Assembly: GCF_017551775.1 (NCBI RefSeq)
Contig: NZ_JAFZKX010000018.1
Coordinates: forward strand, 6,761 to 70,760
Direction of reading: 5' to 3'
Source of the DNA: Fibrobacter sp.
Lineage (GTDB): Bacteria; Fibrobacterota; Fibrobacteria; Fibrobacterales; Fibrobacteraceae
DNA: 64,000 nt
The translations under genes and the position numbers were made by a program. Shown in pieces: positions 1 through 64,000 of this stretch. Within the stretch, counting starts at the first letter, position 1. Each line of letters begins with the position of its first letter. Under the pieces are notes generated by a model. That model did no database searches. It saw only the letters and a list, made by a program, of their open reading frames with translations, and was not told where the DNA came from.

Positions 1-2
1 CG

Positions 3-3000
3 GATTCGGATAACGTCTTTGATCATTGGGAAAAGGTTTCGGGTTCCTGCGATATCGAGAATCCCAAGAAAGATACGACCCGGGTAATGCACGTTCTCAG
101 TGACTGTAAAGTGAAGGCGACTTTCCGGCCGGGTGAAATCTATTCCATTACAGCTACTCCGACCCGATACAACTTTGTCGAAAATACCTATGCGAAGAAG
201 GTCTCGCACGGGCATACTGGCGTCAGGTTCGTTTTTGTCGCTCCGAGTACAGGGACTTTTAACATTGTCGTGTCAAACGACGCTCTACAGGATTCCCTCT
301 ATTACCTCCAGTATAAAAAGACCAGTTATGATACCTTGACTGCTTCGCGGAGGTTCGTCGGTACCTATAGTAAAACATTGAACCTCACTGCCGGGGATTC
401 TGTGTGTATCGTCGTTTATAAGTATAAAAGGAACGACAACCCCTTCTATATCAGTTACGCAACGCAGTCGTACAACCTCGCGCTCGGTTCCGCCGGGAAC
501 GGGCAAGCCCTTCCGGATACGGGGTATGCGACGGCCTACGCTGGTTCCAAGTATTCGATTGGTGCCAAGGCGGATTCGGGATATCGTTTTTCTAACTGGC
601 AGGTAGTGCTTGGAGCGCCTTCGGTGGATGATTTTGAAGCGCCTTACACGTTTGTGAGTCTCAACGGCAATGCTGAATTGAAGGCCGTGTTCAAGCAGAG
701 CCAGATTTACACACTTAGCGGAACGAAAAAGACCTTCAACTTCCAGGACAATTATTACAATGAATCTACCAAGTCGGCAATCCGTTTCACCTGGACTCCG
801 CCCGACACCAACGCCTATGTCGTCCGGTTTGAACCTGTCGATTCGCTATGTGCGTTTTTCCGGGATTACGGGAACGATGACACTTTCGAGAATGGTTCCA
901 CAGAAAGCAAGGTAAAAGGGGCTACCGCTATCCTTGTTAAGGGAACGCCGGGCGAGCCGCTTTATTGGACGCTTCGAGACAGTTCCGTCATTATTCCGAA
1001 CAAGTCTTTTGCGGCGTGGATTTCGACGCCCTATAAGTTGAACGTAGAAAGCTCCAAGGGCGGTCTTATTAGCCCGTCTGGTGATGTATCTGTCAGTCCG
1101 GGGAGCAAGACTGTAGTCAATGCTTGGCCGCACGGAGGTTACGTTTTCAAGAACTGGGCTTCAATCATGGGCAATCTCGAAATCGACAAGCCGGACGAGA
1201 GCAGGACTACCATCCTCCAAGAAGATTCCGTATGTTCAGTCAGGGCGGTATTTGCCGTAGATACGGCGGCGCGGCCTTCGGTGCAGATATCGAAACTCGA
1301 CCTGAACAATTACCCTCAAATTTGTGCGCAGGTTTCCGTTACGGATCTCCAGAATGGGCATGCCTTCAACGGATTGACTTCTCGCGATTTTATTTTGACG
1401 GAAGATGGCCAAAAGATTAATGCGCAGGTTACGAGCATTCAAAAGGTTACCGGTATATCCGTCGCTCTCGTTGTAGACCAGAGTACTTCAATGCGAACCA
1501 ACGATCGTATGACCAAGGCTCTCGAGGCCATGCGCGATTTTGTAGGTAGAATGGGCCCCTATGACAGGACGGCTATTGTCGGTTTTGTTGGCAGCGTCAA
1601 GGTAAAGGATCCCAATGCTTCCGCTGATTCGAAGGATTCCATCATGGTTGATTCTGTCATAGTCCACCAGACCATGACTACCAATAAACCGCTGCTGCTA
1701 AATGCTATAGATAGCATTAAGGCTATCGGCTCGACGAATATCATCACGGGGGCGTATGTCGGAGTAAAGCAAATCGTTGATGAAATTAACCCGACAGCGG
1801 TCATCATCTTTTCGGATGGAGCCAATGGCTCTGGTGGGATAAATATAAACACCGCGATTGATTATGCAAATCAGAACAATACCAACATCTATTCTATCGC
1901 ACTCGAGTCAACAGTAAAATACCCGCTGCAGGAACTTGCCAGGAATACGGGGGGAACGTTCTCCATGGCTAGCGATGCTAGCGAACTGGCGGGCCTCTAC
2001 TCCGTCATCCGCGACAACATCCTCTCGCAGTATCTCGTTTGCTACCAGACTCCCGATACGGTTCAGAACGGGGAAACGCATGACGTCGTAATAGGCATGA
2101 CGTTCAACAATATTACTGCTAGGGATACCGTTCAGTGGAACGAGACGACGCTTCCGCCATCTATTTCGCTTACAGAAGATACTTGGAACCTGGTCAAAAA
2201 TCCTCAAACGGCGAATAGCTCGCTGACGATTGGCGTTTACATAAAGTCGATGCTTGATATTGCGTCGGCGCAAGTGTACTTGCGTGAGGTGAATGCCATG
2301 GGCGGACAGTTTACGAGTTACAATATGCAGCATGTTCGCGACAGCCTTTGGGAATTCAGCGTTCCTGCAAGTCTCGTTGTGGCTCCCGGTTTGGATTTTT
2401 ATGTCACCGCGACAGATACGGCCGGACAGACGGGAAAGACTCCGAGAATTCCAACCCCGTCCATGGAACCGTATACCATCTTTATCGATAATGACATGCC
2501 TGTTGTAGATGTCGTCTCTGTAGCATGCGAGGATTCTGCATCGGATTTGAAGACGTTCTCTTTCCGGATTACCGACAGCGACGGAATCGATGACGTGACT
2601 CTGTATTACAAGGACTACAATGATATTCTCTTCAGGACTTTGCCTCTCAATTATTCTGCGGAAAAAGACACCTGGAATGGAACTTTGCATGCCAATACGC
2701 AGGACTTTACCGTAATACACTACTACCTTCGTGCGAGGGATGCGATGGGCGCGACTGTCCGTTACGTTAGCAACGGGTATTCTGTCACGGGAGCCTGCGA
2801 AGTGAAGTCTTTCGTAACGGATTCTATTCCAGATGGTTCTCAGGAATTCAACCATCGCGATTCTATCGTGTATTCCCTCATTGCCGATCTGGCCGAAATG
2901 TACGATTCGGATTTGGATGGCAAGGCCGATTTCGTCAGAATCCATTTCAAGAACGAAAGCGACAACAAAGTTCTGAGCATTGACTCCATCTTCTGGAACT

Positions 3001-3968
3001 CCAATCGCGGTGAATGGCGGTTCGCGGAAGGATGGAATATCCAGAAAAGCAGAAGCGATGCGAAATGGACCGAGGCTTATATAAATGAACCCTTCCAGTA
3101 CGGCTTGACCAAGGCGGATTCGGTAAGGAAACCCTTCCTGAGTTTTACGACCACCGGTTCCAACACTCTGGAGAATGTTGCGTTGAAGGATAAGGTGGGA
3201 GCAGTTCCCATGAGGGCGGTTAAGCGCCAAGGAAAGCTCAATCTTGAAAAGTACATGGATCCCCATTCGGATATTCCTCCCGATACGCTAGTTATCCAGA
3301 TGTCCGAACCAATCTTGAGTACCGGAGGCGAAAATGCGTGGGAAGGCCTGTTCCGTTATTCGACGTCGTGCGAGGACACGGTCACAAATGCGTTGATTAC
3401 GAGCGTTCCTCCGACTGTCGAAGAAAATGGTTTGCGGTGGACATTCCTGCTGGATGACTTTTCCATCAAGACGGGCTTCTGCCTGCGTACCAGCCCGGAG
3501 GCCGACTTCGCGGATATGGCGGGGAATACGCCAGGTCGAGGCGGTGTCGAGATTCGGGGCATGGACGGGGTTGTTTACATTACGGGAATAAAACCGTTGC
3601 AGCCGGTCAGTGGGATAGGGGAAAGCCCGGCATGGATTCCTCCGGGAGGTTTCGGATGGGAACAACTTCCGGATACCCTTTCTGCCATCAGCGTAAAAGC
3701 GATGGCCCCCTATACGGCGGATATTTACATCTTCGACGGGATATCGATATTCGTGAACCACATGGAACAGAAATTCGGTTATGATGGCGAGATGGACAAT
3801 CCGCTGCGTGACAATGAAGATGGATCCAATTTGGGATTCCTTTACTGGGACCAACTCTCCAATAAGGGACGCAAGGCCGGTACGGGAGTCTATATCTGGA
3901 AAATCATCTTTACGTTCGAAGATGGCCATAAGGAGACGGTCACCATCAAGACGGGAATCAAGCGGTAG
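3..3968 (+). CDS. Large surface/secreted protein: InlB-B-like repeats, VWA (MIDAS) domain, Fibrobacter-type C-terminal module; 5' end lies upstream of the window
   Basis: Frame is open from base 3 (DSDNVFDHWEKVSG...), so the track start at 87 is internal. VWA: VALVVDQSTSM (DxSxS) and IIFSDG. Repeats of the YxL..G..GYxFxNW..AVF type. C-terminus YIFDG..LYWDQLSNKGRKAGTGVYIWKI. Confidence 0.8.
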   Translation, partial: DSDNVFDHWEKVSGSCDIENPKKDTTRVMHVLSDCKVKATFRPGEIYSITATPTRYNFVENTYAKKVSHGHTGVRFVFVAPSTGTFNIVVSNDALQDSLYYLQYKKTSYDTLTASRRFVGTYSKTLNLTAGDSVCIVVYKYKRNDNPFYISYATQSYNLALGSAGNGQALPDTGYATAYAGSKYSIGAKADSGYRFSNWQVVLGAPSVDDFEAPYTFVSLNGNAELKAVFKQSQIYTLSGTKKTFNFQDNYYNESTKSAIRFTWTPPDTNAYVVRFEPVDSLCAFFRDYGNDDTFENGSTESKVKGATAILVKGTPGEPLYWTLRDSSVIIPNKSFAAWISTPYKLNVESSKGGLISPSGDVSVSPGSKTVVNAWPHGGYVFKNWASIMGNLEIDKPDESRTTILQEDSVCSVRAVFAVDTAARPSVQISKLDLNNYPQICAQVSVTDLQNGHAFNGLTSRDFILTEDGQKINAQVTSIQKVTGISVALVVDQSTSMRTNDRMTKALEAMRDFVGRMGPYDRTAIVGFVGSVKVKDPNASADSKDSIMVDSVIVHQTMTTNKPLLLNAIDSIKAIGSTNIITGAYVGVKQIVDEINPTAVIIFSDGANGSGGININTAIDYANQNNTNIYSIALESTVKYPLQELARNTGGTFSMASDASELAGLYSVIRDNILSQYLVCYQTPDTVQNGETHDVVIGMTFNNITARDTVQWNETTLPPSISLTEDTWNLVKNPQTANSSLTIGVYIKSMLDIASAQVYLREVNAMGGQFTSYNMQHVRDSLWEFSVPASLVVAPGLDFYVTATDTAGQTGKTPRIPTPSMEPYTIFIDNDMPVVDVVSVACEDSASDLKTFSFRITDSDGIDDVTLYYKDYNDILFRTLPLNYSAEKDTWNGTLHANTQDFTVIHYYLRARDAMGATVRYVSNGYSVTGACEVKSFVTDSIPDGSQEFNHRDSIVYSLIADLAEMYDSDLDGKADFVRIHFKNESDNKVLSIDSIFWNSNRGEWRFAEGWNIQKSRSDAKWTEAYINEPFQYGLTKADSVRKPFLSFTTTGSNTLENVALKDKVGAVPMRAVKRQGKLNLEKYMDPHSDIPPDTLVIQMSEPILSTGGENAWEGLFRYSTSCEDTVTNALITSVPPTVEENGLRWTFLLDDFSIKTGFCLRTSPEADFADMAGNTPGRGGVEIRGMDGVVYITGIKPLQPVSGIGESPAWIPPGGFGWEQLPDTLSAISVKAMAPYTADIYIFDGISIFVNHMEQKFGYDGEMDNPLRDNEDGSNLGFLYWDQLSNKGRKAGTGVYIWKIIFTFEDGHKETVTIKTGIKR

Positions 3969-3986
3969 GTTGTTCTCAAGAAATTG

Positions 3987-4021
3987 AAAATGGTTGTTTT
4001 CTGCTAGAAAACAACCATTTT
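3987..4021. terminator. Intrinsic terminator-like hairpin after the VWA gene
   Basis: Perfect 16-bp stem AAAATGGTTGTTTTCT-GCT-AGAAAACAACCATTTT followed by a T run. Confidence 0.7.
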
Positions 4022-4045
4022 TGTATTGAAAAAAACATATTGAGC

Positions 4046-4072
4046 TTGAAACTCTTACAAATTTGCTATTAT
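4046..4072 (+). promoter_or_regulatory. Putative sigma70-type promoter of the radical SAM operon
   Basis: TTGAAA (4046-4051) and an extended -10 TGcTATTAT (4064-4072); the 15-nt spacer is short. Confidence 0.4.
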
Positions 4073-4109
4073 CCGGTTGAATTTGTGCAAAAAAGAAGGA
4101 ATTGCAAAA

Positions 4110-5465
4110 ATGAAGAATTTTGTCGAATTTAAGCCTTTTTATTCTCATGAGACGGATGTCTACAACCTCAAAGATTTTACTCCTGCTATTGTAGACAAGG
4201 CATATTTGGATAATCTCGGTGTCAAAGTCGCTCCCTCCGAAAGTACCCTCGAGGGCCTTATGCGCGGTTCCAAGGTGTTTATGGAACGCGTCAAGAACAG
4301 GACGGTCATACCCGTATCGAAGCTCTATCTCGAAGAAATCGACCCCGAAAAGGTCCAGACGGAAATCCACAACTACACGGGCCGCTGCCCGACGCTCACC
4401 TTCGAAATCAATCCCATCAAGGGTTGCAATGTCGGCTGCCAGTACTGTCTGGTGACCGACGGCGTGCATGAACAGAAGTTAGTCGCTTACGAGAACTACC
4501 ACCTGTACGTACGCAAACTGCTCGAAGACATGAACGGCGACCCCTGGGGCCCGGTGACCGAAGAGGATATCCACAAGAAGAACGTCCTTTTGCAGGATCT
4601 CGCGACCGCCATCGAGGAGGCTCCGGAGCGCAAGCAGGAAATCGAGGCGAAGATCGTGGAACTGAGCCGCGGCAAGAACTGGAATCATTATTACTACTTC
4701 TCGCCCAAGACGGAAGCGTTCCAGGAACCGACGGTGCAGACCGGCATCGCGCACAGGATTCTGAAGGAATTCATCGAACACTTCAAGAAGCATCCCGATT
4801 CCAATGCGAGGCTTTTTATCGCATCGAAATCCGGCCCTAAGCACCTGCTGTACGAATACGAAGGCGAAACCATCCTCGACCTTTTCGAACAGCTCAAGGG
4901 AAAGATGCAGTTCAACACCAGCGTTTCCATTATGCCCACCGAGTTCAGGAACCTGCTGGAACCTTTTGCGGCTCCCATTGACGAACGCCTGCAATCTGTG
5001 AAGCTGTGCCGTGAACGCGGGATTCAGGCAAACTCGGCGCTTATCCAGCCCATCGTGATGCCGTACCTCACCGACGAACATATCAAGGAATTTTTCGACA
5101 AGCTGCACGATGCGGGCATCATCAACTACAAGCCGGAATTCCTGACCGCCTGCATGGAGAACCTGGCCATGCTCGGGCAATGGCTCGGGCACTTCGACAA
5201 GGATTTGGAACGAGAACTCTACGAAGTCTACCTGAAGCCCAGCAATGCCGACCACCGCAAGCAGCGCGGCCGCACGGCTCCCGAAAGGGAACTCTGCATC
5301 GCCGCCATCAAGCGGATGATGGATTACACGCAGACGCTCGGCATGTCGACCAGCATCTGCTATTGGGTCCGCAAACAGTTGCAGATTCCGAATACCCTCA
5401 TTCCCATCATCAACCAGAATGGATTCCAGTGCCTTGGATACCAGTCCAAGCTGTTCCAGAAATAA
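4110..5465 (+). CDS. Radical SAM protein, spore-photoproduct-lyase-like (COG1533/Rv2578c-like)
   Basis: INPIKGCNVGCQYC (CxxxCxxC), EAFQ, ASKS and LLEPFAAPIDERL match the SPL-like family pattern. ATG 4110 follows an AAGGA SD. Confidence 0.8.
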   Translation: MKNFVEFKPFYSHETDVYNLKDFTPAIVDKAYLDNLGVKVAPSESTLEGLMRGSKVFMERVKNRTVIPVSKLYLEEIDPEKVQTEIHNYTGRCPTLTFEINPIKGCNVGCQYCLVTDGVHEQKLVAYENYHLYVRKLLEDMNGDPWGPVTEEDIHKKNVLLQDLATAIEEAPERKQEIEAKIVELSRGKNWNHYYYFSPKTEAFQEPTVQTGIAHRILKEFIEHFKKHPDSNARLFIASKSGPKHLLYEYEGETILDLFEQLKGKMQFNTSVSIMPTEFRNLLEPFAAPIDERLQSVKLCRERGIQANSALIQPIVMPYLTDEHIKEFFDKLHDAGIINYKPEFLTACMENLAMLGQWLGHFDKDLERELYEVYLKPSNADHRKQRGRTAPERELCIAAIKRMMDYTQTLGMSTSICYWVRKQLQIPNTLIPIINQNGFQCLGYQSKLFQK

Positions 5466-5475
5466 CTGAAGGCTC

Positions 5476-6696
5476 ATGATGACAAAGACGAACTTTTGGG
5501 AAGTCTGTAAAGGATTGTACGGCGACCAGGAAAGCTATTACCACAGGTGGTATCACGAAAAGCCGATGGTCATTACTCCGGAACGCAATGAGGAACTGCG
5601 CGAGATGCACCGCGTGCTCTACAAGTGCGTTGAATACATGGCGGCAAACTATGCCGAATTTACGGACAAGTATATGCCGCTTTCCGAAAAGGAAATGGAA
5701 ATCCTCGAATACCAGAGCAAGTACCCTTTTCTGGCGGGAACGTTCCGCCCAGATTACCTCGTTACCGACGACGGCCAACTCAAGCTCTGTGAGATTACGA
5801 GCCGGTTTTTCGGGCACGGGATATTCATGTCGTATTTCGCCGAGGCCGCAGCCAACAAGTTCATGGAAAAACATCCCGGCTGCCACAGGGAATCGCTTTA
5901 CGAGCAGATGATGCAGAGTGCATTGGAAATTGTCGGCGACAAGGACGAAATTTTTGTGCTCAAGAGTTCTGACAAGACTTCCGAAATCAAGTTGTACAAG
6001 CCTTTCTACGAACACTTCGGAAAAAAGGTCACCATCTTGGAAGCCGATGAGGTCGAAGCCCGCATTGACGATTGGAACGGAAAATTCGTCATCAGCGCAT
6101 TGAACCAGATGGACATCCTGAGTTATTCCATGGACACCATCAAGGCCATGATTGATTCCCAAATGTACAACGATTTCCGCACGGTATTCGTGATACACGA
6201 CAAACGGTTCATGCAGCTCTGGTACACGCCCGAATTTACGCAGAAGTTCTTGTCGGAAAAGGAGGCGGAATTCCTGAGGGCGCATGCCATCGAGACCTAC
6301 ATTTGCAATGACAAGGCTTCGGCTGGCATTCTAGAAAAAGCGTATGCGAACAAGGACGCCTACATCCTCAAACATTTCCGCTTGGGCAAGAGCGAAAAGG
6401 TCTATGCGGGTCCGCTGACAAGCGAAAGCGATTGGAAGGCGCTCTTTGACGGGGGAGCCGTTAAGGACATGATCATCCAGCCGTTCCTGCACCAGAAAAC
6501 ATACCGCACCGTATGGGAAGGGACTCCTTTTGATGATTACGTTTGCGGCATGATGCTTTGCATCGATGACAAGTATTTCGACTCGGGGCTTTTCCGTACG
6601 TCCAGTTGCCCGGTGACGAACGTGGTCGACGACAGGAAGGCTTTCCCCATAGTGACGGAAAACGAAAGCATCATTTCTTGCGGGGATGTCCTTTGA
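5476..6696 (+). CDS. ATP-grasp amide ligase, glutathionylspermidine-synthase-like
   Basis: FRPDYLV..LKLCEITSRF, NDFRTVFVIHDKR, YILKHFRLGKSEKVYAG, MIIQPF. Starts 10 nt after the radical SAM stop. Confidence 0.65.
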   Translation: MMTKTNFWEVCKGLYGDQESYYHRWYHEKPMVITPERNEELREMHRVLYKCVEYMAANYAEFTDKYMPLSEKEMEILEYQSKYPFLAGTFRPDYLVTDDGQLKLCEITSRFFGHGIFMSYFAEAAANKFMEKHPGCHRESLYEQMMQSALEIVGDKDEIFVLKSSDKTSEIKLYKPFYEHFGKKVTILEADEVEARIDDWNGKFVISALNQMDILSYSMDTIKAMIDSQMYNDFRTVFVIHDKRFMQLWYTPEFTQKFLSEKEAEFLRAHAIETYICNDKASAGILEKAYANKDAYILKHFRLGKSEKVYAGPLTSESDWKALFDGGAVKDMIIQPFLHQKTYRTVWEGTPFDDYVCGMMLCIDDKYFDSGLFRTSSCPVTNVVDDRKAFPIVTENESIISCGDVL

Positions 6697-7397
6697 TTAT
6701 CGCCGGAAACCAGCCTTATTTTTTTCCGTATATCGGATTCTGGCAGCTCGTCAGTGCTGCCGACCTGTTCCTGATTGGGGACAACTACAACTTCATCAAA
6801 CGTGGATGGATTCAAAGAAACAGGATTCTTATCAACGGCAAGCCGTTTTTCTTTGGACTGGAAGTGAAGCACATTACGTCTTTCAGGAAAATAAACGAGA
6901 CTGAATTTGTCGATTTCGATGTCGCCCAAAAACTGAATACCGTTTATCGCGCCTACCGCAAGGCACCGCAGTTCGATGCGGGTTATAACCTCGTGAAGAC
7001 GATTTTGGACAATCCGGAACGCAATGTCGCGGAGTTCCTTTTCCAGTCGATAAAGGATGTTTGCCGGTTCCTCGGGATAAACACGAAATTCATGAGAAGT
7101 TCCGAAATACCGGGCAACGACAACTACAAGCGGGAATACCGCATTTACGATTTCTGTCACCGGCTCGGGGGAGATACTTATCTCAACGCCGTAGGCGGGC
7201 AGGATCTGTATCATTTTGATGACTTTGAAAAACACGGAGTTACGCTGAAATTCATTCATCCCAATATCCGGCCCTACAAGCAGTTCTATAACGAATTCGT
7301 TCCGGGGCTTTCCATTTTGGACGTCATCATGTTCAATTCGGTGAATACCATAAAGAACATGCTTGAAGACTGCAGTTTTATTGAGAAGCAGAAATAG
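6693..7397 (+). CDS. WbqC-family protein (putative aminoacyl/glycyl transferase)
   Basis: QPYFFPYIGFWQLVSAADLF, GWIQRNRI, YLNAVGGQDLY, LSILDVIMF. TTG start at 6693 overlaps the upstream TGA (TTGA). Confidence 0.85.
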   Translation: MIIAGNQPYFFPYIGFWQLVSAADLFLIGDNYNFIKRGWIQRNRILINGKPFFFGLEVKHITSFRKINETEFVDFDVAQKLNTVYRAYRKAPQFDAGYNLVKTILDNPERNVAEFLFQSIKDVCRFLGINTKFMRSSEIPGNDNYKREYRIYDFCHRLGGDTYLNAVGGQDLYHFDDFEKHGVTLKFIHPNIRPYKQFYNEFVPGLSILDVIMFNSVNTIKNMLEDCSFIEKQK

Positions 7398-7409
7398 GAG
7401 AAAATAAGT

Positions 7410-8915
7410 ATGAAAGGGGAATCTTTTCAAAACCATTCTTTACGCTTGTTGATTGCAACATCCGCTTTCGTCGCCCTAGTATTAGGAGCGTGTGGCGACG
7501 ATGATCCCAGTATCCTTTTGCCTGGAGATTCCAATTCCGTAGATGAAATTTCAAGTAGCATTGAACCGTATTCATCGGTGGAAGAAAGCTCCAGCAGCGC
7601 TAAGAGTTCTAGTTCCGTAATCACCGCTTGGGATTACATGAATCCAGGATTGTCTTATGGCGAACTTGTGGACTCTCGCGATAATAAGGTCTACAAGACC
7701 ATAGAGTTTGACGGAAAGGTATGGATGGCGGAAAACCTGAACTACGATGTGGGCGATACGCTCCATACCTGGTGTGCCCGCGAAAATTGCGATTTGTATG
7801 GACGTCTGTACACGTATGCTGTGGCGATGGATTCTGCTAAATCCGGCTGTGGCTTTATGACGGTTTGCTCGGTACCTAAAAACTTCCAGGGAATTTGCCC
7901 TGAAGGGTGGCATGTTCTTGAATATGAGGAGATAGACGGCCCCGTCTTCTATCAAAAAAATCTTTTCGGCGCAGGCGCCCCGAAATGGGAGGATTCCCTT
8001 AATACGAATGTTTATGGGCTTACTTTTTTGCCAGCGGGCTTTATGCGCTATAGTATGGCCGGTACATCGAATCTGGAAACCTGGAATGCATATTTTTGGA
8101 CAACCATGGAGTTGTCGGATTCTTTGGCACGCGCCTATATGCGGAATTCGAAAGTGTCAGATGCTATATATGCGCCGACCAAGGCTTCGGGACTTTCTGT
8201 CCGTTGCATAAAGAACTACGAGCGACATGAGACACTTGTTGATCCGTCGACTGTGAAGAAGGGGGAATTTACGGATGCCCGTGACGAGCAGACATATAAG
8301 ACGGTGACTATCGGAAGGCAGACGTGGATGGCGGAAAATCTCAATTACGCCGATAGCGTAAAGACGCCTGTTCTTGAAGGACGCGTGAAATCGGCATACT
8401 TGGATGATCCGGATTCGAATAAATTTTATGGGCGACTTTACACTTGGGCTGCGGCTATGGATTCCGGGGCTTTCGACTATTCCTTCTTGACGAAACATGT
8501 TAGTCAGAAAAATATTCGCGGGATTTGCCCTGAAGGGTGGCACTTGCCGAACCGCGTCGAATTCGCCAAACTGCTGGATGCTGTTGGTGGCGGGTACAAG
8601 AACGCGCATGCGCTGAAGTCTAGCGTTGGCTGGGACAAAGATCCCGGTGACGACGAATACGGTTTTGCGCTAGTGGGCGCAGGGCGTGTTGATACAACAG
8701 ATAATGACATTTACGCCACATACGGGGGCTCGGCATTCTTGTGGACTGCAGAACCTTATTATGATATCATTCCTTCTTTCATAGAAAAGCGTGCTCACGT
8801 CTACACTCTGGACGAACGCCATGTGGTATATTCCGAATATATGGCCGATACGGCCGTGTTCAAGTCGGGCTTTAACTCTATCCGCTGTCTAAAAGACGAA
8901 ATTGCGGATAAGTAA
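7410..8915 (+). CDS. Lipoprotein with two Fibrobacter succinogenes major paralogous (FISUMP/Fib_succ_major) domains
   Basis: Lipobox LGAC and Ser-rich linker. Two copies of D.RD...YKT..IG.Q.WMAENLNY / YGRLYT / GICPEGWH / G.SVRC(I/L)K. Confidence 0.9.
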   Translation: MKGESFQNHSLRLLIATSAFVALVLGACGDDDPSILLPGDSNSVDEISSSIEPYSSVEESSSSAKSSSSVITAWDYMNPGLSYGELVDSRDNKVYKTIEFDGKVWMAENLNYDVGDTLHTWCARENCDLYGRLYTYAVAMDSAKSGCGFMTVCSVPKNFQGICPEGWHVLEYEEIDGPVFYQKNLFGAGAPKWEDSLNTNVYGLTFLPAGFMRYSMAGTSNLETWNAYFWTTMELSDSLARAYMRNSKVSDAIYAPTKASGLSVRCIKNYERHETLVDPSTVKKGEFTDARDEQTYKTVTIGRQTWMAENLNYADSVKTPVLEGRVKSAYLDDPDSNKFYGRLYTWAAAMDSGAFDYSFLTKHVSQKNIRGICPEGWHLPNRVEFAKLLDAVGGGYKNAHALKSSVGWDKDPGDDEYGFALVGAGRVDTTDNDIYATYGGSAFLWTAEPYYDIIPSFIEKRAHVYTLDERHVVYSEYMADTAVFKSGFNSIRCLKDEIADK

Positions 8916-8983
8916 GTGAAATTGCCTTTCAGTTTTTCCTAAATTTATGGGGCTAACAATTCCATAATGAGGATAAACACAAA

Positions 8984-10258
8984 ATGGCAAGAGCTTTGAT
9001 TATCGGTTGTGGCGCTGTCGCCACGGTTGCTATCAAGAAATGCTGCACGGCAAGCGAAGTGTTCAGTGAAATCTGCATCGCTAGCCGTCACCGCGAAAAC
9101 TGCGAAAAGCTGGCACAGGAACTGCGCCCGAATACTAAGACGGTCATTACGACTGCCGCGGTGGATGCCGACAAGGCTGAAAATGTCGTGAAACTCATCA
9201 AGGAATACAAGCCCGACCTCGTGATGAACATCGCGCTCCCGTACCAGGACCTCGCCATCATGGACGCCTGCCTTGAATGTGGCGTGAACTACATGGACAC
9301 GGCGAACTACGAGCCCGAAAACATCGACGATCCGGAATGGCGCAAGGTCTACGACAAGCGCTGCAAGGAACAGGGCTTCAGCGCCTACTTCGACTACAGC
9401 TGGCAGTGGGCTTATAAAGAAAAGTTTGAAAAGGCCGGCCTCACGGCACTGTTGGGTTCCGGCTTCGACCCGGGTGTTTCTCAGGCCTACTGCGCCTACG
9501 CTTTGAAGCACCAGTTCGACACCATCGAGGAAATCGACATTCTCGACTGCAATGGTGGCGATCACGGCTACAAGTTTGCGACGAACTTCAACCCCGAAAT
9601 CAACCTCCGCGAAGTCTCCGCCCCGGGCAGCTACTGGGACACCGACGAGAACGGCAAGGGCCACTGGGTTGAAATCCCCGCCATGAGCATCAAGCGCGTG
9701 TACAACTTCGACCAGGTCGGCCAGAAGGACATGTACTTGCTGCACCACGAAGAAATTGAATCTCTCGCCCAGAACATCCCGGGCGTGAAGCGCATCCGCT
9801 TCTTCATGACGTTCGGCCAGAGCTATCTGGACCACATGCGTTGCCTCGAAGACGTGGGCATGCTCTCCACCCAGCCCATCAAGTTCCAGGGCCAGGACAT
9901 CGTGCCTATCCAGTTCTTGAAGGCTCTCCTTCCGGACCCGGCAAGCCTCGGCCCCCGCACGGTGGGCAAGACCAACATCGGTTGTATCTTCAAGGGCAAG
10001 AAGGACGGCAAGGACAAGACGTACTACCTGTACAACGTCTGCGACCACCAGGAATGCTACAAGGAACTCGGCAGCCAGGCTATCGCCTACACGACTGGCG
10101 TTCCGGCCATGTGCGGCGCCATGATGGTGCTCACCGGCAAGTGGAACAAGCCGGGCGTGCATACTGTCGAAGAGTTCGACCCCGATCCGTTCATGGAAGC
10201 CCTCACCAAGTACGGCCTCCCGTGGCAGGAAAACTTTAACCCGGTGCTTGTGGATTAA
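8984..10258 (+). CDS. Saccharopine dehydrogenase family protein, probable carboxy(nor)spermidine dehydrogenase
   Basis: IIGCGAVA Rossmann motif, NIALPYQDLAIMDAC, GSGFDPG, DILDCNGGDHGY.FATNFNPEINLRE, YTTGVPAM. Adjacent to speA. Confidence 0.9.
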   Translation: MARALIIGCGAVATVAIKKCCTASEVFSEICIASRHRENCEKLAQELRPNTKTVITTAAVDADKAENVVKLIKEYKPDLVMNIALPYQDLAIMDACLECGVNYMDTANYEPENIDDPEWRKVYDKRCKEQGFSAYFDYSWQWAYKEKFEKAGLTALLGSGFDPGVSQAYCAYALKHQFDTIEEIDILDCNGGDHGYKFATNFNPEINLREVSAPGSYWDTDENGKGHWVEIPAMSIKRVYNFDQVGQKDMYLLHHEEIESLAQNIPGVKRIRFFMTFGQSYLDHMRCLEDVGMLSTQPIKFQGQDIVPIQFLKALLPDPASLGPRTVGKTNIGCIFKGKKDGKDKTYYLYNVCDHQECYKELGSQAIAYTTGVPAMCGAMMVLTGKWNKPGVHTVEEFDPDPFMEALTKYGLPWQENFNPVLVD

Positions 10259-10270
10259 AAATCATGGAGT

Positions 10271-10365
10271 GGTCATTGGTTGTTGGTCATTGGTCGTTAG
10301 TTGTAATTATCGCGCCATAGGCGCCTGGTTATAAACAATTGACTAATGACTAGTGACTAGTGACC
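10271..10365. repeat. Heptamer-armed hairpin element, copy 1
   Basis: GGTCATT GGTTGTT GGTCATT GGTCGTT arm; central GCGCC-ATA-GGCGC (10312-10324); complementary GACTAAT GACTAGT GACTAGT GACC arm. Confidence 0.8.
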
Positions 10366-10397
10366 AAAACTTGAAACCTGATTCTTGAGATCAAATA

Positions 10398-12296
<1,899 letters not shown>

Positions 12297-12341
12297 TTTC
12301 GAACAGTGCCCTGGGCTTGCCGAGGGCATAGTGAAGTTCTT

Positions 12342-13229
12342 ATGATTCATGACATTTTGCCTCACGTGCTGAATAACGAATTCAAGGTTTGTGACCCCAA
12401 GCCTACGGATTTTGTTATCCGCTACGACGGTGCGAAGACTCTTTTGAAGAAGGTCGCAACTTCCGGCCAGGAAGGCGCTTCGGCCGTTGGTTACGCTATT
12501 CCCCGCGTGGGCGAACTCCTCGCGCTTGAAGGCAAGACGCTTGCCGATTTCGAAGGCCACTACCTTTTCAGCATCGACGATACGGCGTTTTTCCTGGACG
12601 ATAGCATCGAGGCGAAACCGGCCGATACTGTCGCGACGCCTGAAGGTTACGAATTTATGGGCAACCGCACTTTCCGCACCATGAATCCCGTGGAACGCAT
12701 GGGCGGCGCTACTGCGGTCCATATCGCTCATTGGGAATCGCTGAACAGGTTCTGTGGCAAATGCGGGAACGTGATTATCCGCGGTGATCATGAACGTTCT
12801 ATAGTTTGTCCAAAATGCGGGAATGTCGTGTACCCGCGCATCTCGCCGGTGGTCATCGTTGCGGTCCGTAACGGCGACAAACTTTTGATGGCCCATAACA
12901 TCGACAATCCGAACCCGCGCCTCTTCTTGATTTCGGGCTTTGTGGAAGTGGGTGAAAGCCTTGAACAGGCCGTTCACCGCGAAGTGATGGAAGAGGCGGG
13001 CCTCCGCGTGAAAAATATCCGCTATTTCGGTTCGCAGCCGTGGCCGTTCAGCGACTCGCTTATCGCGGGCTTTACCGCCGAACTCGACGGCGACGACACC
13101 ATCCGCATGCAGCAGGAAGAACTTTCCGAGGCCATGTGGGTCAAACGCGAAGACATTCCCGAGTACGAAACCGACGTGAGCATCAGCTGCTGCCTCATCG
13201 AGAACTTCCGCCGCGGCTTTACGCTCTAG
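12342..13229 (+). CDS. nudC: NAD(H) pyrophosphatase / NAD-cap decapping Nudix hydrolase
   Basis: Zn finger FCGKCG...CPKCG, YPRISP, Nudix box GFVEVGESLEQAVHREVMEEAG, SQPWPF. Confidence 0.93.
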   Translation: MIHDILPHVLNNEFKVCDPKPTDFVIRYDGAKTLLKKVATSGQEGASAVGYAIPRVGELLALEGKTLADFEGHYLFSIDDTAFFLDDSIEAKPADTVATPEGYEFMGNRTFRTMNPVERMGGATAVHIAHWESLNRFCGKCGNVIIRGDHERSIVCPKCGNVVYPRISPVVIVAVRNGDKLLMAHNIDNPNPRLFLISGFVEVGESLEQAVHREVMEEAGLRVKNIRYFGSQPWPFSDSLIAGFTAELDGDDTIRMQQEELSEAMWVKREDIPEYETDVSISCCLIENFRRGFTL

Positions 13230-13249
13230 GTTTTCTCCCTTTGTTTTTC

Positions 13250-13255
13250 TATATT
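13250..13255 (+). promoter_or_regulatory. -10 box immediately upstream of der (probable leaderless transcript)
   Basis: TATATT 8 nt before the ATG at 13264, with no SD between them. Confidence 0.55.
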
Positions 13256-13263
13256 TACATACG

Positions 13264-14706
13264 ATGAAATTACCTGTCGTATGTATTATCGGACGCCCGA
13301 ATGTTGGGAAGTCCTCTCTTTTTAACCGGATCCTGGGGCGGCGAGCCGCGGTCGTTTCTGACCGTGACGGCGTTACCCGCGATAGGCATTACCAGACGGC
13401 CAATTACAAGGGCCATGAGTTTACGGTGGTCGATACGGGCGGATTCTTGCCTGACGATACCATCGACGTGTTGGCCGACAGCGTCCGTGCGCAGATTTTC
13501 AACGCCGTGAAGGAATCCGACCTGGTGCTCTTCATGGTGGATGTCCGCGTGGGCATTACCAAGCTCGACCAGCAGTTCGCGCGCCTTGTCCATAAAGAAG
13601 ACAAGAAGGTGATTCTCGTGGCGAACAAGAGCGAGCAGCAGGGTGACCGCCAAGAAAGCTATGAGTTCCTCAAGCTTGGTTTCGGCTTGCCCCGCACCAT
13701 CAGTGCGCTTACGGGGTATGCCTGCCTGAGCCTGCTGGACGAAGTCATATCGGTGCTCCCGACTCCCGTACGCGGAGAACGCAGGGAAGAACGCCCCATC
13801 CGTTTCGCCATCCTCGGTCGCCCGAATGCGGGCAAGAGCACGCTGTTGAACCGCCTGCTGAACGAAGACCGCGCGGTGGTCTCTGACATTCCAGGTACGA
13901 CCCGCGATTCCATCGACTGCGATTTTGTCGTTGATGGCCAGAAGTTCGTGGTGACCGATACGGCGGGCCTGCGCAAGAAGGCGAAGGTCGAAGACGAAGT
14001 CGAAATCTTCAGCAACATGCGTACGCTCGAAAGCGTGCGCCGCTCCGACGTGTCCGTGCTGATGGTGGATTGCACCCGCGGGCTCGAAGTGCAGGACTTC
14101 CGCATCATTACCGAAATCCGCAAGGCGGGCAAGGGCCTTGTGGTGGTCTTGAACAAGTGGGACATTCTCCCGAACAAGACCGAGAAGAGCTTTGACCACA
14201 TGGTCAAGGAAATGCTCGAACGCGAACCGATGCTTGAGTACGTGCCCATCATTTCGATCAGCGCTAAAGAAGGCCAGCGCATCAACCGTGTGGTGCAGGC
14301 GATACAGACCGTGTATGCCAACTGCCGCCGTGTGCTGGGCCGCGACCGTGTCGCCGAAAGCTTTGCGAACTTCTTGCAAGAGAAGGCTCCGCCGAGCCAC
14401 AACGCCCGCGTGGTGTCGCTTACGCGCGCATGCCAGATCATGGTGGAGCCGCCCGTTATCGCTATCGAGACCCGCACGCCCGAACTGGTGGACGAGTCGT
14501 ACAAGCGTTACTTGCTCAAAAAGTTTTATGAGGAATTCCAGTTGCAGGGTGCACCCCTCCGCTTGAATTTCGACCAGAAGTTAACTCTCAGAAAGGATGA
14601 AGAACTTGAACAGTTTACTGAGTCTTCCAATAGCGTACTTGCTGGGGTCGATTCCCAGCGCCATATGGATAGCAAAGCTCGCAAAGGGAAAGTCGTTCGA
14701 CATTAG
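13264..14706 (+). CDS. der: Ribosome biogenesis GTPase Der (EngA)
   Basis: Two G-domains: GRPNVGKSS/DTGG/NKSE and GRPNAGKST/DTAG/NKWD; KH-like C-terminus. Confidence 0.97.
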   Translation: MKLPVVCIIGRPNVGKSSLFNRILGRRAAVVSDRDGVTRDRHYQTANYKGHEFTVVDTGGFLPDDTIDVLADSVRAQIFNAVKESDLVLFMVDVRVGITKLDQQFARLVHKEDKKVILVANKSEQQGDRQESYEFLKLGFGLPRTISALTGYACLSLLDEVISVLPTPVRGERREERPIRFAILGRPNAGKSTLLNRLLNEDRAVVSDIPGTTRDSIDCDFVVDGQKFVVTDTAGLRKKAKVEDEVEIFSNMRTLESVRRSDVSVLMVDCTRGLEVQDFRIITEIRKAGKGLVVVLNKWDILPNKTEKSFDHMVKEMLEREPMLEYVPIISISAKEGQRINRVVQAIQTVYANCRRVLGRDRVAESFANFLQEKAPPSHNARVVSLTRACQIMVEPPVIAIETRTPELVDESYKRYLLKKFYEEFQLQGAPLRLNFDQKLTLRKDEELEQFTESSNSVLAGVDSQRHMDSKARKGKVVRH

Positions 14707-15274
14707 GGACTACGGCTCCAAGAATGCGGGCCTCACCAACACGTTCCGCGTGCTCGGTTGGAAGCCTGCGCTCCCCGTGGTGTTCTTGGATTTGCTCAAG
14801 GGGTTCTTCGGCCCCTGGATTGCCATGAGGTTGTGCGAAATGCAGGTGGCCGCCGGTGGTGCCGACTATTCTAGTTGGGTTCCGCTTGTTGCGGGTATCC
14901 TCGTGATTCTCGGGCACAGCTTCACCTGCTTTGCCGGTTTCCGCGGGGGCAAGGGTGTTCTTGCCGCTCTGGGCGTTTTCCTCGCGCTTTGCCCGATTAC
15001 GGCGCTTACGTGCCTCGGGGTGTGGGTCGTGCTCACGTTCTCGACCAAGTACGTGTCTGTCGGTAGCATCGGCGCCTGCGTCGCCCTCGGCGCTCTGGGC
15101 GTGATGGGCTACTTCAAGTTGCCCTTCCCGCCGGACGATATCAACCTGGGATTGATGATTACCTGCCTTATAGTGGCCGTTTTCGTGATTGTGAAGCACA
15201 AGTCCAATATCAAGCGCCTTATGAACGGCACCGAGAACGGTTTTGGCAGCAAACGCAAGACTCCGAAAGCGTAA
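14597..15274 (+). CDS. plsY: Glycerol-3-phosphate 1-O-acyltransferase
   Basis: YLLGSIP, DIRDYGSKNAGLTNTFR, DLLKG, GH.F..F.GFRGGKGV, KHKSNIKRL. Start is ATG 14597 or TTG 14606. Confidence 0.95.
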   Translation: MKNLNSLLSLPIAYLLGSIPSAIWIAKLAKGKSFDIRDYGSKNAGLTNTFRVLGWKPALPVVFLDLLKGFFGPWIAMRLCEMQVAAGGADYSSWVPLVAGILVILGHSFTCFAGFRGGKGVLAALGVFLALCPITALTCLGVWVVLTFSTKYVSVGSIGACVALGALGVMGYFKLPFPPDDINLGLMITCLIVAVFVIVKHKSNIKRLMNGTENGFGSKRKTPKA

Positions 15275-15299
15275 ATATTGTAGATTGTATAGGTATAGG

Positions 15300-15377
15300 A
15301 GTTATTAGTTCTGAGTTCCGAGTTGCTAGGCTGTTTTTTCGAGCATTCTAGTAACTGGTAACTATTGACTAGTAACT
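15300..15377. repeat. Heptamer-armed inverted element lacking the GCGCC hairpin
   Basis: AGTTATT AGTTCTG AGTTCCG AGTTGCT versus AGTAACT GGTAACT ATTGACT AGTAACT, between plsY and gpsA. Confidence 0.65.
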
Positions 15378-15401
15378 GTTGTTTAAATTAGGAACGATAT
15401 T

Positions 15402-16433
15402 ATGAAGGTTACAGTTTTAGGTACTGGTGGATGGGGCCTGACTCTCGGTCAGGTGGTTTATGAAAATAAATGCGAAGTCTCTTTCTGGACAAACTCGCAG
15501 GCCGAAGTGGATTTGCTTTCCACGGAACATCAGTACAAGGACAAACTCCCCGGCGTGATTTTCCCGGCGGATTTCAAGTACACGACCGACATGAATGCCG
15601 CTCTCGAAGGCTGCGACATGGTGCTTATCGTGGTGCCGTCCCAGTTCATGGGCGGTGTTGCCAAGAATCTCGGCAAGTGGACTCCGGCGAAGGGCAAGGA
15701 ACCCGTTGTCGTATGCGCTACGAAGGGTATCCTCGAAGGTACGAACCAGCTGATGAGCGAAGTGCTCCTCGAAAACGTGCCGTGGCTTACCGACGAGAAG
15801 ATGGTCGCCTTCAGCGGTCCGTCGCATGCCGAAGAAGTTAGCCGCCATATCATGACGGCCATCGTGGCGGCGAGCGTGAGCGAAGAATCTGCGAAGTTCG
15901 TGCAGAAGGTGATGAGCTGCTCTTACCTGCGCGTTTACAGCTCTACCGACATCATCGGCGTGGAACTCTGCGGTTCCGTGAAGAACGTGATTGCCATTGC
16001 CTCTGGCGTGCTCTACGGGCTCGAGGCTAGCGGCAAGTTCAAGATTGGTGACAACTCTCGCGCTGCCCTCCTTACGCGCGGCCAGGCCGAAATGTGCCGC
16101 CTGGGCAAGGCGCTCGGCGCAAAGCCCGAAACGTTTGCCGGTCTCGCCGGCATGGGCGACCTCATCGTGACCTGCCTCTCGCAGCATAGCCGCAACCGCT
16201 ATGTGGGCGAACACATCGGTCGTGGTGAAACGATCGACCAGATTTTGGCCGGCATGAAGATGGTGGCCGAAGGCGTGCCCACCTGCAAGAGCACCAAGGC
16301 CCTTGCCGACAAGCTCGGTGTCGAGATGCCTATCGTGAATTCCGTCCATGCGCTCCTCTTCGAAGGCAAGACCGTCGAAGATGTCCTCAGGGACATGTGG
16401 GGTCGCGAGCTCAAGACCGAAGTCTGGGGCTAA
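15402..16433 (+). CDS. gpsA: NAD(P)H-dependent glycerol-3-phosphate dehydrogenase
   Basis: VLGTGGWG, ATKG, SGPSHAEEV, GSVKNVIAIA, GMGDLIVTC.S.HSRN, AEGV. Confidence 0.96.
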   Translation: MKVTVLGTGGWGLTLGQVVYENKCEVSFWTNSQAEVDLLSTEHQYKDKLPGVIFPADFKYTTDMNAALEGCDMVLIVVPSQFMGGVAKNLGKWTPAKGKEPVVVCATKGILEGTNQLMSEVLLENVPWLTDEKMVAFSGPSHAEEVSRHIMTAIVAASVSEESAKFVQKVMSCSYLRVYSSTDIIGVELCGSVKNVIAIASGVLYGLEASGKFKIGDNSRAALLTRGQAEMCRLGKALGAKPETFAGLAGMGDLIVTCLSQHSRNRYVGEHIGRGETIDQILAGMKMVAEGVPTCKSTKALADKLGVEMPIVNSVHALLFEGKTVEDVLRDMWGRELKTEVWG

Positions 16434-16439
16434 TCCTCT

Positions 16440-17876
16440 TTAGAACAGAATTGAAAATCCGAGATGGGCGCCAAACCCGTTTCGGAAAATCTTGCCGGAT
16501 TCCAGTCCGGCGTTTTTGTTTTCGTCGGGGGAGGTTTGTTCCGGAGTTTCCGGGGCGGAACTTTCCTGCTTTTCGCTTTTGCCCCGCTCGATAAAGTCGG
16601 TCTTTAGCGGGATTAGCTGCGTGGCCGTGGCGAAAAGCGAGAGGTTGCGCAATATGCCCTGCGTCGCGCGTTCTACGGAAACGCCGAGCCCGGCGATGAT
16701 TCCGTAGCTCTCGAGCATCCATGACCAAGATTCGTTCTCGGACTTGAATCCGATAAAGGAAGTCGTTTCCGATGCCTTGTCTACGCTTACGTCGTCGTAG
16801 GTGTAGTATCCGTGGATATCGATGCGGGGGGTAATCTTTGTGTGCCGGGTTATGTCGAATTGCGGGCTGAAATGCCCTCCGAGCGTAATGGCGGAAAGGT
16901 CCAGGTCGGCGTCGACCCGGTAGTTCCTTTGCAAGAATGAAAACGAGAGCGTCTGCGAGAGGGAGGCTGGTAGCAGGCGGTTCGGGGCGAACGTCTCGAA
17001 GAATCGCTTGTTGTTTTTCTCCATCCGGATATCGGCTTTGAGGCCGCGTGCCTGCAGGCCGAACGATTGATGCTCCCAGCGGATATCGCCGTAGTGGAGG
17101 TTCGCCTCTAGCGGGATGTACATGAACCGTTTGATGCTGTTGTCGCGGTAGGTGTTGCCGAATATGTTCGCGTCTGCGTAAAGGCCTGCGTAATAGAGTT
17201 CCAGCCGGCTTCTCTCGAAACGGTGCGCGAATCGGGAATCCCAGAACCATACGCGAGAGGAATCCTTGATGTAGTATTCGCGGTGGACGTTCTGCGGAAC
17301 CGTGCGGATTTGTTCCAGATGGGCGTCAACGTCGTTGCCCGCGATTCTTGCTCCTATGGCGAAACCTTTCCTCAGGTATTCGGTTTCCCAGCGGGCTTCG
17401 ATAAAGTGAACTTCGTCGCTGTCGTTTTCGGATTCCCAGCTGATGGTGGCAAGTTCTGGGTTCCCGCGTTCGAAAGTCGCCGATGCATAGAACGAGGAGT
17501 CCGCAGTATGCGCCGTTATGCTTGAGGCAAGGGAAGGCTGGCTGCTAGCCTTCGCGGATAGTGTAATATGCCGGAAATCGGCCTGGATGCCTGCGGAACC
17601 GATGGTGCGGTTGCTGTTCAAAGAAAGCGTCCAACCGTCATTCCATAAACCGCTGATTCGGTAATTGGAGAGGCCCGCGAAAACGGTGTATTTGCCTGCG
17701 CTGACGGAATCGTTCACGTGGCAGAAAGTACCACTCAGGTCCTTTGAATCGGAATCCAACAAAAAAAGCCCGCCGCATTGGGCGAGGCCTTTTGTCGAGA
17801 CTTCGCCATACGCCAAGGACGTTGCAAGGAAACTTGTCAATCCGAGGGCGTACAGCGATTTAAAAAAAGTATTCAC
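16440..17876 (-). CDS. Hypothetical outer-membrane beta-barrel protein
   Basis: Signal peptide, alternating amphipathic strands, C-terminal FGAHLGFSILF (terminal Phe). Confidence 0.6.
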   Translation of the reverse strand: MNTFFKSLYALGLTSFLATSLAYGEVSTKGLAQCGGLFLLDSDSKDLSGTFCHVNDSVSAGKYTVFAGLSNYRISGLWNDGWTLSLNSNRTIGSAGIQADFRHITLSAKASSQPSLASSITAHTADSSFYASATFERGNPELATISWESENDSDEVHFIEARWETEYLRKGFAIGARIAGNDVDAHLEQIRTVPQNVHREYYIKDSSRVWFWDSRFAHRFERSRLELYYAGLYADANIFGNTYRDNSIKRFMYIPLEANLHYGDIRWEHQSFGLQARGLKADIRMEKNNKRFFETFAPNRLLPASLSQTLSFSFLQRNYRVDADLDLSAITLGGHFSPQFDITRHTKITPRIDIHGYYTYDDVSVDKASETTSFIGFKSENESWSWMLESYGIIAGLGVSVERATQGILRNLSLFATATQLIPLKTDFIERGKSEKQESSAPETPEQTSPDENKNAGLESGKIFRNGFGAHLGFSILF

Positions 17877-17885
17877 CGTTGACTA

Positions 17886-19790
17886 TTAGAGTTCTTCCAG
17901 AACGTCCCAATCTTCCCAGTCACTCTCGTCTTCCCAGTCGTCTTCGTCATCATAGTCGTCATCGTCGTCGATGATGCTCTTGACGAATTCATCCCAGAAG
18001 ATGTCTTCGGTCATGTCGGGGAAGATTCCGCCGAACGTCACGTCGGGGAAGAAGATAATATTGCGGAGGTCTTCGTATTTGTACGATTCGACTTTGGAAT
18101 CAACCATCTTTCCGTTGACGAGTTCCTGGAGGGTCACGGTCTTTTTGCCGTTCTTGTCGGTAAAGTACCCGTAGTTGGGGACCTCGTTTTCGCGGTATGC
18201 CACGGCGTACTTGATGGTGCCATTGTCATCCTTGCACATTCCTGCAGGGAGTGTGATAGGCGGAATTTCCCACGGGGCGGTTTCAAGGGGATCAACATCT
18301 TCAATACCCGGGATGCTGTTGCCGAAGAATACGAAGGTGAAGCTTATCTTGCAGCCATCTACGTCGTAACGGATTTTAGCCTTTTCGTACGGGTTGTAAA
18401 CTTCCAGGTAGACGTAACCGGTAGTGCCATCTTCTTCATGGCTATCCACCATGATATCGCGGCCTTCGGGGTTGTAGGCATGGTAGCTTTCACCGATATA
18501 GCCCTGCATGTATCTTTGGGCGTATGCATGGTATTCCAGTTCTTCAGACCAGTAGAAACCGCCATCGGGGTTCACCCATTTGGACCTGTCGTTGACAACG
18601 TGGTACGGCAGGAATTTCTGGATGCCGTCGGTGTTTTCGAACAGCTTGGAAATGTTGACCTTTATGGTCTTGCCTTCGGCATACTGGATTTCGAATCCTT
18701 CGTGGAGTTGTTTCCTGATGGTGGTCAGGGAATCGATTATTTTCTGTGCATCTGCGGTGCTCAAATGGGCTTCTTCGCCGTCACCGACGATGTACAGGTC
18801 GTTCTTCTGGGTTTCCATTCCGTTCTCGGCTTCTTCCAGGCCGTACTGCAGGCCGAATTGCACGTAGGTGATGGCGCTGTCCAGCAGGTTCGGGATGTTC
18901 TTGTATTCCGTTTTCCAGGAATTGTGGATGGTGGTGAACTTGCTGTCTTTTCCGAGGAACTTGAACAGGTGTTCGAAACCGTGGTTGGAATAGTAGTTGA
19001 ACTTGTATTCCAGTTCCATCAGGGAATCGATCCAGTCGTAACTTCCGTTCTCGTCAATGTTCAGGTTTATGCTGACAAGAGCGGTAAGGCTTGCCTTCGC
19101 CACATACATGGCGGCAAGAACCGGGGCGAAATCACCGCGGTCCAGCTCGATGTCTCGGTCGTTGATGAAGTACGTGCACGTGAATTCATCATCGTTTGCG
19201 ATGTTCGTCATGTAGCTGATGGCGGAATCCAAGGACGGAAGGATGCTTCCGATGGCGGATTGCACGTCGCTCACCAAGATTCCGCGGATTTCTTCAGTGG
19301 AATTGATGGTGTAGTTGAACGAAAACTCGGCTGCGTCGTCGACGTCTTTTGTGAAGAGGTCATACTTGGTCTTGCCCTGGCGTGCAGCGAGCGTGTCGAG
19401 GAAGTTGTTGATCTTCTTGTTGTTTACGACATCCGAGATGATGGCTGCAGCATAGGCGAGTTGTGCTTCGCAGTTTCCGGGATACTTTTTGAGGATGGCT
19501 TCGATAGAAGATTTTGTTGTGGAACTCAGTTCCTGTGTCTTGTTCAGGTCCCCTTCGCCAAAAGAGGAAAAGACATCTGTAAGGTTCGTCTTGATTTGTT
19601 CGATTGTGGCCTTGTCTGCATCGTCGGTGATTTCTTCACATCCGGAAACGACATTCACCTTGGTTTCCTGAGGCCCGTCAACGCTGGTGTTGGAGCCCGA
19701 AATGAAATCGTCTCCTTCGTCGGTGGAACATCCTGTCAGGTAGGCCAGGGTGCAGAATGTGAATATGGAAACTTTGGAAAGTATTTTCAT
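17886..19790 (-). CDS. Hypothetical lipoprotein with helical N-terminal region and Asp/Glu/Trp-rich tail
   Basis: Lipobox LTGC; 634-aa ORF with coding-like composition; stop is 9 nt upstream of the barrel gene start. Confidence 0.75.
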   Translation of the reverse strand: MKILSKVSIFTFCTLAYLTGCSTDEGDDFISGSNTSVDGPQETKVNVVSGCEEITDDADKATIEQIKTNLTDVFSSFGEGDLNKTQELSSTTKSSIEAILKKYPGNCEAQLAYAAAIISDVVNNKKINNFLDTLAARQGKTKYDLFTKDVDDAAEFSFNYTINSTEEIRGILVSDVQSAIGSILPSLDSAISYMTNIANDDEFTCTYFINDRDIELDRGDFAPVLAAMYVAKASLTALVSINLNIDENGSYDWIDSLMELEYKFNYYSNHGFEHLFKFLGKDSKFTTIHNSWKTEYKNIPNLLDSAITYVQFGLQYGLEEAENGMETQKNDLYIVGDGEEAHLSTADAQKIIDSLTTIRKQLHEGFEIQYAEGKTIKVNISKLFENTDGIQKFLPYHVVNDRSKWVNPDGGFYWSEELEYHAYAQRYMQGYIGESYHAYNPEGRDIMVDSHEEDGTTGYVYLEVYNPYEKAKIRYDVDGCKISFTFVFFGNSIPGIEDVDPLETAPWEIPPITLPAGMCKDDNGTIKYAVAYRENEVPNYGYFTDKNGKKTVTLQELVNGKMVDSKVESYKYEDLRNIIFFPDVTFGGIFPDMTEDIFWDEFVKSIIDDDDDYDDEDDWEDESDWEDWDVLEEL

Positions 19791-19919
19791 ATGACCCTTC
19801 TTGTTTCTTGTTTGTAAAATAAAAATAAGAAAAAAAAGGCGAAAAGGGTGCTTTTTATCGGAAAAATGTGCTTTCCGTCAAATTTGCTGTCTTGAAATTC
19901 GAAAAAAGGGCGAAAAAGC

Positions 19920-20864
19920 CTATTTCTGCTTGCCGAGGGCCGCAAAGACGAAAGCGCCCTGAACTGCCTGGAAGAGCATTGGAATATAACCCAGGAGTGC
20001 CGCGGCAAGGACAATATCGGCAGGAATGCCGAGAAGTCCAGTGAAAAGACTCACGTTTACGCCTTCGCGGATGCCGATGCCGTTTATCGAAATGGGCAAC
20101 ATCGATACCGTGATGGTGATGGTCATGAATACGGTGATTGTCGCTAGGTCCACGGGGACGCCCACGGCTTGGAAATAGGCGTAATGGATGGCGATGGATG
20201 AAATCTGTAGCCAAATGGAATCGAGACCCGAAAGGAAAAATGCTTTTTTGTACCCGCGGTAAATGGAAAATGCGTCTTGCAACTTTGTAAGGAATGGTAT
20301 GCGCACAGCGATTTTTGCGGGAATCCTTATTTTATCTGAAAAAAGCCCGCCGACAATAATTAGGGCGGAGACAAGTGCTACGGCGCAGACTGCTCCCGTA
20401 TAGACGGCGGGAATATCGTAGCGGGCGATGACGAAGGGGAGGGTCGCAAAAAAGCAGATGAACATCGCGAGGAGGCCCATGACACGCGAGATGGCAACTG
20501 CGGCAACTGAATTGGCCATGTTTCCGAAGCGTCGGCCGAAGGCGATTGTCTTGACGGCATCGCCGCCGAACCCGCTGGGCAACAGGTTGTTGAAGAAGTA
20601 CCCGAGGGCGATGTAGGCGTAGAAAGTGCGGAACTTGATCTTTTTGCCTTCTTCGAGCAAGAGGCCGCGCCAGCGGTTCGCCTGGATGAACATGCTGAAA
20701 AGCGTGCAGAAAAGGATAAGCGCAATCCAGGGGAAGGCCTGTGCTGTCCAGTGCCCGCATACGTCGGCGAAGGGAACCTTGTAGAATATATATATAAGCC
20801 CGCCAATGCTGATGACGGCCTTCAATAAGCCCGAAAGAATCTTCTTTGCCGAACCTTGCTGCAT
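19920..20864 (-). CDS. Lysylphosphatidylglycerol-synthase-TM / UPF0104 (YbhN-like) flippase-like membrane protein
   Basis: QANRWRGLL, GYFFNNLLPSGFGGDAVK, LPISINGIGIREG; multiple TM segments. Confidence 0.85.
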   Translation of the reverse strand: MQQGSAKKILSGLLKAVISIGGLIYIFYKVPFADVCGHWTAQAFPWIALILFCTLFSMFIQANRWRGLLLEEGKKIKFRTFYAYIALGYFFNNLLPSGFGGDAVKTIAFGRRFGNMANSVAAVAISRVMGLLAMFICFFATLPFVIARYDIPAVYTGAVCAVALVSALIIVGGLFSDKIRIPAKIAVRIPFLTKLQDAFSIYRGYKKAFFLSGLDSIWLQISSIAIHYAYFQAVGVPVDLATITVFMTITITVSMLPISINGIGIREGVNVSLFTGLLGIPADIVLAAALLGYIPMLFQAVQGAFVFAALGKQK

Positions 20865-20873
20865 GGCGCCCTC

Positions 20874-21962
20874 TTATTTTGCTGCAAGTTCCGTTGCGAT
20901 TTCTCGAATTTGCCGTGCGCTCGATTCCCAGGTAAATTTGCTCACCCAGTCGAGAATTTCTTGATCGTACTTGCCCTTGTCGTCAATGGAATCGTCCAAT
21001 GTGCGGGCGATACTTTCGGCATCCTTCGGATCGAAATACTTTGCCACGTTGCCGCCGACTTCGGGTAGCGACGATGTATTGGAGCAGGCTACGGGCGTGC
21101 CGCAGGCAAAGGCCTCGAGTACGGGGAGCCCGAATCCTTCGTAAAGGGAGGGCAGCACGAACAGGTCGGCCAGGTTGTAGAAGTTTACGAGGTCTTCTTG
21201 GCTTACCATGCCGGCGTGAATGGTGAGGCCTTCGATTCCCAAATCTTTTTCGCGGGTGTCTTGCGTGCGCCCATCGAACGCCTTCCCGACAAGCACGAGG
21301 CGGCAGCCTTCGCGCCCTTGCATGCGGGCGAAACCTTCCAAGAGCCCGTTCAGGTTCTTGTGAGGCAACAAGTTCCCGACGTACAGGATAATCTTCTTGT
21401 CGCGGGGTATGTTGTACTTGCCGTACAGGTATTCAATTTCTTCTTTAGGCTTGCGGACGAATTCTTTTCCGTAGCCCAGCGGGACGACGGTCATCTTTTT
21501 GGCGTCGGCCTTGTAGAACCGGAGCAAGTCCTGCTTGGTGTTTTCGGAATCTACGAGAATGCGGTTTGCGCGCTTGCAGATAAACCAGAAGATGAACTTG
21601 AAGTACAGGTGCGCAAGTTTCATCGGCAGGAATTCAGGGTATACCAGGTGGGTGAGGTCGTGGACCGTCACCATCATCTTCCCGCGGTAGAAAAGGGGCA
21701 CGTTGCAGTGCGGGATGTGCAAAACATCTGGCTTTGCTTTCCGCAGTTTGCAGTACGGGAACTTCAGTTGTTCCTTGTAGCCGTAAATGCCGCTGACAAA
21801 AGGAATCTGCGTCGGAACGGAATCTTTGTAGGCATCAAGATCTTTCGGGTCGCCAAGTGCGATGCTGTAGCCCACATCGCGCAGCCAGTGTTGAATGCAG
21901 GTGCCGATTCCGGACCTGCTTACCATGCGGGCGTCAATTGCAATTTTTGGCGCCGATTTCAT
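20874..21962 (-). CDS. Glycosyltransferase family 4 (GT-B)
   Basis: IAIDAR..SGIG, VTVHDL, YVGNLLPHKN, LFVLPSLYEGFGLPVLEAFACGTPV. Confidence 0.92.
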   Translation of the reverse strand: MKSAPKIAIDARMVSRSGIGTCIQHWLRDVGYSIALGDPKDLDAYKDSVPTQIPFVSGIYGYKEQLKFPYCKLRKAKPDVLHIPHCNVPLFYRGKMMVTVHDLTHLVYPEFLPMKLAHLYFKFIFWFICKRANRILVDSENTKQDLLRFYKADAKKMTVVPLGYGKEFVRKPKEEIEYLYGKYNIPRDKKIILYVGNLLPHKNLNGLLEGFARMQGREGCRLVLVGKAFDGRTQDTREKDLGIEGLTIHAGMVSQEDLVNFYNLADLFVLPSLYEGFGLPVLEAFACGTPVACSNTSSLPEVGGNVAKYFDPKDAESIARTLDDSIDDKGKYDQEILDWVSKFTWESSARQIREIATELAAK

Positions 21963-22830
21963 GGTCGAACATCCATTTCAGAGTTTCTTCGATTTTTGTG
22001 CCGTTCCAGTAGCCGCATTCCACGATGCGAGAGTTGTCGCAGCACTGGTAGGGAATATCGACGGGGCGCATCTTTTCGGGATCCTGGACGGCTTCGATTT
22101 TGACAGAAGCAAATCCGATGATGGTATCCAGTAGCTCGCCAACCTTGTGGGCAATTCCCGAACCGACGTTGTAGACTTCGTACTTGTTCTCGTTTTCAAG
22201 AAGCATGCGGTAGACGTGTACTACGTCGCGCACGTCCGAAAAATCGCGCCATGCACTGAGGTTTCCGACTTTGATTACGCCCGGCTGTCCGCTCTTTTCG
22301 ATTGCGGCCACCTGCTGTACAAAGCTCGGGAGCGCAAAACTGGAGCGCTGGCCTACACCCGTGTGGTTGAATGAACGAGTGCAGATGATTTTCATCCCGT
22401 ATTTTTTACGGTAGAGTTCTGCGAAATTTTCCTGCGCTATTTTCGAGATGCCATAGGGGTTGCTCGCCTCGCGGTCGCAGCATTCCTTGAGCGGGGAATC
22501 TTGCTGGGCGTATTCCTCGGCAGATCCGATAAGGAGCGTCTTTGCCTTCGGGCAATGCGTGGCGATGGCGTCAAGCAGGTTAATCGTGCCGACGACGTTC
22601 ACCTGGATTGTCGATGCGGGATCTTTCCAGGAGGCGCCGACGGAACTGATGGCGGCGAGATTCACCACGTAGTCGGGCTTGGCGTTTTGCAAACGTCCAT
22701 CGATGCATTCGCGGTCCAGGAGGTTTACTTCTGGAATATCTACGGCGGTGACTTCGTGCCCTGCGGAAGCGAGTTCCTTTACCAGGTAGCCACCGACAAA
22801 ACCTTTTGCCCCGATGACTACGGTATTCAT
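21934..22830 (-). CDS. rmd: GDP-4-keto-6-deoxy-D-mannose reductase (Rmd-like extended SDR)
   Basis: True start [13 protein letters not shown] at 22830 overlaps the gmd stop (TAATG). HLAA-like NLAAISSV, GSAEEY, YGISK, RSFNHTG, GNLSAWRDFSDVRDVV. Sugar product is inferred. Confidence 0.75.
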   Translation of the reverse strand: MNTVVIGAKGFVGGYLVKELASAGHEVTAVDIPEVNLLDRECIDGRLQNAKPDYVVNLAAISSVGASWKDPASTIQVNVVGTINLLDAIATHCPKAKTLLIGSAEEYAQQDSPLKECCDREASNPYGISKIAQENFAELYRKKYGMKIICTRSFNHTGVGQRSSFALPSFVQQVAAIEKSGQPGVIKVGNLSAWRDFSDVRDVVHVYRMLLENENKYEVYNVGSGIAHKVGELLDTIIGFASVKIEAVQDPEKMRPVDIPYQCCDNSRIVECGYWNGTKIEETLKWMFDHEIGAKNCN

Positions 22831-23849
22831 TAAATCTTGCCTTCGGCGAGAAGTTTCATATCGCTTTCGACCATGCGCTGCACCAGCTGTTCGTAGCTGA
22901 TTTCCGGTTCCCAGCCGAGAACTTTCTTGGCCTTGCTGGCATCGCCGATAAGCAGGTCGACTTCGGCGGGGCGGAAGAACTGCGGGTTCACCTTCACGAC
23001 CACCTTGTCGGTGCCCTTGAGGGTGGCGTATTCCTTTTCGCCTTCGCCGTGGAATTCGATGTCCATGCCGGCGGCCTTGAATGCGAGCAATACAAATTCG
23101 CGGACCTTGTGCGTCTTGCCGGTGGCGATGACGAAATCGTCTGCCGTGGGCTGCTGAAGCATGAGCCACATGGCGCGCACGTAGTCGGCGCTGTGGCCCC
23201 AGTCGCGGCTTGCATCCATGTTGCCCAGTTCGAGCACGTCCTGCAGGCCAGCTTTGATCTTGGCTACGGCGATGGTAATCTTCCTTGTAACGAATTCTGC
23301 GCCGCGACGTTCCGATTCGTGGTTGAACAGGATGCCCGAGCAGGCGAACATGCCGTAACTTTCACGGTAGTTCTTGGTAATCCAGTGGCCGTAAAGCTTG
23401 GAAACGCCGTAAGGGCTGCGCGGGTAGAACGGGGTCGACTCGTTTTGCGGGATGGCCTGCACCTTGCCGAACATTTCGCTGGTAGATGCTTGGTAAACGC
23501 GGGTGTCCGGCTTGCAAAGTCGGACTGCTTCCAGAAGTTTGGTCACGCCGATGGCGTTGATGTCTGCTGTAGAAAGCGGAGTTTCCCAGGAGGTCGTCAC
23601 GAAGGACTGGGCCGCAAGGTTGTAAATTTCATCGGGTTTCGCAATTTCCATGGCTCGCAGGAGCGATGCGGAATCGGTCATGTCGCCGAAAATGAATTCC
23701 ACCTTTCCCTTGAGGTGTTCTGCGTTGTTAAAGTCGAGTTTGCTTTTGCGGCGTACGAGCCCGAAGACTTCATACCCTTTTTCGAGAAGCAATTCTGCCA
23801 AATAGGAACCGTCCTGGCCGGTAATCCCTGTAATAAGTGCACGTTTCAT
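22830..23849 (-). CDS. gmd: GDP-mannose 4,6-dehydratase
   Basis: [67 protein letters not shown]. Confidence 0.97.
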
Positions 23850-23933
23850 GAAAAAAAAGATACAATTTTTTTGCTTTTGAAACTGAATTAATTTATATTA
23901 TACACTAACTTTTTGATAAGAAGGAGGACTATT

Positions 23934-25952
23934 ATGCTAAAAAACATTCTTGGCTTGTCGGCACTTGGGGCAATTTTCCTTTGTGCTTGTTCAGGTGATG
24001 TCGGATCAGCCGGGTCTACAGAAGACTCGATGGTCAATAACATGGCACAAAACGACAGCAGCATCTTCAAGCTATCGGTGTGGGAAGGCGTGGATGCCTT
24101 GGGAATTTCGGGCTACTTCCGAGCTGCGGCAGAAAAGGGCTTTTACACGTACGATCCGTATGTGCGCAATGGCCTGCGCTGTGAGGCACCGGCATTGTCG
24201 ATGGACGACCATACGCTGTTCTTTGATGAATTGGAAACCATTTACCAAGAAGGGAAACTGGTAGATGGTGTTTGCGGAAAGGCAGTTTCTTTGGCCGATG
24301 GTCAGGTGGCGCCTCTCGGTGTGAATTTAATCGATTCCATGAAGGTGGGTACGGTTGAATTCTGGTTCAAGCCGGGCCCGCAGTTCTATGATAAGAGCGC
24401 TCGTACCCTCTTGGGTAACGACGGTTCTCGAATTCACTTCTTCTACAAGAATGGAGAGTTGATTTTCCAGAAGAACCATCACAACCAGCATTATTTTGTT
24501 CAAGCCGCCGCCGAATTGGATAGTGGCTGGAACTTGATTGCCGGTCAGTGGGGCGATGGCTACATGAGCTTGTGGCTGAACGGTAAACTGGTGGTCAAGA
24601 AGGAACATACTTTGGGCTATGCTCCTGCCATGCGCGGCATTCCCTACGAAAACCTCTTCGTGATTGGCTACAAGTCCAACTGCTGCATGGAGGGCGTTGG
24701 TCAGTACCAAGGCATGACGACTGCGGGCGCATTTGACCAGTTCCGCATTTCGAACATCGCGCGCTATGAAATTGACGATACGGCGGATGTAATTGACGAT
24801 ACGGCGGATGTCGATACCGTTGTAATTCAGGAAACCGACGAAGACACCGTGTCTCTTTGGCAGTACTTCTCCAATTTCGGTGTTAGTTCGTATTTTGACA
24901 ACGCTCAGCTTCCTACAACTTCGACTTACACTTTGAACGTCTGTGTAGCGCCTGCACTTGCCATGGATGACAGCACGGTGTTTATGGACGAACTTGAAAC
25001 GGTTTACCGTGAAGGAACTTTGGTGGATGGTGTCTGCGGAAAGGCGCTTTCCCTCAAGGATGGTGAAGTTGCCCCGCTCGGCATCAATATGATTGATTCC
25101 ATGAAGGCGGGTACGGTAGAATTCTGGTTCCGTCCGGGCGAAGACTTCAAAAATAAGTCTGTCCGTACGATTCTGGGCAATGACGAATCCCGCATGCACA
25201 TCATGTACAAAGATGGTGAACTGGTATTCCAGAAAAACCACGCTGACAAGCATTACTTCGTTAAGGGTGCTGCATCGTTCAATGACGACTGGAACCTTAT
25301 CGCTGCCCAGTGGGGTGATGGTTATATGAGCATCTGGTTGAACGGAAAGAAGGTTGCTAGTGCTGAACATAATTTTGACTATGTTCCGTCTACGCGCTCC
25401 AAACTCCTTGGAAACCTGCTGATTATCGGCTTTAAGTCCAGTTGCTGCATGGAAGGAGTCGGAGTGCGTAGTGCTTTGACTGCATCCGGTGCGTACGACC
25501 AGCTCAGAATTTCTAATGTCCCGCGCTACAAAGTGTCCTTTGATCAAGAATTCATTGGCGAAACGGATACGCTAACTGTTGACGAAGATGACGATAGTTG
25601 CAGTGTAGGCCTTTCGTTGAGTACGTTCCAGGATTCCTTGGATGCTAATGCTGTCGGAATAGAAATGTTCATGGAAAAGCTGTGCGTTACGGATACTGTG
25701 CCGCAACTCATCACGGATTTGGGAGAACTCGCTACCTTCGGCTTGACTTTGCGTAATGGCGATGTCGTTGCAGAGAATCTCGCCGCAGGGCAGGTCCATT
25801 ATGGCTGTATTGATTTGACCAATCCGTCAGTACCCAAGATGAAACTGACGTCTTGCGTAAATCTCGCCCCTGGTGAATACAGGTTTACCGTTGCCGTCGA
25901 AGGCAAAATGGCGTATTATAAATTTAGGATTGCCGGCGAAATTGAAGAATAA
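23934..25952 (+). CDS. Lipoprotein with two tandem LamG/concanavalin-A-like domains
   Basis: AAGGAGG SD before ATG 23934; lipobox LCAC. Two ~200-aa repeats with GTVEFWF.PG, W..IA.QWGDGYMS.WLNGK and G..DQ.RISN..RY. Confidence 0.8.
   Translation: MLKNILGLSALGAIFLCACSGDVGSAGSTEDSMVNNMAQNDSSIFKLSVWEGVDALGISGYFRAAAEKGFYTYDPYVRNGLRCEAPALSMDDHTLFFDELETIYQEGKLVDGVCGKAVSLADGQVAPLGVNLIDSMKVGTVEFWFKPGPQFYDKSARTLLGNDGSRIHFFYKNGELIFQKNHHNQHYFVQAAAELDSGWNLIAGQWGDGYMSLWLNGKLVVKKEHTLGYAPAMRGIPYENLFVIGYKSNCCMEGVGQYQGMTTAGAFDQFRISNIARYEIDDTADVIDDTADVDTVVIQETDEDTVSLWQYFSNFGVSSYFDNAQLPTTSTYTLNVCVAPALAMDDSTVFMDELETVYREGTLVDGVCGKALSLKDGEVAPLGINMIDSMKAGTVEFWFRPGEDFKNKSVRTILGNDESRMHIMYKDGELVFQKNHADKHYFVKGAASFNDDWNLIAAQWGDGYMSIWLNGKKVASAEHNFDYVPSTRSKLLGNLLIIGFKSSCCMEGVGVRSALTASGAYDQLRISNVPRYKVSFDQEFIGETDTLTVDEDDDSCSVGLSLSTFQDSLDANAVGIEMFMEKLCVTDTVPQLITDLGELATFGLTLRNGDVVAENLAAGQVHYGCIDLTNPSVPKMKLTSCVNLAPGEYRFTVAVEGKMAYYKFRIAGEIEE
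24770..24811 (+). repeat. 21-bp in-frame tandem duplication (IDDTADV x2)
   Basis: AATTGACGATACGGCGGATGT repeated exactly twice in the inter-domain linker. Confidence 0.9.
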
Positions 25953-25980
25953 TCGCTGCTTTATAAAGTGAAATTTCATC

Positions 25981-26005
25981 ATGGCGCACTCTGTGCGCCA
26001 TTTTT
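25981..26005 (+). terminator. Intrinsic terminator after the LamG lipoprotein gene
   Basis: ATGGCGCAC-TCT-GTGCGCCAT followed by TTTT. Confidence 0.75.
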
Positions 26006-26041
26006 CGTTGCGTGCCAAATGCTATTTACTAAATTGCGGAT

Positions 26042-29000
26042 ATGGCTTTTGTTCACCTGCAAGTTCATTCCGAATTTTCTGTTTTACAGTCGTCCGCACG
26101 TCTTGACGGTATTCTTGGTGCCGCCGCTAACGATAATGCTCCCGCAGTCGCCCTTACGGACCACGGAGCCATGTTCGGCATCTTGGAAATCCAGACCCGC
26201 GGCAAGGAATTGAATAAGGCCCGCAAGGAGCAGGGACTCCCGCCGGTAAAGACCATTTACGGCTGCCATGTTTATATTGATTCCCCGAGTGCAAGCCAGA
26301 AAGATCCGACGTCATTTGAAAGGTTGACGCTTCTCGTAGAAAACGAGAAGGGCTATTACAACCTCTTGCGCATTGTCAGTTACCGCTACGAGGAAAGCGA
26401 CCGTTGGGCCGAGATTCCCTCGGTTCCGCTAGATGTCGTGAACCAGCACAAGGAAGGTTTGATTGCCATCGCGGGCGACTTCTTTAGCCGTTATGGCCAG
26501 AACGTGTCTTCGGGTCGTGAATCATTGGCCCGCGAGTACATGGATTCCTTGGACAAGATTTTTGATCGGGACCATCTGTACCTGTCTGTATGTGATAACG
26601 GCGTGCCGTTGCAGGGGCGCGTGAACGAGTTCAACGTAAAACTCGCAAACGAAATGGGCCGCGAAGTTGTCGCCGTGGCCGATGTTCACTACATCAAGCC
26701 CGAAGACGCTATGGCCCATAAGGTGCTCCGTTGCATTTCGCTCAAGTGTACGCTGAACGATTTTACGGATGCCCGCTTCCCGACGGACAAATTCTATTTC
26801 CGTACCGAAGAAGAAATGCGTGAGCTGTTCGGGAATATTCCCGGAGCCATCGAGAATACGGTAAAAATTGCGGAACGCTGCAACTTTACCGTAAAGACGG
26901 GTATCGGCGATGATTTCTGGCCGCGTTTTAAAATTCCGAAGGAATTCCTGGAGTCCGACGAATACACGACCATCAAGAATATCATGAAGGCGGAATACGA
27001 TGCCGAATATCCGGGAATCCGCGAACGTGAACTCAAAGGCGTTATCAAGGACAAAAAGAAAAAGGTAACGGAAACATATTGCGCCGAAAAGGGGATTGCA
27101 CCCGATGCGCTTACCGAAGAAGACAAGGCTGAAATAGAACGCTTGTCACAGCCGGAATTCTTTACCGAAGATGATAACAAGGCTTGGGACAAGAACGTCC
27201 ACAGGTGGTGCAAGCCGGGTGGCGATGCCGACATTTACATTACACACCTTTGTAATGAACGCCTTAAATGGCGCTTCCCCGACGAAGATTTTAAGTTCCC
27301 TGCGCACGAGACGGACGTGGCCAAGCGCATGTACAAGGAACTCAACTGTATCCGTAACATGAACGTAGCGGGCTACCTGCTTATTGTGTGGGACTTTATC
27401 AACTGGTCGCGTGAACACGGAATTCCCGTGGGCCCGGGGCGTGGTTCTGCGGCAGGTTCGCTTGTCACTTACATCATCGGTATTACTGACATTGACCCGC
27501 TCAAGTTCGACTTGCTTTTCGAACGCTTCTTGAACCCGGAGCGCGTGAGCATGCCTGATATCGATACGGACTTTGCCGACCGTGACCGCGGGCGCGTTAT
27601 TCAGTACGTGACGGACAAGTACGGTTACGATTGCGTGGGTCAGATTATTACTTACGGTATGCTCAAGTCGAAGGCCGTGGTGACCGACGTGGCGCGCGTG
27701 CTCGGGTTCCCGCCGGCAGAGGCGAAACAGATTACCAAACTGTTCCCGCAGCGCACCTTGAACTTCAGCTTGAAGCAGGCCTGGACGGGTAAAGACAAGA
27801 AGGGCAACAACCTCGAAGATGGTTATAGCCCGGAACCCCTGCAGGCGCTCATCAACAGCCGCGCCAGTTACCAGAACCTTTGGGACATTGCGAAAAAACT
27901 TGAAGATTTGCCGCGACAGACGGGCGTGCATGCGTGCGGCGTGGTGATTACGCCGACCCCGATTTACAACTTGGCTCCGCTATACCGTGCGGCTCCGGCT
28001 GATACCCCGGTGGTGATGTACGACAAGCATTACGCTGAAGATATCGGCCTTTTGAAGATGGACTTCCTTGGGCTCATCAACTTGTCCATCATTCAAGACA
28101 CGGTCAACATGATCAAGAAAAACCGCGGGATTGACCTGGACATGGGCCATATTCCGCTGGACGACAAGTTGACTTTCGACCTTTTGGGCAAGGGAATGAC
28201 GACTACGGTGTTCCAGTTCGAATCTCCGGGTATGCAGAAGTACCTGCGCGAACTGAAACCGACGCGAATTTTCGACTTAATCGCTATGAACGCCCTGTAC
28301 CGTCCGGGGCCTATCGACCAGATTCCGCACTTTATTGCCCGCAAGAACGGCAAGGAAGAAATCGACTGTTACCACCCGGATTTGGAACAGGTGCTGGGCG
28401 AAACTTACGGCGTTATCGTTTATCAGGAACAGGTGATGAAGCTCGCCCAGATTCTGGGCGGTTACACGCTGGGTGGCGCTGACAATATCCGCCGCATCAT
28501 GGCGAAGAAGATGCCTGAAAAGATGGCGAAACTCGAGCCGGAGTTCTTCCAGAAGTGCTTGGACAAGGGCTACGACCGCGCCATGATCCAGAAGGTGTGG
28601 GATGCCGTGCTCCCGTTCTGCGGATACGCGTTCAACAAGAGCCATGCTGCCGCATACGCTTACGTGGCTTACCAGACGGCTTATTTGAAGGCAAATTACG
28701 GCCCGGAATACATGGCCGCCTCCATGACTTCGAAGATGGGCAAGACGGAAGATATCGTCACCATCATCCAGGAATGCAAGCGCATCAATATCCAGGTGCT
28801 TTCCCCGAACATCAATACATCTTATGGCGTGTTCACTGCGGACAAGGAAGGCCACGTCCTTTACGGTTTGGCCGGTATTCGCAACGTGGGCCTTGCGGTT
28901 GTCGAAGATGTTGTTGCCGAACGTGAACGTCGTGGGCCATTCAAGGATATTTTTGATTTCTGCAAGCGCGTTGCGGAATATCAGAGCACATTCAAGGAAA

Positions 29001-29917
29001 AGCACCCGCCCCTGAACAAGAAGGTTCTGGAATGCCTTATCATGGCCGGCGCACTCGATTCGTTCCCCGGCAGCCGCGCTGTGCTTATGGCGACAGTCGA
29101 CAGGGCAATCGAAGTGGCTGCCAAGCACCAAGAAGAAAAGTCGATGGGACAGATGTCCTTGTTCGATATGGGCGGTGCAAGCGCTTCGATGGAGAATACC
29201 GCCGAAGTTCTGGAAGATGCCGAAGATTGGAGCTGCATGGAAATGCTCAACAAGGAACGCGAAGTCCTTGGCATGTTCCTTTCTGGCCACCCGCTCGATG
29301 AATTCCGCCCCGAACTGAAAGGTTTTACGACGGTATCTCTCGCTTATGACGACTTGAGAAAGAAGGTGGATAGCGTTGTGGCCGTCGGTGGTGTGGTGAT
29401 GCAGATGCGCTCTATAGAAACTAAGCGCGGCGATACGATTGGCGTGGGCATGATCCGCGATTTTCATAGCGATGTAGAACTCTTCTTCAAGAAGGATACT
29501 TGGGAAAATTTGCGCGACCGCATTTCCGAAGATGACCGCATTCTGGTGAAGGGTCTTCTCGGTTACAAGCGCGACAAGGAGCGCAAGATGACCGAGGAAC
29601 TCCAGATTACGGTCGAAGAAGTGGTGCAGCTCGATACCGTACGCGAATCTATGGTGAACTTCGTTCATGTGTGCATGGATTCCGTGATGTTCTCGGATGC
29701 GTTCCTTTCGAAGATGGAAGAGGGCATTCAGCAGTATGTCGCCGACATGGGCGAACATTCTTGCGAACTTGTCTGTCATGTGGAAACGGAATCCGGATAC
29801 GAGCATGCCATTGTGCTCCACAAGTACAAGCTGCATTATACGCAGGAACTGCTCAACTGGCTGCGTCAGGATTTGGGCATCATGAAGTTGTGGGTGTCTC
29901 CGAAATCGAGACGCTAA
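26042..29917 (+). CDS. dnaE: DNA polymerase III alpha subunit
   Basis: PHP domain (HLQVHS, TDHG, DVHY), GPGRGSAAGSLV, FERFLNPER..MPDIDTDF, LKMDFLGL, AFNKSHAAAY, clamp motif QMSLF, OB fold. Confidence 0.98.
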   Translation: MAFVHLQVHSEFSVLQSSARLDGILGAAANDNAPAVALTDHGAMFGILEIQTRGKELNKARKEQGLPPVKTIYGCHVYIDSPSASQKDPTSFERLTLLVENEKGYYNLLRIVSYRYEESDRWAEIPSVPLDVVNQHKEGLIAIAGDFFSRYGQNVSSGRESLAREYMDSLDKIFDRDHLYLSVCDNGVPLQGRVNEFNVKLANEMGREVVAVADVHYIKPEDAMAHKVLRCISLKCTLNDFTDARFPTDKFYFRTEEEMRELFGNIPGAIENTVKIAERCNFTVKTGIGDDFWPRFKIPKEFLESDEYTTIKNIMKAEYDAEYPGIRERELKGVIKDKKKKVTETYCAEKGIAPDALTEEDKAEIERLSQPEFFTEDDNKAWDKNVHRWCKPGGDADIYITHLCNERLKWRFPDEDFKFPAHETDVAKRMYKELNCIRNMNVAGYLLIVWDFINWSREHGIPVGPGRGSAAGSLVTYIIGITDIDPLKFDLLFERFLNPERVSMPDIDTDFADRDRGRVIQYVTDKYGYDCVGQIITYGMLKSKAVVTDVARVLGFPPAEAKQITKLFPQRTLNFSLKQAWTGKDKKGNNLEDGYSPEPLQALINSRASYQNLWDIAKKLEDLPRQTGVHACGVVITPTPIYNLAPLYRAAPADTPVVMYDKHYAEDIGLLKMDFLGLINLSIIQDTVNMIKKNRGIDLDMGHIPLDDKLTFDLLGKGMTTTVFQFESPGMQKYLRELKPTRIFDLIAMNALYRPGPIDQIPHFIARKNGKEEIDCYHPDLEQVLGETYGVIVYQEQVMKLAQILGGYTLGGADNIRRIMAKKMPEKMAKLEPEFFQKCLDKGYDRAMIQKVWDAVLPFCGYAFNKSHAAAYAYVAYQTAYLKANYGPEYMAASMTSKMGKTEDIVTIIQECKRINIQVLSPNINTSYGVFTADKEGHVLYGLAGIRNVGLAVVEDVVAERERRGPFKDIFDFCKRVAEYQSTFKEKHPPLNKKVLECLIMAGALDSFPGSRAVLMATVDRAIEVAAKHQEEKSMGQMSLFDMGGASASMENTAEVLEDAEDWSCMEMLNKEREVLGMFLSGHPLDEFRPELKGFTTVSLAYDDLRKKVDSVVAVGGVVMQMRSIETKRGDTIGVGMIRDFHSDVELFFKKDTWENLRDRISEDDRILVKGLLGYKRDKERKMTEELQITVEEVVQLDTVRESMVNFVHVCMDSVMFSDAFLSKMEEGIQQYVADMGEHSCELVCHVETESGYEHAIVLHKYKLHYTQELLNWLRQDLGIMKLWVSPKSRR

Positions 29918-29945
29918 ACCGGGATTTGAAACCGGAGAACTTGGT

Positions 29946-31073
29946 ATGCATAAACCCTTTGTCCTTTTCTGTGCGGGCGAGGATTCCGGCGATGTGCTGG
30001 GAGAATCCCTTGTGCGGGAGGCGATTCGCTTGGGGTTCAGGGCCCGCGGTGTCGGCGGGTGCCGGATGCAGGCGGTGGGTCTCGATGCCGTTGACGATTA
30101 TGAGGCGCTGCCTGTATCGGGCTTTCTCGATATCGTGCCGCAGGTGTTTCGCCTAAAGCGCATCTTAGCGCATCTCGAAGGCTTGCTGAAGAGCGAAGAC
30201 TGCGTTGCTATAGTCTGCATCGATTACCCCGGATTCAACATGAAGCTCGTGCGGCTTGCGGAACGCCTGGGCAAGCCCGCCTTGTATGTGGCGCCCCCGC
30301 AGGTCTGGGCCTGGAAGCGCGGTCGGGCCAAGCGTTTGCGTACGGCCCGCCTCGCAGTGCTGTTCGATTTTGAACGCAGGGTCTACGAGAAACTGGGCTG
30401 CAATGCGCAGTGCCTTCGCCATCCGTTCCCGCGGGTCACCGGAACCAATTCGAACGCAGACCTGTTGCTCCTTCCCGGCAGCCGCAAGTCTCAGTCCCTC
30501 CGCAACCTCCCGTTCTTTGCCGCCGTTGCATCGCAGTGGCATTCCGCGACGTCGGGCCGTGCAGTCGTGCTTGCCTCGCGCGAATCTCTTGTCGAACCCT
30601 TCACTCGGGCTATTCGCAAGGCCTTCGGGCAGCGTGTTCCCGAATGGATCTCGGTCGAGGTCCCGCCTCTGGATGCGCTTGCCCGCGCGACCAAGCTCAC
30701 GGAGTATTCCTACGCGCTTTCGGCTCCGGGGTCCGCTTCCCTCGAACTGGCGCGCTCCGGTGTGCCGCTTGTGGTCGCGGGCGTGATTGAGCCTCTTACG
30801 TATTTCATCGGGAGCCGCTTCGTGAAGACGGAATTCTTTGCGCTCCCGAACATCCTGCTTCAGCGCGGGGTCGTTCCCGAATTCTTCTTTACGCGCGGGA
30901 AAGCCTGCAAAAAGGTGAACGTCACCGCGGTTGCTGCGGAACTCTGCAAGTGCAATACAGAAACATCCAGGGCGATTGCGGATACCCTGGATGAGACGTT
31001 CGTGAATGCGAAAAGCTCCGAAGCTCTAATGCTTGAATTTCTTGGCGAGTTCGTCGAGCGTGATGCGCATTAG
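29946..31073 (+). CDS. lpxB: Lipid-A-disaccharide synthase
   Basis: AGEDSGD.LG, IDYPGFN, YVAPPQVWAWK.GR, LLPGSR, FFALPNILL. Confidence 0.88.
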   Translation: MHKPFVLFCAGEDSGDVLGESLVREAIRLGFRARGVGGCRMQAVGLDAVDDYEALPVSGFLDIVPQVFRLKRILAHLEGLLKSEDCVAIVCIDYPGFNMKLVRLAERLGKPALYVAPPQVWAWKRGRAKRLRTARLAVLFDFERRVYEKLGCNAQCLRHPFPRVTGTNSNADLLLLPGSRKSQSLRNLPFFAAVASQWHSATSGRAVVLASRESLVEPFTRAIRKAFGQRVPEWISVEVPPLDALARATKLTEYSYALSAPGSASLELARSGVPLVVAGVIEPLTYFIGSRFVKTEFFALPNILLQRGVVPEFFFTRGKACKKVNVTAVAAELCKCNTETSRAIADTLDETFVNAKSSEALMLEFLGEFVERDAH

Positions 31074-32870
31074 GGTGGGAGCCCCGTAGGGAGACTTGAG
31101 CGGGTCTTCTGTCGACATCAGCTGCCCCATCAACTGGGCCATTTCTTCGGGCTTGAGTTTGTCACCGGCCTGGTAAGCGTTGGTCCTGGACCATGCCTTC
31201 GCGATGGTGTCCGTGATGTGCGACGGGTCCGAATCTCCGGTGTCGGCGCAACTGTCGAGAAACTGGTGAACCGCCTTGATGGCACGGGAGAGGGGGAGCG
31301 CGCTCGGAATGGCGCGAATCTGGAAGGTGTCGCCACCGAAGTGCTCCACGAAAAATCCGAGTTTCCTCAACTGCCCGTCGACGCTTGCGAAGATTTGCTT
31401 TTCAAGCTTGCTGAGCTCGATGAGTTCCGGGAAGAGCAACTCCTGGCTGTCGAGGTCCGATCCGTTCTTTAATGTCGCGAGCGCTTGTTCGTAGAGAATG
31501 CGCGAATGCGCCGCATGCTGGTCGATGATGAGCAGGCCCTCGGCATCTTCTCCGGCGATGTAGGTGTTTGCAATCTGGAAAAGCGTCGGGGGTGTCCACG
31601 GGGCGCTCTCCGGCTTCGGCTCGGGGACGTTCCCTTGTCCGGGTTCAAGCGAGATTATCTTGCCGGCCTCGGGCTGCGAGAACAGGTCCTGCACGTCGTC
31701 TGCGACGCTGTAGCTCTTCGCCTTTTTCCACTCGTTCACTTCGTTATTGCGACGGGGTTCGGGCGTCTTGTAGATGGGGGCGGCGCTGTGTGCGGGGGCG
31801 GCCTGGTATTGCGGTACGGGCGCATCGCCGGTGTCCGCCTGCACCATGCTTGCACTCAGGTCGATAAACGGCGAGTTTGCCTCCAGGTCTTTCTGGAAGG
31901 TATCGCGGATGGCATGGTTCACCACAAGGAACACGAGGTTCTGGTTCGCGAAGCGCACCTCGCGCTTTGCCGGGTGTACGTTCACGTCGAATTCCTGGTC
32001 CGGCATGTCCAGAAACAGGACGGTTACCGGCTTGCACTGCGCGCCGTAGGGCTCGTATGCCTGCGAAACGGCCTTCGCGATCACCTTGCTTTCGATGGGC
32101 CTCTTGCGCATGAAGAGGAACTGGTGGTGGCGCTTGCCGTTAGTTTCTGTTGTGGGGGAGATGTACCCCGTTACGTGAACGCCGGCTTCGGTGTAGTCGA
32201 CCGGCAGGAGGTTCTTGGCGATTCCTGAGCCGATGGCTTCGGCGAGTCGGGTGCGCAGTTCTCCGGGAACCCCGATAAATACGGCTTTTTCACCGACTTT
32301 GTAGTCGAAGCGGATCTCGGGGTGCGCAATCGCGGTCTTCAGCACGACGTCGAGAATCTTCGTGCACTCGGAGGTCTCGCTCCCGAGGAACGTGCGGCGT
32401 ACGGGCGTGTTGAAGAACAGGTCTTCGACAAGGAAGGTCGTACCATGACCGGCGGCGTAAGTTTGTTCTTCTTCGACGTTCCCGCCTTTGAGGATTAACC
32501 GTCCGCCGTCACCATCTTCGGTGGCGGTCGAAATCGTCATTTTCGATATGGCGGCGATGGAGGCGACTGCTTCTCCGCGAAATCCGTTTGTTTGTAAATG
32601 GAATAGGTCGTCTGCCGAATGTAGTTTAGATGTAGTGTGTCTGAGGTAACAAAGGTCAAGGTCTTGCTTGCCCATCCCCTTGCCGTTGTCCGAAACGAGA
32701 ATTTTTTTCTTTCCGCCTTGTTCGATTTGAATTTGGATGCGAGTCGCTCCCGCATCGATGGCATTCTCGATAAGTTCCTTGACGGCGGATGAAGGACGCT
32801 CGATTACCTCACCGGCAGCGATTTTGTTGATAATTTCATCGGTTAAAACGTGTATTTCAGCGTTTTTCAT
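31026..32870 (-). CDS. mutL: DNA mismatch repair protein MutL (endonuclease motifs degenerate)
   Basis: IAAGEVIERPSSAVKELIENAIDAG, DNGKGM, GFRGEA, DVNVHPAKREVRF. C-terminal domain reads DQHAAHSRILYE. ATG at 32870. Confidence 0.95.
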   Translation of the reverse strand: MKNAEIHVLTDEIINKIAAGEVIERPSSAVKELIENAIDAGATRIQIQIEQGGKKKILVSDNGKGMGKQDLDLCYLRHTTSKLHSADDLFHLQTNGFRGEAVASIAAISKMTISTATEDGDGGRLILKGGNVEEEQTYAAGHGTTFLVEDLFFNTPVRRTFLGSETSECTKILDVVLKTAIAHPEIRFDYKVGEKAVFIGVPGELRTRLAEAIGSGIAKNLLPVDYTEAGVHVTGYISPTTETNGKRHHQFLFMRKRPIESKVIAKAVSQAYEPYGAQCKPVTVLFLDMPDQEFDVNVHPAKREVRFANQNLVFLVVNHAIRDTFQKDLEANSPFIDLSASMVQADTGDAPVPQYQAAPAHSAAPIYKTPEPRRNNEVNEWKKAKSYSVADDVQDLFSQPEAGKIISLEPGQGNVPEPKPESAPWTPPTLFQIANTYIAGEDAEGLLIIDQHAAHSRILYEQALATLKNGSDLDSQELLFPELIELSKLEKQIFASVDGQLRKLGFFVEHFGGDTFQIRAIPSALPLSRAIKAVHQFLDSCADTGDSDPSHITDTIAKAWSRTNAYQAGDKLKPEEMAQLMGQLMSTEDPLKSPYGAPTLMRITLDELAKKFKH

Positions 32871-33015
32871 GGCCAAAATATAGCCAAATCATACCCTTTA
32901 CCCTATTTTTTTGTTAAATTGGTGCTGGATTCCGGTGGTTAGGGGTCTCCAAAAAAGAGAGGATAGAATAGTGATATCGAATTTCTTTATGCAACTGGCT
33001 CACATTGAGTTGTTG

Positions 33016-34269
33016 ATGACCTATTCGGTCAAGGATATTCTTTCGCTTGTTCGTCGAGATGCACGATTCGATACAAAGCTCGTTAATGACTTGTTCTTCG
33101 AAGGAACATTCATTGACGAAAACTCCCACCATTTTGTCTTCGACAATCTGGTGCAATGGTTGTATGACCGTGGTGAAAATCCAGACGATTTCGTTGAACG
33201 AATAGTAAAACGATGCGCTGATTTCGAGGCAGTTCCTGCTCGTAGCGTTCTTCGTTCTTACTTGCCGTTCGTGTCGCAGTTCTACCAGACAAAGGACGTT
33301 CGCGCACTTTGCCTGGAAATAATTCCTAAGCGCTACCCGTTCCTTATCAATGCCGGAATTCTTCGCGATACTATTCAAGACGACGAACGGACGATGTTCT
33401 TCACCTTCCAGTTCGAGACACCGGGCGCCCTGGTTTCTAACCCGATGCGCTGGGCGCTTGGCCTCTTCCGCATTGGCCCGCTCCTCTTGAACACGCCCGC
33501 TTACGAGCATATGGGCTATGTTGCTACGCAGACCTCCTTTATTGAAGCCCTTGAAAACCGCGTCCCTGCCGAGATGGTGGATGGCAACGTTTACATTGGC
33601 GATAAGCTGGTTGGCCGGACCACCACGTTCGGTGAATGCATCGATGAATACGGCTTTGAATGGCCGAGAGCGTCTGAAAGGGAAATGGGCTGTGTGCTCG
33701 CTCTCGACGATGTCTATGATACCAAGACGAACTCTCTCTTGCTCCGCAAGGGCTGCTACTACGGTACGCCGAGCAACATCCTCGATGCGAGGTTCAAGGC
33801 GAATGTCGTCACTCAGGAACCGTTCCTCAAGCTGATGAGCTCCGTGGTTAAGCAGGAGTTCGACGTCTGGCAGCCTATCCAGAAGGCGCAGGAACAGCTT
33901 CTCGGAGCGATGAATGACTCTGTAGAAGTGGTGTATTACAAGAGCGATGACTCCATTTCGGTGAACAGCAAGCACCTCATGCGTAACGTGCCTGCTAGAA
34001 TTCTCCGCAACCTGCTGCGTGAATACACGGCAACGGGCCGCGAGGAATACGAGAACCGTGAATTCAAGCGCGATCCGTCCATCTGCATGGACCCGATGCG
34101 TCCGAACTTCGAGAGCAGGTTGAACCGTGTTATAGCTCACATCAACGGCACCGAAGAGAAGGATGGCTCCATGAGCGAAGGCGTGAAGAAGTTCTTTGAA
34201 ATCGAGCGTCATCGCCGTGGTGGCTTCAGATTCCTGCCGAAATGCAAGATTATTTTCCGTGAGGAATAA
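33016..34269 (+). CDS. Hypothetical protein with C-terminal winged-helix-like domain (putative regulator)
   Basis: Coding-like ORF (start 33016 or 32989). C-terminus ISVNSKHLMRNVPARILRNLL..GREEYENREFKRDP..NFESRLNRV..IERHRRGGFRF resembles OmpR/PhoB-type wHTH outputs. Confidence 0.6.
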   Translation: MTYSVKDILSLVRRDARFDTKLVNDLFFEGTFIDENSHHFVFDNLVQWLYDRGENPDDFVERIVKRCADFEAVPARSVLRSYLPFVSQFYQTKDVRALCLEIIPKRYPFLINAGILRDTIQDDERTMFFTFQFETPGALVSNPMRWALGLFRIGPLLLNTPAYEHMGYVATQTSFIEALENRVPAEMVDGNVYIGDKLVGRTTTFGECIDEYGFEWPRASEREMGCVLALDDVYDTKTNSLLLRKGCYYGTPSNILDARFKANVVTQEPFLKLMSSVVKQEFDVWQPIQKAQEQLLGAMNDSVEVVYYKSDDSISVNSKHLMRNVPARILRNLLREYTATGREEYENREFKRDPSICMDPMRPNFESRLNRVIAHINGTEEKDGSMSEGVKKFFEIERHRRGGFRFLPKCKIIFREE

Positions 34270-34309
34270 TTTTTTTACAAAATATTTTCGCAAAAAAGCC
34301 GAAAGACAC

Positions 34310-34338
34310 TTGCCGAATTGGCTTTTTTATGGTATATT
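34310..34338 (+). promoter_or_regulatory. Near-consensus sigma70 promoter
   Basis: TTGCCG (34310-15), 17-nt spacer, TGg-TATATT (34333-38). Confidence 0.75.
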
Positions 34339-34344
34339 TTAATT

Positions 34345-34479
34345 GTTGGGAATAGTGGAAAGGTAAATCCTCGAACAACTCCATCATTGCTCCCCTCCTG
34401 ATGGGTTTAAGGTTCCGGAAACGTCTCAATATTTTCTCCTTCTTAGGAAAGGGCCCCTCACGGGGCTCTTTCTTTTTTT
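34345..34479 (+). ncRNA. Candidate ~135-nt small RNA
   Basis: Bounded by a promoter and an intrinsic terminator with no credible ORF between them. Internal hairpin CCATCA/TGATGG with a C-rich loop. Confidence 0.55.
34447..34479 (+). terminator. Intrinsic terminator
   Basis: GAAAGGGCCCC-TCAC-GGGGCTCTTTC followed by T7. Confidence 0.85.
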
Positions 34480-34734
34480 ATACCGTTCGTTCGTCGTCTC
34501 GGGTATCGAGACCTCCGGTTCCTCACTCACTCTCGCGTACGACGGCTCGTTGATACGAGCCGCCTCTGGCTCACGGTTATACCGTTCGCTCGTCGTCTCG
34601 GGTATCGAGACCTCCGGCTTTTCACTCACTCTCGCCTACGACGGCTCGTTGATACGAGCCGCCTCTGGCTCACGGTTATACCGTTCGTTCGTCGTCTTGG
34701 GTATCGAGATCTTCGGTTCTTCGCTCACTCTCGC
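34478..34734. repeat. 99-bp tandem repeat (~2.6 copies) with two hairpins per unit, REP/BIME-like
   Basis: Units begin TTATACCGTTCG at 34478, 34577 and 34676. Each has TCTCG-GGTAT-CGAGA (TCTTG in the third unit); the two full units also have CGGCTCGT-TGAT-ACGAGCCG. Confidence 0.9.
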
Positions 34735-34826
34735 AATTGCCTCGGTTTATGCGATATGGTCGCAATGCTGCGCCTAGTGCTCGCAGTGAGCTTCTCGTTT
34801 GCTGTTTATCGTTTATTGCGGGTATG

Positions 34827-34853
34827 AAAAAGCCTCCGCTCGAGGCGGAGGCT
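34827..34853 (-). terminator. Intrinsic terminator of the sigma factor gene
   Basis: AGCCTCCGC-TCGAG-GCGGAGGCT with an A run on the left, giving a U tail on the minus strand. Confidence 0.8.
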
Positions 34854-34882
34854 GAAATTTAGAACAAATTATCGTCGCGTTC

Positions 34883-35695
34883 TTACTTGTTAATGGCGGC
34901 CAAGAAAGCGTCCTTCTTCTCTTGGAGGAATTCCTTGCTGTTGTACTTGCGGATGCGGCGGAGGGCCTGGTCACGCAGCTGGCGGACGCGTTCGTGCGAG
35001 ATGTTCATGGACTCGCCGACTTCGCGCAACGTCTGCGGTGCTTCCTGGTTGATACCGAAGATGCCGGTGATGACCTTCGCTTCGCGTTCGGGGAGCTGTT
35101 CCATCAAGTCGCGTGCGAGAACTTCGACGCTCTGGATTTCGGAATCGGCTTCCGGGTTCGTGGCGCCGGTATCGGGCAACACTTCGGCGTAGGTCGCCTT
35201 GGAGTCGGCCTTCAAGGGGCTGTCGAAGGAAACGCCGCGCTGGCCAATCTGGATGAGCTCGCGGATTTCTTCGTTGATTTCTTTACCGCGGGACTGTTCG
35301 TGCAAAGCCTTGCGCACGCGGAGGTGCTGGTTTGCCGGCAGGCGGATGAGGTTGCCCTGCTCGTTGATGGCACGGGTAATGTAAGCCTTGATCCACCACA
35401 CGCCATAACTGATGAACTTGAGGCCGCGGGTGTGTTCGAAGGATTCGATGGCACGAACGAGACCCATGGCGCCTTCGCTCACCAGGTCCGGGAGCGGAAT
35501 CGGGCAGCCGCGGTACTGGATGGCGACTTTCAAAACGAAGCGCATGTTCGCGGAAATCAGCTTCTTGCGTGCAATCTTGTCACCTTCTTTCGCTTTCTGG
35601 AATAGGATCTGCTCTTCTTCACGGGAAAGGGGGGCGGTCCTTCTAATGTCTTCGAGGTAACGTTTGAGTGTAGTATCGGTGGAATCTATATGCAT
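34883..35695 (-). CDS. RNA polymerase sigma-70 family factor, RpoD/RpoS/RpoH-like, lacking region 1.1
   Basis: Region 1.2 YLEDIRRTAPLSREEE; region 2 DLVSEGAMGLVRAIESF...KFISYGVWWIK; region 4 TLREVGESMNISHERVRQL. ATG 35695 follows AAGGA. Confidence 0.92.
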   Translation of the reverse strand: MHIDSTDTTLKRYLEDIRRTAPLSREEEQILFQKAKEGDKIARKKLISANMRFVLKVAIQYRGCPIPLPDLVSEGAMGLVRAIESFEHTRGLKFISYGVWWIKAYITRAINEQGNLIRLPANQHLRVRKALHEQSRGKEINEEIRELIQIGQRGVSFDSPLKADSKATYAEVLPDTGATNPEADSEIQSVEVLARDLMEQLPEREAKVITGIFGINQEAPQTLREVGESMNISHERVRQLRDQALRRIRKYNSKEFLQEKKDAFLAAINK

Positions 35696-35849
35696 TTTAT
35701 TTCCTTGCACCTTAAATATCGCTTTTTTTATTAGCAAGTAACGTGCCAAAAGTGTAAATTTTTAGACGAATTCTGTAAATTGCGCTTTTTTACGGGGTTC
35801 TGGAGGTCTTTTCCTGTTGAAAATTGTCATAAAACGGCTGAAAAGCTCT

Positions 35850-35876
35850 ACATTTGTTACAAAATGTAACAAATGT
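35850..35876. promoter_or_regulatory. Perfect palindromic operator candidate in the divergent sigma/methyltransferase intergenic region
   Basis: ACATTTGTTACA-AAA-TGTAACAAATGT. Confidence 0.55.
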
Positions 35877-36000
35877 CACGAATTTTGTAAACAAAAAGTT
35901 GTGGGCCCGAAGAAAAAAAATGTCGTGAGCGGGTTTTGCGCTCCCTCTTTTTCGTTTTTTGTGGTATTGTATTACGCTTTTTTCGTATATTTTGCCCGTT

Positions 36001-36780
36001 ATGTCAATTAAAGAACCAGATCAATCTGTATGGAACCGTTTTTGGCAGCGGAAAAATGACATGGGGAAGGTTTATCCGTCTTCGCCGTCCGTGCTGAACG
36101 CCATCAAGAAAAATTTTAAACTCGAGGGGCTCAAGGTGCTCGAAGTGGGTGCCGGTACGGGTCGCGACAGTGCTGAACTTGCGCGCTTGGGTGCCGAAGT
36201 CTACGTGCTCGATTTTGCTGAAAATAGCCTCAAGATTGTAGACGGCCTTCGTGCCCGCGAAAACCTTTACGAAAACCTGAAGCTGGTGCGCGGTGACGCC
36301 TTCAAGGCGCCTTTCCCCGATTGCACTTTCGATCTCGTTTTCCACCAGGGACTTGCTGAGCATTTCAAGAACTCGCTCCCGCTCATTCAGGAAAACTACC
36401 GCATCTTGAAGCATGGCGGCTGCTGCCTTTGCGATGTGCCGCAGACGGTGCACCCCTACACGATCATCAAGCATATCTTGATCGCGATGGACAAGTGGTT
36501 TGCCGGATGGGAAAAGCAGTTCACCATGGGACAGCTGAAGAAGCTGATGGTCGATGCCGGATTCAAGTGCGAATACGCCTACGGCGACTGGATGCGCCCG
36601 AACCTGTTCTACCGTATGTTGCGAGAACTCGGCTTCAAACTGGGTGTCGAACTCCCGAAGTATCCCTTGAACGGGACCATGTACCAGAAGGCGAAGGACG
36701 CTTTGCTCGATGCGCTGGTCTCTGTCCCTGTAATGCACTATACGCAGCTCTCCATCGGCGTCATCGGACGCAAGCCCTAG
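36001..36780 (+). CDS. Class I SAM-dependent methyltransferase
   Basis: VLEVGAGTG, VLDF, GDAFKAPFPDCTFDLVFHQG. TATATT lies 9 nt before ATG 36001. Confidence 0.9.
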   Translation: MSIKEPDQSVWNRFWQRKNDMGKVYPSSPSVLNAIKKNFKLEGLKVLEVGAGTGRDSAELARLGAEVYVLDFAENSLKIVDGLRARENLYENLKLVRGDAFKAPFPDCTFDLVFHQGLAEHFKNSLPLIQENYRILKHGGCCLCDVPQTVHPYTIIKHILIAMDKWFAGWEKQFTMGQLKKLMVDAGFKCEYAYGDWMRPNLFYRMLRELGFKLGVELPKYPLNGTMYQKAKDALLDALVSVPVMHYTQLSIGVIGRKP

Positions 36781-36787
36781 TATTCAT

Positions 36788-37789
36788 ATGTCGCTCCATC
36801 CCAAACTGAAGTCTTCACTTGTGTTCCTGGCTAAACTCCTGGTGACCATTGTCCCGGCGTTTTTCGTGTACAGGAATATCGTGAACGCTCCGGATTGGGA
36901 TATCGGCGATTTGTACAGGCTGTTCTCTGTGGAGGGCATCCTCCCGTTTACGTTTGCGCTGGTGTGCCTTGCCGCGTCGAATTTCACGGCGTGCCTGCAG
37001 TGGAAACTTTTGCTCGAACGGCAGGGCGTTCACCTGAACTACGGGCATCTGCTCAAGCTTTACTACGTGGGTCTGTTCTTCAACAACTTCATGCCGGGTA
37101 ACGTGGGCGGCGACGTGAAGAAGGTCTACGACATCCGCATGCAGGGCGGGCAAGATACCGTGGGCGCGGGCCTCACCGCGACGTTCTTCGATCGCCTGTA
37201 CGGTTTGTTCTTTGTTACTTTGTTTGCCCTCGCGATGGGTGCCTTGTTCTTTGTGCACGACGAGACGCAGCGTTCCTTCATCTGGCCGTCTATCTGGATT
37301 TTCCTCGGCTTCTGCGCATTGTTCGCGGGCCTCTGCAGCCGCCGCATCGGGCGCCTCTGCACGAACGTCATGTCGCGGTTCTTGCCGCAGTCCATTGGCG
37401 AGCGCCTCGTGCACATGTTCGAACGCTTTACTCATTTCCGCTCGTTCAAACTCTGGTGCCAGATTTCGCTCCTTTCTTTTGCGACGCAGGCGCTCCGCAT
37501 CTTCGTGCATTTCTACTGCGGTATCGCGGTGGGCGTTACGCTTTCTATTTCTTGGTATTTCTACTACATCCCGCTGGTCGCCATCGTGAGTGCGCTCCCG
37601 ATATCCATCGGCGGTTTCGGCCCGCGTGAACTCTTGGCGCAGACGCTCTTCGCCCGTGCCGGCGTGGCGAGCCTCGAATCGGTAGTAATCCAGCTGCTCG
37701 CTTATTTTGTGAGTTTGATTCTGAGTTTGTTTGGCGCGTTCGTCTTCCTCTTGGGAGGGAAGTCGTCGACTGCTAAGGCTGTCAGGTAA
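36788..37789 (+). CDS. Lysylphosphatidylglycerol-synthase-TM / UPF0104 flippase-like membrane protein
   Basis: QWKLLL, GLFFNNFMPGNVGGDVKK, FFDRLYGL, LPISIGGFGPRE. Confidence 0.85.
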   Translation: MSLHPKLKSSLVFLAKLLVTIVPAFFVYRNIVNAPDWDIGDLYRLFSVEGILPFTFALVCLAASNFTACLQWKLLLERQGVHLNYGHLLKLYYVGLFFNNFMPGNVGGDVKKVYDIRMQGGQDTVGAGLTATFFDRLYGLFFVTLFALAMGALFFVHDETQRSFIWPSIWIFLGFCALFAGLCSRRIGRLCTNVMSRFLPQSIGERLVHMFERFTHFRSFKLWCQISLLSFATQALRIFVHFYCGIAVGVTLSISWYFYYIPLVAIVSALPISIGGFGPRELLAQTLFARAGVASLESVVIQLLAYFVSLILSLFGAFVFLLGGKSSTAKAVR

Positions 37790-37853
37790 TTGCCTGATTT
37801 TTTTAGATAGCGGGGCGCGGAGCTAGAATCGCCCCATTCCATCGAGGTTGATT

Positions 37854-40010
37854 ATGGATGCCGAGGGCATCTTGCGCGGTCTGAACGCAGACCAGCGCGC
37901 AGCCGTTTTACACGATCATCAAAAAGGGGCGCAACTGCTTATCCTTGCGGGGGCGGGCTCGGGCAAGACTTCCGTCCTTACGAAGCGGATCCAGTACCGC
38001 ATCGCCATGGGCGTGAATCCCGAAAACATCTTGGCGCTCACGTTCACGGCAGCGGCCGCTTCCGAAATGCGGGAGCGCGTGCAGGCGCTGTTCCCCGGAG
38101 CGGGCGTGCGGCTTTGCACGTTTCATTCGCTTGCGCTCTACATGCTCAAGCAGAAAATAGGGAATGCGTTCGCTTACGAGATGGTTGGCTTCAAAAAGCC
38201 ACCCGTGCCGCAGGAATCGGCGGACCGCGACTTTATGGAAGAACTTTCGCGGCACCATGTTCGCGGGGCGAAGTTCAACCGTGAAAATCTATTCGACGAT
38301 ACATTGCAATCGAAGCTCACATCACGCCTCGGGATACTCCGGCAGTCCGTGCTCGAAAGCGGGCAGGTCGTGTTCGAGGATTTGATATTTCAGGCGATAC
38401 ACCTGCTCGAAGATCACGAAGAGGCCCGTGCGTTTTTCCAGCGGCAGTGGACGGAAATCCTGGTGGATGAATATCAGGATATAAACCCGTCGCAGTACCG
38501 CATGGTGAAGGCGCTCCTGGGGGATAGGAATAGTTTGTTTGTAGTCGGTGACGATGACCAGGCTATTTACGGGTTCCGCGGGGCAGATATCGGGAACATC
38601 AACCGTTTTTGCGATGACTTCAGGGAGAGTACGCTTATCCGGCTGGAGTGGAATTACCGTTCCACGCCGAGCATTCTGCACCTCGCCAATGACATCTTCG
38701 AAAACAAGCCGCTCAGGCTCCGCAAGGTGTTGCGGGCTGGAAATCCGAAGGGTTCGGGGGGCAACCCGATTTTCAGGGAGAATCGGCCTCCCGAGGTGTG
38801 GGTGTCCGAAACGCCCATCGAGGAAATGCTCAAGATTATCTGTAAGATAAAGGAACTGCGCGAAAGCTACGACCTCGCCTGGAAAAATTTCGCCATCTTG
38901 GTACGGTACAACCGCCAGCGCGTCTACTACGAGCAAGTCTTGCGCGATGCGGAACTGCCGATAGCGGGCGAGGAGGTGGAAGATGGTACGGTCGAAGACG
39001 GAATCCACGTAGAGACGGTGCATGCGTCGAAGGGCTTGCAGTACGCTGTGGTTTTTTATGCCGGGCTTGCCGAAGGGCTCACCCCCGGAGAGTGCGGCGG
39101 CAGCAGGCGGGAGCGGAAAAAGCAACTGGATGAAGAACGGCGGCTCTATTATGTCGGGGTCACGCGGGCTGAGGCATACCTGATTTTGTTATATTGTAAA
39201 CAGCGTTACTGGAAGGGCCGTCTCCGCAATTACAGGCGGTCGAGGTTCCTGCCCCGCAGCGCGAATAATCAGCAGGATTTCTATATGCCTATTATTTTGT
39301 TCAAAATCCGCGTTGTCGTCTTGGTACTTTCGTACATGTTCGTACATATGCTGATTCTGCCGTTTATGTTGATTTTCAGGCGCAAGGAAGTCGACCTCTG
39401 GCTGGACAAGAAAATTCAGAGTTTTGCCCGGTTCTGCATGAAGGTTTTGCGGATTGATCTTTCGGTCGAAGATCAGGCTATCCTTGGTCGTGTCGATTGG
39501 ACGCGCCCTGTGTTCGTGATGGGCAACCACAATTCGTATGCGGACATCCCGATAATTTTCCTTGCTATTGAACGTACCATAGGTTTTATCGCGAAGGCTG
39601 AATTGCGGTTTATCCCGTTCCTTGGATTCTGGATGAAGAAGATTGGCTGCGTGCTCATCAACCGCGAAAAGGGCGGCGGCGCAAAACTTATCCGCGAGGC
39701 GATGGCGAAAGGCCGGGCTCCGAGGCTGTTTATTTTCCCGGAAGGAACCCGTGGCAAGGACGAAAACATGGTCCCGTTCAAGAGCGGCGGGTTCAGGCTT
39801 GCGGCGGAGACCGAGGCTACTATTCTCCCGGTCTATATCAAGGGCTCCGGTTTTACTTGGGAACACCGCAAGGATTCCTCTCGATGCAAGGTGACGGTGA
39901 AGATTCTTGAACCTGTAGACGTGAAGGCGATGATTGCCGAACGCGGTCCGCTTGACCCGCGCAAGGACTTGATGCACCTTGTCCGCGACAGGATGGATGC
40001 GGCCGTATGA
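37854..40010 (+). CDS. Fusion of a compact UvrD/Rep-like SF1A helicase and a PlsC-like 1-acyl-glycerol-3-phosphate acyltransferase
   Basis: Helicase motifs GAGSGKT, VDEYQD, GDDDQAIYGFRGA, NYRST, TVHASKGLQY, EERRLYYVGVTRA. Then, in frame, NHNSYADI (HxxxxD), FIAKAEL, IFPEGTR. Confidence 0.85.
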   Translation: MDAEGILRGLNADQRAAVLHDHQKGAQLLILAGAGSGKTSVLTKRIQYRIAMGVNPENILALTFTAAAASEMRERVQALFPGAGVRLCTFHSLALYMLKQKIGNAFAYEMVGFKKPPVPQESADRDFMEELSRHHVRGAKFNRENLFDDTLQSKLTSRLGILRQSVLESGQVVFEDLIFQAIHLLEDHEEARAFFQRQWTEILVDEYQDINPSQYRMVKALLGDRNSLFVVGDDDQAIYGFRGADIGNINRFCDDFRESTLIRLEWNYRSTPSILHLANDIFENKPLRLRKVLRAGNPKGSGGNPIFRENRPPEVWVSETPIEEMLKIICKIKELRESYDLAWKNFAILVRYNRQRVYYEQVLRDAELPIAGEEVEDGTVEDGIHVETVHASKGLQYAVVFYAGLAEGLTPGECGGSRRERKKQLDEERRLYYVGVTRAEAYLILLYCKQRYWKGRLRNYRRSRFLPRSANNQQDFYMPIILFKIRVVVLVLSYMFVHMLILPFMLIFRRKEVDLWLDKKIQSFARFCMKVLRIDLSVEDQAILGRVDWTRPVFVMGNHNSYADIPIIFLAIERTIGFIAKAELRFIPFLGFWMKKIGCVLINREKGGGAKLIREAMAKGRAPRLFIFPEGTRGKDENMVPFKSGGFRLAAETEATILPVYIKGSGFTWEHRKDSSRCKVTVKILEPVDVKAMIAERGPLDPRKDLMHLVRDRMDAAV

Positions 40011-40816
40011 TAGGCGTTTTCGATTCCGGGTTCGGCGGGCTCACCATATTGCAGAATCTGAAAAAGGTTTTGCCGGGTTACGATTTCTTGTACCTGGGTG
40101 ACAACGCGCGTGCGCCCTATGGTTCCAGGAGTTTCGAGACCATATACCGTTATACCCTCCAGGCCGTGCGCGAACTTTTCGGCAGGGGATGCCCGCTCGT
40201 GATTCTCGCCTGCAATACGGCTTCGGCGCGCGCGCTCCGGAGCATCCAGCAAGACGTGCTGCCTTATGAATTTCCGGACAAGAGGGTGCTCGGCATTATC
40301 AGGCCCACGACCGAAGAGATTGGACGCTTCAGCAAGACGGGGCACATCGGGATTTTTGCGACCTCGGGCACGGTGTCTTCGAACAGCTACGGGATTGAAA
40401 TTCACAACTTTTTCCCGGAACTGAAGGTTACCCAGCACGCCTGCCCCATGTGGGTCCCGCTGGTGGAGTACGGGGAACGCGGTACCGAGGGGGCGGCCTT
40501 CTTTGTCAAGAAGGATGTCGACGCGCTCCTGGCCGAGGACCCGCAGATCGATACGGTGCTCTTGGCCTGCACGCACTACCCGCTTTTGGAGGCGGAGATA
40601 CGCGCCGCACTGCCACCGCAGGTTCGGCTCGTTTTCCAGGGCGATATCGTGGCCAACAAGACGCTCGATTACCTCAAACGCCACCCGGAGATGGACGCTC
40701 GCCTCTCCAAGGGCGGAAAAACGACCTATTTGACGTCCGATACTGCAAAATTCTTTGAAAAAGGCGCCTTTTTGTTCGGAATTGATGGGATATCTGCCGA
40801 ATCAGTTGTCCTGTAA
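40007..40816 (+). CDS. murI: Glutamate racemase
   Basis: IGVFDSGFGGLT, YLGDNARAPYG, ILACNTASA, LACTHYP. ATGA overlap with the upstream stop. Confidence 0.96.
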   Translation: MIGVFDSGFGGLTILQNLKKVLPGYDFLYLGDNARAPYGSRSFETIYRYTLQAVRELFGRGCPLVILACNTASARALRSIQQDVLPYEFPDKRVLGIIRPTTEEIGRFSKTGHIGIFATSGTVSSNSYGIEIHNFFPELKVTQHACPMWVPLVEYGERGTEGAAFFVKKDVDALLAEDPQIDTVLLACTHYPLLEAEIRAALPPQVRLVFQGDIVANKTLDYLKRHPEMDARLSKGGKTTYLTSDTAKFFEKGAFLFGIDGISAESVVL

Positions 40817-40902
40817 CTTATAAAAAATGTATTTTGCGATTGTAACTGACGAACCTATTTAGGTCCGCTTGTGTTTTTTTTATCATAGTGAGTAGATGTA
40901 AT

Positions 40903-41544
40903 ATGCCGAAAACACAAATCAATCTCGAAGGTTGGCAGGATTACCGAGGCAATGCCGCCGGTAGCCTGCTTTACGTGGAAACCAGTCACCAGTCCGAAAT
41001 GCCGGTGCGCGACCAGCTGAACGAAAACGGCAAGGGTTTCTTCTACGAACCGAACTACGAAACCAGCACTTACGGCCTGATGAGCTGCTGCAACGTGAAG
41101 AACATCAACGCTATCGTGCGTGCGAAGAGCCGCTACATTCTGTTCGGGACCCGCTATGAGGGCCTGAGCGATTCCGAAAAGCGCAACAAGTACCTGATCA
41201 TGGGTTACATGCGCATCGACAAGATTAAGGACGTGCGTACCCGCCACATCCAGCGCTTCATGTCCAACCCCGAACTGCAGGAACCGGAATGCATGCAGAT
41301 GGAACACAACTGGGCGGTCTACGGCCCGATGCGTTTTGTCTCGATGGACGATTCCTTCCTCGTGACCGACGAAATCCTGAAGGAATGGGGCTACAAGGGC
41401 CATGCGAGCCGCCAGCTCAAGGCCGTGTTCCAGAAGGAACACCTGGACCAGATCCTTTCTTACCTGGATTCCAAGGAAGACAAGATTGAAGAATACATCG
41501 CGATTGTCGATGAATTCAAGGAAGCCCTCGAAGAAGGCGAATAA
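40903..41544 (+). CDS. Hypothetical protein (possible PUA/EVE-like nucleotide-modification-associated fold)
   Basis: Highly codon-biased ORF with its own terminator. EPNYETSTYGLMSCC..YILFGTRY..YLIMGYMRI pattern; fold is a weak inference. Confidence 0.6.
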   Translation: MPKTQINLEGWQDYRGNAAGSLLYVETSHQSEMPVRDQLNENGKGFFYEPNYETSTYGLMSCCNVKNINAIVRAKSRYILFGTRYEGLSDSEKRNKYLIMGYMRIDKIKDVRTRHIQRFMSNPELQEPECMQMEHNWAVYGPMRFVSMDDSFLVTDEILKEWGYKGHASRQLKAVFQKEHLDQILSYLDSKEDKIEEYIAIVDEFKEALEEGE

Positions 41545-41568
41545 CTTTCAAATTTGGCTATAAACAGC

Positions 41569-41600
41569 AACGCCCCCGCATTGCGGGGGCGTTCTGCTTT
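41569..41600. terminator. Intrinsic terminator between convergent genes
   Basis: AACGCCCCCGCA-T-TGCGGGGGCGTT followed by CTGCTTTT. Confidence 0.85.
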
Positions 41601-41608
41601 TATTATTT

Positions 41609-41684
41609 GTCGCTGGTTGCTGGTCGTTGGCTCTTATTATTGCGCCGCAGGCGCCTAATTTAAAGCCAGTAACCAGTAAGTAAC
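41609..41684. repeat. Heptamer-armed hairpin element, copy 2
   Basis: GGTTGCT GGTCGTT GGCTCTT arm; GCGCC-GCA-GGCGC (41642-54); AAGCC AGTAACC arm. Confidence 0.75.
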
Positions 41685-43814
41685 TTACTTCGTCGCCTTC
41701 ACGGTCGAGGACTTCGTCTTCACGATGTACAGGCCCTTGTTCAGGTCGAGGCGGATGGTGCCGTCGGCGTTGAACGCCTGGCCCTTGATGCCGCTCCAGA
41801 GCAGGTTGCCGTTCAGGTCGAACACCTTGGCTTCGGCATTCATGTCGTTTGCGGCGAAGTTCGTGTTCATTCCCTTGATGGCGTGGGTGCCGCAGCCGGT
41901 TGCCACGATCTTTGCGATGTAGATGCCCGCGTTGTCGCTGTTGAACGAGAGCTGCGTAGAACCGAAGGGTGCGCCGGTCGAGTCGATTTCGTTATCGAGT
42001 GGTACGGAGACCTGGTCCCAGGCGCCTGCGGGGGCGTTGTTGCCATACTGGTAGTTGCTCCAGGTGCTGCCGCCTGCGCCGCCGATGTTCACGGAGGCGT
42101 CGTCGGTATTGATGCTGCGCATGGTGAACACGAGTTCCTTGCACTTGGTGAGCGGGTCCTTCACGGCGGCCGCGTCGGGAATGGTGAAGAGGGCGTGCTG
42201 GTAGCCGCATTCATCCTGAGCGCAATCGGCGAGCGGGACTTTTACATATTTTGAAATGCCGTCGAGCGGGGTGATTTCGAACGTGACCTTGCCGAGGCTC
42301 GCATCGCTGCTCCATGTGCCGGCGCTCGATTCGTTTGCGTAGTCCACGATGACGAGCGAATCACCAATCTGGCTGCTCGGATCGATATAGGGATCTTCGA
42401 TGGGGGAGTCTTCGCACTGGAGCGCAGCCGTATTGCTCGTGGTGAACACGACTGTCGTGATGGATTTTGCCGGAGCGTCGATGATGGCGCTAGCCGTGAT
42501 GCTCTTGCTCTTGGCGCCGTTTTCGGTGGACTGCACCGCGGAAATCGGGGCGTAGCCGTTCACGGAGAGGTTCAGGTTCTGTGCCGAACCCTTGTTGATG
42601 GCGACGACGGTAATGGAGTCGCAGTCGGCGCTGCGGAAGGCGACCGCATACACGTTGGAGCCGTCAGCCGTGGAGCTCACCACGCGCCAACCCGGGTTCA
42701 CGAACTTGGAGTAGTGGCGCATGGCGTGGTATTCGGGGTTGATGTAGAGCTTTGCTTCGGTACAGCTGCTCCAGCCATTACCCGGGCACACGCCGATGAG
42801 CTGCCCGTTCGGTTCGCCCCAGAAGAGTTCCCAGGCGATGTAGGCGTTCAGCTTTCCGCTCGTGAAGCCAACCTGCATGATGTGGGCGAGGCCCAGCATG
42901 TCCTGTTCGCGAACCTCGTTTTCCATGGTGCAGAACTCGGTCATGATGATGGGCTTGGTGTCGCTCCCGTAGTTCTTCGCGATATTGGTCATGGCCTTGC
43001 GGAAGTTCTCGGGATTCAGGTAGTTCGTACCGGAATTGTCGTTTCCGTCGCCGGCGTGGTAAAGGTGGTAGGCGTAACCGTCGAGGTTATTGTTGTCGAG
43101 TGCCTTCACATACTTTTCGAAGTTGCTGTAGCCGATGCCGAGCGGTTCGGGGCCGATAATCTTCGGCGGGTTGGCAAGCGTCTTGATAGAATCGCGCACA
43201 GCCTGGAGCGCCTGCTTGTAGCCGGCAATTTCGCCTTCGTTGGGGTCGAACAGTGTCTCTTCGTAATCGGCTTCCATGTCGGGTTCGTTCTGGAGGCTGA
43301 TGTAGTCGGGAGTAATGCCCATCTTTTCGTAAGCCTGCAGGGATGTCTTCCACCAGTGGGCGAATTCGCTGTAGACGAACTTTCCGTACGGGTCGCTGTT
43401 GGAGGTCTTGAGCGTATTCTGGCTCTTGACTTTCTGACCGTTCACGCTGCCGTTTACGCTGCCGCTCGGCTTGAGGCGGCCCGGGGCAGACCAGCTGGAC
43501 ATTTCAATTTTGAAGCGGTTGCCGAGACGCTCCCTGCCTGCCTTGATGATGGCGGCATCGGCGACGATGCTCGTAGTGTCTTCCTGTTTCCAGTTGCCGA
43601 TACGGAGAAGCGAAAGGTTGAGGCCGGAGAACGCTGTGTCGTAGAAGTCCTTCTGCATCGAAGAACTCATGGCGGTAATCCAGCTTTGGTAGTAGGCGGC
43701 GCCGGCACCGAACCCGATGACTCTCTGTGCGGTGGAACTTGGGTCTACGGTAATGTTTGCGGCTGAGGCAATTGATGCTGCCACGAGGGCGGTTGCAATA
43801 GTTTTCTTTCTCAT
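41685..43814 (-). CDS. Secreted GH30 glycoside hydrolase (probable xylanase) with beta-sandwich accessory module and Fibrobacter C-terminal sorting-like module
   Basis: Signal peptide; Q.VIGFG, LSLLRIG, SSWSAP, ISLQNEPD (acid/base), MTEF (nucleophile), HYSKFVNPG; C-terminus VFDLNGN..GLYIVK. Confidence 0.85.
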   Translation of the reverse strand: MRKKTIATALVAASIASAANITVDPSSTAQRVIGFGAGAAYYQSWITAMSSSMQKDFYDTAFSGLNLSLLRIGNWKQEDTTSIVADAAIIKAGRERLGNRFKIEMSSWSAPGRLKPSGSVNGSVNGQKVKSQNTLKTSNSDPYGKFVYSEFAHWWKTSLQAYEKMGITPDYISLQNEPDMEADYEETLFDPNEGEIAGYKQALQAVRDSIKTLANPPKIIGPEPLGIGYSNFEKYVKALDNNNLDGYAYHLYHAGDGNDNSGTNYLNPENFRKAMTNIAKNYGSDTKPIIMTEFCTMENEVREQDMLGLAHIMQVGFTSGKLNAYIAWELFWGEPNGQLIGVCPGNGWSSCTEAKLYINPEYHAMRHYSKFVNPGWRVVSSTADGSNVYAVAFRSADCDSITVVAINKGSAQNLNLSVNGYAPISAVQSTENGAKSKSITASAIIDAPAKSITTVVFTTSNTAALQCEDSPIEDPYIDPSSQIGDSLVIVDYANESSAGTWSSDASLGKVTFEITPLDGISKYVKVPLADCAQDECGYQHALFTIPDAAAVKDPLTKCKELVFTMRSINTDDASVNIGGAGGSTWSNYQYGNNAPAGAWDQVSVPLDNEIDSTGAPFGSTQLSFNSDNAGIYIAKIVATGCGTHAIKGMNTNFAANDMNAEAKVFDLNGNLLWSGIKGQAFNADGTIRLDLNKGLYIVKTKSSTVKATK

Positions 43815-43861
43815 AATATATGATCCTTATTTCAACCAACCCCAAAAAAAGTAATTAGAAC

Positions 43862-43975
43862 TTAGATAAGTTACTAGTTACTAGATTATTTTCAATAAGA
43901 TTATCTAGTAACTACTGACTAGTATCTATTGACTGCGCTGTAGATGCTCACATCCCACATCTCTCATTTCACATC
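43862..43975. repeat. Heptamer arrays between two minus-strand genes
   Basis: AGTTACT AGTTACT AGAT / ATCT AGTAACT ACTGACT AGTATCT ATTGACT, then TCACATC CCACATC TCTCATT TCACATC. Confidence 0.7.
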
Positions 43976-43977
43976 AG

Positions 43978-45150
43978 TTAATACGCGCCTTCGCCCTTGA
44001 ACACGACCTTGAAGGTCTTGAGGATGAGCTTGATGTCTTCACCGAGCTTGCCGTCGCGGCGGATGTAGTCGTTGTCGAGGCGCATCTGCCCTTCGAACGA
44101 AATGTTGCTGCGGCCGCTGACCTGCCAGATGCAGGTGAGGCCCGGTGTAACGGACAGGCGCATGCGGTGCCACGGTTCGTATTCTTCCACTTCGGAAGGA
44201 ATCGGCGGGCGCGGACCCACGATGGACATGTCTCCCTTGATGATGTTCACCAGCTGGGGCAGTTCATCGAGGCTGAACTTGCGAAGTATGCGGCCGAACG
44301 GATAGATGCGCGGGTCGTTCTTCATCTTGAAGGTCTTGCCGCCCGTCTCGTTATGGGCCATAAGTTCTTTTTTGCGTTCTTCGGCATCCACGTACATGCT
44401 GCGGAACTTGTACATGGTGAATAGTCTTCCGTTCTTGCCTACGCGTGTCTGCTTGAAGATGACGGGACCCTTGTGGTCGCTGATTTTCACTGCGAGTGCG
44501 CAGAACAGGAGCAGCGGGGAAAGAACTACCAGGGCGAAGCTGGAGCAAGACACGTCGACGAGTCGCTTGATGATATGACGGAAACGAATCTTGTGCGGGT
44601 GCTCCCAGATGTGGTCGAGGTTCAGTCGCTCGAGCGAGAAGAACCTGCCGTTCGTGCTGTTGAAATCCTTGATTTTATCCGCGAGTTCCAGGTTGTCCTT
44701 TTCCTGATAGCCGGTATAGAAATACGCTTCGAAAATCGGCCTCTTGGGATTGATGCGGAGCGTCTGGATGAGGCCCGCGTCGTTGAGCTTGTGCAGGATT
44801 TCCTTGCGGATGGATTCGAGAGTCGAAAGGTCGGAATTCAAAAGGATGATGCCGAGCCCGCTACCATCGGACAAATAGCCCAAGACATCGATGAATCTGA
44901 GGTGCGAGAACATCGTGAGGATGCTGATGCGCCATGTGTTTTCGACAGTCCTGCTCGGGCTGCCCCAGCCGAAGAAGTCGTACTGGTGGGCATACATCTT
45001 GATATACAGGAACGGCTTGCGAGTGCGGTTCGCACGTAAAAATTCTTCGTTAAGGCGCGTCCTGAAGAGCCTTGCCGGGTAGACAATGTTCTTTAGTTTT
45101 TGCTCGTCGAGAATTGAGCCGATTGCCGGATTGACGGATTCCTGTTCCAT
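43978..45150 (-). CDS. Polyprenyl-phosphate phosphoglycosyl transferase (Bac_transf) with N-terminal degenerate GGDEF-like domain
   Basis: C-terminal KRLVDV, FKQTRVGKNGR.FTMYKFRSM, RKFSLDELPQ, GDMSIVGPRP, PGLTCIWQVSGR. N-terminal ~130 aa are GGDEF-like with RxxD. Confidence 0.9.
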   Translation of the reverse strand: MEQESVNPAIGSILDEQKLKNIVYPARLFRTRLNEEFLRANRTRKPFLYIKMYAHQYDFFGWGSPSRTVENTWRISILTMFSHLRFIDVLGYLSDGSGLGIILLNSDLSTLESIRKEILHKLNDAGLIQTLRINPKRPIFEAYFYTGYQEKDNLELADKIKDFNSTNGRFFSLERLNLDHIWEHPHKIRFRHIIKRLVDVSCSSFALVVLSPLLLFCALAVKISDHKGPVIFKQTRVGKNGRLFTMYKFRSMYVDAEERKKELMAHNETGGKTFKMKNDPRIYPFGRILRKFSLDELPQLVNIIKGDMSIVGPRPPIPSEVEEYEPWHRMRLSVTPGLTCIWQVSGRSNISFEGQMRLDNDYIRRDGKLGEDIKLILKTFKVVFKGEGAY

Positions 45151-45220
45151 ATGGGTAAATATAGCTATTTCGTTATATTATATTTATAAAAGATGTTAGA
45201 ATTATAACGGAGGAGGTTCT

Positions 45221-48200
45221 ATGAAACATTCCATTCTAGCTCTCGGAGGGATTCTTTTTGCCACAATATCGGCAAATGCTATTATTATCACTCCTACAGC
45301 TCCGGTCTTGTCGGACGGATGTTATGAAATTTCGAACGAGGCCGAACTTTACGGTTTTGCCGCCATTGTGAATGGAACCGATGGCTTTCTCCGGAACAAG
45401 GCCGCTTGTGGCAAGCTCACGAAGAATATCGTTGTCAACAGCGATGTCCTCAATTCTTATGACGATGATGAATTATCTGCCGAGTTTGCGTCATGGAACC
45501 CGTTAGACACCTTCGCGGGCACGTTCGATGGAAACGGTCACACGATTTCGGGCCTTTTCCAGAATGTGACACAAGATGCCGATGCCCAGGATGTGGGCTT
45601 TATTCGCGTCCTGGTCGCCAACCCCGAGACCCCGACGGTCATAAAGAACTTGGGAATAGTCGATTCGTATTTTGAAATGAAGAGCCGTACTGGGGTAGGT
45701 GCAGCAGTATTTGCCGTAGACGTGATTGATTCTGATTTGGAAGACGGAAAAGATTCGTATGCAAAAATATTAAACTGCTATAATCAGTCCCAGGTTTATG
45801 CTAAGGGTTATGGAAAAGACGCGAACATTGTACAGCGGATTGGCGAACATGTTGTGCTGACAATGGAAAACAGCTACAGCGTGGAAGACGGTTTCTTGTA
45901 TGAAACTAATCGTGGAACGCTTGACGTCAAGAATTCCTATATATTGGACAGCAAGGAAAAACTTGACAGTTACGGTATTATGCATGTAACGTCGGACCAG
46001 TTCAAAAAGGGCGTGGTGGCGTTTGCGCTGCACGAGGCCGATCCCATTTGGGGGCAAGATGTGCAGAAAGACAAATACCCGAATTTTTCGGGTCAACTCA
46101 AGAACTCTTCTGTAGACCGTTACAAGGTTTCGTTCCATACTTTTACGGGAGATACGGCTGATTATTTCAACAGTTACATTTCCGGATTTACATACAATTT
46201 GCCTGATACGGTTGTCAAGGAAAATACGGCGTTCCTTGGCTGGTACAAGGACAAGGAATTCAGTGGGAACAAGGATACGGCTATTTCTACCAATGAAACA
46301 GGCAATCTTGAATATTGGGCGAAACTGAAAAATGTCTATAAAATAACGTTCCATCTCAATGGCGGCGATTTTGATACAGGTTGGAACGCGAATTATGGAT
46401 ATTGTTCTTATCGTCATGAGGAGGATGCTGTTTGCGAGTATCTTGAAGGATTTCAAAAAGCGTTGCCGACTGACGGTATCTATGATATTAATAGGTATGG
46501 CTACTTCTTTGTAGGGTGGTACGACAATGAAGAGTTAACGGGGGAACGTATAAGTGCGATGGTTGCTACAGATGTGGGTGATAAGGATTTCTATGCAAAA
46601 TGGTATGAATTGAAAACACCTGCATTAGATGCTACGGACAGCTGCTATGAGATTTCTGATGTGGCGGAACTTTATGGCTTTGCACGAATAGTCAATGCCG
46701 ACCGTTATTATCACGAAACTATATTGCAATCGCACCTTTGCGGTAAGCTCACGAAAGACATCGTGGTGAACGAGAATGTCCTAAAACGTGATGGGACGCT
46801 TGATGAATCTGGGGTGAATAAGTTTATGCCCTGGTCGCGAATTGAAGGCTCCTTGGCGCTGTTTGATGGCCAGGGGCATAAGATTTCAGGCTTGTTTATT
46901 CCGAATGGTGCAGGACTGTTTAGTGAACTTTTGTCCTCGGATAGAGAGAAGCAGACCGTCATTCGTAACTTGACCATAGATGATACTTACTCGGAAGGCA
47001 GTGGTATAGTTGGCTATGCCGATCTTCCGCTGACATTGGAAAACTGTCATTTTAAGGGTTATATTGCTGGAGCGACGGGCGGACTTATTTCATCCTCCGA
47101 TACAACGCTCGTTATAAAAAATAGCAGCCATCGTGGAAAAATGTCGGCTAGGGGCAGTGGCTATATGGGCGGCCTTGTGGGGAGCAGCTATACCGATTTG
47201 GTGCTTGTACAGAACTTCCATGAAGGTTCCATGAAGCTGTCTGCGGACACGGTAACCCGTGATATCAATGGAACACTTTATGTTGATGTGCGTACAACTA
47301 GTGCGGGGGGCTTGGTCGGTCGCCTTCTCGGTAATGCTTTTATAGCGAATAACTACAGCGTCTCTGATATTGAAGGCCCTTCTTCGGGTATGGTTGGAGG
47401 GTTGATTGGTTCTGATGCGGCTATGTCAATGCTAGTGTCTAAGAAGGGTGCCGTGTACTACCATGCGAAGGAAGCCTTTATTCTTAACAATTACAACAAG
47501 GGTTCGTTCTCGGAAGAGTATAAATACTCTAAGGGGTCAGATAAATGGATTGTTGATAATACCTTCTATTTATCAGCGACTGGAATAGAAGATGATAGGA
47601 CCCAGGCAGTTGCGGCAGATGCTTTCGTGGATAGTTCGCTTGCTGCGGCCTTGCACGATTATGTGCAGAAGGATTCTGAGGGTAATGTCGTTGCTGGTGG
47701 CATCAATGGCGATGCTTGGAAGCAGGGAGATTACTATCCCGTGCTTGTTCAAAAAGAGGAACGGAATTTTGCCATTCTTCACAAGGATACTTCGGGCTCG
47801 TATTCCGTCTTTGTGTACATGCCCGGAGAAACTGTTGCTTTGCCTGTACTCGAACGTGAGGGCTATACATTCGCAGGCTGGTATAAGAATGCCGAGCTCA
47901 CGGGGAGCGTCGTTACTGAGATTGGCGCCGAGGAATCGGGAAATTTGAATTTCTATGCAAAATGGGAAAAAATACGGGTGTATGTTTCTGTAGAATCGAA
48001 TCTTGGCAATGCGGGTAGACTCAGGCTTGGAAGTACATGGTCTACGGGAGCGTTGGGCTTTGTTTACGATACATTTGACTATGGAAAGAGAGTCTATGTA
48101 GAAGCTGTACCTAATGATGGCTACCGATTTGTTGAATGGAATACGGTGTGCGGAACTTACGCCTCGTGTTACTTTACTGCAACGGAAACTGTTAACCTTG

Positions 48201-48607
48201 TAGCCCAATTCGAAAAGTTGCCTTCCAGCAGTTCTGTGGCGTCCAGTTCTAGCGAATCGTCGTCGAGCGTTGCTTCGAGTTCTTCTGCGAAGTCCTCCAG
48301 TTCCGCGAAGTCGTCTTCTAGCGCGAAGTCCAGTTCGAGCCAGAAGTCGGACAAGTCCTCCAGCAGTTCCAAGCCCAACCGCATCGATGTCGCCCCCGTG
48401 CCGCAGTTCAGCGTGGCTGTCCTGGGCAACACCTTGCAGGTGGCGGGTGCAAGGAGCGGTTCTACCTACGTGCTGTTCGATATGCAGGGCAATGAGGTGC
48501 TCCGTGGAGTGGCCAACAGTGCGAATTTCAACGTGACTGTGCCTGCTCCGGGTAGTTTTGTGCTCCGGATAGGGTATGGAACCCGCAAGGTGACTGTGGG
48601 CTTCTAG
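45221..48607 (+). CDS. Large secreted protein with InlB-B (Listeria-Bacteroides) repeats, GLUG-like passenger regions, Ser-rich linker and Fibrobacter C-terminal module
   Basis: Signal peptide; duplicated CYEIS..AELYGFA.IVN..CGKLTK.IVVN; three F.GWY...G repeats; SSSS linker; LFDMQGNEVLRG C-terminus. Confidence 0.8.
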   Translation: MKHSILALGGILFATISANAIIITPTAPVLSDGCYEISNEAELYGFAAIVNGTDGFLRNKAACGKLTKNIVVNSDVLNSYDDDELSAEFASWNPLDTFAGTFDGNGHTISGLFQNVTQDADAQDVGFIRVLVANPETPTVIKNLGIVDSYFEMKSRTGVGAAVFAVDVIDSDLEDGKDSYAKILNCYNQSQVYAKGYGKDANIVQRIGEHVVLTMENSYSVEDGFLYETNRGTLDVKNSYILDSKEKLDSYGIMHVTSDQFKKGVVAFALHEADPIWGQDVQKDKYPNFSGQLKNSSVDRYKVSFHTFTGDTADYFNSYISGFTYNLPDTVVKENTAFLGWYKDKEFSGNKDTAISTNETGNLEYWAKLKNVYKITFHLNGGDFDTGWNANYGYCSYRHEEDAVCEYLEGFQKALPTDGIYDINRYGYFFVGWYDNEELTGERISAMVATDVGDKDFYAKWYELKTPALDATDSCYEISDVAELYGFARIVNADRYYHETILQSHLCGKLTKDIVVNENVLKRDGTLDESGVNKFMPWSRIEGSLALFDGQGHKISGLFIPNGAGLFSELLSSDREKQTVIRNLTIDDTYSEGSGIVGYADLPLTLENCHFKGYIAGATGGLISSSDTTLVIKNSSHRGKMSARGSGYMGGLVGSSYTDLVLVQNFHEGSMKLSADTVTRDINGTLYVDVRTTSAGGLVGRLLGNAFIANNYSVSDIEGPSSGMVGGLIGSDAAMSMLVSKKGAVYYHAKEAFILNNYNKGSFSEEYKYSKGSDKWIVDNTFYLSATGIEDDRTQAVAADAFVDSSLAAALHDYVQKDSEGNVVAGGINGDAWKQGDYYPVLVQKEERNFAILHKDTSGSYSVFVYMPGETVALPVLEREGYTFAGWYKNAELTGSVVTEIGAEESGNLNFYAKWEKIRVYVSVESNLGNAGRLRLGSTWSTGALGFVYDTFDYGKRVYVEAVPNDGYRFVEWNTVCGTYASCYFTATETVNLVAQFEKLPSSSSVASSSSESSSSVASSSSAKSSSSAKSSSSAKSSSSQKSDKSSSSSKPNRIDVAPVPQFSVAVLGNTLQVAGARSGSTYVLFDMQGNEVLRGVANSANFNVTVPAPGSFVLRIGYGTRKVTVGF

Positions 48608-48657
48608 CGTAAAATTCTATATTGTGTCTCCGAAAAATTTAAAAATGGAGACGCATT

Positions 48658-49947
48658 ATGCTGCGTATTGGACTTATTGGTACTGGAACCGTCGGTGGCG
48701 GTGTCATTCAGATTTTGGAACAGAAGATTGCCGAGTACAAGGAAAAGCTCGGTGTCGAACTCGAACTCGCCTGCATCTGCGCGAAGTCCGAAGAAGAAGT
48801 CGCCCCGTACAAGGCGAAGGGCTACAAGGTTTCGACCAACGCCGATGAAATGATTGCCGGTGACGGCATCGACGTGCTCGTGGAACTTGCCGGTGGCTAC
48901 AACATGCCGCGCAAGTGGATCCTCGCTGCCCTCAATTCGGGCAAGCATGTGGTGACCGCGAACAAGGCTCTCCTCGCGAAGTACGGCCACGAGATTTTCC
49001 CGCTCGCTGCCGAAAAGGGCCTGCACGTTCTGTTCGAAGCTGCCGTTGGCGGTGGCATTCCCATTATCCGCAGCCTCCAGGAAGGCCTGCTCGGCTCTAC
49101 GGTGGAACACCTGAGCTGCATCATCAACGGCACCTGCAACTACATCCTGAGCCGCATGGCCGATGAAGGCCTCGACTTTGACGTGGTTTTGAAGGACGCC
49201 CAGAAGCTCGGCTTTGCCGAAGCCGACCCGACCTTCGACATCGAAGGCATCGACTCCGCCCACAAGACCGCCCTCCTCGCTAGCCTCTGCAGCGGCAAGC
49301 GCGTGGACTTCGAGAAGATTCACGTTACGGGCATTTCCAAGATTACCGCCCAGGATATCGCGTTCGCCAAGGAACTCGGCTGCTGCGTGAAGCTCCTCGG
49401 CATCTACCACCGCGACGGAAACCGCGTGGACGCCCGTGTCCATCCGTGCTTCGTCTCGAACGAAAACCTGCTTTCCAACGTGAACGGCGTCATCAATGCC
49501 GTTTACCTCAAGTGCGACAACCTGGGCGAAACGGTTCAGACCGGCGCCGGTGCTGGCCGCCTCCCGACGGCTTCTGCTGTCGTGGCCGACCTCGTTTCCT
49601 TGGCCCGCTCCGTGGACCAGGGTTCCCGCAAGGCGCTCCCGATGGGCTGGTTCAACGTCGACAATTCCGCGACCCTCGTCCCGATTTCGGAAACTTCGGC
49701 CCGCTACTACCTGCGCTTTACGTCCCGCGACGCTTGCGGTGTGCTCGCAAAGATCACGAGCGTTCTTGCCGAGAATAGCATCTCCATCGAGACGATTATC
49801 CAGAAGAACGTGAATGACCCGGGCAAGGTCTCTATCGTGGTCATTACCGAAAAAACGCAGGACTGCAAGGCCTCGAAGGCGGTGGATGCCATCGACGCCC
49901 TGCCCGAAATCGTCGAAAAGAGCCAGGTTATCCGCTTCCTCGCCTAG
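48658..49947 (+). CDS. hom: Homoserine dehydrogenase with C-terminal ACT domain
   Basis: IGLIGTGTVGGG, HVVTANK, FEAAVGGGIP, INGTCNYIL, GFAEADPTFDIEGID, GAGAGRLPTASAV. Confidence 0.96.
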   Translation: MLRIGLIGTGTVGGGVIQILEQKIAEYKEKLGVELELACICAKSEEEVAPYKAKGYKVSTNADEMIAGDGIDVLVELAGGYNMPRKWILAALNSGKHVVTANKALLAKYGHEIFPLAAEKGLHVLFEAAVGGGIPIIRSLQEGLLGSTVEHLSCIINGTCNYILSRMADEGLDFDVVLKDAQKLGFAEADPTFDIEGIDSAHKTALLASLCSGKRVDFEKIHVTGISKITAQDIAFAKELGCCVKLLGIYHRDGNRVDARVHPCFVSNENLLSNVNGVINAVYLKCDNLGETVQTGAGAGRLPTASAVVADLVSLARSVDQGSRKALPMGWFNVDNSATLVPISETSARYYLRFTSRDACGVLAKITSVLAENSISIETIIQKNVNDPGKVSIVVITEKTQDCKASKAVDAIDALPEIVEKSQVIRFLA

Positions 49948-49989
49948 CGAGGTGGCCTTTTCGGCCGGATTTTTGTAGTTTAGTTCATT

Positions 49990-51441
49990 ATGATACGCGC
50001 TGCTACATTGGAACGTATCCTCGTTATCCTTTCGGATTTCGTGGCTCTTTCCATTTGCTTCATGCTCGCTTTTTGGGTGCAGTTCCATAGCGGCTGGATT
50101 GCCGACAAGTACGACCCGAGCAAGCTGTTTGCGGATTATGCCCACATGGGGCTTTTCCTCAATATCGCATGGCTCGTGCTGTTCACTTGCGCGGGGCTTT
50201 ACCGCTCGTGGCTCCTGATGTCGCGAACGCACCAGATTCTGCGTGTGCTGCGCGGTGTCATCATCGGAATTGTCCTTATTATCGTGTGCCTTTTCGGCTC
50301 GGAGTTCATCTCCAAGTTCTCGTCCAACATGCCGTTGAGCGAAGGTTACCTGTACGGTTCCCGCTTCCCGTGGATATTCATTTACGGCGGACTTGCGATG
50401 GTGCTTGTAGCTTCGTTCAGGATGTTCATCTACCTGTGCCTGCGCGGTCTATTGCGGCTTGGCTACGGGGCGAACAATATCCTGGTGCTCGGCGCTACCG
50501 AGGCGGGCCGCAAGGTTGCCGAAGACTTGAAGAATACGCCGGAACGAGGCCAGCGCGTTATCGGGTTTGTGGACGAGCGCTTCCAGGTGATGGATCGTGA
50601 GTTCGCCGGTTTCCCCGTGCTTGGTAAATATTCGGACCTGGCCGCTCTCGTGAAAAAATATCGCGTGACCGGGATTGTCATTGCGCACGAAAGTTCTTCG
50701 CCGCAAGAGATTATGCGCGTGCTCGTGTGGATTTGCGAGATGGCGCTGCACATCTATATCGTTCCGGAACTTTACCCCGTGGTGAACGGACGGTTCAAGG
50801 CAAACCTCGTTTACGGTTTTGAATTGCAGGAACTTTTCGCGTTCACCATGCCTCCTTGGCAGGTGCGTGTGAAGCGCATCATGGATTTGGTCGTGGGTGG
50901 GTTTATCGGCCTGGTGTCGTTCCCGCTGTGGATTTTCGCGGCCATCGCCATCAAGCTGCAGGACGGTGGCCCGGTGTTCTATTCCCAGGAACGCATTGGA
51001 CTTTACGGCAAGCCGTTCACGGTGTACAAGTTCCGTACCATGCGGACCGATGCCGAGAAGTTCGGTGCCCAGTGGGCGACCAAGGACGACCCGCGCGTCA
51101 CGAAGATTGGCAAGTTCCTGCGCAAGACCCGTATCGACGAACTGCCGCAGATTTTGTGCGTGTTGAAGGGTGACATGAGCATGGTGGGGCCGCGTCCCGA
51201 GCGTGCCGTGTTCATCAGCAAGCTCCGTGAAGAAATTCCGTTCTACATTAGCCGACTCAAGATGAAGCCTGGCCTTACTGGCTGGGCGCAGGTGCGCCAT
51301 CATTACGATACCAGCACCGAGGACGTGAAAATCAAGTTGCAGTACGACATGTATTACTACGAGAACATGAGCCTGCTCCTGGATTTCCAGATTCTTGTCC
51401 GCACTGTTTACGTTGTCTTGACCGGTAAAGGAGCGCAATAA
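49990..51441 (+). CDS. Polyprenyl glycosylphosphotransferase (WcaJ/CpsE-like, multi-TM)
   Basis: N-terminal TM helices, CoA-binding-like ILVLGA..G domain, KRIMDL, YKFRTM, RKTRIDELPQ, GDMSMVGPRPER, KPGLTGWAQV. Confidence 0.93.
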   Translation: MIRAATLERILVILSDFVALSICFMLAFWVQFHSGWIADKYDPSKLFADYAHMGLFLNIAWLVLFTCAGLYRSWLLMSRTHQILRVLRGVIIGIVLIIVCLFGSEFISKFSSNMPLSEGYLYGSRFPWIFIYGGLAMVLVASFRMFIYLCLRGLLRLGYGANNILVLGATEAGRKVAEDLKNTPERGQRVIGFVDERFQVMDREFAGFPVLGKYSDLAALVKKYRVTGIVIAHESSSPQEIMRVLVWICEMALHIYIVPELYPVVNGRFKANLVYGFELQELFAFTMPPWQVRVKRIMDLVVGGFIGLVSFPLWIFAAIAIKLQDGGPVFYSQERIGLYGKPFTVYKFRTMRTDAEKFGAQWATKDDPRVTKIGKFLRKTRIDELPQILCVLKGDMSMVGPRPERAVFISKLREEIPFYISRLKMKPGLTGWAQVRHHYDTSTEDVKIKLQYDMYYYENMSLLLDFQILVRTVYVVLTGKGAQ

Positions 51442-51459
51442 TGACTTTGGCCAATTGTT

Positions 51460-51539
51460 GGTCAATAGTCACTGGCTTTTATAACTGCGCCGTGGGCGCC
51501 AAATTTAAACAAACGACCGATAACCAATAACTAGCGACT
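51460..51539. repeat. Heptamer-armed hairpin element, copy 3
   Basis: GGTCAAT AGTCACT GGCTTTT arm; GCGCC-GTG-GGCGC (51487-99); AACGACC GATAACC AATAACT AGCGACT arm. Confidence 0.8.
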
Positions 51540-51544
51540 GAATT

Positions 51545-52408
51545 ATGTACGGTGATAACTCGACGCCCAAATTCCCTGTAGAAGATGCTCTCACGATGAT
51601 CCGCTTGGCGCTTGCCGAAGACGTGCGTACGGGCGATGTCACCAGCGAATGGACTATCCCTGCCGACCAGAAGCAGCATGCTCGCCTGATTGCCAAGGAA
51701 GACGGCGTGCTCGCCGGCCTCCCGGTCATCGAACTCGTGTTCCAGGAACTGAAGGCCAGCGTGAAGGTGACGCTCCACAAGAAAGACGGCGATGTCGTCA
51801 AGAAGGGCGACCTGATTGCCGAAATGGACGGCACGACGCATGAACTTCTGACTGGCGAACGCACTCTCCTGAACTTTATTCAGCAGCTTTCGGGCGTGGC
51901 GACTGTCGCGCATACCTTCCAGGAAGCCCTGAAGGGCGGCAAGACCAAGGTGCTCGATACGCGCAAGACCGTTCCCGGTTTCCGCACGCTGCAGAAGTAT
52001 GCCGTGCGCGTGGGTGGCGGTTCCAACCACCGTATGGGGCTCTTCGACATGGTGCTCGTGAAGGACAACCACATCGCCGCCGCGGGTGGCGTGCTCCAGG
52101 CGCTCGAGGTCGTGAAGAAGAACAACAAGCAGAACTTGATGGTCGAGATGGAAGTCGAAAACTTCGACCAGCTGCGCGCTCTTTTGAACAAGGGTGTGGA
52201 CGTCATCATGCTCGACAACATGAGCAACGAGATGATGGCCGAGGCCCTGAAGATTATCAAGGAAAGCGGCGACAAGTGCCTGGTGGAAGGCTCCGGCAAC
52301 ATGACGCTCGAACGCGCGAAGGAAATCGCGACGCTCGGGCTCGACTACATTTCGGTCGGTGCGCTCACTCACAGCGTTAAAGCGCTCGATATTTCGATGC
52401 GAATTTAG
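51545..52408 (+). CDS. nadC: Nicotinate-nucleotide pyrophosphorylase (QPRTase)
   Basis: EDVRTGDVT, ERTLLNFIQQLSG.AT, DTRKT.PG.R, HRMGLFDMVL.KDNH, IMLDN, DYISVGALTHS. Confidence 0.97.
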   Translation: MYGDNSTPKFPVEDALTMIRLALAEDVRTGDVTSEWTIPADQKQHARLIAKEDGVLAGLPVIELVFQELKASVKVTLHKKDGDVVKKGDLIAEMDGTTHELLTGERTLLNFIQQLSGVATVAHTFQEALKGGKTKVLDTRKTVPGFRTLQKYAVRVGGGSNHRMGLFDMVLVKDNHIAAAGGVLQALEVVKKNNKQNLMVEMEVENFDQLRALLNKGVDVIMLDNMSNEMMAEALKIIKESGDKCLVEGSGNMTLERAKEIATLGLDYISVGALTHSVKALDISMRI

Positions 52409-52468
52409 TGGAATAAAACCACAAAAGGCTTGTTTTGTTATATTCCTTGCAAACTCAAGGAGTATTTT

Positions 52469-53983
52469 ATGGAACAACAGGCTGTTGAGGTTGTATCCTA
52501 CTTTCATGGAACATTCTGGGCGCTGGTGCCCTCTGTTGTGGCGATTGTCCTTGCCCTCATTACGAAGGAGGCGTACTCGTCTCTGTTCGTGGGCATTTTG
52601 ATGGGCGGCTTGCTCATTAGCGAAGGCAACTTCCCCCATTTTTTGGAAGCCGTATTCAAAAACGGCATGGTCAAGCAGGTGTCTGATCCGTGGAACGTAG
52701 GCATTCTCCTTTTCCTGGTGGTTCTGGGTTCACTGGTCGTCTTGATGAATAAGTCCGGAGGTGCGGCGGCTTTCGGAGAATGGGCTCAACAGCATATCAA
52801 GTCCAAGATGGGTGTCCAGCTGGCGACGGTCATCTTGGGTATCCTGATTTTTGTGGACGATTACTTCAACTGCCTCACGGTGGGTAGCGTGATGCGCCCT
52901 GTTACGGACAAATTCAAGCTTAGCCACGAGAAACTGGCGTACCTGATTGATGCGACTGCCGCTCCGATATGCATTATAGCGCCTATCAGTTCGTGGGCCG
53001 CTGCTGTTACCGGTTTTGTGGAAGGCGAGGATGGCCTCGGGCTTTTCGTAAAATCGATTCCCTATAATTTCTATGCGCTGCTGACCATTATCGCTTTGTT
53101 CTCGTTGATTCTTTTGAAGGTCGATTTTGGCCCGATGAAGAAATATGAGACTGCGGCGGAAAAACTCAGTGCGCAGACGGAGTCTTTGAAGCGTGAAGAT
53201 TCTCGAGGTACCGTTATCGATTTGATTTTCCCGATTGTAGCTTTGATCGTTTTCTGCGTGGCCGGGTTGGTTTATACGGGAGGATTTTTCTCGAGCGGAA
53301 CGGCGCATAAGGGCTTTGTCGATGCGTTTGGGGCGAGCGATGCCTCGGTTGGCCTTGTAATCGGTAGCTTCGGCACGTTCATTGTGACGGTGATTTGGTA
53401 TCTGGGGCGCCGTGTTTTAAAATTGCGCAAGTGCGTGGAATGCGTGCCCGAAGGTTTCAAGACGATGGTCCCCGCAATCTTGATTCTTGTGCTTGCCTGG
53501 AGCCTGAAGGGAGTTACCGATACGCTTGGCGCGAAGGATTTTGTGGCTGGTCTCATTTCGGGAAGCGCCGCTGGCTTTATGAACTTTATGCCGGCAATCA
53601 TCTTCCTTATCGGTGTGGGGCTCGCTTTCTCGACTGGAACTTCGTGGGGAACGTTTGGCATCTTGATTCCGATTGTGGTGGCGGCATTCTCGGGCATCGA
53701 TCCGAACTTGATGATCATTTCCATTTCGGCGTGCATGGCGGGTGCCGTCTGTGGCGACCACATATCTCCGATTTCCGATACGACGATTATGGCGAGTGCC
53801 GGTGCGGATTGTAACCATGTAAATCACGTGAATACGCAGTTGCCCTATGCTCTATCTGTTGCGTGCGTGAGCTTTGTCAGCTATATTGTGGCGGGATTCA
53901 CGCGAAGTGCGGTCCTTTCGCTGGCGGTGGGTTTTGCGATTATTGTCGTGGGCATTCTTCTCATTAAGAAGAAGCAGGCTTGA
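52469..53983 (+). CDS. Na+/H+ antiporter NhaC-family transporter
   Basis: IFVDDYFNCLTVG.VMRPVTD, LAYLIDATAAPIC, FSTGTSWGTFGI, GAVCGDHISPISDTTIMAS. AAGGAG SD before ATG 52469. Confidence 0.9.
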   Translation: MEQQAVEVVSYFHGTFWALVPSVVAIVLALITKEAYSSLFVGILMGGLLISEGNFPHFLEAVFKNGMVKQVSDPWNVGILLFLVVLGSLVVLMNKSGGAAAFGEWAQQHIKSKMGVQLATVILGILIFVDDYFNCLTVGSVMRPVTDKFKLSHEKLAYLIDATAAPICIIAPISSWAAAVTGFVEGEDGLGLFVKSIPYNFYALLTIIALFSLILLKVDFGPMKKYETAAEKLSAQTESLKREDSRGTVIDLIFPIVALIVFCVAGLVYTGGFFSSGTAHKGFVDAFGASDASVGLVIGSFGTFIVTVIWYLGRRVLKLRKCVECVPEGFKTMVPAILILVLAWSLKGVTDTLGAKDFVAGLISGSAAGFMNFMPAIIFLIGVGLAFSTGTSWGTFGILIPIVVAAFSGIDPNLMIISISACMAGAVCGDHISPISDTTIMASAGADCNHVNHVNTQLPYALSVACVSFVSYIVAGFTRSAVLSLAVGFAIIVVGILLIKKKQA

Positions 53984-54878
53984 TTTGCGCAATCACGATG
54001 GCTACCATCATGATTGCACAGCCGCAGATTTCGCGGGCGGAAAGCTGTTCCCCTAGAATGGCCCAACCCGCAAGGACGGCGAATACCGATTCCAGGCTCA
54101 TCGTGAGCGATGCGATAGTGGGATTGATTTTATCCTGGGCGACAATTTGCAGCGTGTAGGCGATACCGCTGGAACATAGGGCTGCAAACGCAAGGCCTGC
54201 GACTGCATACGGGTTTACAAATGCGGCAATTACGGTACTGAAATCCATTGCCGGAAATTTTAGGTCGAATATAATCATCAGCGGAGCAGTCAAGACGCCG
54301 ATTGTCAGGAATTGAATTGCCGAAACGCGGATGGGGTCCACGTGATTGACGAACTTGTCGATGACGAGGATGTGAAATGAAAATGCCAGCGCGCATAGGA
54401 GCGAGACGCTGTCCGAAAGTTCAATCGAGAAACCGTCCTTGACGCAGAGCAGGTAGAGCCCCGCCGTTGTGATGGCGATGCAAACCCAGGTTTTCAATGA
54501 GGTTCGCTTGCCGAGAAACAGGCTCACGACAGGCACGAGCACGATGTAGCAGGCGGTGAGGAATCCGGATTTCCCGGCGGGGGTGCCGAGGAACATTCCC
54601 AGTTGTTGCAGGTTCATCGCGGTGCAGAGTGCGAGCCCGCAAAAGAATCCGGCCTTCCAGTGCAACCACGCTTCTTTGCGGTTGCGCGGCCTGCGGGGGC
54701 TCTTGCCGAACGCATCGAGAATCTTGAAGATCAGGGCCAGGAAGCCTGCGGCGATAAAGCAACGGATGCACGAGAATGCGAATGGCCCGAAGGCGTTTCC
54801 TTCGATTTGGGCGACGAAGCCCGAACCCCAGATTGCCGCCGTCAGGATGAGCAGGAATGTATAGCCTAAATTAGCCAT
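53964..54878 (-). CDS. DMT/EamA-family transporter
   Basis: IWGSGF, GKSGFLTACYIVLVP, YTLQIVAQ..P..ASL.MSLESVFA; ~10 TM segments. Confidence 0.9.
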   Translation of the reverse strand: MANLGYTFLLILTAAIWGSGFVAQIEGNAFGPFAFSCIRCFIAAGFLALIFKILDAFGKSPRRPRNRKEAWLHWKAGFFCGLALCTAMNLQQLGMFLGTPAGKSGFLTACYIVLVPVVSLFLGKRTSLKTWVCIAITTAGLYLLCVKDGFSIELSDSVSLLCALAFSFHILVIDKFVNHVDPIRVSAIQFLTIGVLTAPLMIIFDLKFPAMDFSTVIAAFVNPYAVAGLAFAALCSSGIAYTLQIVAQDKINPTIASLTMSLESVFAVLAGWAILGEQLSAREICGCAIMMVAIVIAQIKPASS

Positions 54879-54923
54879 GGAAGCATATATAGCAATCATT
54901 GGCGTTTTCAATTTTCTATCTTT

Positions 54924-54947
54924 TGCGCAAAATTAGTGATTTGCGCA
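54924..54947. promoter_or_regulatory. Palindromic operator candidate abutting the coaX start
   Basis: TGCGCAAA-ATTAGTGA-TTTGCGCA. Confidence 0.4.
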
Positions 54948-55777
54948 TGAAGAAGAATTTGAAAAAGTCGAATACGATATCTTTCGTGGTGGATGTGGGA
55001 AACTCCCACACGGTTTTGGGTATTTTTAAGGGTGACAAGGTGGTAGACCATTGGAGGCTTACCACTCGCAAGGAGACTACTAGTGACGAGGTGATGAACC
55101 GCATTGGCGGTCTTGTGCGTTTTTCTGAAATTAAACCGTCGGAGATTACGCATGTGGGCCTTTCCACTGTGGTGCCCGCTTTGGAACGTCCGTGGATCAA
55201 GGCTCTACAGACCCTCCTTAAGCGCCCGGTACAGGTGGTGAGTTCCAGAAATTGCCTCGGCTGCCCGATTGCCTACCCGAACCCGGCTTCGCTGGGTGCC
55301 GACCGCCTCTGCAACGTGATTGCGCTCCGCGACCGCGGCTACAAGGATGCTATCGTCGTGGACATGGGTACGGCGACGACCTTTGACGTGATGAAGGACG
55401 GCGGATTTGCCGGTGGTATCATCATTCCGGGAATCAGCGCCAGTCTGGACGTGTTGACCGAGAAGGCGGCGCGCCTTATGCCGGTGAGCATCGAGTGGCC
55501 CGACCATGTGATTGCGAATAATACCGACGATGCCATCCGTGCGGGTCTCCTGTACGGGTTCATGGCGGAGCTCGAATCGCTGGTCGAAAAAATCAAGGCC
55601 GAGATGGGCAAGAAGAAGGTTCCCGTTTTCGCTACGGGCGGATGGGGCCAGATGGTCATGGGACATAGCAAAGTTATCGATACCTACGATCCTTATTTGA
55701 CTCTGAACGGCGTGCGTCTCGTGGCTCTCCGCGGAAACGGTGCTGCCGAAATTGAACGTGATTCAGACGACGAATAG
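54947..55777 (+). CDS. coaX: Type III pantothenate kinase
   Basis: VVDVGNSHT, STVVP, LGADR, VDMGTATTFD, GG.IIPG, NT.DAIRAG, ATGG, LTLNG. Confidence 0.95.
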   Translation: MKKNLKKSNTISFVVDVGNSHTVLGIFKGDKVVDHWRLTTRKETTSDEVMNRIGGLVRFSEIKPSEITHVGLSTVVPALERPWIKALQTLLKRPVQVVSSRNCLGCPIAYPNPASLGADRLCNVIALRDRGYKDAIVVDMGTATTFDVMKDGGFAGGIIIPGISASLDVLTEKAARLMPVSIEWPDHVIANNTDDAIRAGLLYGFMAELESLVEKIKAEMGKKKVPVFATGGWGQMVMGHSKVIDTYDPYLTLNGVRLVALRGNGAAEIERDSDDE

Positions 55778-57164
55778 TTCTTTTGCTCCCAAGAAGCGGG
55801 GTGACATTCGGGATGTGCTTGTTGTGGCGCTCCCGATGCTTTTGTCGATGTCGTTCGATACGTTTATGACGTTTATCGACCGTCTTTTCTTATCTAAACT
55901 GGGGCCTGCCGAGATGAACGCTGCGCTTGGCGCCGGTGCGGTACAGCTTGCGCTTACGATGTTTTTTACGGGGGCGGTGAGCTACACGACGGCTATGGTG
56001 GCACAGCGCCTGGGGGCGAAAAAGCGTTGGGATTGCGCACGCGTGTTCATGCAGGCGGTTTACCTTTCGCTTGCCTGCGTTCCCCTGCTTTATTCGACAA
56101 TCCCGCTGGGGCATTTGGTTTTCGGACTCGAGAACTTGCCGGCGGACCAGCTGGAATACCAGAAGACGTATTTCAACATATTGATGTTTGGCGGCATAAT
56201 CTCGTTGGTGCGCAATGCGGCTCCGTGCTTCTTTAGCGGTATCGGCGAGACCAAGATTGTGATGCAGGCCGCGTTCGTGGGCATGATTGTGAATGTGGTC
56301 TGCAATTTCGTGCTGATTTTCGGTTTGGGGCCGATTCCCGCTTTGGGTGTCGCGGGTGCTGCCTACGGGACATTGATGGGGAATGCCGTCTCGACGGTTA
56401 TTTTGTTCGTGAAATTCTTTGGCAAGTCGTGCCATAGGCGCTTCCGCACGCGCAATGCGTTTGCGTTCAACTGGCCGCTTTGCCGTGAACTCTTGCGGAA
56501 GGGGATTCCCTCGGGCGTCGAGATGTTCTTGAACATGTCGGCATTCCAGATGCTCATCTTGATGTTCCATGCGCTTGGGCCGGCGGCGGCGACGGCATCC
56601 TCGGTGATGTTCAACTGGGACATGGTGGCGTATGTGCCGCTCATGGGGCTCGAGGTGGCGTCAACAAGTCTCGTGGGGCGTTATGTGGGCGCTAAAAATG
56701 GCGCTGCCGCAAACAGGTCTACTTATTCGGGGCTCCGCTTGGGATGGGGCTATTCTGCGATTATCGGGGTGCTTTTCGTCTTTTTGCCGGGAGTGCTTAC
56801 GGATGTTTTCCAGCCCGATGTGGCGGAGGCGTCGTCTCAGGCGCTTGCGATTTTTGCGGAAGCTAGGCCGATGGGCATGTTTATGTTGCGTTTTGCCGCA
56901 CTTTACATTTTTGTCGAGGTGCTTCTGGTCATCTATGCAGGTGCCTTGCGTGGCGCGGGCGATACGTTCTGGGTGATGGTTGCGAGTGCCGTGATGAACT
57001 GGTTTGTCGCCCTTGCGCTGTACGTTGCCGCATATGTGATTGAACTGCCGGCTCATTATGCCTGGATTGCCGTTGTCGCTGTTTACAGCACTGTTCCGCT
57101 TATTTTCTGGCGGCGCTGGAAGAGCGGAAAATGGCGCAAGCATGTGCTTGAGAATGCCTCGTAG
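55740..57164 (+). CDS. MATE-family efflux transporter
   Basis: IDRLFLSKLG..EMNAA, FFSGIGETK, GVAGAAYGT, ASTSLVGRYVGAK, GALRGAGDT. Exact start uncertain. Confidence 0.92.
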   Translation: MLPKLNVIQTTNSSFAPKKRGDIRDVLVVALPMLLSMSFDTFMTFIDRLFLSKLGPAEMNAALGAGAVQLALTMFFTGAVSYTTAMVAQRLGAKKRWDCARVFMQAVYLSLACVPLLYSTIPLGHLVFGLENLPADQLEYQKTYFNILMFGGIISLVRNAAPCFFSGIGETKIVMQAAFVGMIVNVVCNFVLIFGLGPIPALGVAGAAYGTLMGNAVSTVILFVKFFGKSCHRRFRTRNAFAFNWPLCRELLRKGIPSGVEMFLNMSAFQMLILMFHALGPAAATASSVMFNWDMVAYVPLMGLEVASTSLVGRYVGAKNGAAANRSTYSGLRLGWGYSAIIGVLFVFLPGVLTDVFQPDVAEASSQALAIFAEARPMGMFMLRFAALYIFVEVLLVIYAGALRGAGDTFWVMVASAVMNWFVALALYVAAYVIELPAHYAWIAVVAVYSTVPLIFWRRWKSGKWRKHVLENAS

Positions 57165-57241
57165 GTCGCGGGGATTCTTTCGCCAAGGTGCCCCGCGCAA
57201 AGCGGTAGCGACGGGTGCTATTTCTTTCTATATTGTACTAC

Positions 57242-58192
57242 ATGAAAGTAGTTTTTATGGGAACGCCGGAATTTGCGGCTTGCTTCTTGAAGCATCTTAA
57301 GGAATCTGACCATTTGGAAGTTGTGGGCGTGGTAACCCAGCCCGATAGGCCCGCGGGTCGTGGCCGCGTGCTGACGCCCCCGCCGGTAAAGCAGCTCGCG
57401 CTTGAATACGGACTCCCTGTATTGCAGCCGCTCGATTTGAAGGCCCCGGAATTCGAGGCGGATTTGCGTGCATTCGGCGCCGACTTGTTTGTCGTTGTCG
57501 CCTATTCCATCCTCCCGAAGAATATCCTCGCCGTGGCGAAATACGGTGCGGTGAATGTGCACGGGAGCTTGCTGCCCAAGTATCGCGGTGCCGCACCGGT
57601 GCAGCGCGCGATTGCCGATGGTCTCGCCGAGACGGGCGTTACGGTTTTCCGCCTGGACGAAAAGATGGATCATGGTCCGATCCTTTCGCAGAAGGTGGTG
57701 CGCATCGACCATCAGGATACGACCGCGAGCCTGCTCGAAAAGATGGTCGCTCCCGGCTGCGAGGCGCTTGACGAGGCTATCGCCCAGCTCGAAGGCGGAT
57801 GCGAGAAAGACCTGACGCAGGACCATGCGCAGGCATCCGGTGCCCCCAAGCTCAAGAAAGAAGAGGGCCGCATCGATTTCAGTTTGCCCGCAATCGTTAT
57901 CCATAACCGCATCCGCGCCTTCAATCCGTGGCCGGGTGGATATGCGACGCTTTCGGGCCGTACGGTTTACCTGCGCAAGACGGATGTGGTCGGCGTGGGC
58001 GCTTGCAAGGCGGCTCAGGGCGTTTCGAATCTTGCACCGGGTTCTATTGAATTTAAGGAAAATCGTTTGTTCGTCGGTACGGGCGATGGCCTGCTCGAAG
58101 TTATTGAAATTCAGGCCGAAGGCAAGAAGCCGATGCCTGTCGCCGACTTTATGCGCGGACTTCAGAAGCGCGAAGGACTTGCATTTTGCTAA
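57242..58192 (+). CDS. fmt: Methionyl-tRNA formyltransferase
   Basis: VFMGTPEFA, VVTQPDRPAGRG, NVHGSLLPKYRGAAP, MDHGPIL, RIRAFNPWPG, QAEGKKPM. Confidence 0.97.
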   Translation: MKVVFMGTPEFAACFLKHLKESDHLEVVGVVTQPDRPAGRGRVLTPPPVKQLALEYGLPVLQPLDLKAPEFEADLRAFGADLFVVVAYSILPKNILAVAKYGAVNVHGSLLPKYRGAAPVQRAIADGLAETGVTVFRLDEKMDHGPILSQKVVRIDHQDTTASLLEKMVAPGCEALDEAIAQLEGGCEKDLTQDHAQASGAPKLKKEEGRIDFSLPAIVIHNRIRAFNPWPGGYATLSGRTVYLRKTDVVGVGACKAAQGVSNLAPGSIEFKENRLFVGTGDGLLEVIEIQAEGKKPMPVADFMRGLQKREGLAFC

Positions 58193-59427
58193 CGGAACGT
58201 GAAGAGGCCTACCGCGTTCTTCTGCTGTGGCAGAAGGAAGGAACTTTCATCAAGGAAAGCGGTATTCCCCCGTTTGCGATGGAAGTGGCTCTCGGCGTTT
58301 GCCGCCGGCATCTTTATTTGCAGTATTTCATCAAGTCGCTCGTGAAGAGAATGCCTTCCGTGGAAGTCTGCACCATATTGGAGATGGGACTCTTCCAGAT
58401 GTTCTTCATGGACGTGCCGGATTATGCCGCCATTGATTCCTGCGTAGAACTGGCGAAGTCCGCGAATCTGGGCGAGGGAGCCGTGCGGCTTACGAATGCC
58501 GTATTGCGTTCTGCCCGCAGGTCGGGCGCGCCCGCACTCCCGTCGCAGCGCGTGCGTCGCGTAAGTATCGAGAATTCTATCCCTGAATGGCTGGTGCGTC
58601 GCTGGTTCGACGTCTATGGCGGCGACCGAGCCGAAAGCATTGCGCGTTCTTCCTTAGAGCGCCCTGTGGAATGGATTCGCGTGAACCTGCAGAAGACAAA
58701 CGCTCCCGTGCTTGCCGAAAAGATCGGCATTACGGGCGCGAGTATCTTGTACGATCGCTTTATCGAAATCCCGCGCGACGTGGGCGTGAAGGTACTGCTC
58801 GCCTTGCCCGAATTTTCGGCGGGCATGTTCTCGTTCCAGAATCCTTCCGCATACGATGTCGTGAAACTCCTGGATGCAAAGCCGGGAATGAAGGTGTGGG
58901 ATGCCTGTGCGGCTCCCGGCGGAAAATCTGCGTTGATGGCGGAGATGGACCCGACGTTGTCTATTTATGCGAGCGATTCCTCGGAGTTCAGGCTCGAGAA
59001 GATGAAGGACTTGATGGACCGTCTCGGCCTCAGGAATGTGAACCTGGAATGTGTCGATGCGCTTGACGTGGATTCCACTCACTTTTCTTCCAAGTTCGAC
59101 CGCATCCTTCTTGATGTCCCGTGCAGCAACATGGGCGTGATTGCACGGAGGCCCGAATCGGTTTACCGCTTGACGCCCGAATCCATTGTGGAACTGACGA
59201 AATTGCAGTACGGCATTCTCGAACGCGCATCGGAAATGCTTTCGCAGGATGGACGCCTGGTGTATGCCACGTGCAGTCCCGATCCGGCCGAAACGACGCA
59301 GGTCATCAACAAGTTTGTAAAGGCTCATCCCGAATTCGTGAAGGTCGGGGACCCGGTGCTGCCCGGCAGCAGGGATGCCCGATTCGACGGCTTTTTTGCA
59401 CAGGCTTTGGAGCGTAAAAAATCATGA
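58186..59427 (+). CDS. rsmB: RsmB/NOP-family RNA m5C methyltransferase (NusB-like N-terminus)
   Basis: WDACAAPGGKS, DRILLDVPCS..G, LVYATCS; classic fmt-rsmB linkage; TTG start overlaps the fmt stop. Confidence 0.88.
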   Translation: MLTEREEAYRVLLLWQKEGTFIKESGIPPFAMEVALGVCRRHLYLQYFIKSLVKRMPSVEVCTILEMGLFQMFFMDVPDYAAIDSCVELAKSANLGEGAVRLTNAVLRSARRSGAPALPSQRVRRVSIENSIPEWLVRRWFDVYGGDRAESIARSSLERPVEWIRVNLQKTNAPVLAEKIGITGASILYDRFIEIPRDVGVKVLLALPEFSAGMFSFQNPSAYDVVKLLDAKPGMKVWDACAAPGGKSALMAEMDPTLSIYASDSSEFRLEKMKDLMDRLGLRNVNLECVDALDVDSTHFSSKFDRILLDVPCSNMGVIARRPESVYRLTPESIVELTKLQYGILERASEMLSQDGRLVYATCSPDPAETTQVINKFVKAHPEFVKVGDPVLPGSRDARFDGFFAQALERKKS

Positions 59428-60086
59428 AACCGATAAGAACTTTGTTTGCCGCGCTTTTGCTTGCCGCGGTTGCATGGGCGCAGAATTCAGCGCCGGATTC
59501 CACGCAGTCTCCCGCGCCGGCAGTGGCGAAAAAGCTGGCGGCTGACTCCGCGAAGACTCCCGTGGATACGCTCGCGTATGCATTCAACAAGGGTTACATT
59601 TCCATCGAAGGTGGTGAGATGTATCCGTTTGGCGACCTCGTGGAAGCTGTCGAGAATTCGTTCTACGGTGGTGTGGGTTTCCGCTACAGCTACTGGCCCG
59701 ATTTCGATGGGTTCGTGCACTTCAATTACGCATACGTGAAGGTGCGTGCCGAAGGAATTCCTTTCCCGGGCGTACACCAGTTCGTTGGACGTATCGGTTT
59801 GGATTGGCACTGGAGGCTGCTGCGTCCGCTCGCGATTGGTGCAGGATTCACCTGCAACTGGACCCGCGCCGATTCTGATGACGAAGACAAGTTTTATGAA
59901 GGCCGTGGGGGCATGCTTCTTGACAACGAGACGGAATTCGGGTGGTTCGCCCGCGTCAATATGCCGTTCATGAATTTCAAGGGATACGTGGCGGGCCTGA
60001 ACGTGCTGTGGGAACAACTCTGGACTTTGCCTGAACGTTCCAACACACTGACGGTGGGCTTCTATATCGAAAGGAGAATCTGGTAA
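59424..60086 (+). CDS. Small outer-membrane beta-barrel protein (hypothetical)
   Basis: Signal peptide, amphipathic strands (GVGFRY, IGLDWH, IGAGFT), C-terminal aromatic W; ATGA overlap with rsmB. Confidence 0.65.
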   Translation: MKPIRTLFAALLLAAVAWAQNSAPDSTQSPAPAVAKKLAADSAKTPVDTLAYAFNKGYISIEGGEMYPFGDLVEAVENSFYGGVGFRYSYWPDFDGFVHFNYAYVKVRAEGIPFPGVHQFVGRIGLDWHWRLLRPLAIGAGFTCNWTRADSDDEDKFYEGRGGMLLDNETEFGWFARVNMPFMNFKGYVAGLNVLWEQLWTLPERSNTLTVGFYIERRIW

Positions 60087-61801
60087 TGAAAACTTCTCTT
60101 TTCTCCATAGCTTTTGTAGCGGCGCTTCCGCTTTGTGTAAATTCCCATGCCGCAATAGATGCCGAAATGGAAGGCATGGAAGCGGTGAGCCGTGACGACG
60201 GTACGTTCCTTGTGGGTGGGCCGACTTACCAGTTCGACCGCATTCTCGGTGCGGGCGGCTTGCACAGTGAAAGCGAACTCTGGACTCCCCAGAAGTTGCG
60301 CCAGCGGGTTCTTTTCAATCGCATGTCCATTACGCCTTCGTGGACTCCGCTCGAAGCCTCTGTCTGGGTGAAGACGGGTAACGAACTCGGTGACATGATC
60401 TACCAGGATGTGATTACCGAGTACGATAGGCCCGAAAACCGCACCCCGATTCTCGAGGGTGGTTTCAGGACGCCTTCGTTCAAGGGCTTCTGGGCGACTG
60501 CTCGCGGTTTTCAGGATGACCATTATGCGGCGCTTACTGCAAGTTACCGCAAGAAAATCGTGGAAGACGAATTCGCATTCTTTGGTGCCAATTATCCGAT
60601 GTTCAGTTCCGTTTATGGTGGGCTCGGGTACACGGACGATTTTGTGAACGCCTCCGTGCTTGTGGGCGAAGAATACCTCTGGGAATACATGGAGTCTTCG
60701 CGCTGGATGCCCGTGCACATGAAGCCGCGTATCGAGGCGCGCGCGGATTTCTGGAATTTCTCGCTCACGGCCGCATTCGAGGACGCGCTGTACCAGAACG
60801 TGCTGCGTGATGAAAACGGGGAACGCAAGGAAGTGAACGGTTCCGTGCTTTACAAGTGCGGGAAGGTTTGCGAAAAGGGCATGCTCCAGCTTTCGGCCGG
60901 AATCGCGTTCCGTGTCGTCGATGACGAGGGGACGGTATACACCGAACTGGATGACAATCATGTGGTATGGCCCTTCATGCAGTTGCGGGTCGCCCCGTTC
61001 AATTGGCTTAAGGCCGATGTCATGTTCGGCATGAACGATGCGGACTGGCTTGTGCAGGACAGTATCGAGGTATCCCTGCCCCTGGCTGTGAAAAACTTGG
61101 GGGTGACGGTCGGTTTTAAGAACGTGTCGGGTACGCGATTGAATCCGCTTGCCGATGACAGGGAATTTTTTGCGCTGGGCGATGTGGAGAGCGTGATTGA
61201 ACTTTCTCCTGACGGCCAGATGAATCTTTTGCAGGGTTACCTTTCTTTTGCCGATACGGTTGCGCCTTTTTCTTTTGGCGGACGCGCTTCGTTCTGGGCC
61301 GAGAAGGGTGCGGAAACGTTCGATGTGGACGGCTTCGTAGAGGACAAGGGTTACGAGTTCCGCTATGGCAATGTGTCGCGCATCGATTCGTGGATAAAGG
61401 GCGTGACCGGCGAATTTTGGGTTGATGCCTGGCTTGGCGATATGTTCAAGTTCCGCGCTTTGACCGGTTTCGAAAGGATTGACGGCGAAGAAGAACGGTT
61501 TGAAGTGACTCCCGCTGAATACTTTGTCGCCTTCACCGGTGACTGGCTTATCCGCAAGAGTTTCCGCGTATCGCATTCGCTACGCTACAGGAGCGACGCC
61601 CAGTGGAATTTGCGCAGCAGTAACCCGTTGATAGTCAAGGGGGACTGGTATTGGGATGCAACCTTCGAACAGATGTTCCCCAAGTACGGCCTCTCTCTTA
61701 CAGGATCGTTAATCCATGTCCTTGCGGATGAGGTGGTTCAGGTTCCGGGGGCGGATTACGACAGAATTCGAATTGTCTGCTCCATTAGAAAGACATTTTG
61801 A
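60086..61801 (+). CDS. Large outer-membrane beta-barrel protein (hypothetical)
   Basis: Signal peptide, many amphipathic strands, terminal IRKTF; TAATG coupling with the previous gene. Confidence 0.65.
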   Translation: MKTSLFSIAFVAALPLCVNSHAAIDAEMEGMEAVSRDDGTFLVGGPTYQFDRILGAGGLHSESELWTPQKLRQRVLFNRMSITPSWTPLEASVWVKTGNELGDMIYQDVITEYDRPENRTPILEGGFRTPSFKGFWATARGFQDDHYAALTASYRKKIVEDEFAFFGANYPMFSSVYGGLGYTDDFVNASVLVGEEYLWEYMESSRWMPVHMKPRIEARADFWNFSLTAAFEDALYQNVLRDENGERKEVNGSVLYKCGKVCEKGMLQLSAGIAFRVVDDEGTVYTELDDNHVVWPFMQLRVAPFNWLKADVMFGMNDADWLVQDSIEVSLPLAVKNLGVTVGFKNVSGTRLNPLADDREFFALGDVESVIELSPDGQMNLLQGYLSFADTVAPFSFGGRASFWAEKGAETFDVDGFVEDKGYEFRYGNVSRIDSWIKGVTGEFWVDAWLGDMFKFRALTGFERIDGEEERFEVTPAEYFVAFTGDWLIRKSFRVSHSLRYRSDAQWNLRSSNPLIVKGDWYWDATFEQMFPKYGLSLTGSLIHVLADEVVQVPGADYDRIRIVCSIRKTF

Positions 61802-61931
61802 CGCTGTAAGCAAAATGTATTGATAATGTGACCTAGAAAAAGCATAATTCTAGGCAATCTTTTCTATATTCGTCATATTCCCTAATACGGGGAATATTTT
61901 TTGGATAGTTGGTGAATAAAGGAGTTCTCGC

Positions 61932-62018
61932 GTGAATCATTTGATTCCTCGCATGTTGGTGCATCTCGCATGCTGCTGCGTTATTGTAATTTTAATTTGT
62001 ACGTTTCTTTCTGCCTAA
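61932..62018 (+). CDS. Candidate 28-aa hydrophobic small protein (MNHLIPRMLVHLACCCVIVILICTFLSA)
   Basis: AAGGAG SD (61919-24) 7 nt before GTG 61932; TAA 62016-18; single-TM composition. Below the ORF-track length cutoff. Confidence 0.45.
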   Translation: MNHLIPRMLVHLACCCVIVILICTFLSA

Positions 62019-62035
62019 ATCAAAGTCTGTTTTAT

Positions 62036-63079
62036 CTAGGATAAAGCCAGCTTTAATGCTTTTAGGCTGAAACTGTTGGCAAAAACATCTTTTGCTGCAT
62101 CTTTGGAAACCCATGTGAAGCGGCCCGCTGCTTTATATTTGAGTTTTATGTGCTGCACCCTACATTCGATTTTGTGAACGGTGATTCCGTGCTTGAATGA
62201 GCCGCAGTCCTCTACGGATGCGACCTTGTCGCTGTCGATATAGCGTTCGGCCTGCTGGGGAATGCCTGCAGTCGCATTCCTCTGCGTCTCGAAATGGGGG
62301 AGGGCGAGTTGCCCGCGCAGGAACGCTTGGCCATCGGAGACGGCGAGTATCTTGCCGTCGGCGCTTTCGATGACAAGCGCCGTGCCGTGCCAATCCTTCT
62401 GTATGCGCGTTCGTTTCGGCGGGAATTCTTCTGCACGCCCTTCGTGGTATGCACGGCACCCGATGGCCAGCGGGCACGACGTGCAATTTGGGGTCTTGGA
62501 CTTGCATACGGTGCGCCCGAGTTCCATCAGGGCTTCGTTGTGCATGTATGCCTTCGGGCTGTCTGCGACATTGCGGGCGTAGTCCCAGTAAGTTTCCGCA
62601 GCCTTCCCGTCGGGCAAAAAGTTGAGGGCGTAGAACCGCGAGAATATGCGCACCAGGTTCCCGTCCAGAATCGCTTCCCTCTTGTGGAATGCGAGGCTTA
62701 GAATCGCGCCCGCGGTATAGGCGCCTATTCCAGGCAGGGATTCTAGCTCCTTGCGGGTGTTCGGCATCCCTGCGTTCTCTGCGATAATCCTTGCCGCTTT
62801 CAGGATGTTCCTGGCGCGGCTGTAATACCCCAGGCCCTGCCAGTACTTGAAAACTTCCTCTTCGCTTGCTTTTGCGAGCGTTTCTACGTCGGGAAACCGT
62901 TCCATCCAGCGGACGAAATAATCCTTTACGGTGGAAACCTGCGTCTGCTGGAGCATCGTCTCGCTAATCCATACCGCATATGGATTGCGTGGCGTGTCGA
63001 GTTCTGCGGGCCTCCACGGGAGTGTGGCCGCGTTCTTCTTGAACCAGGCACGCAGATGCTTCAGGATATTCTCGTCCAT
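62036..63079 (-). CDS. mutY: A/G-specific adenine DNA glycosylase
   Basis: WISETMLQQTQV, WQGLGYYSRARN, HhH LPGIGAYTAGAI, LDGNLVR, Fe-S motif CKSKTPNCTSCPLAIGC. Confidence 0.95.
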   Translation of the reverse strand: MDENILKHLRAWFKKNAATLPWRPAELDTPRNPYAVWISETMLQQTQVSTVKDYFVRWMERFPDVETLAKASEEEVFKYWQGLGYYSRARNILKAARIIAENAGMPNTRKELESLPGIGAYTAGAILSLAFHKREAILDGNLVRIFSRFYALNFLPDGKAAETYWDYARNVADSPKAYMHNEALMELGRTVCKSKTPNCTSCPLAIGCRAYHEGRAEEFPPKRTRIQKDWHGTALVIESADGKILAVSDGQAFLRGQLALPHFETQRNATAGIPQQAERYIDSDKVASVEDCGSFKHGITVHKIECRVQHIKLKYKAAGRFTWVSKDAAKDVFANSFSLKALKLALS

Positions 63080-63119
63080 AATGGCCTATTTACATCGCCG
63101 CGCTGTATGGCGTGGAAAC

Positions 63120-63998
63120 CTACAGCTTGTAAAATTCGCGCTTGATTTGGCGGAAGTAATCGAACTGCACCCTTGTCGAATTTTCGAGGGTGTAATGCAT
63201 GCTGCGCTTGTGGGCGTCCTTGCGCATCTGCTCGTAGACTTCGGGCTTTTCCAGTTTGAGCGTGCGGCATTCTTCCAGTGCATCGAGCCATTTGGCTTCG
63301 TCGATCGGGAGGATGCGTCCGCAGGAATTGTCCTTCACGATGCTGCGCGGGCCGCCGTAATTGCTCACGATGGCGGGCGTGCCGGTGGACATGGCTTCCA
63401 CCACCACGTTCCCGAAGGTGTCCGTGGTGCTCGGGAACAAGAAGAAGTCTGCATTGGCGTAGAGGCCGGCGAGAGTTTCCCCGCCCTGTTCGCCAGCGAA
63501 ATGCACGCTGTCGTCGCCTTCGAAGAACTTCTTGATTTCTTCCAGGTACCAGCCGTAGCCGACGTACATGAGTTCGACGTCCTTGTGCTTGGCGGCGAAT
63601 TTCTTCCATACGTCGTTCAGGAATTCCAGATTTTTCTCTTTGGAGATTCGCCCGATGAAGGCGAACCTTACGGGGCGTTTTTCGCGCGTGTCCCCGTATT
63701 TTTCCCACGTGCCCTTCCCGCGCAGTTCGGGCGAGAACCGTTCCAGCGGGAGTCCGCGCGGGAGAATCTTCACTTGTTTCGCAGGAACGTGGAGCTGCTT
63801 CGTGAGGATGTCGGCGTAGTCATCGCAGGGGCTCACGACAGGCCTTGCCATCCAGTAGAAAATGCGCATGAGCCACAGCACGTACACGTGCATCCATTTT
63901 GCCTTCACGAGGGTCTTCGCGTAGGTCGGGACGTCGGTGCGGTAGTGGCTGAAAACCTTGATGCCGGCGATACGAGCGCAGAAGCAGATAAGCCATGC
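63120..63998 (-). CDS. Glycosyltransferase family 4, 3' part (start lies beyond the window)
   Basis: Frame open to the window edge (SHYRTDVPTY); FIGRISKEKN, FLFPSTTDTFGNVVVEAMSTG.P. Confidence 0.88.
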   Translation of the reverse strand, partial: AWLICFCARIAGIKVFSHYRTDVPTYAKTLVKAKWMHVYVLWLMRIFYWMARPVVSPCDDYADILTKQLHVPAKQVKILPRGLPLERFSPELRGKGTWEKYGDTREKRPVRFAFIGRISKEKNLEFLNDVWKKFAAKHKDVELMYVGYGWYLEEIKKFFEGDDSVHFAGEQGGETLAGLYANADFFLFPSTTDTFGNVVVEAMSTGTPAIVSNYGGPRSIVKDNSCGRILPIDEAKWLDALEECRTLKLEKPEVYEQMRKDAHKRSMHYTLENSTRVQFDYFRQIKREFYKL

Positions 63999-64000
63999 GC

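Follow-up and report, generated by a model that had tools for sequence, protein, structure and literature searches.

Fungi build E-64 with the Fe/2-oxoglutarate oxygenase Cp1A, the ATP-grasp ligase Cp1B (PDB 9cjn) and the amide bond synthetase Cp1D (PMC12568646). The locus described here resembles this pathway in combining an oxidative enzyme with two amide-forming steps, while it is bacterial, anaerobic and placed in polysaccharide loci. Its oxidative partner is a radical SAM protein (dioxygenases stand in an aerobic sister cassette), its second partner is a WbqC protein and not an ANL-family synthetase, and an amino sugar probably serves as the acceptor amine.

Amides on amino sugars are known from several O antigens. 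An amide-linked amino acid has been documented in Escherichia coli O121 (PMC7685785), and 4-amino sugars carry (S)-2-hydroxyglutaric acid in Flexibacter/Tenacibaculum maritimum and malic acid in Flavobacterium psychrophilum, both as amides (PMC4052302). Hydroxy-dicarboxylic amides such as these Flavobacteriia ones are the kind of product that would be expected from a DegT aminotransferase, a dioxygenase or radical enzyme and a dicarboxylate-activating ATP-grasp ligase, and are taken as a lead only. The VioA/WbqC system of E. coli O121 and Shigella dysenteriae type 7, which make Qui4N with N-acetylglycine, pairs WbqC with a sugar 4-aminotransferase, as is the case here. Neither a radical SAM protein nor an AnkG_N ligase is known from these two clusters.

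The three genes studied here lie in a 64,000-nt window of Fibrobacter sp. (RefSeq GCF_017551775.1, contig NZ_JAFZKX010000018.1, positions 6,761-70,760, forward strand), and the literature searched contained no account of the three together. With a probability of about 0.6, they form the core of a surface-glycan tailoring pathway that is nearly confined to anaerobes living in the rumen or in the gut of herbivores; most likely, the cassette decorates a surface-coat sugar with an unusual side chain, either an acid or an amino acid. Such side chains decide how phages, hosts and neighbours see gut bacteria, and the enzymes that install odd ones are mostly undescribed.

Gene layout and control signals

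The radical SAM gene (4110-5465, TAA stop at 5463-5465), the ATP-grasp gene (5476-6696, ATG at 5476 and TGA at 6694-6696) and the WbqC gene (6693-7397, TTG start at 6693 and TAG at 7395-7397) are all encoded on the forward strand. The 10-nt gap and TTGA overlap that the sequence-only reading had described for these three genes were confirmed by the ORF coordinates: GAAGG is found in the gap between the radical SAM and ATP-grasp genes, and the ATP-grasp stop and the WbqC start share the 4 nt of TTGA. This 4-nt overlap (ATGA, TTGA or GTGA) was kept in 59 of 65 loci, and translation of the two genes may be coupled.

A terminator-like hairpin with a 16-bp stem (3987-4021, no strand assigned), detected by a terminator scan and in the sequence, closes an upstream gene for a VWA surface protein and delimits the operon on its 5' side. 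A putative extended -10 element, TGcTATTAT, was read from the sequence at 4064-4072 (forward strand) with TTGAAA at 4046-4051; the spacer between them is short (15 nt), which is why the consensus promoter scan left the element out. GAAGGA at 4095-4100 lies upstream of the radical SAM start. Homology between the window and one relative began only at 4107, so the promoter region is not conserved. The scan found no strong internal terminator within the operon, and the sequence is consistent with a single promoter for the trio.

Twelve nucleotides after WbqC follows a gene for a FISUMP-domain lipoprotein (7410-8915, forward strand), whose preceding AGGAG overlaps the WbqC stop and which is probably co-transcribed with the trio. 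It is not part of the conserved cassette: only the nearest Fibrobacter relatives (L008, L010 and L092) have it behind the trio, and L009, L065 and the carriers from all other phyla lack it there. Surface-protein genes flank the operon in the window, and the decorated glycan might be destined for proteins such as the FISUMP lipoprotein or the VWA giant protein, by general O-glycosylation, and not for a capsule- or LPS-like polymer. The best NCBIfam match of the flippase cluster, an O-glycosylation flippase model, points the same way, but its 329 bits are far under the cut-off of 720, conservation of the cassette does not extend to the surface-protein genes at its sides, and loci such as L076 have the capsule-typical genes Wzy and UpxY. 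Protein glycosylation is hence considered quite unlikely.

The three proteins

The radical SAM protein (451 aa) matched PF04055 with 35.9 bits (cut-off 29.5). Its CX3CX2C motif, C106/C110/C113 (nt 4425-4448), was invariant across 32 aligned radical SAM sequences, with C93, C300, C417 and C441 as further invariant cysteines, and a variable helical insert of ~44 aa follows the motif. Among 1.84 billion representatives, just 183 relatives of the protein were found. Compared with the solved folds of the PDB, its AF2 model (pLDDT 89.8) came closest to the spore photoproduct lyase (SPL) 4fhc (E = 2.5e-5, probability 1.00), where TM-scores of 0.39/0.50 and an rmsd of 9 Å indicate a related but distant fold. 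This lyase, SplB (PF20903), shares the CX3CX2C radical SAM core and a motif of the 'NPxxGCxxxCxYC' type with the window protein, which is only 15% identical to it, has ~100 extra N-terminal residues, the optional 44-aa insert and the four extra invariant cysteines, and lies outside any DNA-repair context.

The protein had previously been called SPL-like, a label that holds for the radical SAM assignment and the nearest solved fold, while membership of the SPL family was rejected. PF20903 gave no match at E<=0.01 to the window protein and none in four cassette-carrying genomes; as a comparison, the same model matched 10 of 31 Bacillota genomes with 360-605 bits. An hhalign comparison of the radical SAM family with true SPLs reached a probability of 10%. 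In SPLs, the third cluster Cys is immediately followed by a radical-relay Tyr, and a further Cys (Cys141 in Bacillus subtilis) donates the H atom. The alignment placed CQYC-L114 opposite the CxYC-Y of SPLs, and found no Cys in the segment aligned to SPL FEAACTSDP, positional equivalence being weak at 10% probability. Matches to NF038135 (Rv2578c; 39.7 bits, cut-off 430) and NF033668 (PA0069; 38.3 bits, cut-off 360), both families of the 'DNA repair photolyase' type, covered the C-terminal stretch only. These weak matches and the solved structure would suit an SPL-kind DNA-repair lyase that works independently of its neighbours, but given the failed family tests and the constant linkage to the ligase and WbqC genes, this reading is scarcely credible and is regarded as largely refuted; moreover, distant relatives of the radical SAM protein have genes for racemases or adenylation-carrier proteins as neighbours instead of repair genes.

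The ATP-grasp protein (406 aa) is homologous to Cp1B, with an E-value of 3.7e-6 for 9cjn in a single-sequence phmmer search of the PDB and of 2.7e-18 for the family profile over profile positions 25-372. It had no match in Pfam or NCBIfam, where the Pfam copy used did not include the AnkG_N model; PF28486 (AnkG_N) is precomputed on homologues of 88-95% identity. With the catalytic residues of Cp1B taken from PMC12568646, R91-P-D93 (nt 5746-5754) and E106-I-T108 (nt 5791-5799) align with Cp1B R139/D141/E163/N165, and R91, D93 and E106 are invariant. Three of the four catalytic residues are therefore kept, whereas N165 is replaced by the likewise invariant T108. The protein further shares with the E-64 and AnkG (NK13650 pathway) ligases a Lys/Gly-rich ATP loop, with YILKHFRLGKSEKV (nt 6361-6402) aligning to the ATP-loop region of Cp1B. 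The protein thus belongs to the AnkG_N/Cp1B branch of eukaryotic-glutathione-synthetase-like ligases, as a predicted carboxylate-amine ligase. Cp1B itself is related to YgiC/YjfC and glutathione synthetases at the fold level only (PMC12568646). Of the earlier description as a GSP-synthase-like ATP-grasp, the ATP-grasp part was retained through Cp1B homology, and GSP_synth proper was dropped for want of a Pfam or NCBIfam match.

Ribosomal peptides (RiPPs) are commonly tailored by radical SAM enzymes and by ATP-grasp ligases, and the two proteins could by this general precedent modify such a peptide. This is very improbable, as the operon, with its gaps of 10 nt and -4 nt, neither contains nor adjoins a conserved small ORF, the ligase belongs to the glutathione-synthetase-like and not the graspetide branch, Pfam detected no SPASM or RRE domain in the trio, and the genomic context is polysaccharide synthesis.

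The WbqC protein (234 aa) amply justified its label, matching PF08889 with 199.9 bits (cut-off 21.3) over model positions 1-217 of 218. Its AF2 model (pLDDT 92.9) had no significant PDB fold match, a sequence search returned no solved relative, and no characterised family member was found in the literature searched. The addition of aminoacyl or acyl groups to amino sugars by WbqC proteins is a proposal. WbqC was present in 99 of 201 Bacteroidota genomes sampled, and among the best 30 WbqC loci of this phylum, DegT was next door in nine and GT2 in nine; BT2884/BT2885 of Bacteroides thetaiotaomicron is one such WbqC-DegT neighbour pair (PMC10434189). WbqC is a polysaccharide-locus family.

Linkage, carriers and glycan-locus context

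Co-occurrence was assessed in 80 loci of other species drawn from GTDB species genomes. In all 73 loci with sufficient upstream DNA, the ATP-grasp gene had the radical SAM gene beside it, and WbqC was present in 77 of 78 loci. The association of the trio is far from chance, and the genes that the sequence-only reading had put together as one pathway do co-occur across genomes. Carriers belong to the Fibrobacterota, Bacteroidota and Bacillota, plus one Treponema, with rumen or hindgut as the source of nearly all. Within the Fibrobacteraceae, the cassette is limited to 15 of 121 genomes, its tree mixes three phyla within a 100/99 clade, and its insertion site, upstream of a carboxynorspermidine-synthase-like gene (8984-10258), is variable; these patterns suggest an accessory, horizontally exchanged operon.

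Across 81 loci, the partners included GT2 (50 loci), DegT (38) and Wzx (17), as well as UpxY, WcaJ and ATPgrasp_ST. In most of these loci polysaccharide genes surround the trio, which often stands between WcaJ and DegT under UpxY, and the loci are of the capsule or O-antigen type (UpxY, WcaJ, DegT 4-aminotransferase, Wzx and GT2). The cultured Prevotella sp. P6B1, a carrier that makes the hypothesis testable, holds a full locus in the order UpxY-WcaJ-rSAM-ATPgrasp-WbqC-DegT-ATPgrasp_ST-Wzx-acyltransferase-GT2-Wzy-GT2-GT1. The idea that an aminoacyl or peptidyl unit is built and transferred to a glycan or nucleotide fits these loci with their 4-aminotransferase, flippase and GT2 as far as the glycan is concerned, while its chemistry is inferential.

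In the Fibrobacter genome itself, no glycan gene adjoins the trio, the neighbours being the VWA surface protein, the FISUMP lipoprotein and polyamine genes. The latter, SpeA and the carboxynorspermidine-synthase-like gene, lie 1.6-3 kb downstream of the trio, occur with 97-98% identity in trio-less Fibrobacter genomes and are not found with the cassette outside Fibrobacter. They were consequently rejected as cassette partners, being conserved Fibrobacter housekeeping genes that do not travel with it.

An aerobic sister cassette and the proposed pathway

A sister gene cassette in aerobic marine bacteria was newly found in this analysis. Tenacibaculum and Roseivirga carry it as DegT-Wzx-WbqC-AnkG_N ATP-grasp-PhyH-GT2-TauD, and Marinomonas has the same genes rearranged. 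Like the trio, it lies in a glycan-locus context with DegT, Wzx and GT2 partners of like kind, and its WbqC and ATP-grasp genes overlap or abut; identities to the window proteins are 32-34% for ATP-grasp and 29-30% for WbqC. Unlike the rumen cassette, it has WbqC ahead of ATP-grasp, and two O2-dependent Fe(II)/2-oxoglutarate dioxygenases (PhyH and TauD/CsiD) in place of the one radical SAM protein. Since the aerobic cassette holds dioxygenases instead, the radical SAM protein looks like their anaerobic stand-in, by an analogy of position with no shared sequence; this pairing narrows its likely role.

In three low-GC Bacteroidota (L129-L131), a WbqC-ATPgrasp-PhyH-TauD variant was found outside any glycan locus, and the ligase pair may thus also make free molecules. 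The trio could likewise yield a free small molecule, either an E-64-like pseudopeptide or an acid-amino acid-amine conjugate with polyamine or agmatine as a possible amine. Homology to Cp1B, the E-64 logic of an oxygenase, an ATP-grasp ligase and a second amide-forming enzyme, the lack of adjacent glycan genes in the window and the nearby polyamine genes, with SpeA making agmatine, speak for such a product. It is nevertheless unlikely, given that the trio lies inside polysaccharide loci in most of the 81 loci, that the polyamine genes are not tied to the cassette, that the trio is not accompanied by any exporter or resistance gene and that WbqC belongs to polysaccharide loci.

For the preferred surface-glycan pathway, the chemical steps, their order and the identity of the side chain are what I infer from these contexts. 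A DegT-type aminotransferase, a cassette neighbour elsewhere and here probably encoded on another contig (C40), would first provide an NDP-4-amino-4,6-dideoxy sugar. The Cp1B-like ATP-grasp ligase would then turn a carboxylic acid, probably a di-carboxylic or otherwise non-standard one as for Cp1B and AnkG, into an acyl phosphate and couple it to an amine. WbqC, probably coupled in translation to the ATP-grasp ligase and generally a neighbour of DegT, would act on the amino sugar, where it most likely forms or helps to form the amide between the acid or amino-acid unit and the sugar nitrogen. In a fourth step, the radical SAM protein would functionalise a C-H bond of this unit independently of O2, by a hydroxylation-equivalent, a desaturation or a rearrangement, for which the PhyH and TauD/CsiD dioxygenases would be the counterparts in aerobes. 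Finally, a dedicated GT2 would build the modified sugar into the repeat unit for Wzx to flip.

A more specific version is put forward tentatively, as somewhat doubtful. The radical SAM protein would represent a new, very small family that performs C-H functionalisation of the PhyH/TauD type without oxygen, within a widespread, undescribed DegT-WbqC-AnkG_N ATP-grasp-GT2 route of amino-sugar acylation that puts a modified dicarboxylic or amino-acid side chain on capsule sugars, and WbqC would be an amide-forming or acyl-transferring enzyme of a new fold in complex with the ATP-grasp ligase. The cassette unites a radical SAM clade with hardly any relatives, the first bacterial ligases of the Cp1B/AnkG kind linked to glycans, and WbqC. 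Cp1B-type ligases are already in use as biocatalysts, and bacterial members that accept other substrates could be of practical value.

Candidate partners in this genome were found on contig C40. Full-length orthologues (at least 57% identity) of its GT2 (C40:53296-54264) were present in 6 of the 15 trio-positive Fibrobacter genomes and in none of the trio-negative Fibrobacter genomes, and two genomes of other Fibrobacteraceae genera had the GT2 without the trio. The trio and C40 are probably linked, judging by this co-occurrence in few lineages. The DegT and GT2 proteins of C40 were 39-41% and 30-37% identical, respectively, to their counterparts in the aerobic cassette.

Layout, co-occurrence and spread of the three genes

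The cassette consists of three head-to-tail ORFs on the + strand of the window, encoding a radical SAM protein (rSAM; 4110-5465, 451 aa), an ATP-grasp protein (5476-6696, 406 aa) and a WbqC protein (6693-7397, 234 aa, TTG start), and these coordinates bore out the 10-nt gap between the first two genes and the TTGA overlap between the last two that the sequence-only reading had described. A 16-bp hairpin (3987-4021) closes the large VWA surface-protein gene 5' of the trio and is followed by a putative extended -10-like element read from the sequence, TGcTATTAT (4064-4072), and, downstream of it, by GAAGGA (4095-4100), a candidate promoter region. A FISUMP lipoprotein gene starts 12 nt after WbqC, with AGGAG at the WbqC stop. 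Fibrobacter MAGs were the nearest relatives of the window, in keeping with its origin in this genus.

Scanning one genome per GTDB species gave 130 relatives of the ATP-grasp protein, from which 80 loci were retained. The rSAM gene was present in 73/73 loci with enough upstream DNA. In 75 loci it adjoined the ATP-grasp gene in the same orientation, and in 2 it lay next to it on the other strand. WbqC was found in 77 of the 78 loci with enough downstream DNA, directly downstream in 71. Co-occurrence of the three genes across genomes, on which the sequence-only reading had staked their functional link, was thereby confirmed. The 4-nt stop/start overlap between the ATP-grasp and WbqC genes was kept in 59/65 loci (ATGA in 49, TTGA in 5, GTGA in 5), which argues for coupled translation and perhaps for a complex of the two proteins. 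A literature search returned no description of the trio.

Carriers among the scanned species were Fibrobacter and many Bacteroidales, Prevotellaceae, Paludibacteraceae and Muribaculaceae, together with Lachnospiraceae, Ruminococcus, an Erysipelotrichaceae MAG and a Treponema; with few exceptions their source was herbivore rumen or hindgut. Within the Fibrobacteraceae, 15 of 121 genomes held the trio, all of genus Fibrobacter. The rSAM tree contained a clade (support 100/99) in which Bacillota, Prevotellaceae and Fibrobacter were mixed, and this mixing points to horizontal exchange, with mis-binning as a possible alternative for two Fibrobacter-labelled MAGs (L061 and L077) that were nested among Prevotellaceae. 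Their rSAM proteins were 74% identical to that of the window, as against 84-98% for other Fibrobacter, so that their cassette was either acquired separately, in a second event, or assigned to Fibrobacter by faulty binning.

Trio-less Fibrobacter genomes carried unrelated DNA upstream of a saccharopine-dehydrogenase-like gene (8984-10258), the DNA 5' of which is a variable spot that differs from strain to strain, and in one trio-positive relative homology to the window started exactly at the rSAM start. This gene, with SpeA next downstream, matched carboxynorspermidine synthase at 381 bits against an NCBIfam cut-off of 800, and its conservation among Fibrobacter genomes was 97-98%. A tie between the trio and these polyamine genes was considered and rejected: the two are unlinked elsewhere, and the polyamine genes, which are housekeeping genes unrelated to the cassette, are present in trio-less Fibrobacter genomes.

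The radical SAM and ATP-grasp proteins

The rSAM protein matched PF04055 (35.9 bits) with its CX3CX2C motif at C106/C110/C113, and its C-terminal matches to the Rv2578c and PA0069 families were weak (~40 bits against cut-offs of 360-430). The closest fold to its AlphaFold model (pLDDT 89.8) was spore photoproduct lyase (SPL, PDB 4fhc) at E 2.5e-5, TM 0.39/0.50 and 15% identity; PDB sequence searches with rSAM and WbqC gave nothing useful. The Pfam SPL model, which gave 360-605 bits on true SPLs, matched neither the window protein nor any protein in four cassette-bearing genomes, and a profile-profile alignment of the rSAM family with four true SPLs reached a probability of 10%. In that 10% alignment, Leu114 lay opposite the SPL relay Tyr and the H-donor site lacked a Cys. 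SPL membership was rejected on these grounds, so that the earlier label of SPL-like holds for the nearest fold only. A DNA repair function for the rSAM, which this fold might bring to mind, is exceedingly improbable.

Among 1.84 billion representative proteins, 183 rSAM relatives were found at E<=1e-3 and 33 at E<=1e-30, many of them fragments, and judged from these searches the family is remarkably small. The rSAM is also the most conserved protein of the trio (57-98% identity across phyla), with additional invariant cysteines at C93, C300, C417 and C441 that might ligate a second, auxiliary iron-sulfur cluster. Downstream of the cluster motif, ~44 aa form a charged, helical insert (window 4539-4670, residues ~144-187) that is optional within the family; it occurs in the Fibrobacter/Bacillota/Prevotellaceae clade, is missing from most other Bacteroidales copies, and marks two cassette lineages. 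More distant rSAM relatives (170-210 bits; L132:1874-6752, L135:1370-6651) had mixed neighbours: one context held an Asp/Glu racemase-like gene, a second rSAM gene and a glutamine amidotransferase gene, another an adenylation-carrier didomain with a thioesterase and a PPTase, and the remaining ones were uninformative. These contexts name no substrate, but they speak for small molecules and against DNA as the substrates, and may belong to further undescribed small-molecule pathways.

The ATP-grasp protein matched no Pfam or NCBIfam model in a set that lacked PF28486 (AnkG_N), a domain that is precomputed on near-identical homologues. It had been labelled GSP-synthase-like, and this had to be replaced: the protein proved homologous to Cp1B, the fungal ligase of the E-64 pathway (PDB 9cjn; E 3.7e-6 with the single sequence, E 2.7e-18 with the family profile). 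Cp1B converts a non-amino dicarboxylic acid to an acyl phosphate, which is then joined to an amino acid, and its catalytic residues are R139, D141, E163 and N165 (PMC12568646). The first three align with invariant R91, D93 and E106 of the window protein, whereas the position of N165 is taken by an invariant Thr108. Fusions with partner domains were sought, and longer homologues carried low-complexity inserts only; a literature search gave no description of a bacterial AnkG_N ligase. That the cassette makes a free E-64-like metabolite would agree with the homology to Cp1B and is unlikely beside the sugar genes that surround it in other genomes.

Sugar genes around the cassette and its aerobic sister

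Clustering of neighbours over 81 loci recovered a GT2 glycosyltransferase in 50 loci, a DegT/WecE-like sugar 4-aminotransferase in 38, a Wzx flippase in 17, a cytoplasmic PstS-like protein and a 'sugar-transfer associated' ATP-grasp in 8 each, an UpxY antiterminator in 7 and a WcaJ-type priming transferase in 6. In the cultured Prevotella sp. P6B1, the trio lies between UpxY-WcaJ and DegT in a textbook Wzx/Wzy capsule locus. A RiPP as the product is very improbable in such surroundings, and a glycan linked to proteins is improbable next to a capsule locus of this kind.

WbqC matched its family over the full length (199.9 bits) and its predicted model (pLDDT 92.9) had no significant neighbour in the PDB by fold or by sequence. 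Recurring sub-significant matches to TyrRS, class-I LysRS and LarE (HUP-like Rossmann; probability <=0.41, TM <=0.32) hint at a nucleotide-binding fold too weakly to be of use, and a literature search found no characterised WbqC and no WbqC activity. WbqC was present in 99/201 Bacteroidota genomes, and among the 30 best WbqC loci it adjoined DegT in 9 and a GT2 of the cassette kind in 9; BT2884/BT2885 of B. thetaiotaomicron are such a pair (PMC10434189). WbqC is thus common without the other two genes, so the dependence is one-sided: the rSAM/ATP-grasp pair needs WbqC, and WbqC does without the pair.

In 4 of these 30 loci an AnkG_N ATP-grasp (32-34% identical) directly followed WbqC, and the hosts of this WbqC-linked subfamily were marine aerobes. 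Tenacibaculum and Roseivirga have the order DegT-Wzx-WbqC-ATPgrasp-PhyH-GT2-TauD/CsiD, in Marinomonas the genes are rearranged among sulfotransferases and sugar epimerases (L137:3700-10955, L139:3647-10960 and L138:4916-11005 for the three genera together), and three low-GC Bacteroidota genomes carry WbqC-ATPgrasp-PhyH-TauD alone, outside glycan loci (e.g. L129:9126-12819). The aerobic and rumen cassettes share DegT, Wzx, WbqC, ATP-grasp and GT2 as partners, whereas two O2-dependent Fe(II)/2-oxoglutarate dioxygenases hold the place of the rSAM in the former. That anaerobes employ radical SAM enzymes in place of oxygenases is a well-known pattern, and from this analogy I infer that the rSAM would perform an oxygen-free C-H functionalisation of a side chain or its precursor.

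In its own genome, the trio has no adjacent glycan gene; its WbqC is the only one, and three true DegT genes lie elsewhere. Another contig (C40) carries a GT2 (53296-54264), an ATP-grasp-like protein of 436 aa (63558-64868), a DegT (64876-65988) and a Wzx (66176-67414). This GT2 was 41% identical to a cassette-linked GT2, and it and the DegT were 30-37% and 39-41% identical, respectively, to their aerobic-cassette counterparts. Full-length orthologues of the C40 GT2 (at least 57% identity) occurred in six Fibrobacter genomes, all six trio-positive, and in none of the sampled trio-negative ones; two genomes of other genera also carry an orthologue. This confinement within Fibrobacter suggests a split arrangement, with the trio on the window's contig and the sugar partners on C40, and the C40 polysaccharide locus is likely the partner of the trio.

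A possible pathway and minor observations

The trio is best filed as an uncharacterised amino-sugar tailoring system, and new radical chemistry is likely. DegT would provide an NDP-4-amino sugar, the ATP-grasp would activate a carboxylic acid towards an amide, WbqC would act at the sugar amine, the rSAM would modify the side chain and GT2 would transfer the decorated sugar, in this or another order. Apart from its family assignments, the sequence-only reading of a radical-modified aminoacyl or peptidyl unit passed to a glycan or nucleotide was broadly right. O antigens of Flavobacteriia, in which (S)-2-hydroxyglutaric or malic acid is amide-linked to a 4-amino sugar (PMC4052302), may serve as a chemical precedent for this product class.

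A Streptomyces operon of the order ProRSx-GT4-WbqC-LmbE-tRNA (PMC10404621) raised the idea of a dedicated tRNA gene for the cassette, which was unsupported, as 50 other loci carry no tRNA. In one syntenic Bacteroidales group only, a tRNA-Glu(CTC) gene precedes the cassette by ~1 kb, ahead of a gene for a RhaT-like transporter and on a strand that varies among loci (L001:5552-5624, L021:7590-7662, also L022, L024, L027, L032, L033 and L036); it may mark a site of integration or be there by coincidence. The PstS-like (PBP_like_2) protein lacks a signal peptide and occurs in or beside the cassette in three phyla (L063:9135-9989, L016:4890-5795, L003:5632-6483 and five more loci). The window's own genome lacks it; in L063 its gene sits between the rSAM and ATP-grasp genes, and the protein might bind an anionic substrate.

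Follow-up and report, generated by a model that had tools for sequence, protein, structure and literature searches.

Fibrobacter MutL, a predicted nuclease-less MutL of independent origin without MutH and Dam partners

The mutL gene described here encodes a MutL that, judging from its sequence and from those of its relatives, is nuclease-less by an independent origin and is without MutH and Dam as partners. The gene lies in a stretch of 64,000 nucleotides from Fibrobacter sp. (GCF_017551775.1, NZ_JAFZKX010000018.1:6761-70760), the whole of which was analysed and is referred to below as the window. According to the textbook rule, bacteria have either MutH and a nuclease-less MutL, or no MutH and a MutL that is itself the nickase. 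This rule appears to be broken by Fibrobacter mutL, by the whole class Fibrobacteria and, through an independent loss, by Bacteroidota. We found no description of a nuclease-less MutL in MutH-less bacteria in the open-access literature, and a prior description is possible.

The mutL gene and its domains

The window holds a single MutL gene, on the minus strand. The gene and the parts of it that matter for the following argument are located at these positions, counted from the first letter of the window:

31026..32876, minus strand: mutL, 616 aa when read from TTG (ORF list and translation)
31887..32876, minus strand: N-terminal GHKL ATPase and transducer domain, approximately residues 1-330, every ATPase motif intact
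31488..31523, minus strand: DQHA(X)2E(X)4E in degenerate form, DQHAAHSRILYE (sequence and alignment to 3gab)
31428..31445, minus strand: beta-clamp-binding motif QELLFP, kept, aligning with B. subtilis QEMIVP
31182..31190, minus strand: (A/S)C(K/R) position, reading S-R-T, the Cys ligand changed to Arg (alignment to 3gab)
31077..31094, minus strand: C(P/N)HGRP position, reading SPYGAP, with Cys changed to Ser, His to Tyr and Arg to Ala (alignment to 3gab)

The true start of the gene is likely the ATG at 32870, which would give a protein of 614 aa, as in the homologues. Pfam searches showed HATPase_c_3, DNA_mis_repair and MutL_C in the customary arrangement. The first two families matched at residues 27-121 and 212-327 with E-values of 3e-14 and 3.5e-29, demonstrating the presence of the MutL-family N-terminal module, and MutL_C (PF08676) matched with an E-value of 9e-30 and model positions 1-142 of 142 covered. 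A search of the PDB matched MutL N-terminal domains with E-values down to 2.5e-68. ATPase motifs I-IV are all present (ELIENAIDA, DNGKG, GFRGEA and GTTFLVEDLFFNTPVR), as is HPAKREV with the HPAK lysine, in agreement with an initial annotation of this DNA that had described the ATPase motifs as intact. The best Foldseek matches of the predicted C-terminal domain are MutL C-terminal domains, for a model with a mean pLDDT of only 64.

Loss of the metal site and retention of the clamp motif

The C-terminal 194 residues were aligned by phmmer with the C-terminal domain of B. subtilis MutL (3gab/3kdk) over 183 residues with an E-value of 5e-20. The alignment pairs B. subtilis DQHAAQERIKYE with DQHAAHSRILYE, SCK with SRT, CPHGRP with SPYGAP and QEMIVP with QELLFP. 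Of the five Zn ligands, the Fibrobacter protein thus keeps one and has substitutions at the other four (Ser for Glu, Arg for Cys, Ser for Cys and Tyr for His). We take the replaced residues to be the equivalents of B. subtilis E468, C573, C604 and H606, in a numbering that is reportedly that of Pillon et al. 2010. The replaced Glu is the metal-bridging residue of DQHA(X)2E(X)4E, now a Ser encoded by TCG at 31503-31505; the histidine of DQH is kept, as are the Asp that opens the motif and the Glu that closes it. QELLFP agrees with the QXX[LI]XP pattern of the beta-clamp motif in endonuclease-type MutL. By this alignment the canonical nicking site of MutL is gone from the Fibrobacter protein.

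The initial annotation had reached much the same view. Its motif coordinates proved exact when the sequence was reread base by base, and its intact clamp motif was borne out both by that rereading and by the alignment with QEMIVP. Its statement that every endonuclease/Zn ligand has been lost holds for four of the five ligands and is a slight overstatement, as the DQH histidine is still there. It had also argued that the substitutions are not a sequencing error, and this stands because the same state is carried by 120 of 120 homologues.

Distribution of the loss in Fibrobacter and Fibrobacterota

These homologues, several of them named Fibrobacter, were collected by a protein search and are 72-99% identical to the query in the C-terminal domain. 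In all 120 the ligand-less state is fixed. Where the Glu was lost, Fibrobacter sequences carry S, T, L, C or M, in an otherwise invariant DQH motif. Counting the query, 121 of 121 Fibrobacter sequences have an identical QELLFP, and the same number read [ST]P[YF]GxP at the C(P/N)HGRP position.

For the phylum, 151 Fibrobacterota genomes were sampled, and the C-terminal region was fetched from 40 of them. Comparison of the motif states divides the phylum by class. All families sampled in the GTDB class of the source genome (f1-f6) have a dead MutL, in which both cysteines and the CPHGRP histidine are absent, whereas all families sampled in the sister classes (f7-f17) are intact and retain DQH[AV]AHE, ACx and CPHGRP. 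The (A/S)C(K/R) position reads A[RKNS]x across the class, with no Cys in any sampled member, versus ACG in the sister classes. Q[EQ]LLFP is retained through most of class Fibrobacteria.

The remains of the first motif differ from lineage to lineage within the class. Families f4 and f5 have lost D and H and family f6 has lost H, and all three keep E; Fibrobacter shows the reverse, with D and H kept and E lost. Other genera of Fibrobacteraceae read DQN, DQA or DQS in place of DQH. This lineage-specific decay of DQH..E indicates, at the level of sequence comparison, a relaxed constraint on leftover catalytic residues after one ancestral inactivation.

Descent and independent losses

A maximum-likelihood tree was built from the N-terminal domain only, which leaves out the columns of the trait itself. 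In it, a single clade (99/94) unites the dead MutLs of Fibrobacteria, and this clade joins the intact MutLs of the other Fibrobacterota (90/92) rather than those of Bacteroidota. The dead clade of Bacteroidota is sister to an intact sequence from Ignavibacteriota (100/98), and the dead MutL of Pelagicoccus (Verrucomicrobiota) is sister to an intact MutL of Verrucomicrobiia (100/96). This topology establishes that the predicted inactivation in Fibrobacteria was a single event on the stem of the class, was vertically inherited and was independent of the other losses. By the same tree, the Fibrobacter gene was not acquired horizontally from Bacteroidota.

A motif table of 80 named loci from species-representative genomes places the loss in a wider setting. 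About 37 of the 38 MutLs labelled as Bacteroidota are without the ligands, and they represent at least five orders (Flavobacteriales, Chitinophagales, Sphingobacteriales, Bacteroidales including Bacteroides and Prevotella, Saprospiraceae, and Cytophagales). One cluster of Calditrichia also has a dead MutL. Intact MutLs were found in Pseudomonadota, Bacillota, Chloroflexota, Acidobacteriota, Planctomycetota, Marinimicrobia, Zixibacteria and Ignavibacteriota, and in archaeal examples. The apparent losses in Bacteroidota, in the Calditrichia cluster and in Pelagicoccus suggest that the nuclease is dispensable without each of these lineages having gained MutH.

Selection on the C-terminal domain

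All 72 sampled genomes of the class have MutL_C, even one of only 1.6 Mb. Over the last 190 codons, which correspond to the C-terminal domain, dN/dS is approximately 0.07-0.11 (0.07 at a dS of 0.72, and 0.11 at a dS that is near saturation). The 116 full-length Fibrobacter proteins compared are on average 87% identical to the query in the ATPase domain, 81% in the C-terminal domain and 55% in the linker, so that the C-terminal domain comes close to the ATPase domain in conservation. These values show that mutL is not decaying and that purifying selection acts on the gene, including the presumed dead domain and its clamp motif. Within the genus Fibrobacter, the helix DQHAAH.R.LYE and the loop LKSP.G.PTL are nearly invariant, and this conservation at the old site could reflect a retained function there rather than structure alone.

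Comparison with known MutL systems

The sequences nearest to the Fibrobacter C-terminal domain are those of endonuclease-type MutL from B. subtilis (3gab/3kdg/3kdk) and N. gonorrhoeae (NgoL, 3ncv), with E-values of 5e-20 and 1e-15, and Fibrobacter MutL resembles them in the order of its domains and in the position of the clamp motif. They are also the top Foldseek matches, at 1e-9 to 1e-7 (3ncv and 3kdg at 1e-9), for the Fibrobacter model with its mean pLDDT of 64. In the tree, Fibrobacter MutL has a common ancestor with the MutLs of the sister classes, which are intact. However, in contrast to the endonuclease-type proteins, the equivalents of E468, C573, C604 and H606 and the Arg of CPHGRP are replaced, and the metal site is gone.

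In its present state the protein also resembles E. coli-type MutL (C-terminal domain 1x9z), in which the endonuclease ligands are likewise absent and the ATPase, dimerisation and clamp-binding motif are likewise kept. By analogy, Fibrobacter MutL is presumably a matchmaker like E. coli MutL. There is, however, no link of descent between the two, since Fibrobacter groups with intact Fibrobacterota in the N-terminal tree. Against the Fibrobacter C-terminal domain, 1x9z is not detected by sequence (E > 1), and by fold it scores 2e-4 with the model of pLDDT 64, below the endonuclease-type structures. Moreover, E. coli-type repair has MutH and Dam as partners, whereas both are missing in the source Fibrobacter genome.

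Human PMS1, yeast Mlh2 and MLH1 are similar to Fibrobacter MutL in their make-up, being accessory or scaffold subunits with an ATPase and C-terminal dimerisation but no metal site. These proteins form heterodimers alongside a nuclease-proficient paralogue (PMS2/Pms1, MLH3), in contrast to Fibrobacter, where one MutL gene would yield a homodimer without an active subunit. A further parallel is with Bacteroidota MutL, which has no Cys/His ligands, keeps QxxLFP and is found without MutH, although its loss is independent of that in Fibrobacteria. The Bacteroidota mutL gene is located in an operon with two rhomboid genes and a membrane EEP gene (mutL-rhomboid-rhomboid-membrane EEP), whereas Fibrobacter has no such operon.

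Repair partners and candidate substitute nucleases

The single MutS encoded by the source genome, which is 98.4% complete, has all five domains and carries GDFFE for mismatch binding, a Walker A motif and, at its C-terminus, the clamp-type motif QIDMF. The genome also encodes UvrD-family helicases and ExoVII. The initial annotation had raised the possibility of a second MutL with intact motifs; in the 98.4% complete genome, MutL_C and DNA_mis_repair each match the present gene alone.

Known systems of strand cutting and strand discrimination were searched for in the same genome. No match to NucS (PF01939) was found in it, and NucS is rejected as a substitute on that ground. Dam-directed repair is rejected because the genome has no match to the D12-class GATC adenine methylases (PF02086) and the family is unevenly spread in the class, occurring in 51 of 81 genomes and in 8 of 20 Fibrobacter genomes. 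A dedicated single-domain MutH nickase of approximately 230 aa was not found in the genome, whose sole match to the MutH family (PF02976) is a Sau3AI-like protein of 474 aa with two MutH-like domains. Its gene adjoins a C5 methylase gene, a GmrSD gene and an HNH gene. In the phylum, the MutH family occurs in 7 of 151 genomes, with frames of 444-534 aa save for one marginal match (E 1.4e-4, 248-aa frame). MutH is rejected as a substitute, as the match is a sporadically occurring, two-domain restriction enzyme of the Sau3AI-like kind, encoded in a defence island.

Vsr has a distribution of a different kind. It was found in 35 of 35 Fibrobacter genomes and in 13 of 14 genomes of the genus g2. In the 8 of 9 examined genomes where the ORF could be placed, its gene lies among housekeeping genes and never beside a C5 methylase gene. 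However, Vsr was not found in the sampled genomes of genera g3-g9 and occurs in only 3 of 15 genomes of families f4-f6, though MutL is equally dead there. Every sampled genome of Fibrobacter and g2 encodes C5 methylases (1-21 per genome), and therefore ordinary very-short-patch repair explains the presence of Vsr. For these reasons, Vsr is rejected as a substitute. Stand-alone Smr is rejected as well, since it occurs throughout the phylum regardless of the state of MutL.

We also considered genes in the vicinity of mutL. One neighbour stands out by its conservation:

32911-34269: conserved divergent neighbour of mutL, 452 aa

In 53 of 55 Fibrobacteraceae genomes, and also in family f3, this gene accompanies mutL in conserved synteny; it has paralogues in classes whose MutL is intact. 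A structural model of the protein (pLDDT 85) gave no match to a nuclease fold; its best match was a weak one to H-NOX, with an E-value of 0.15. The neighbour is rejected as a substitute on the grounds of the paralogues alongside intact MutL and the lack of a nuclease match for a confident model. A synteny comparison across the class revealed no nuclease-like gene conserved beside mutL or mutS; on either side of mutS it showed scpB and a small gene of the HD-domain type. The EEP gene downstream of mutL in Bacteroidota was likewise rejected, as its product has two to three N-terminal transmembrane helices, it goes with the rhomboid genes, and the arrangement is absent in Fibrobacter. Apparent MutL "fusions" of 1100 aa in g2 arise from an antisense frame that stays open through the neighbouring gene and are not true fusions.

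On these searches, no known substitute is present as a lineage-wide gene in the class. The initial annotation had proposed that strand nicking is supplied by another nuclease (MutH-like, NucS or novel) or that MutL has been repurposed; for the source genome both NucS and MutH can be struck from this list, its one MutH-family match being the sporadic Sau3AI-like enzyme.

Candidate explanations

We infer that incision comes from outside MutL. The premise of the initial annotation that MutL is not the nickase is upheld as far as the canonical site is concerned, and three candidate readings remain, namely a novel nuclease, no dedicated nuclease and a repurposed MutL. We tentatively place first, at a little under an even chance, a nuclease-dead, clamp-tethered matchmaker MutL with excision from pre-existing discontinuities of the nascent strand. 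In this explanation, the endonuclease site of a vertically inherited MutL would have been destroyed once, in the ancestor of class Fibrobacteria, and the leftover catalytic residues would then have decayed differently by lineage. [quoted passage not shown] MutS would recruit MutL at the mismatch and the clamp would hold MutL at the replisome. As an E. coli-style matchmaker rather than a nickase, MutL would then license a UvrD-type helicase and exonucleases, and excision would begin at existing discontinuities of the new strand, which may be 3' ends, the ends of Okazaki fragments or repair nicks.

The strongest competitor is that the strand is cut by an unidentified MutH-analogous nuclease from outside the tested families, recruited or activated by the nuclease-dead MutL. 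We regard this as a serious candidate, albeit on the doubtful side. E. coli offers a precedent, in that the sole characterised bacterial MutL lacking a nuclease is served by a separate nickase, and the former active-site surface, highly conserved in Fibrobacter, could be a docking surface for such a protein. Further, to our knowledge, mutation of the endonuclease site has abolished mismatch repair in all the MutH-less bacteria examined so far (B. subtilis, P. aeruginosa, Thermus, Neisseria and Caulobacter). This counts in favour of a dedicated nuclease, and nick-directed repair without one therefore lacks a bacterial in vivo precedent. However, our searches offered no candidate for the role: the MutH family is sporadic, NucS is absent, Vsr is confined to two genera, stand-alone Smr is equally frequent in classes with an intact MutL, no nuclease-like neighbour of mutL or mutS is conserved, and the 452-aa neighbour has no nuclease fold match. 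In addition, at least four independent losses would each require such a gain. We slightly favour pre-existing discontinuities over such a dedicated nuclease because the nuclease of MutL was lost independently at least three to four times without MutH.

It is also conceivable, though improbable, that MutS and MutL owe their retention chiefly to functions independent of MutL incision, such as rejecting diverged recombination partners or damage signalling, with post-replicative correction weak or absent. Universal retention and purifying selection fit any function of MutS and MutL, and the barrier to homeologous recombination in E. coli needs MutS and MutL far more than MutH. However, both proteins keep their beta-clamp motifs, which points to a coupling with replication, and nothing in the genomes obviously betrays a long-lived mutator state. 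The trait also covers entire large clades, Bacteroidota among them.

A remodelled active site, in which the kept Asp, His and Glu of DQH...E and the new Ser and Tyr bind catalytic Mn2+/Mg2+ and still nick DNA, is very improbable. The invariance of D, H and the last E within the genus and the conservation of the SPYG loop speak for it. However, no set of residues is conserved class-wide: the D-Q-H positions read N/H/Q-Q-Q/K in f4-f5 and DQN, DQA or DQS in other Fibrobacteraceae, the Tyr position is elsewhere S, G, T, A, F or K, and the position of the replaced Glu itself varies (S/T/L/C/M). Single substitutions of the metal-bridging Glu abolish nicking in the B. subtilis, yeast and human homologues, which also speaks against a remodelled site.

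Finally, we give hardly any credence to co-option of the Sau3AI-like enzyme or the solitary Vsr as a MutL-activated nickase in the source genome: MutL stimulates MutH and Vsr in E. coli, so that both families have members of the kind required, and Vsr is near-universal in Fibrobacter and g2 away from C5 methylase genes, but the Sau3AI-like gene belongs to a defence island that includes its methylase and is limited to 7 of 151 genomes, and Vsr was not found in the sampled genomes of g3-g9 or in most of f4-f6 despite a dead MutL, is explained by the C5 methylases of the genomes that have it, and does not provide strand discrimination.

Implications for mismatch repair

It is possible, though we rate it well short of probable, that bacterial MutS-MutL repair has a third route of strand cutting, which is neither the MutL endonuclease nor MutH. 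Such a route would be present in Fibrobacteria and, independently, in Bacteroidota, some Calditrichia and some Verrucomicrobiota, and might proceed via an unknown nuclease licensed by a clamp-bound dead MutL, or might be incision-free and use replication-associated DNA ends. Bacteroidota include major organisms of the gut and rumen. If repair is still active in these abundant bacteria, the step at which the new strand is selected and cut becomes a question that can be put to defined genes, and the repeated independent losses provide natural contrasts between sister groups for finding the missing component.

MutL variants and gene contexts in other phyla

Loss of the C-terminal metal ligands of MutL was also found beyond Fibrobacteria and Bacteroidota, in Pelagicoccus sp. 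(L101), whose MutL has an intact Verrucomicrobiia MutL as its sister, and in Calditrichia (P0272). A different state was seen in several MutL clusters (P0170, P0179, P0200, P0206, P0209, P0241, P0253, and P0258), in which DPHGRP or D[VI]HGR[PA] replaces CPHGRP while DQHxAHE and the ACx cysteine are retained; the metal site of these proteins may be a variant with Asp in place of Cys.

In Bacteroidota, mutL is the first gene of a conserved string, followed by two rhomboid genes and a gene for an endonuclease/exonuclease/phosphatase-family (EEP) protein of 340–376 amino acids with 2–3 N-terminal transmembrane helices (loci within L067–L146; genomes G175–G179). The EEP gene was present in all five genomes checked, which span several orders. 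Two metagenome-assembled genomes (MAGs) carry a MutL at odds with their labels. One labelled Hyphomicrobiales (L070) encodes a ligand-lacking MutL of the Bacteroidota type, with two putative rhomboid ORFs downstream that match the Bacteroidota pair by size and position alone, and one labelled Bacteroidetes (L110) encodes an intact, Marinimicrobia/Ignavibacteria-like MutL. Both contigs are probably mis-binned or mislabelled.

Nucleases elsewhere in the Fibrobacter genome

Two loci outside the window, in the same genome (G000), encode nucleases:

G000:C94:56949-57389 (L051 4950-5390), + strand, solitary Vsr mismatch endonuclease
G000:C62, locus L004 5492-11093, at a contig end, defence island

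All 35 Fibrobacter genomes in the sample have a solitary Vsr, as do 13 of 14 genomes of g2, a sampled genus with the same MutL loss. These proteins share 55–75% identity, and their genomic surroundings differ in every genome examined; among nine genomes inspected for a C5 methylase adjoining vsr, the Vsr ORF could be placed in eight, and none of the eight had one. The defence island encodes a Sau3AI-like restriction enzyme (474 amino acids) with two MutH-like domains, together with a C5 cytosine methylase (447 amino acids), a GmrSD-type enzyme (593 amino acids), and an HNH protein.

Genes around mutL

Three further genes of the window were considered:

26042-29917, + strand, dnaE
32911-34269, + strand, conserved protein of 432–452 amino acids, divergent from mutL
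37848-40010, + strand, helicase-acyltransferase ORF of 720 amino acids

dnaE adjoins or lies close to mutL in the window and in two further families of the order (loci L055 and L056). In the 720-amino-acid ORF, the N-terminal part of a UvrD/Rep-type helicase (about residues 1–450) precedes a PlsC-type acyltransferase domain (PF01553, residues 552–665); the ORF is either an unusual fusion or two genes read through.

Of 55 Fibrobacteraceae genomes, 53 retain the pairing of mutL with its divergent neighbor, and the pairing also holds in family f3 of the class. Paralogues of the neighbor are present in other Fibrobacterota classes, often at 2–4 per genome. No Pfam domain was detected in this protein. 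Comparison of its AlphaFold model (pLDDT 85) with the PDB gave no match to a nuclease fold, the top match being a weak one to an H-NOX domain (E 0.15). The protein is probably a sensor or regulator.

Follow-up and report, generated by a model that had tools for sequence, protein, structure and literature searches.

In Helicobacter pylori, an organism without Hfq, the small RNA (sRNA) RepG uses the C/U-rich loop of its terminator to pair with a variable G-repeat leader, and in enterobacteria the Hfq-dependent sRNAs DapZ and MicL are embedded in 3'UTRs and made from internal promoters. [quoted passage not shown] RoxS has also been studied by psoralen crosslinking with ligation (PMC8216469). The Listeria monocytogenes sRNAs LhrC1-5 bind the SD of their targets through redundant CU-rich sites, located in a loop and in the single strand before the terminator; Hfq is not required for this binding, and LhrC expression needs the response regulator LisR (PMC4132741, PMC5880928).

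Here we analyze an RNA element of the Fibrobacteraceae that looks familiar in kind, as a C-rich-loop sRNA that would act in trans, and appears to be new as a family. It resembles RsaE/RoxS in its length class (about 100-130 nt), in having its own promoter and terminator, in its invariant C-rich motifs and in its presence across a wide taxon, but it belongs to another phylum, has no sequence or covariance-model similarity to them, and carries one universal C-rich loop where RsaE/RoxS have 3-4 C-rich regions. With LhrC it shares CU-rich tracts in a loop and before the terminator as well as tandem or multiple copies, here in two genera; however, the two are not homologous, the Fibrobacteraceae RNA is single-copy in nearly all genomes, and nothing in LhrC corresponds to its long covarying rod or to its constant internal loop. 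A conserved C/U-rich hairpin loop, a proposed G-rich leader target and the lack of a detectable Hfq recall RepG, although RepG uses its terminator loop and a G-repeat target, and no G-repeat target was found for the Fibrobacteraceae RNA. As with DapZ and MicL, the RNA lies on the same strand directly past a protein gene, with its own promoter and a terminator probably shared with that gene, but those enterobacterial sRNAs depend on Hfq. The Fibrobacteraceae RNA survives loss of the upstream gene.

The element lies in the 64,000-nt stretch of Fibrobacter sp. DNA analyzed here, which we call the window. A first-pass annotation, made from the sequence of the window, had proposed an unannotated sRNA of about 135 nt whose two anti-SD pyrimidine tracts could selectively repress SD-led mRNAs in a cell with many leaderless mRNAs. 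The element and its surroundings comprise the following features.

31026-32876, minus strand: mutL, divergent from the 432-aa protein gene
32971-34269, plus strand: gene for a 432-aa protein, upstream context and not a proven part of the element
34310-34315, plus strand: -35-like hexamer TTGCCG (sigma-70 consensus scan, upstream-region comparison)
34330-34338, plus strand: extended -10 box TGgTATATT, with TATATT itself at 34333-34338 (consensus scan, alignment)
34345-34480, plus strand: the sRNA, about 135 nt, from its probable start at G34345 to the terminator U-run (extent from conservation and covariance-model matches)
34345-34351, plus strand: 5' arm of the P0 closing helix, GUUGGGA, pairing with UCUCAAU at 34424-34430; both sides vary in each of its 6 pairs (fold, covariation, alignment-free tests)
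34362-34371, plus strand: invariant block GGUAAAUCCU, consisting of GG of P1a, the internal loop UAAAU and CCU of P1 (alignments)
34381-34404, plus strand: P2 hairpin, CCAUCA / 12-nt apical loop UUGCUCCCCUCC at 34387-34398 / UGAUGG (stem covariation)
34409-34416, plus strand: 3' partner block AAGGUUCC, consisting of AGG of P1, UU and CC of P1a (alignment, covariation)
34424-34430, plus strand: 3' arm of the P0 closing helix (fold, covariation, alignment-free test)
34431-34444, plus strand: CU-rich single-stranded tract AUUUUCUCCUUCUU, invariant in Fibrobacter and absent in most other genera (alignments)
34445-34480, plus strand: intrinsic terminator, AGGAAAGGGCCCC / loop UCAC / GGGGCUCUUUCUU / U7 (terminator scan; 14 stem pairs covary across genera)
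34478-34734: 99-bp tandem repeat, 2.6 copies, directly after the sRNA terminator
34883-35749, minus strand: sigma-70-family gene, convergent, downstream

Promoter, probable start site and terminator

A consensus scan of positions 33800-35200 returned TTGCCG-17-TATATT as the sole sigma-70-like site, and the hexamers and the 17-nt spacer ending in TGG lie where the first-pass annotation had placed them. All Fibrobacter orthologues have TATATT without variation, in most cases preceded by TG, and most other genera have a CTATATT box ahead of the RNA. In the source genome TATATT, not TATAAT, is the hexamer enriched before ATG: copies beginning at positions -15 to -12, which puts them 6-9 nt ahead of the ATG, number 12, 17, 23 and 29 (background about 3-4). 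By crude gene calls this leaderless-type signature marks about 10% of starts (background 3.7%), and SD-like motifs precede about 36% (background 12%). These counts indicate that TATATT is the -10 box of the organism and that many of its mRNAs are leaderless, starting about 7 nt past the hexamer, as the first-pass annotation had supposed. Applying the TATATT-to-ATG spacing of leaderless genes (about 6-7 nt) to the sRNA would place its start at about G34345, where the closing helix begins. The mutL promoter, at window positions 32877-32882 for example, is kept across the family as GGCTATATT-N6-ATG.

The TTGCCG -35 hexamer is specific to the clade of the source genome. Most Fibrobacter have no TTGACA-like -35; conserved in its place is a block, ATAAGnAAAAnGrwAGwwCC, which spans 38 to 19 nt ahead of the -10 box and has its AAG triplets spaced by 11 bp (seen in loci L003-L085). 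The block is absent at the equivalent positions of the source-genome clade (34295-34314), and its equivalent in other genera reads ATAAG-N6-ATAAG. This conserved upstream block may be an activator site, a hint of control resembling that of LhrC by LisR. We rejected the idea that it is the stop codon of the upstream gene in Fibrobacter, where that stop was located 39-180 nt ahead of the -10 box.

At the other end of the element, the strong terminator claimed at first reading is borne out as a 13-bp stem at 34445-34474 with 7 G-C pairs, followed by a T-run. The element also appears to be noncoding, as had been claimed: the single ORF spanning it, a 50-aa ATG ORF at 34401-34553, reads through the terminator, its ATG is missing in most orthologues, and we found no conserved ORF in the element. 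Since a repeat and a convergent gene lie downstream, the element is not the leader of a downstream gene.

A covarying hairpin with a constant loop

Folded as a single sequence the element is unremarkable (-40.7 kcal/mol, z = -1.59). We therefore describe its structure from an alignment with other genera under a covariance model, R1, which was built from 66 distinct sequences and a hand-curated structure, has 141 positions and 38 pairs, and scores 102-151 bits on the collected loci (85/85). In this alignment the RNA forms one long irregular hairpin followed by a single-stranded tail and the terminator. From its base the hairpin consists of P0/P0b, in which the 5' end pairs with nt ~74-86, a GG/CY step, an asymmetric internal loop UAAAU/UU, P1, P2 and a 12-nt apical loop.

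In a 31-sequence alignment 91.9% of cells paired, compared with 69.4% after column shuffles and 43-53% with slid partners. Changes on both sides were seen in 28 of the 38 pairs, among them every one of the 10 in P0/P0b and of the 14 in the terminator. This alignment had been fitted to the R1 model, and the closing helix was therefore also tested without any alignment. Within the genus, cognate arms paired at -9.55 kcal/mol and non-cognate arms at -7.13; across genera the values were -10.90 and -5.52 kcal/mol. In each comparison 0 of 20000 permutations were as good, a type of test whose outcome is inflated by the relatedness of the sequences. Covariation of the closing helix is unambiguous, with GAUGAGAUGGC/GCCAUCUCAUC, GUUGAG/CUCAAU and GGCGGA/UCCGCC replacing one another, and the P2 stem covaries C-G/U-A/U-G. 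Frequent G-U pairs would become A-C mismatches on the other strand, which leaves the plus strand as the one transcribed. Covariation in the orthologous loci, which the first-pass annotation had named as a check, is thus strong.

The stem and exposed C-rich loop described at first reading are present in the DNA as CCATCA (34381-34386), TTGCTCCCCTCC (34387-34398) and TGATGG (34399-34404). Further along, TTCTCCTT occupies 34434-34441 and includes CTCCTT (34436-34441). As in C-rich-motif sRNAs, the conserved C-rich motifs are predicted to be unpaired, namely the loop UUGCUCCCCUCC and, in Fibrobacter, the second tract. The predicted unpaired probability of the apical loop is 0.95 in the source genome and 0.4-0.7 in other genera, and that of tract 2 is 0.72 in the source genome.

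Three elements, GGUAAAUCCU, AUCAUUGCUCCCCUCCUG and RGGUUC, are invariant across all aligned genera, and the stems between them covary. All principal copies from the 10 aligned genera have the 12-nt loop UUGCUCCCCUCC unchanged, with slight variation in the second tandem copies of two genera. Tract 2, UUUUCUCCUUCUU, is invariant within Fibrobacter together with the AGGAAAG foot of the terminator; elsewhere its place is taken by a short U-rich or unrelated linker. The pair of pyrimidine tracts proposed at first therefore holds for the source genome but not as a universal feature, tract 2 being essentially confined to the genus Fibrobacter and to the second tandem copies of two other genera. Because tract 2 is replaced outside Fibrobacter while the loop is invariant, the C-rich apical loop appears to be the universal functional element and tract 2 a genus-level addition.

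Both tracts resemble the anti-SD region of the ribosome. The family 16S rRNA ends in GGAUUACCUCCUUUAAGGAG, and its tail ACCUCCUUU contains both CCUCCU, found in the loop, and CUCCUU, found in tract 2, so that each copies six bases of the anti-SD region; the likeness claimed at first reading is real. Tract 2 is in addition complementary to a generic AAGGAGAAAA ribosome-binding site plus spacer. An invariant loop between covarying flanks is the usual signature of a seed, and the invariance of all 12 loop bases and of the GGUAAAUCCU/RGGUUC internal loop goes beyond what anti-SD pairing alone explains.

A single-copy RNA family of the Fibrobacteraceae

BLAST against relatives found one copy (74-92% identity) in 23/24 genomes of the same genus, whereas 16 genomes from outside it had none. 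The laboratory strain Fibrobacter succinogenes S85 is among the carriers of an orthologue. Past a variable spacer, the conserved sequence sets in precisely with the -10 box and extends as far as the terminator, and the possibility raised by the first-pass annotation that the sequence is not conserved can be set aside. An exact two-motif pattern searched over about 186,000 species genomes hit 65 contigs, all from Fibrobacter, Fibrobacteraceae or Fibrobacterales MAGs. With R1 we detected the RNA in 139/151 Fibrobacteraceae genomes and 11/12 genera, and in 140/144 Fibrobacteraceae genomes of a second draw (E <= 0.01). The model had no matches in 6 genomes from 3 sister families of the order and none in 26 genomes from 10 other families in the rest of the phylum.

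Genomes have a single copy, apart from two genera in which the RNA occurs as a tandem pair. The tandem copies lie about 100 nt apart (L100 2001-2378, L102 2001-2377, L105 2001-2318). In the second of them the loop is slightly altered (for example CGUUCCCCUCUUG) and the second CU tract resembles that of Fibrobacter.

The comparison with Rfam that the first-pass annotation had called for yielded no family. At gathering thresholds Rfam 15 (4227 models) had no match anywhere in the window, and below threshold (E <= 10) the best match reached at most 24 bits with E of at least 0.7. The RsaE/RoxS and LhrC models did not match even at E <= 10. We rejected 6S RNA, as RF00013 matched neither in the window nor anywhere in the genome, and likewise a 6S-type rod with a central bubble, since the 5' end pairs with nt ~80-86 rather than with the 3' end and is followed by a tail and an intrinsic terminator. 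Membership in the SRP or RsaE families was rejected on the same lack of Rfam matches. The searched literature on regulatory RNAs of Fibrobacter and its phylum describes no sRNA and only the cis-acting Fibro-purF motif.

Together the invariant -10 box, the conserved terminator, the family-wide single copy and the plus-strand covariation give strong comparative support to the unannotated, independently transcribed sRNA that had been proposed. Judged by this comparison of sequences, its conservation is far beyond chance, and the element represents a real and robust, previously undescribed structured small RNA family of the Fibrobacteraceae.

Neighborhood and the upstream 432-aa protein

The RNA always adjoins mutL and usually lies directly past the gene for the 432-aa protein, which is on the same strand and immediately upstream in 85/85 Fibrobacter loci and in most other genera. 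In the 85 loci the distance from the end of this gene to the RNA is 100-240 nt, and the downstream side is variable. The spacing from the stop codon to the -10 box in Fibrobacter varies from 39 to 180 nt, and in other genera the RNA follows the stop codon after only 48-82 nt. We found no strong terminator between the gene and the RNA in the source genome.

In three genomes from three genera, 92-96% complete, a homologue of the 432-aa protein is absent genome-wide, and the RNA with its invariant loop is kept beside mutL, with a promoter-like box ahead of it. This persistence argues that the RNA is an independent gene, and it makes it unlikely that the RNA must form a complex with the 432-aa protein or has that protein as its dedicated activator.

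The 432-aa protein is confined to the Fibrobacteraceae and is hypothetical in sources that name it. Conservation is highest in its last 130 aa, a very basic region. Searches against Pfam, NCBIfam and PDB sequences gave no matches. AF2 models of the protein are confident (pLDDT 87 and 84), and Foldseek searches with them returned nothing significant, the weak resemblances being H-NOX-like at the N terminus (TM 0.45) and winged-helix-like at the C terminus (TM 0.48).

The 99-bp repeat downstream of the RNA belongs to a dispersed family: at least 18 other contigs of the genome carry copies that are 76-85% identical and frequently arrayed in tandem. Its copy number at this site differs in the nearest relative.

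Search for pairing partners

We scanned 14179 candidate start windows for duplexes with the loop, using reversed and shuffled queries as controls. At -18 kcal/mol or below the loop had 95 duplexes at starts, compared with 92, 87 and 317 for the controls, and thus no enrichment. A genome-wide duplex scan without gene context was too noisy at 54% GC, and in this duplex scan we saw no other long conserved complement of the loop in its own genome.

The best match in the source genome, AAGGAGUGGAGCAAUGA on contig C53, spans the SD and AUG of a gene for a T9SS-tailed CIA30-like protein. We rejected it as a target, since it belongs to a fast-evolving 13-member paralogue family and the site is unconserved. 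These secreted paralogues, with 13 matches in the genome, lie on contigs C53 (14388-17943), C4, C106, C7 and C47, several of them in tandem and with G-rich SDs such as AGGGGGAA. Other candidates were likewise discarded: the sites at an ExbB-like gene, on C113 and C7, and at rsmH (RsmH) are not conserved in other genera, the C82 candidate is a spurious ORF, and the C49 candidate has no orthologues.

The sole conserved candidate site is GGNGGGGAGGAAUAA, just before the ATG of a tonB-like gene at the exbD-tonB junction, found in 10 genera. Its duplex with the loop is predicted at about -18.7 to -23.2 kcal/mol, which ranks it among roughly the best 0.7% of start windows. We regard it as a candidate and not as evidence, because the C-terminal codons of exbD and the tonB SD together explain its conservation. 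In the source genome the operon, exbD (297 aa)-exbD (182 aa)-tonB-like (311 aa), lies on contig C9 at 33743-37675, with the tonB SD GGGGAGGAA inside the last exbD codons. Conservation of the TonB-like protein is unusually high, with 78-98% identity between most of the family's genera.

Two further pairings were considered and dropped. Pairing of the loop sequence UUGCUCCCC with GGGGAGCAA in 16S helix 24 is contradicted by the rRNA, which reads GGGUAGCAA in Fibrobacter but GGGAAGCAA in a further genus, with no corresponding change in the loop. Autoregulation through the loop was rejected for both the upstream 432-aa gene and mutL, as neither start region has conserved complementarity to it. Helix 24 of 16S rRNA is normally universal as GGGGAGCAAACAGG; the variant GGGUAGCAA was read in a Fibrobacter genome and GGGAAGCAA in a second genus of the family, from the 16S genes of two relatives (L189/L190).

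Complementarity of the RNA to GGAGG-type SDs exists. Of the translational repression of SD-led mRNAs proposed at first reading, this complementarity stands, whereas complementarity at start sites is not enriched over controls and most predicted sites are unconserved; repression itself stays at the level of a suggestion.

Hfq (PF17209) was not found in the 98%-complete source genome, in searches whose positive controls responded, and neither CsrA (PF02599) nor RRM_1 had a match there. We accordingly rejected membership in the Hfq-dependent class of sRNAs. A CsrB/RsmZ-type sponge was also rejected, with no CsrA match, no repeated GGA loops, and a single apical loop that is C-rich.

Discussion

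We give about an even chance to the reading in which the element is a stand-alone gene, with its own promoter and terminator, for an Hfq-independent trans-acting sRNA that masks G-rich ribosome-binding sites. The RNA would be transcribed from its TATATT promoter and end at its intrinsic terminator, and its C-rich loop, together with tract 2 where present, would pair antisense in trans without Hfq. Its partners would be the G-rich ribosome-binding-site sequences of a small set of mRNAs, on which pairing would block 30S binding and lower translation, as for RsaE/RoxS and LhrC in Firmicutes. We favor this reading because the anatomy matches that of C-rich-motif sRNAs and because no Hfq, CsrA or RRM_1 was detectable, a lack that fits C/G-rich pairing needing no chaperone. 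Expression, action in trans, action on ribosome-binding sites and the choice of targets are what we infer from the sequence; the comparison itself establishes the gene, its structure and distribution, and the anti-SD likeness of its tracts.

The invariance of the RNA exceeds what an anti-SD seed needs, extending to the internal-loop block and to all 12 loop bases, and it is this excess that a protein partner could explain. In such a ribonucleoprotein the protein would recognize the internal loop GGUAAAUCCU/RGGUUC or the apical loop, or perhaps both, and the RNA would scaffold, sequester or guide the protein. The absence of a convincing conserved mRNA target from the start-site and candidate searches would then be expected, and the tightly linked 432-aa protein, with its very basic and best-conserved C-terminal 130 aa, is suggestive. 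However, the three genomes of 92-96% completeness keep the RNA without any homologue of that protein, Hfq, CsrA and RRM_1 are undetectable, the RNA lacks GGA loops of the CsrB type, and no other partner can be named; we consider a protein-binding role unlikely, though worth keeping in view. A constant 12-nt loop might equally imply a constant nucleic-acid partner away from ribosome-binding sites, where matches are not enriched. Base-pairing with a coding region, a 3'UTR, another sRNA (as a sponge) or a tRNA or rRNA precursor nevertheless seems improbable to us, with helix-24 pairing refuted and no other long conserved complement in the RNA's own genome.

The likeness of both tracts to parts of the 16S tail, and the complementarity of tract 2 to the generic AAGGAGAAAA site plus spacer, would also suit a global mimic: a decoy of the 16S 3' tail, abundant when induced, that binds SDs broadly and shifts ribosomes from SD-led to leaderless mRNAs, both of which coexist in this genome. 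Such a mimic is distinctly improbable, as tract 2 is absent in most genera, a single sRNA would have to match the abundance of mRNA, and a generic decoy has no need of the loop bases outside CCUCC, which are also invariant. Least probable of all, in our estimate, is that the element is just the structured 3'UTR and terminator of the 432-aa gene, affecting mRNA stability or termination in cis and doing nothing in trans. Its position on the same strand directly after that gene, wherever the gene is present, agrees with such a role, as do the scant room for a separate terminator in the 48-82 nt gap of other genera and the lack of a strong terminator between gene and RNA in the source genome. Against it, conservation begins at an invariant -10 box after a variable 39-180 nt spacer past the stop codon, the RNA and its promoter-like box are kept beside mutL in genomes without the gene, the loop has no conserved complementarity to the start region of the gene, and some genera carry tandem duplicated copies. 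Masking of ribosome-binding sites in trans by an independently transcribed RNA thus remains the reading we favor.

Fibrobacter are the main cellulose degraders of the rumen. If the anti-SD mimic were true, the RNA would switch the cell globally from one of its two modes of translation to the other. A single-copy RNA found in about 95% of family genomes, with a seed-like invariant loop, offers a strong entry to post-transcriptional control in this lineage. Its value lies in strong comparative evidence, a ready covariance model, a defined loop, and the question of what so constant a loop recognizes.

Follow-up and report, generated by a model that had tools for sequence, protein, structure and literature searches.

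A UvrD-type helicase module without the 2B subdomain fused in frame to a PlsC acyltransferase module in Fibrobacter

A single open reading frame of Fibrobacter sp. joins a UvrD/PcrA-type SF1A helicase module to a PlsC-type acyltransferase module, and this fusion is old and has been kept by selection. Its product is probably a two-module inner-membrane protein, in which a minimal SF1A motor is connected to PlsC by a 10-residue linker and the helicase is held at the membrane surface. A de-repressed SF1A motor tethered to the membrane is our best reading of the fusion protein. The gene was studied in a window of 64,000 nucleotides of contig NZ_JAFZKX010000018.1, to which all coordinates refer. 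The gene model of the fusion is already present in public databases; our literature search found no paper on a UvrD-acyltransferase fusion in Fibrobacter, and a broader helicase/PlsC search returned nothing relevant.

Domain architecture of the fused protein

The frame opens at ATG 37854, continues without interruption to a stop codon at 40008-40010 and is laid out as a helicase half (aa 1-467), a linker (aa 468-477) and a PlsC half (aa 478-718). Pfam assigned UvrD-helicase (PF00580, 8.9e-61), UvrD_C (PF13361, 1e-27) and Acyltransferase (PF01553, 5.6e-23, aa 550-663) to this one polypeptide, which bears out the in-frame helicase-PlsC fusion claimed in an earlier note on this DNA. Shine-Dalgarno (SD) motifs are in use genome-wide, with a peak at -11/-10, and the N-terminus MDAEGILRGLN is kept in orthologues. 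The features of the gene are as follows.

37843..37846 (+): Shine-Dalgarno GAGG, 7 nt ahead of the start codon ATG 37854 (sequence)
37854..40010 (+): fused helicase-PlsC ORF, 718 aa (full-length, stop-free orthologues in 24/24 genus genomes)
37854..39254 (+): UvrD/PcrA-type SF1A module, aa 1-467, with 1A, reduced 1B and 2A, motifs I-VI, ending at the conserved SRFLP (Pfam, NCBIfam, PcrA 1pjr alignment)
37950-37973 (+): Walker A GAGSGKTS (motif check by coordinate)
38466-38480 (+): DEYQD (motif check by coordinate)
38547-38585 (+): helicase motif GDDDQAIYGFRGA (motif check by coordinate)
38958..38984 (+): site of the missing 2B, aa 369-377 PIAGEEVED (phmmer alignment to 1pjr)
39150-39170 (+): YVGVTRA (motif check by coordinate)
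39255..39284 (+): linker of 10 residues, aa 468-477 RSANNQQDFY (orthologue comparison)
39274..39277 (+): internal SD-like AGGA, 7 nt ahead of the internal ATG (sequence)
39285..39287 (+): internal ATG (Met478), former plsC start and candidate internal initiation site (start codon in 42/42 fused genes)
39291..39446 (+): two-helix membrane motif, aa 480-531, hydrophobic alpha1 and amphipathic alpha2 (AF2, Foldseek)
39447..40007 (+): PlsC/LPLAT catalytic alpha-beta domain, aa 532-718 (PF01553, 5.6e-23)
39525-39545 (+): NHNSYAD (HX4D, motif I), aa 558-564 (motif check by coordinate)
39735-39752 (+): FPEGTR (motif III), aa 628-633 (motif check by coordinate)

The helicase half contains motifs I, Ia, II, III, IV, V and VI (GSGKT, TFT, DEYQD, GDDDQAIYGFRGA, NYRS, TVHASKGLQ and YVGVTRA), all of them conserved in 8 genera, and the claim of intact SF1A motifs was thus upheld. 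Alignment to PcrA 1pjr with phmmer gave three blocks (6-105, 181-378 and 551-638). The 2B subdomain is absent: PcrA 379-550 has no counterpart, and about five residues (371-375) bridge the gap. The short loop at this site is common to all orthologues and to unfused relatives. The partner-binding C-terminal tail, which is Tudor-like in UvrD, PcrA and UvrD1, is absent as well, since the alignment stops at residue 638 of the 724 in PcrA and is followed by the linker and PlsC. UvrD, PcrA and Rep are the best PDB sequence matches (1e-60 to 1e-49) and also provide the top Foldseek matches; none of the NCBIfam equivalog cut-offs is reached (305 bits vs 911 for PcrA, 276 vs 965 for UvrD and 265 vs 951 for Rep).

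The PlsC domain is complete, as had been claimed, with HX4D and FPEGTR in place, and H559, D564 and FPEGTR do not vary among 32 orthologues. AF2 was run on a 32-sequence genus-only alignment, which gave a usable PlsC half and a poor helicase core (mean pLDDT 67, pTM 0.41, pLDDT below 50 at residues 1-39, 226-304 and 390-440). The model places helices at 480-508 and 510-531 (pLDDT 80-90), with Arg/Lys-rich flanks on either side of alpha1, and Foldseek matched the PlsC half to TmPlsC 5kym (TMt 0.74, rmsd 4.1, 246 columns). TmPlsC lacks a transmembrane domain, and its alpha1 leaves the membrane at the face where it went in (PMC6688108). Of the transmembrane segment proposed in the earlier note, the hydrophobic stretch is therefore real, whereas a monotopic two-helix PlsC motif fits it better than a membrane-spanning helix.

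TIGR00530 (1-acylglycerol-3-phosphate O-acyltransferase) scores the fused module at 93.1 bits, below its cut-off of 102.95 and above the scores of the three stand-alone paralogues in the genome; OlsA models also match the PlsC half, weakly. The genome holds seven PF01553 genes, six besides the fusion, and full-length UvrD paralogues, so that there is no clear case for either half as the only housekeeping copy.

Conservation, junction and origin of the fusion

In the conservation check suggested by the earlier note, the fusion is full-length and free of stops in all 24 genus relatives. The fused frame is open in 54 of the 55 Fibrobacteraceae genomes sampled, which represent 7 genera, and one sister-family genome has it as well (G025, family f2). 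Independent genomes and metagenomes carry it too, with 50-95% identity; a search of 1.84 billion representative proteins found it in only about five clusters (50% identity). Purifying selection is strong on both halves, with dN/dS of 0.05-0.12 for the helicase half and 0.03-0.18 for the PlsC half, and identity between genera is 58-67% for the former vs 42-49% for the latter. This distribution, together with the selection on both halves, refutes the recent stop-loss that had been offered as an alternative. Additionally, three unique peptides of the probable orthologue FSU_1128, assigned as such by gene order and position, were reported for F. succinogenes S85 in an envelope-enriched proteome (PMC6851124 supplement).

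The junction differs from the modules that it connects. Of 42 orthologues, 40 have a linker of 9-12 aa and two have one of 28 aa; the linker sequence is variable (the junction-spanning peptide in this genome is SANNQQDFYMPIILFK), and its dN/dS of about 1 is roughly neutral. No stop or frameshift was found in the linker of 42 genes, where a rough estimate predicts about 45 nonsense events under neutrality. This stop-free linker could reflect no more than a need for ribosomes to continue from the helicase into PlsC if the latter is to be translated.

The internal ATG at 39285, with AGGA 7 nt upstream, is exactly as the earlier note described it. A start codon is found at this position in all 42 fused genes (41 ATG and 1 TTG, with a one-codon shift in two), and it aligns with the starts of separate plsC genes in family f5. 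Among 37 distinct upstream sequences from orthologues, 22 (59%) contain an SD-like 4-mer at -17..-5, vs 11.5% at control internal ATGs. The start codons and the SD-like enrichment make a separate PlsC product from this candidate site plausible.

Three genera of family f5, in the same class, have unfused helicase-plsC pairs that are adjacent and overlapping (genomes G110, G133, G137, G140, G168 and G172), with GTGA, ATGA or TAG|TTG at the overlap and with flanking genes that differ from those of Fibrobacter. These pairs of uncultured Fibrobacteria (e.g. MAG JANYDA010000009.1) share gene order, strand and stop/start overlap with the fusion locus, whereas they encode two polypeptides and their helicase ends in a basic C-terminal tail (30-50 residues) of its own. 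Examined for a membrane-targeting amphipathic helix, the tails of unfused short helicases have a mean net charge of +3.3 and a hydrophobic moment not above that of shuffled controls (mean z 0.41). Given these coupled pairs, the sequence comparison suggests that the fusion most likely arose from a translationally coupled gene pair. In our survey within Fibrobacterota, at least 8 further families have the short helicase and plsC apart from each other; the pairing is therefore specific to a lineage rather than general. The major groups were unresolved in the trees, and the fused helicase of f2 (G025, a long branch) fell outside the fused clade of f1 (AU p = 0.016, P0167 left outside). We regard this tree signal as too unreliable for the claim of a separate second fusion event in f2.

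The neighbourhood of the fusion comprises the following features.

35959-36780: class I methyltransferase
36788..37789 (+): LPG_synthase_TM (PF03706) 'flippase-like' membrane protein, the upstream neighbour in several Fibrobacteraceae genera
37781-37798: weak hairpin and T-run, 3' of the LPG_synthase_TM gene
37802..37829 (+): promoter-like site TTTAGA-16-TAGAAT (consensus scan only, 9/12 matches, weak evidence)
40007..40816 (+): murI, glutamate racemase (Pfam Asp_Glu_race), its ATG overlapping the stop of the fusion (ATGA)
40888..41544 (+): conserved 218-aa protein (no Pfam match)
41569-41593: strong terminator hairpin after the gene for the 218-aa protein, where the transcription unit probably ends

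The neighbours named in the earlier note, namely the methyltransferase, the flippase-like protein and murI, are all present, whereas the single operon proposed for them is looser than claimed, because a hairpin with T-run and a promoter-like site precede the fusion and about 1.1 kb separates the methyltransferase from the LPG_synthase_TM gene in other species. Tight coupling is limited to the fusion and murI only. The latter lies beside the fusion in genera g1, g11, g12 and g14 and was not found at the loci checked in g10, g13 and g15.

Possible roles of the tether

In the proposed protein, the N-terminal 467 residues would form a motor that carries all ATPase and DNA-binding motifs and has neither the autoinhibitory 2B nor the partner-binding tail. 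The two-helix motif of PlsC is predicted to dip into the cytoplasmic leaflet, so that both modules would face the cytoplasm, with the helicase on the membrane surface. As an architecture, the membrane-tethered helicase suggested in the earlier note agrees with the intact motifs, the 10-aa linker and a monotopic anchor with a cytoplasmic N-terminus; it might also couple DNA transactions mechanistically to phospholipid synthesis. The fusion most likely originated in an ancestor of Fibrobacteraceae by loss of the stop between the helicase gene and a translationally coupled plsC, whose old start, often with an SD-like motif, has been retained, and free PlsC may be made from it too.

Both activities have presumably been retained, and the covalent tether itself may be what selection keeps. 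The motor could act on DNA or RNA-DNA hybrids near the membrane, and tethering might confine an otherwise unrestrained 2B-less motor. We put forward only tentatively, as a rather unlikely proposal, that the tether is functional in this sense, with a de-repressed 2B-less motor confined by its PlsC anchor and either acting on membrane-proximal DNA/R-loops, for example where membrane proteins would be transcribed, translated and inserted at once, or coupling chromosome transactions to envelope growth.

Alternatively, the fusion could be mechanistically meaningless: a coupled pair became one ORF and the helicase does an ordinary soluble job. The fusion would be tolerated because the N-terminus of PlsC is cytoplasmic, and kept because a stop would reduce PlsC expression. 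Unfused pairs with 4-nt overlaps are one small change away from being fused, the linker is short, variable and neutral, most of the families in the phylum with a short helicase lack the pairing, and the kept start codon and SD-like motif suggest that PlsC can still be made alone. However, the pair or the fusion persists across families with otherwise unrelated flanking genes, and none of 42 orthologues is split, although the start codon, usually with its SD-like motif, should make fission cheap. Moreover, the helicase has lost 2B and the partner-binding tail, both of which are used by soluble UvrD, PcrA and Rep. We regard this explanation as unlikely, with an appreciable chance of being right all the same.

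It is also conceivable, and in our judgement improbable, that the helicase module now serves a regulatory purpose, as an ATPase or nucleic-acid sensor by which the acyltransferase is tuned and membrane synthesis is coupled to replication or to energy state. The very short linker would make helicase 2A adjoin the membrane helices of PlsC, and murI, another gene of envelope growth, is co-transcribed and translationally coupled with the fusion. However, the motifs for ssDNA binding and translocation (Ia, III, IV and V, together with the pin region that precedes SRFL) show the same conservation as the ATPase motifs, which is expected of a working translocase and not required of a switch. We know of no precedent for such a regulatory role.

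An anti-phage helicase of the Gabija (GajB) or DRT type has very little probability. The PADLOC models for GajB and the DRT helicase match at 1e-66, and GajB is likewise a compact UvrD-like ATPase of similar length (about 495 aa), but these models match any UvrD-like core, and the gene is vertically conserved at a fixed locus in the whole family, unlike mobile defence islands. A defence system was rejected: no reverse transcriptase or GajA/OLD nuclease adjoins the gene, and its neighbours are envelope genes (LPG_synthase_TM and MurI). Unlike Gabija GajB, the fusion has no GajA (the OLD-family ATPase-TOPRIM nuclease) and no defence-island context, and is joined to PlsC. An assembly or sequencing error, a pseudogene or a stop-loss confined to this genome has next to no probability and is refuted by conservation, as the frame is open in independent genomes and metagenomes with purifying selection on both halves.

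If the tether matters, the confined 2B-less motor would represent a new class of membrane-anchored SF1A helicase physically linked to phospholipid synthesis; confinement would be one way to tame a 2B-less motor, and nucleic-acid processing would have an unsuspected physical link to membrane synthesis. If the tether is irrelevant, the locus is a well-documented neutral operon fusion in which the internal start has been retained.

Relation to known systems

FtsK/SpoIIIE, ComFA at the competence pore and the RNase Y/E-associated DEAD-box helicases are membrane-anchored nucleic-acid motors. They resemble the fusion, by analogy and not homology, as ATP-driven motors at the cytoplasmic face of the membrane, whereas they belong to the FtsK/HerA clade of ASCE ATPases or to SF2. 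To our knowledge, none of them is anchored through a lipid-synthesis enzyme.

[quoted passage not shown] In contrast, the fused module is about 27% identical to it and carries a 477-residue N-terminal extension, with lysophosphatidic acid as a putative acceptor substrate.

The 3'-5' SF1A DNA helicases UvrD, PcrA and Rep (PDB 1pjr, 2is1, 3lfu and 1uaa) have the same RecA-like 1A and 2A core with motifs I-VI, whereas the fusion has no 2B and a reduced 1B, and a membrane enzyme takes the place of the C-terminal tail. UvrD-family helicases are thought to need the 2B domain for regulation, and Rep-delta2B, like UvrD1-delta2B, is an engineered deletion of it. Deletion of 2B unmasks the helicase activity of UvrD1 and overexpression of UvrD1-delta2B slows growth; artificial 2B deletion yields an unrestrained helicase that is harmful to cells (PMC13646824). 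Nature has kept a 2B-less UvrD form for very long and, in one bacterial family, has joined it to a membrane lipid enzyme. The fusion protein is a natural system for testing 2B-less SF1A motors. UvrD1-delta2B and Rep-delta2B share with it a UvrD-family core that lacks 2B, but they are laboratory constructs, whereas the 2B-less form of Fibrobacter is natural, ancient and membrane-tethered.

Architecture and distribution of the fused gene

The fused gene occupies window 37854-40010 (+ strand) as one uninterrupted reading frame, 718 codons long, that begins as follows.

37854, + strand: ATG start codon of the fusion, with GAGG 7 nt upstream; the N-terminus is conserved in orthologues

Pfam assigned residues 10-450 of the protein to UvrD-helicase, UvrD_C and AAA_19 and residues 550-663 to Acyltransferase (PF01553). 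The top NCBIfam helicase models were PcrA, UvrD and Rep, all well under their equivalog cut-offs, and the AGP_acyltrn model matched the C-terminal part. Walker A, DEYQD, motif III, motif VI, HX4D and FPEGTR were all confirmed by coordinate, bearing out the earlier note's description of a helicase that runs without a stop into PlsC. The helicase half ends at a conserved SRFLP, followed by ten variable residues and then by Met478-Pro479, which starts the PlsC module.

The suspicion that the frame reflects a recent stop-loss or an error at the junction does not hold: close relatives were checked for a stop, and 24/24 other genomes of the genus have a stop-free, full-length frame (65-90% identity). 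The fusion as an artefact is thereby excluded. Each half was searched separately against 151 genomes sampled across the phylum; 54 of the 55 family genomes, from seven genera, encode the two together in an uninterrupted frame of 700-820 aa. G170 (genus g10, 98% complete) is the sole sampled family member in which neither half was matched at the thresholds used, which may reflect loss or an assembly gap. A genome from another family of the same order, G025, carries a 673-aa fused protein without the 1B region.

L013 700-2721, - strand: fused protein of G025, in which all of 1B (about residues 76-171 of the window protein) is missing

This protein is long-branched in the helicase tree; its junction Met lies one residue later, and the Shine-Dalgarno (SD)-like motif is absent.

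Among 1.84 billion representative proteins, both halves occur together in only about five 50%-identity clusters, and the next matches are stand-alone helicases of 420-540 aa. One representative of 244 aa (P0173, 59% identical) has the junction Met as its very first residue (MPLLLYRIY...) and extends to the usual C-terminus; either the gene was called on a contig that is cut short, or the two halves are truly split here. In family f3, a short helicase lies within a 716-aa ORF (G026, L055 3230-5380, - strand) behind a 270-residue N-terminal extension without a Pfam match; this extension may represent another fusion partner, or the ORF may have been called too long.

Constraint on the two halves and the junction

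All helicase and acyltransferase motifs are retained across all genera. Pairwise dN/dS was 0.05-0.12 for the helicase and 0.03-0.18 for PlsC; the linker gave a value of about 1. Comparisons between genera show 58-67% identity in the helicase half and 42-49% in the PlsC half; the helicase half is the more conserved and is no decaying remnant. In several species (G116, G127 and G145) the reduced 1B region is lengthened by an in-frame insert of ~20-40 aa, and matches split there at about residue 102-105.

A rough estimate, scaled to third codon positions as the neutral yardstick (tree length of 22 substitutions per site across 42 genes), gives ~45 nonsense mutations expected in the linker under neutrality; none survives, and all length changes are in frame. 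Two Fibrobacter species (L049/G123 and L050/G081) have a 28-aa linker, against 9-12 aa elsewhere. The uninterrupted linker falls short of proving selection on the tether itself, since PlsC might be translated less if a stop intervened; a fusion without mechanistic meaning is a rival reading.

The internal ATG at 39285 and the AGGA 7 nt upstream, put forward in the earlier note as a separate start for PlsC, are both present. The genome makes use of Shine-Dalgarno sites: SD-like 4-mers peak at -11/-10 before starts and precede 39% of crude starts, versus 11.5% of internal in-frame ATGs. A start codon stands at the first PlsC-module residue in 42/42 fused genes (41 ATG and a single TTG; in two genes it is displaced by one codon). 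Despite differing linker amino acids, 22 of 37 distinct upstream sequences hold an SD-like 4-mer at the right distance, encoded variously as GGAG from Pro-Glu, AGGA from Lys/Gln-Asp and AAGG from Gln/Lys-Gly; these sequences are mutually related and hence no independent sample. Met-Pro at the junction could also be retained for structural reasons. From the sequence pattern, separate synthesis of PlsC from the internal start is plausible, at an even chance or slightly better.

Origin and gene neighbourhood

In f5, a family of the same class, six genomes from three genera encode a 503-544-aa 2B-less helicase immediately followed on the same strand by a plsC of ~240 aa. The helicase stop overlaps or directly adjoins the plsC start (GTGA in G133 and G168, ATGA in G140, TAG|TTG in G110). 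The flanks (a response-regulator/HATPase_c_2 gene, lipoyl synthase and pseudouridine synthase) are unlike those in Fibrobacter, and only the helicase-plsC pair is common to both. The gene divergently upstream of the pair in three genera (L057, L058 and L059) combines a response-regulator receiver with an anti-sigma kinase-like HATPase_c_2 domain; a receiver-domain gene also lies nearby in G025. The short helicase is far from the best plsC homologue, or on another contig, in eight or more further families of the phylum.

An unfused metagenomic protein of 503 aa, P0167, groups in the helicase tree as the strongly supported sister of the fused family clade; the topology does not settle the deeper group order or whether fusion occurred once or twice. 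Most economically, the fusion would derive from a translationally coupled pair of genes that lost the intervening stop. Stop-loss as first proposed thus survives in part: the f5 pairs argue for a stop lost between coupled genes, but the event is ancient, not recent. Metagenomic 2B-less short helicases that are unfused (P0167-P0308) have basic, partly hydrophobic tails extending 15-30 residues past SRFL (mean net charge +3.3), with amphipathicity no higher than in shuffled controls.

The upstream LPG_synthase_TM gene is set apart from the fusion by a hairpin plus T-run and a promoter-like site. murI overlaps the fusion stop by 4 nt and is followed by a conserved gene and a strong terminator.

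40888-41544, + strand: 218-aa protein of unknown family, 3' of murI, no Pfam match

Identity in the 218-aa protein is 87-95% within the genus and 68-74% between genera, exceeding the fusion's conservation. The block LPG_synthase_TM, fusion, murI and 218-aa protein is complete in g1, g12 and g14; the remaining genera that were examined have only part of it or none. The gap between the methyltransferase and LPG_synthase_TM genes (window 35959-37789) is 8 nt here and about 1.1 kb, with one more gene, in several other species (L019, L021, L022, L029 and L030); the methyltransferase is therefore no fixed cluster member.

FSU_1128, listed as a "DNA helicase", is among the proteins of an envelope-enriched F. 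succinogenes S85 proteome (3 unique peptides, 4.8% coverage; PMC6851124 supplement). FSU_1131 encodes a UbiE/COQ5 methyltransferase, which fits the order fusion, LPG_synthase_TM, one gene, methyltransferase in G118, a single-contig 3.8-Mb genome in which the fusion's position also fits FSU_1128. Gene order and position thus suggest that FSU_1128 is the fusion orthologue.

Predicted membrane topology and comparison with canonical helicases

The AlphaFold model of the whole fusion is modest (pLDDT 67), with a good PlsC half in which helices 480-508 and 510-531 precede the alpha-beta domain. This half matches T. maritima PlsC (TmPlsC, 5kym) across the full chain in Foldseek (TMt 0.74). TmPlsC lacks a transmembrane domain, and its first helix dips into the membrane and returns to the side it came from (PMC6688108). 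Because of this monotopic fold and the Arg/Lys-rich flanks on either side of the fusion's hydrophobic helix, a cytoplasmic N-terminal helicase would be topologically compatible with a cytoplasm-facing acyltransferase. The PlsC half has the motifs and fold of PlsC and falls below the curated LPAAT cut-off; with that model the fused module scores best (93.1 bits), a 255-aa paralogue reaches 89.6 bits, and both stay below the cut-off. Besides the fusion, the genome holds six further PF01553 genes and full-length UvrD-like paralogues.

Residues 4-103, 163-370 and 376-466 of the fusion align to PcrA (1pjr) 6-105, 181-378 and 551-638. About five residues replace the entire PcrA 2B domain (379-550), 1B is shorter, and the PcrA C-terminal tail has no counterpart. 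The evidence supports reading the fusion as a cytoplasm-facing, membrane-held SF1A motor that lacks the autoinhibitory 2B domain and is joined to an intact acyltransferase. In UvrD1, deletion of 2B unmasks helicase activity and the overexpressed 2B-less form slows growth (PMC13646824); a reasonable rationale for the fusion would therefore be that it keeps a naturally 2B-less motor at the membrane. Less probably, as an alternative to such a motor, the helicase half may be a regulatory ATPase; a defence helicase is opposed by the absence of a partner gene.

Each half is a member of a well-known superfamily, and the fusion joins them in an architecture for which a literature search found no published description; it is moderate in interest. 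Canonical UvrD, PcrA and Rep helicases have a 2B domain, a C-terminal tail and an equivalog-level score, whereas the fusion helicase departs from them in all three.
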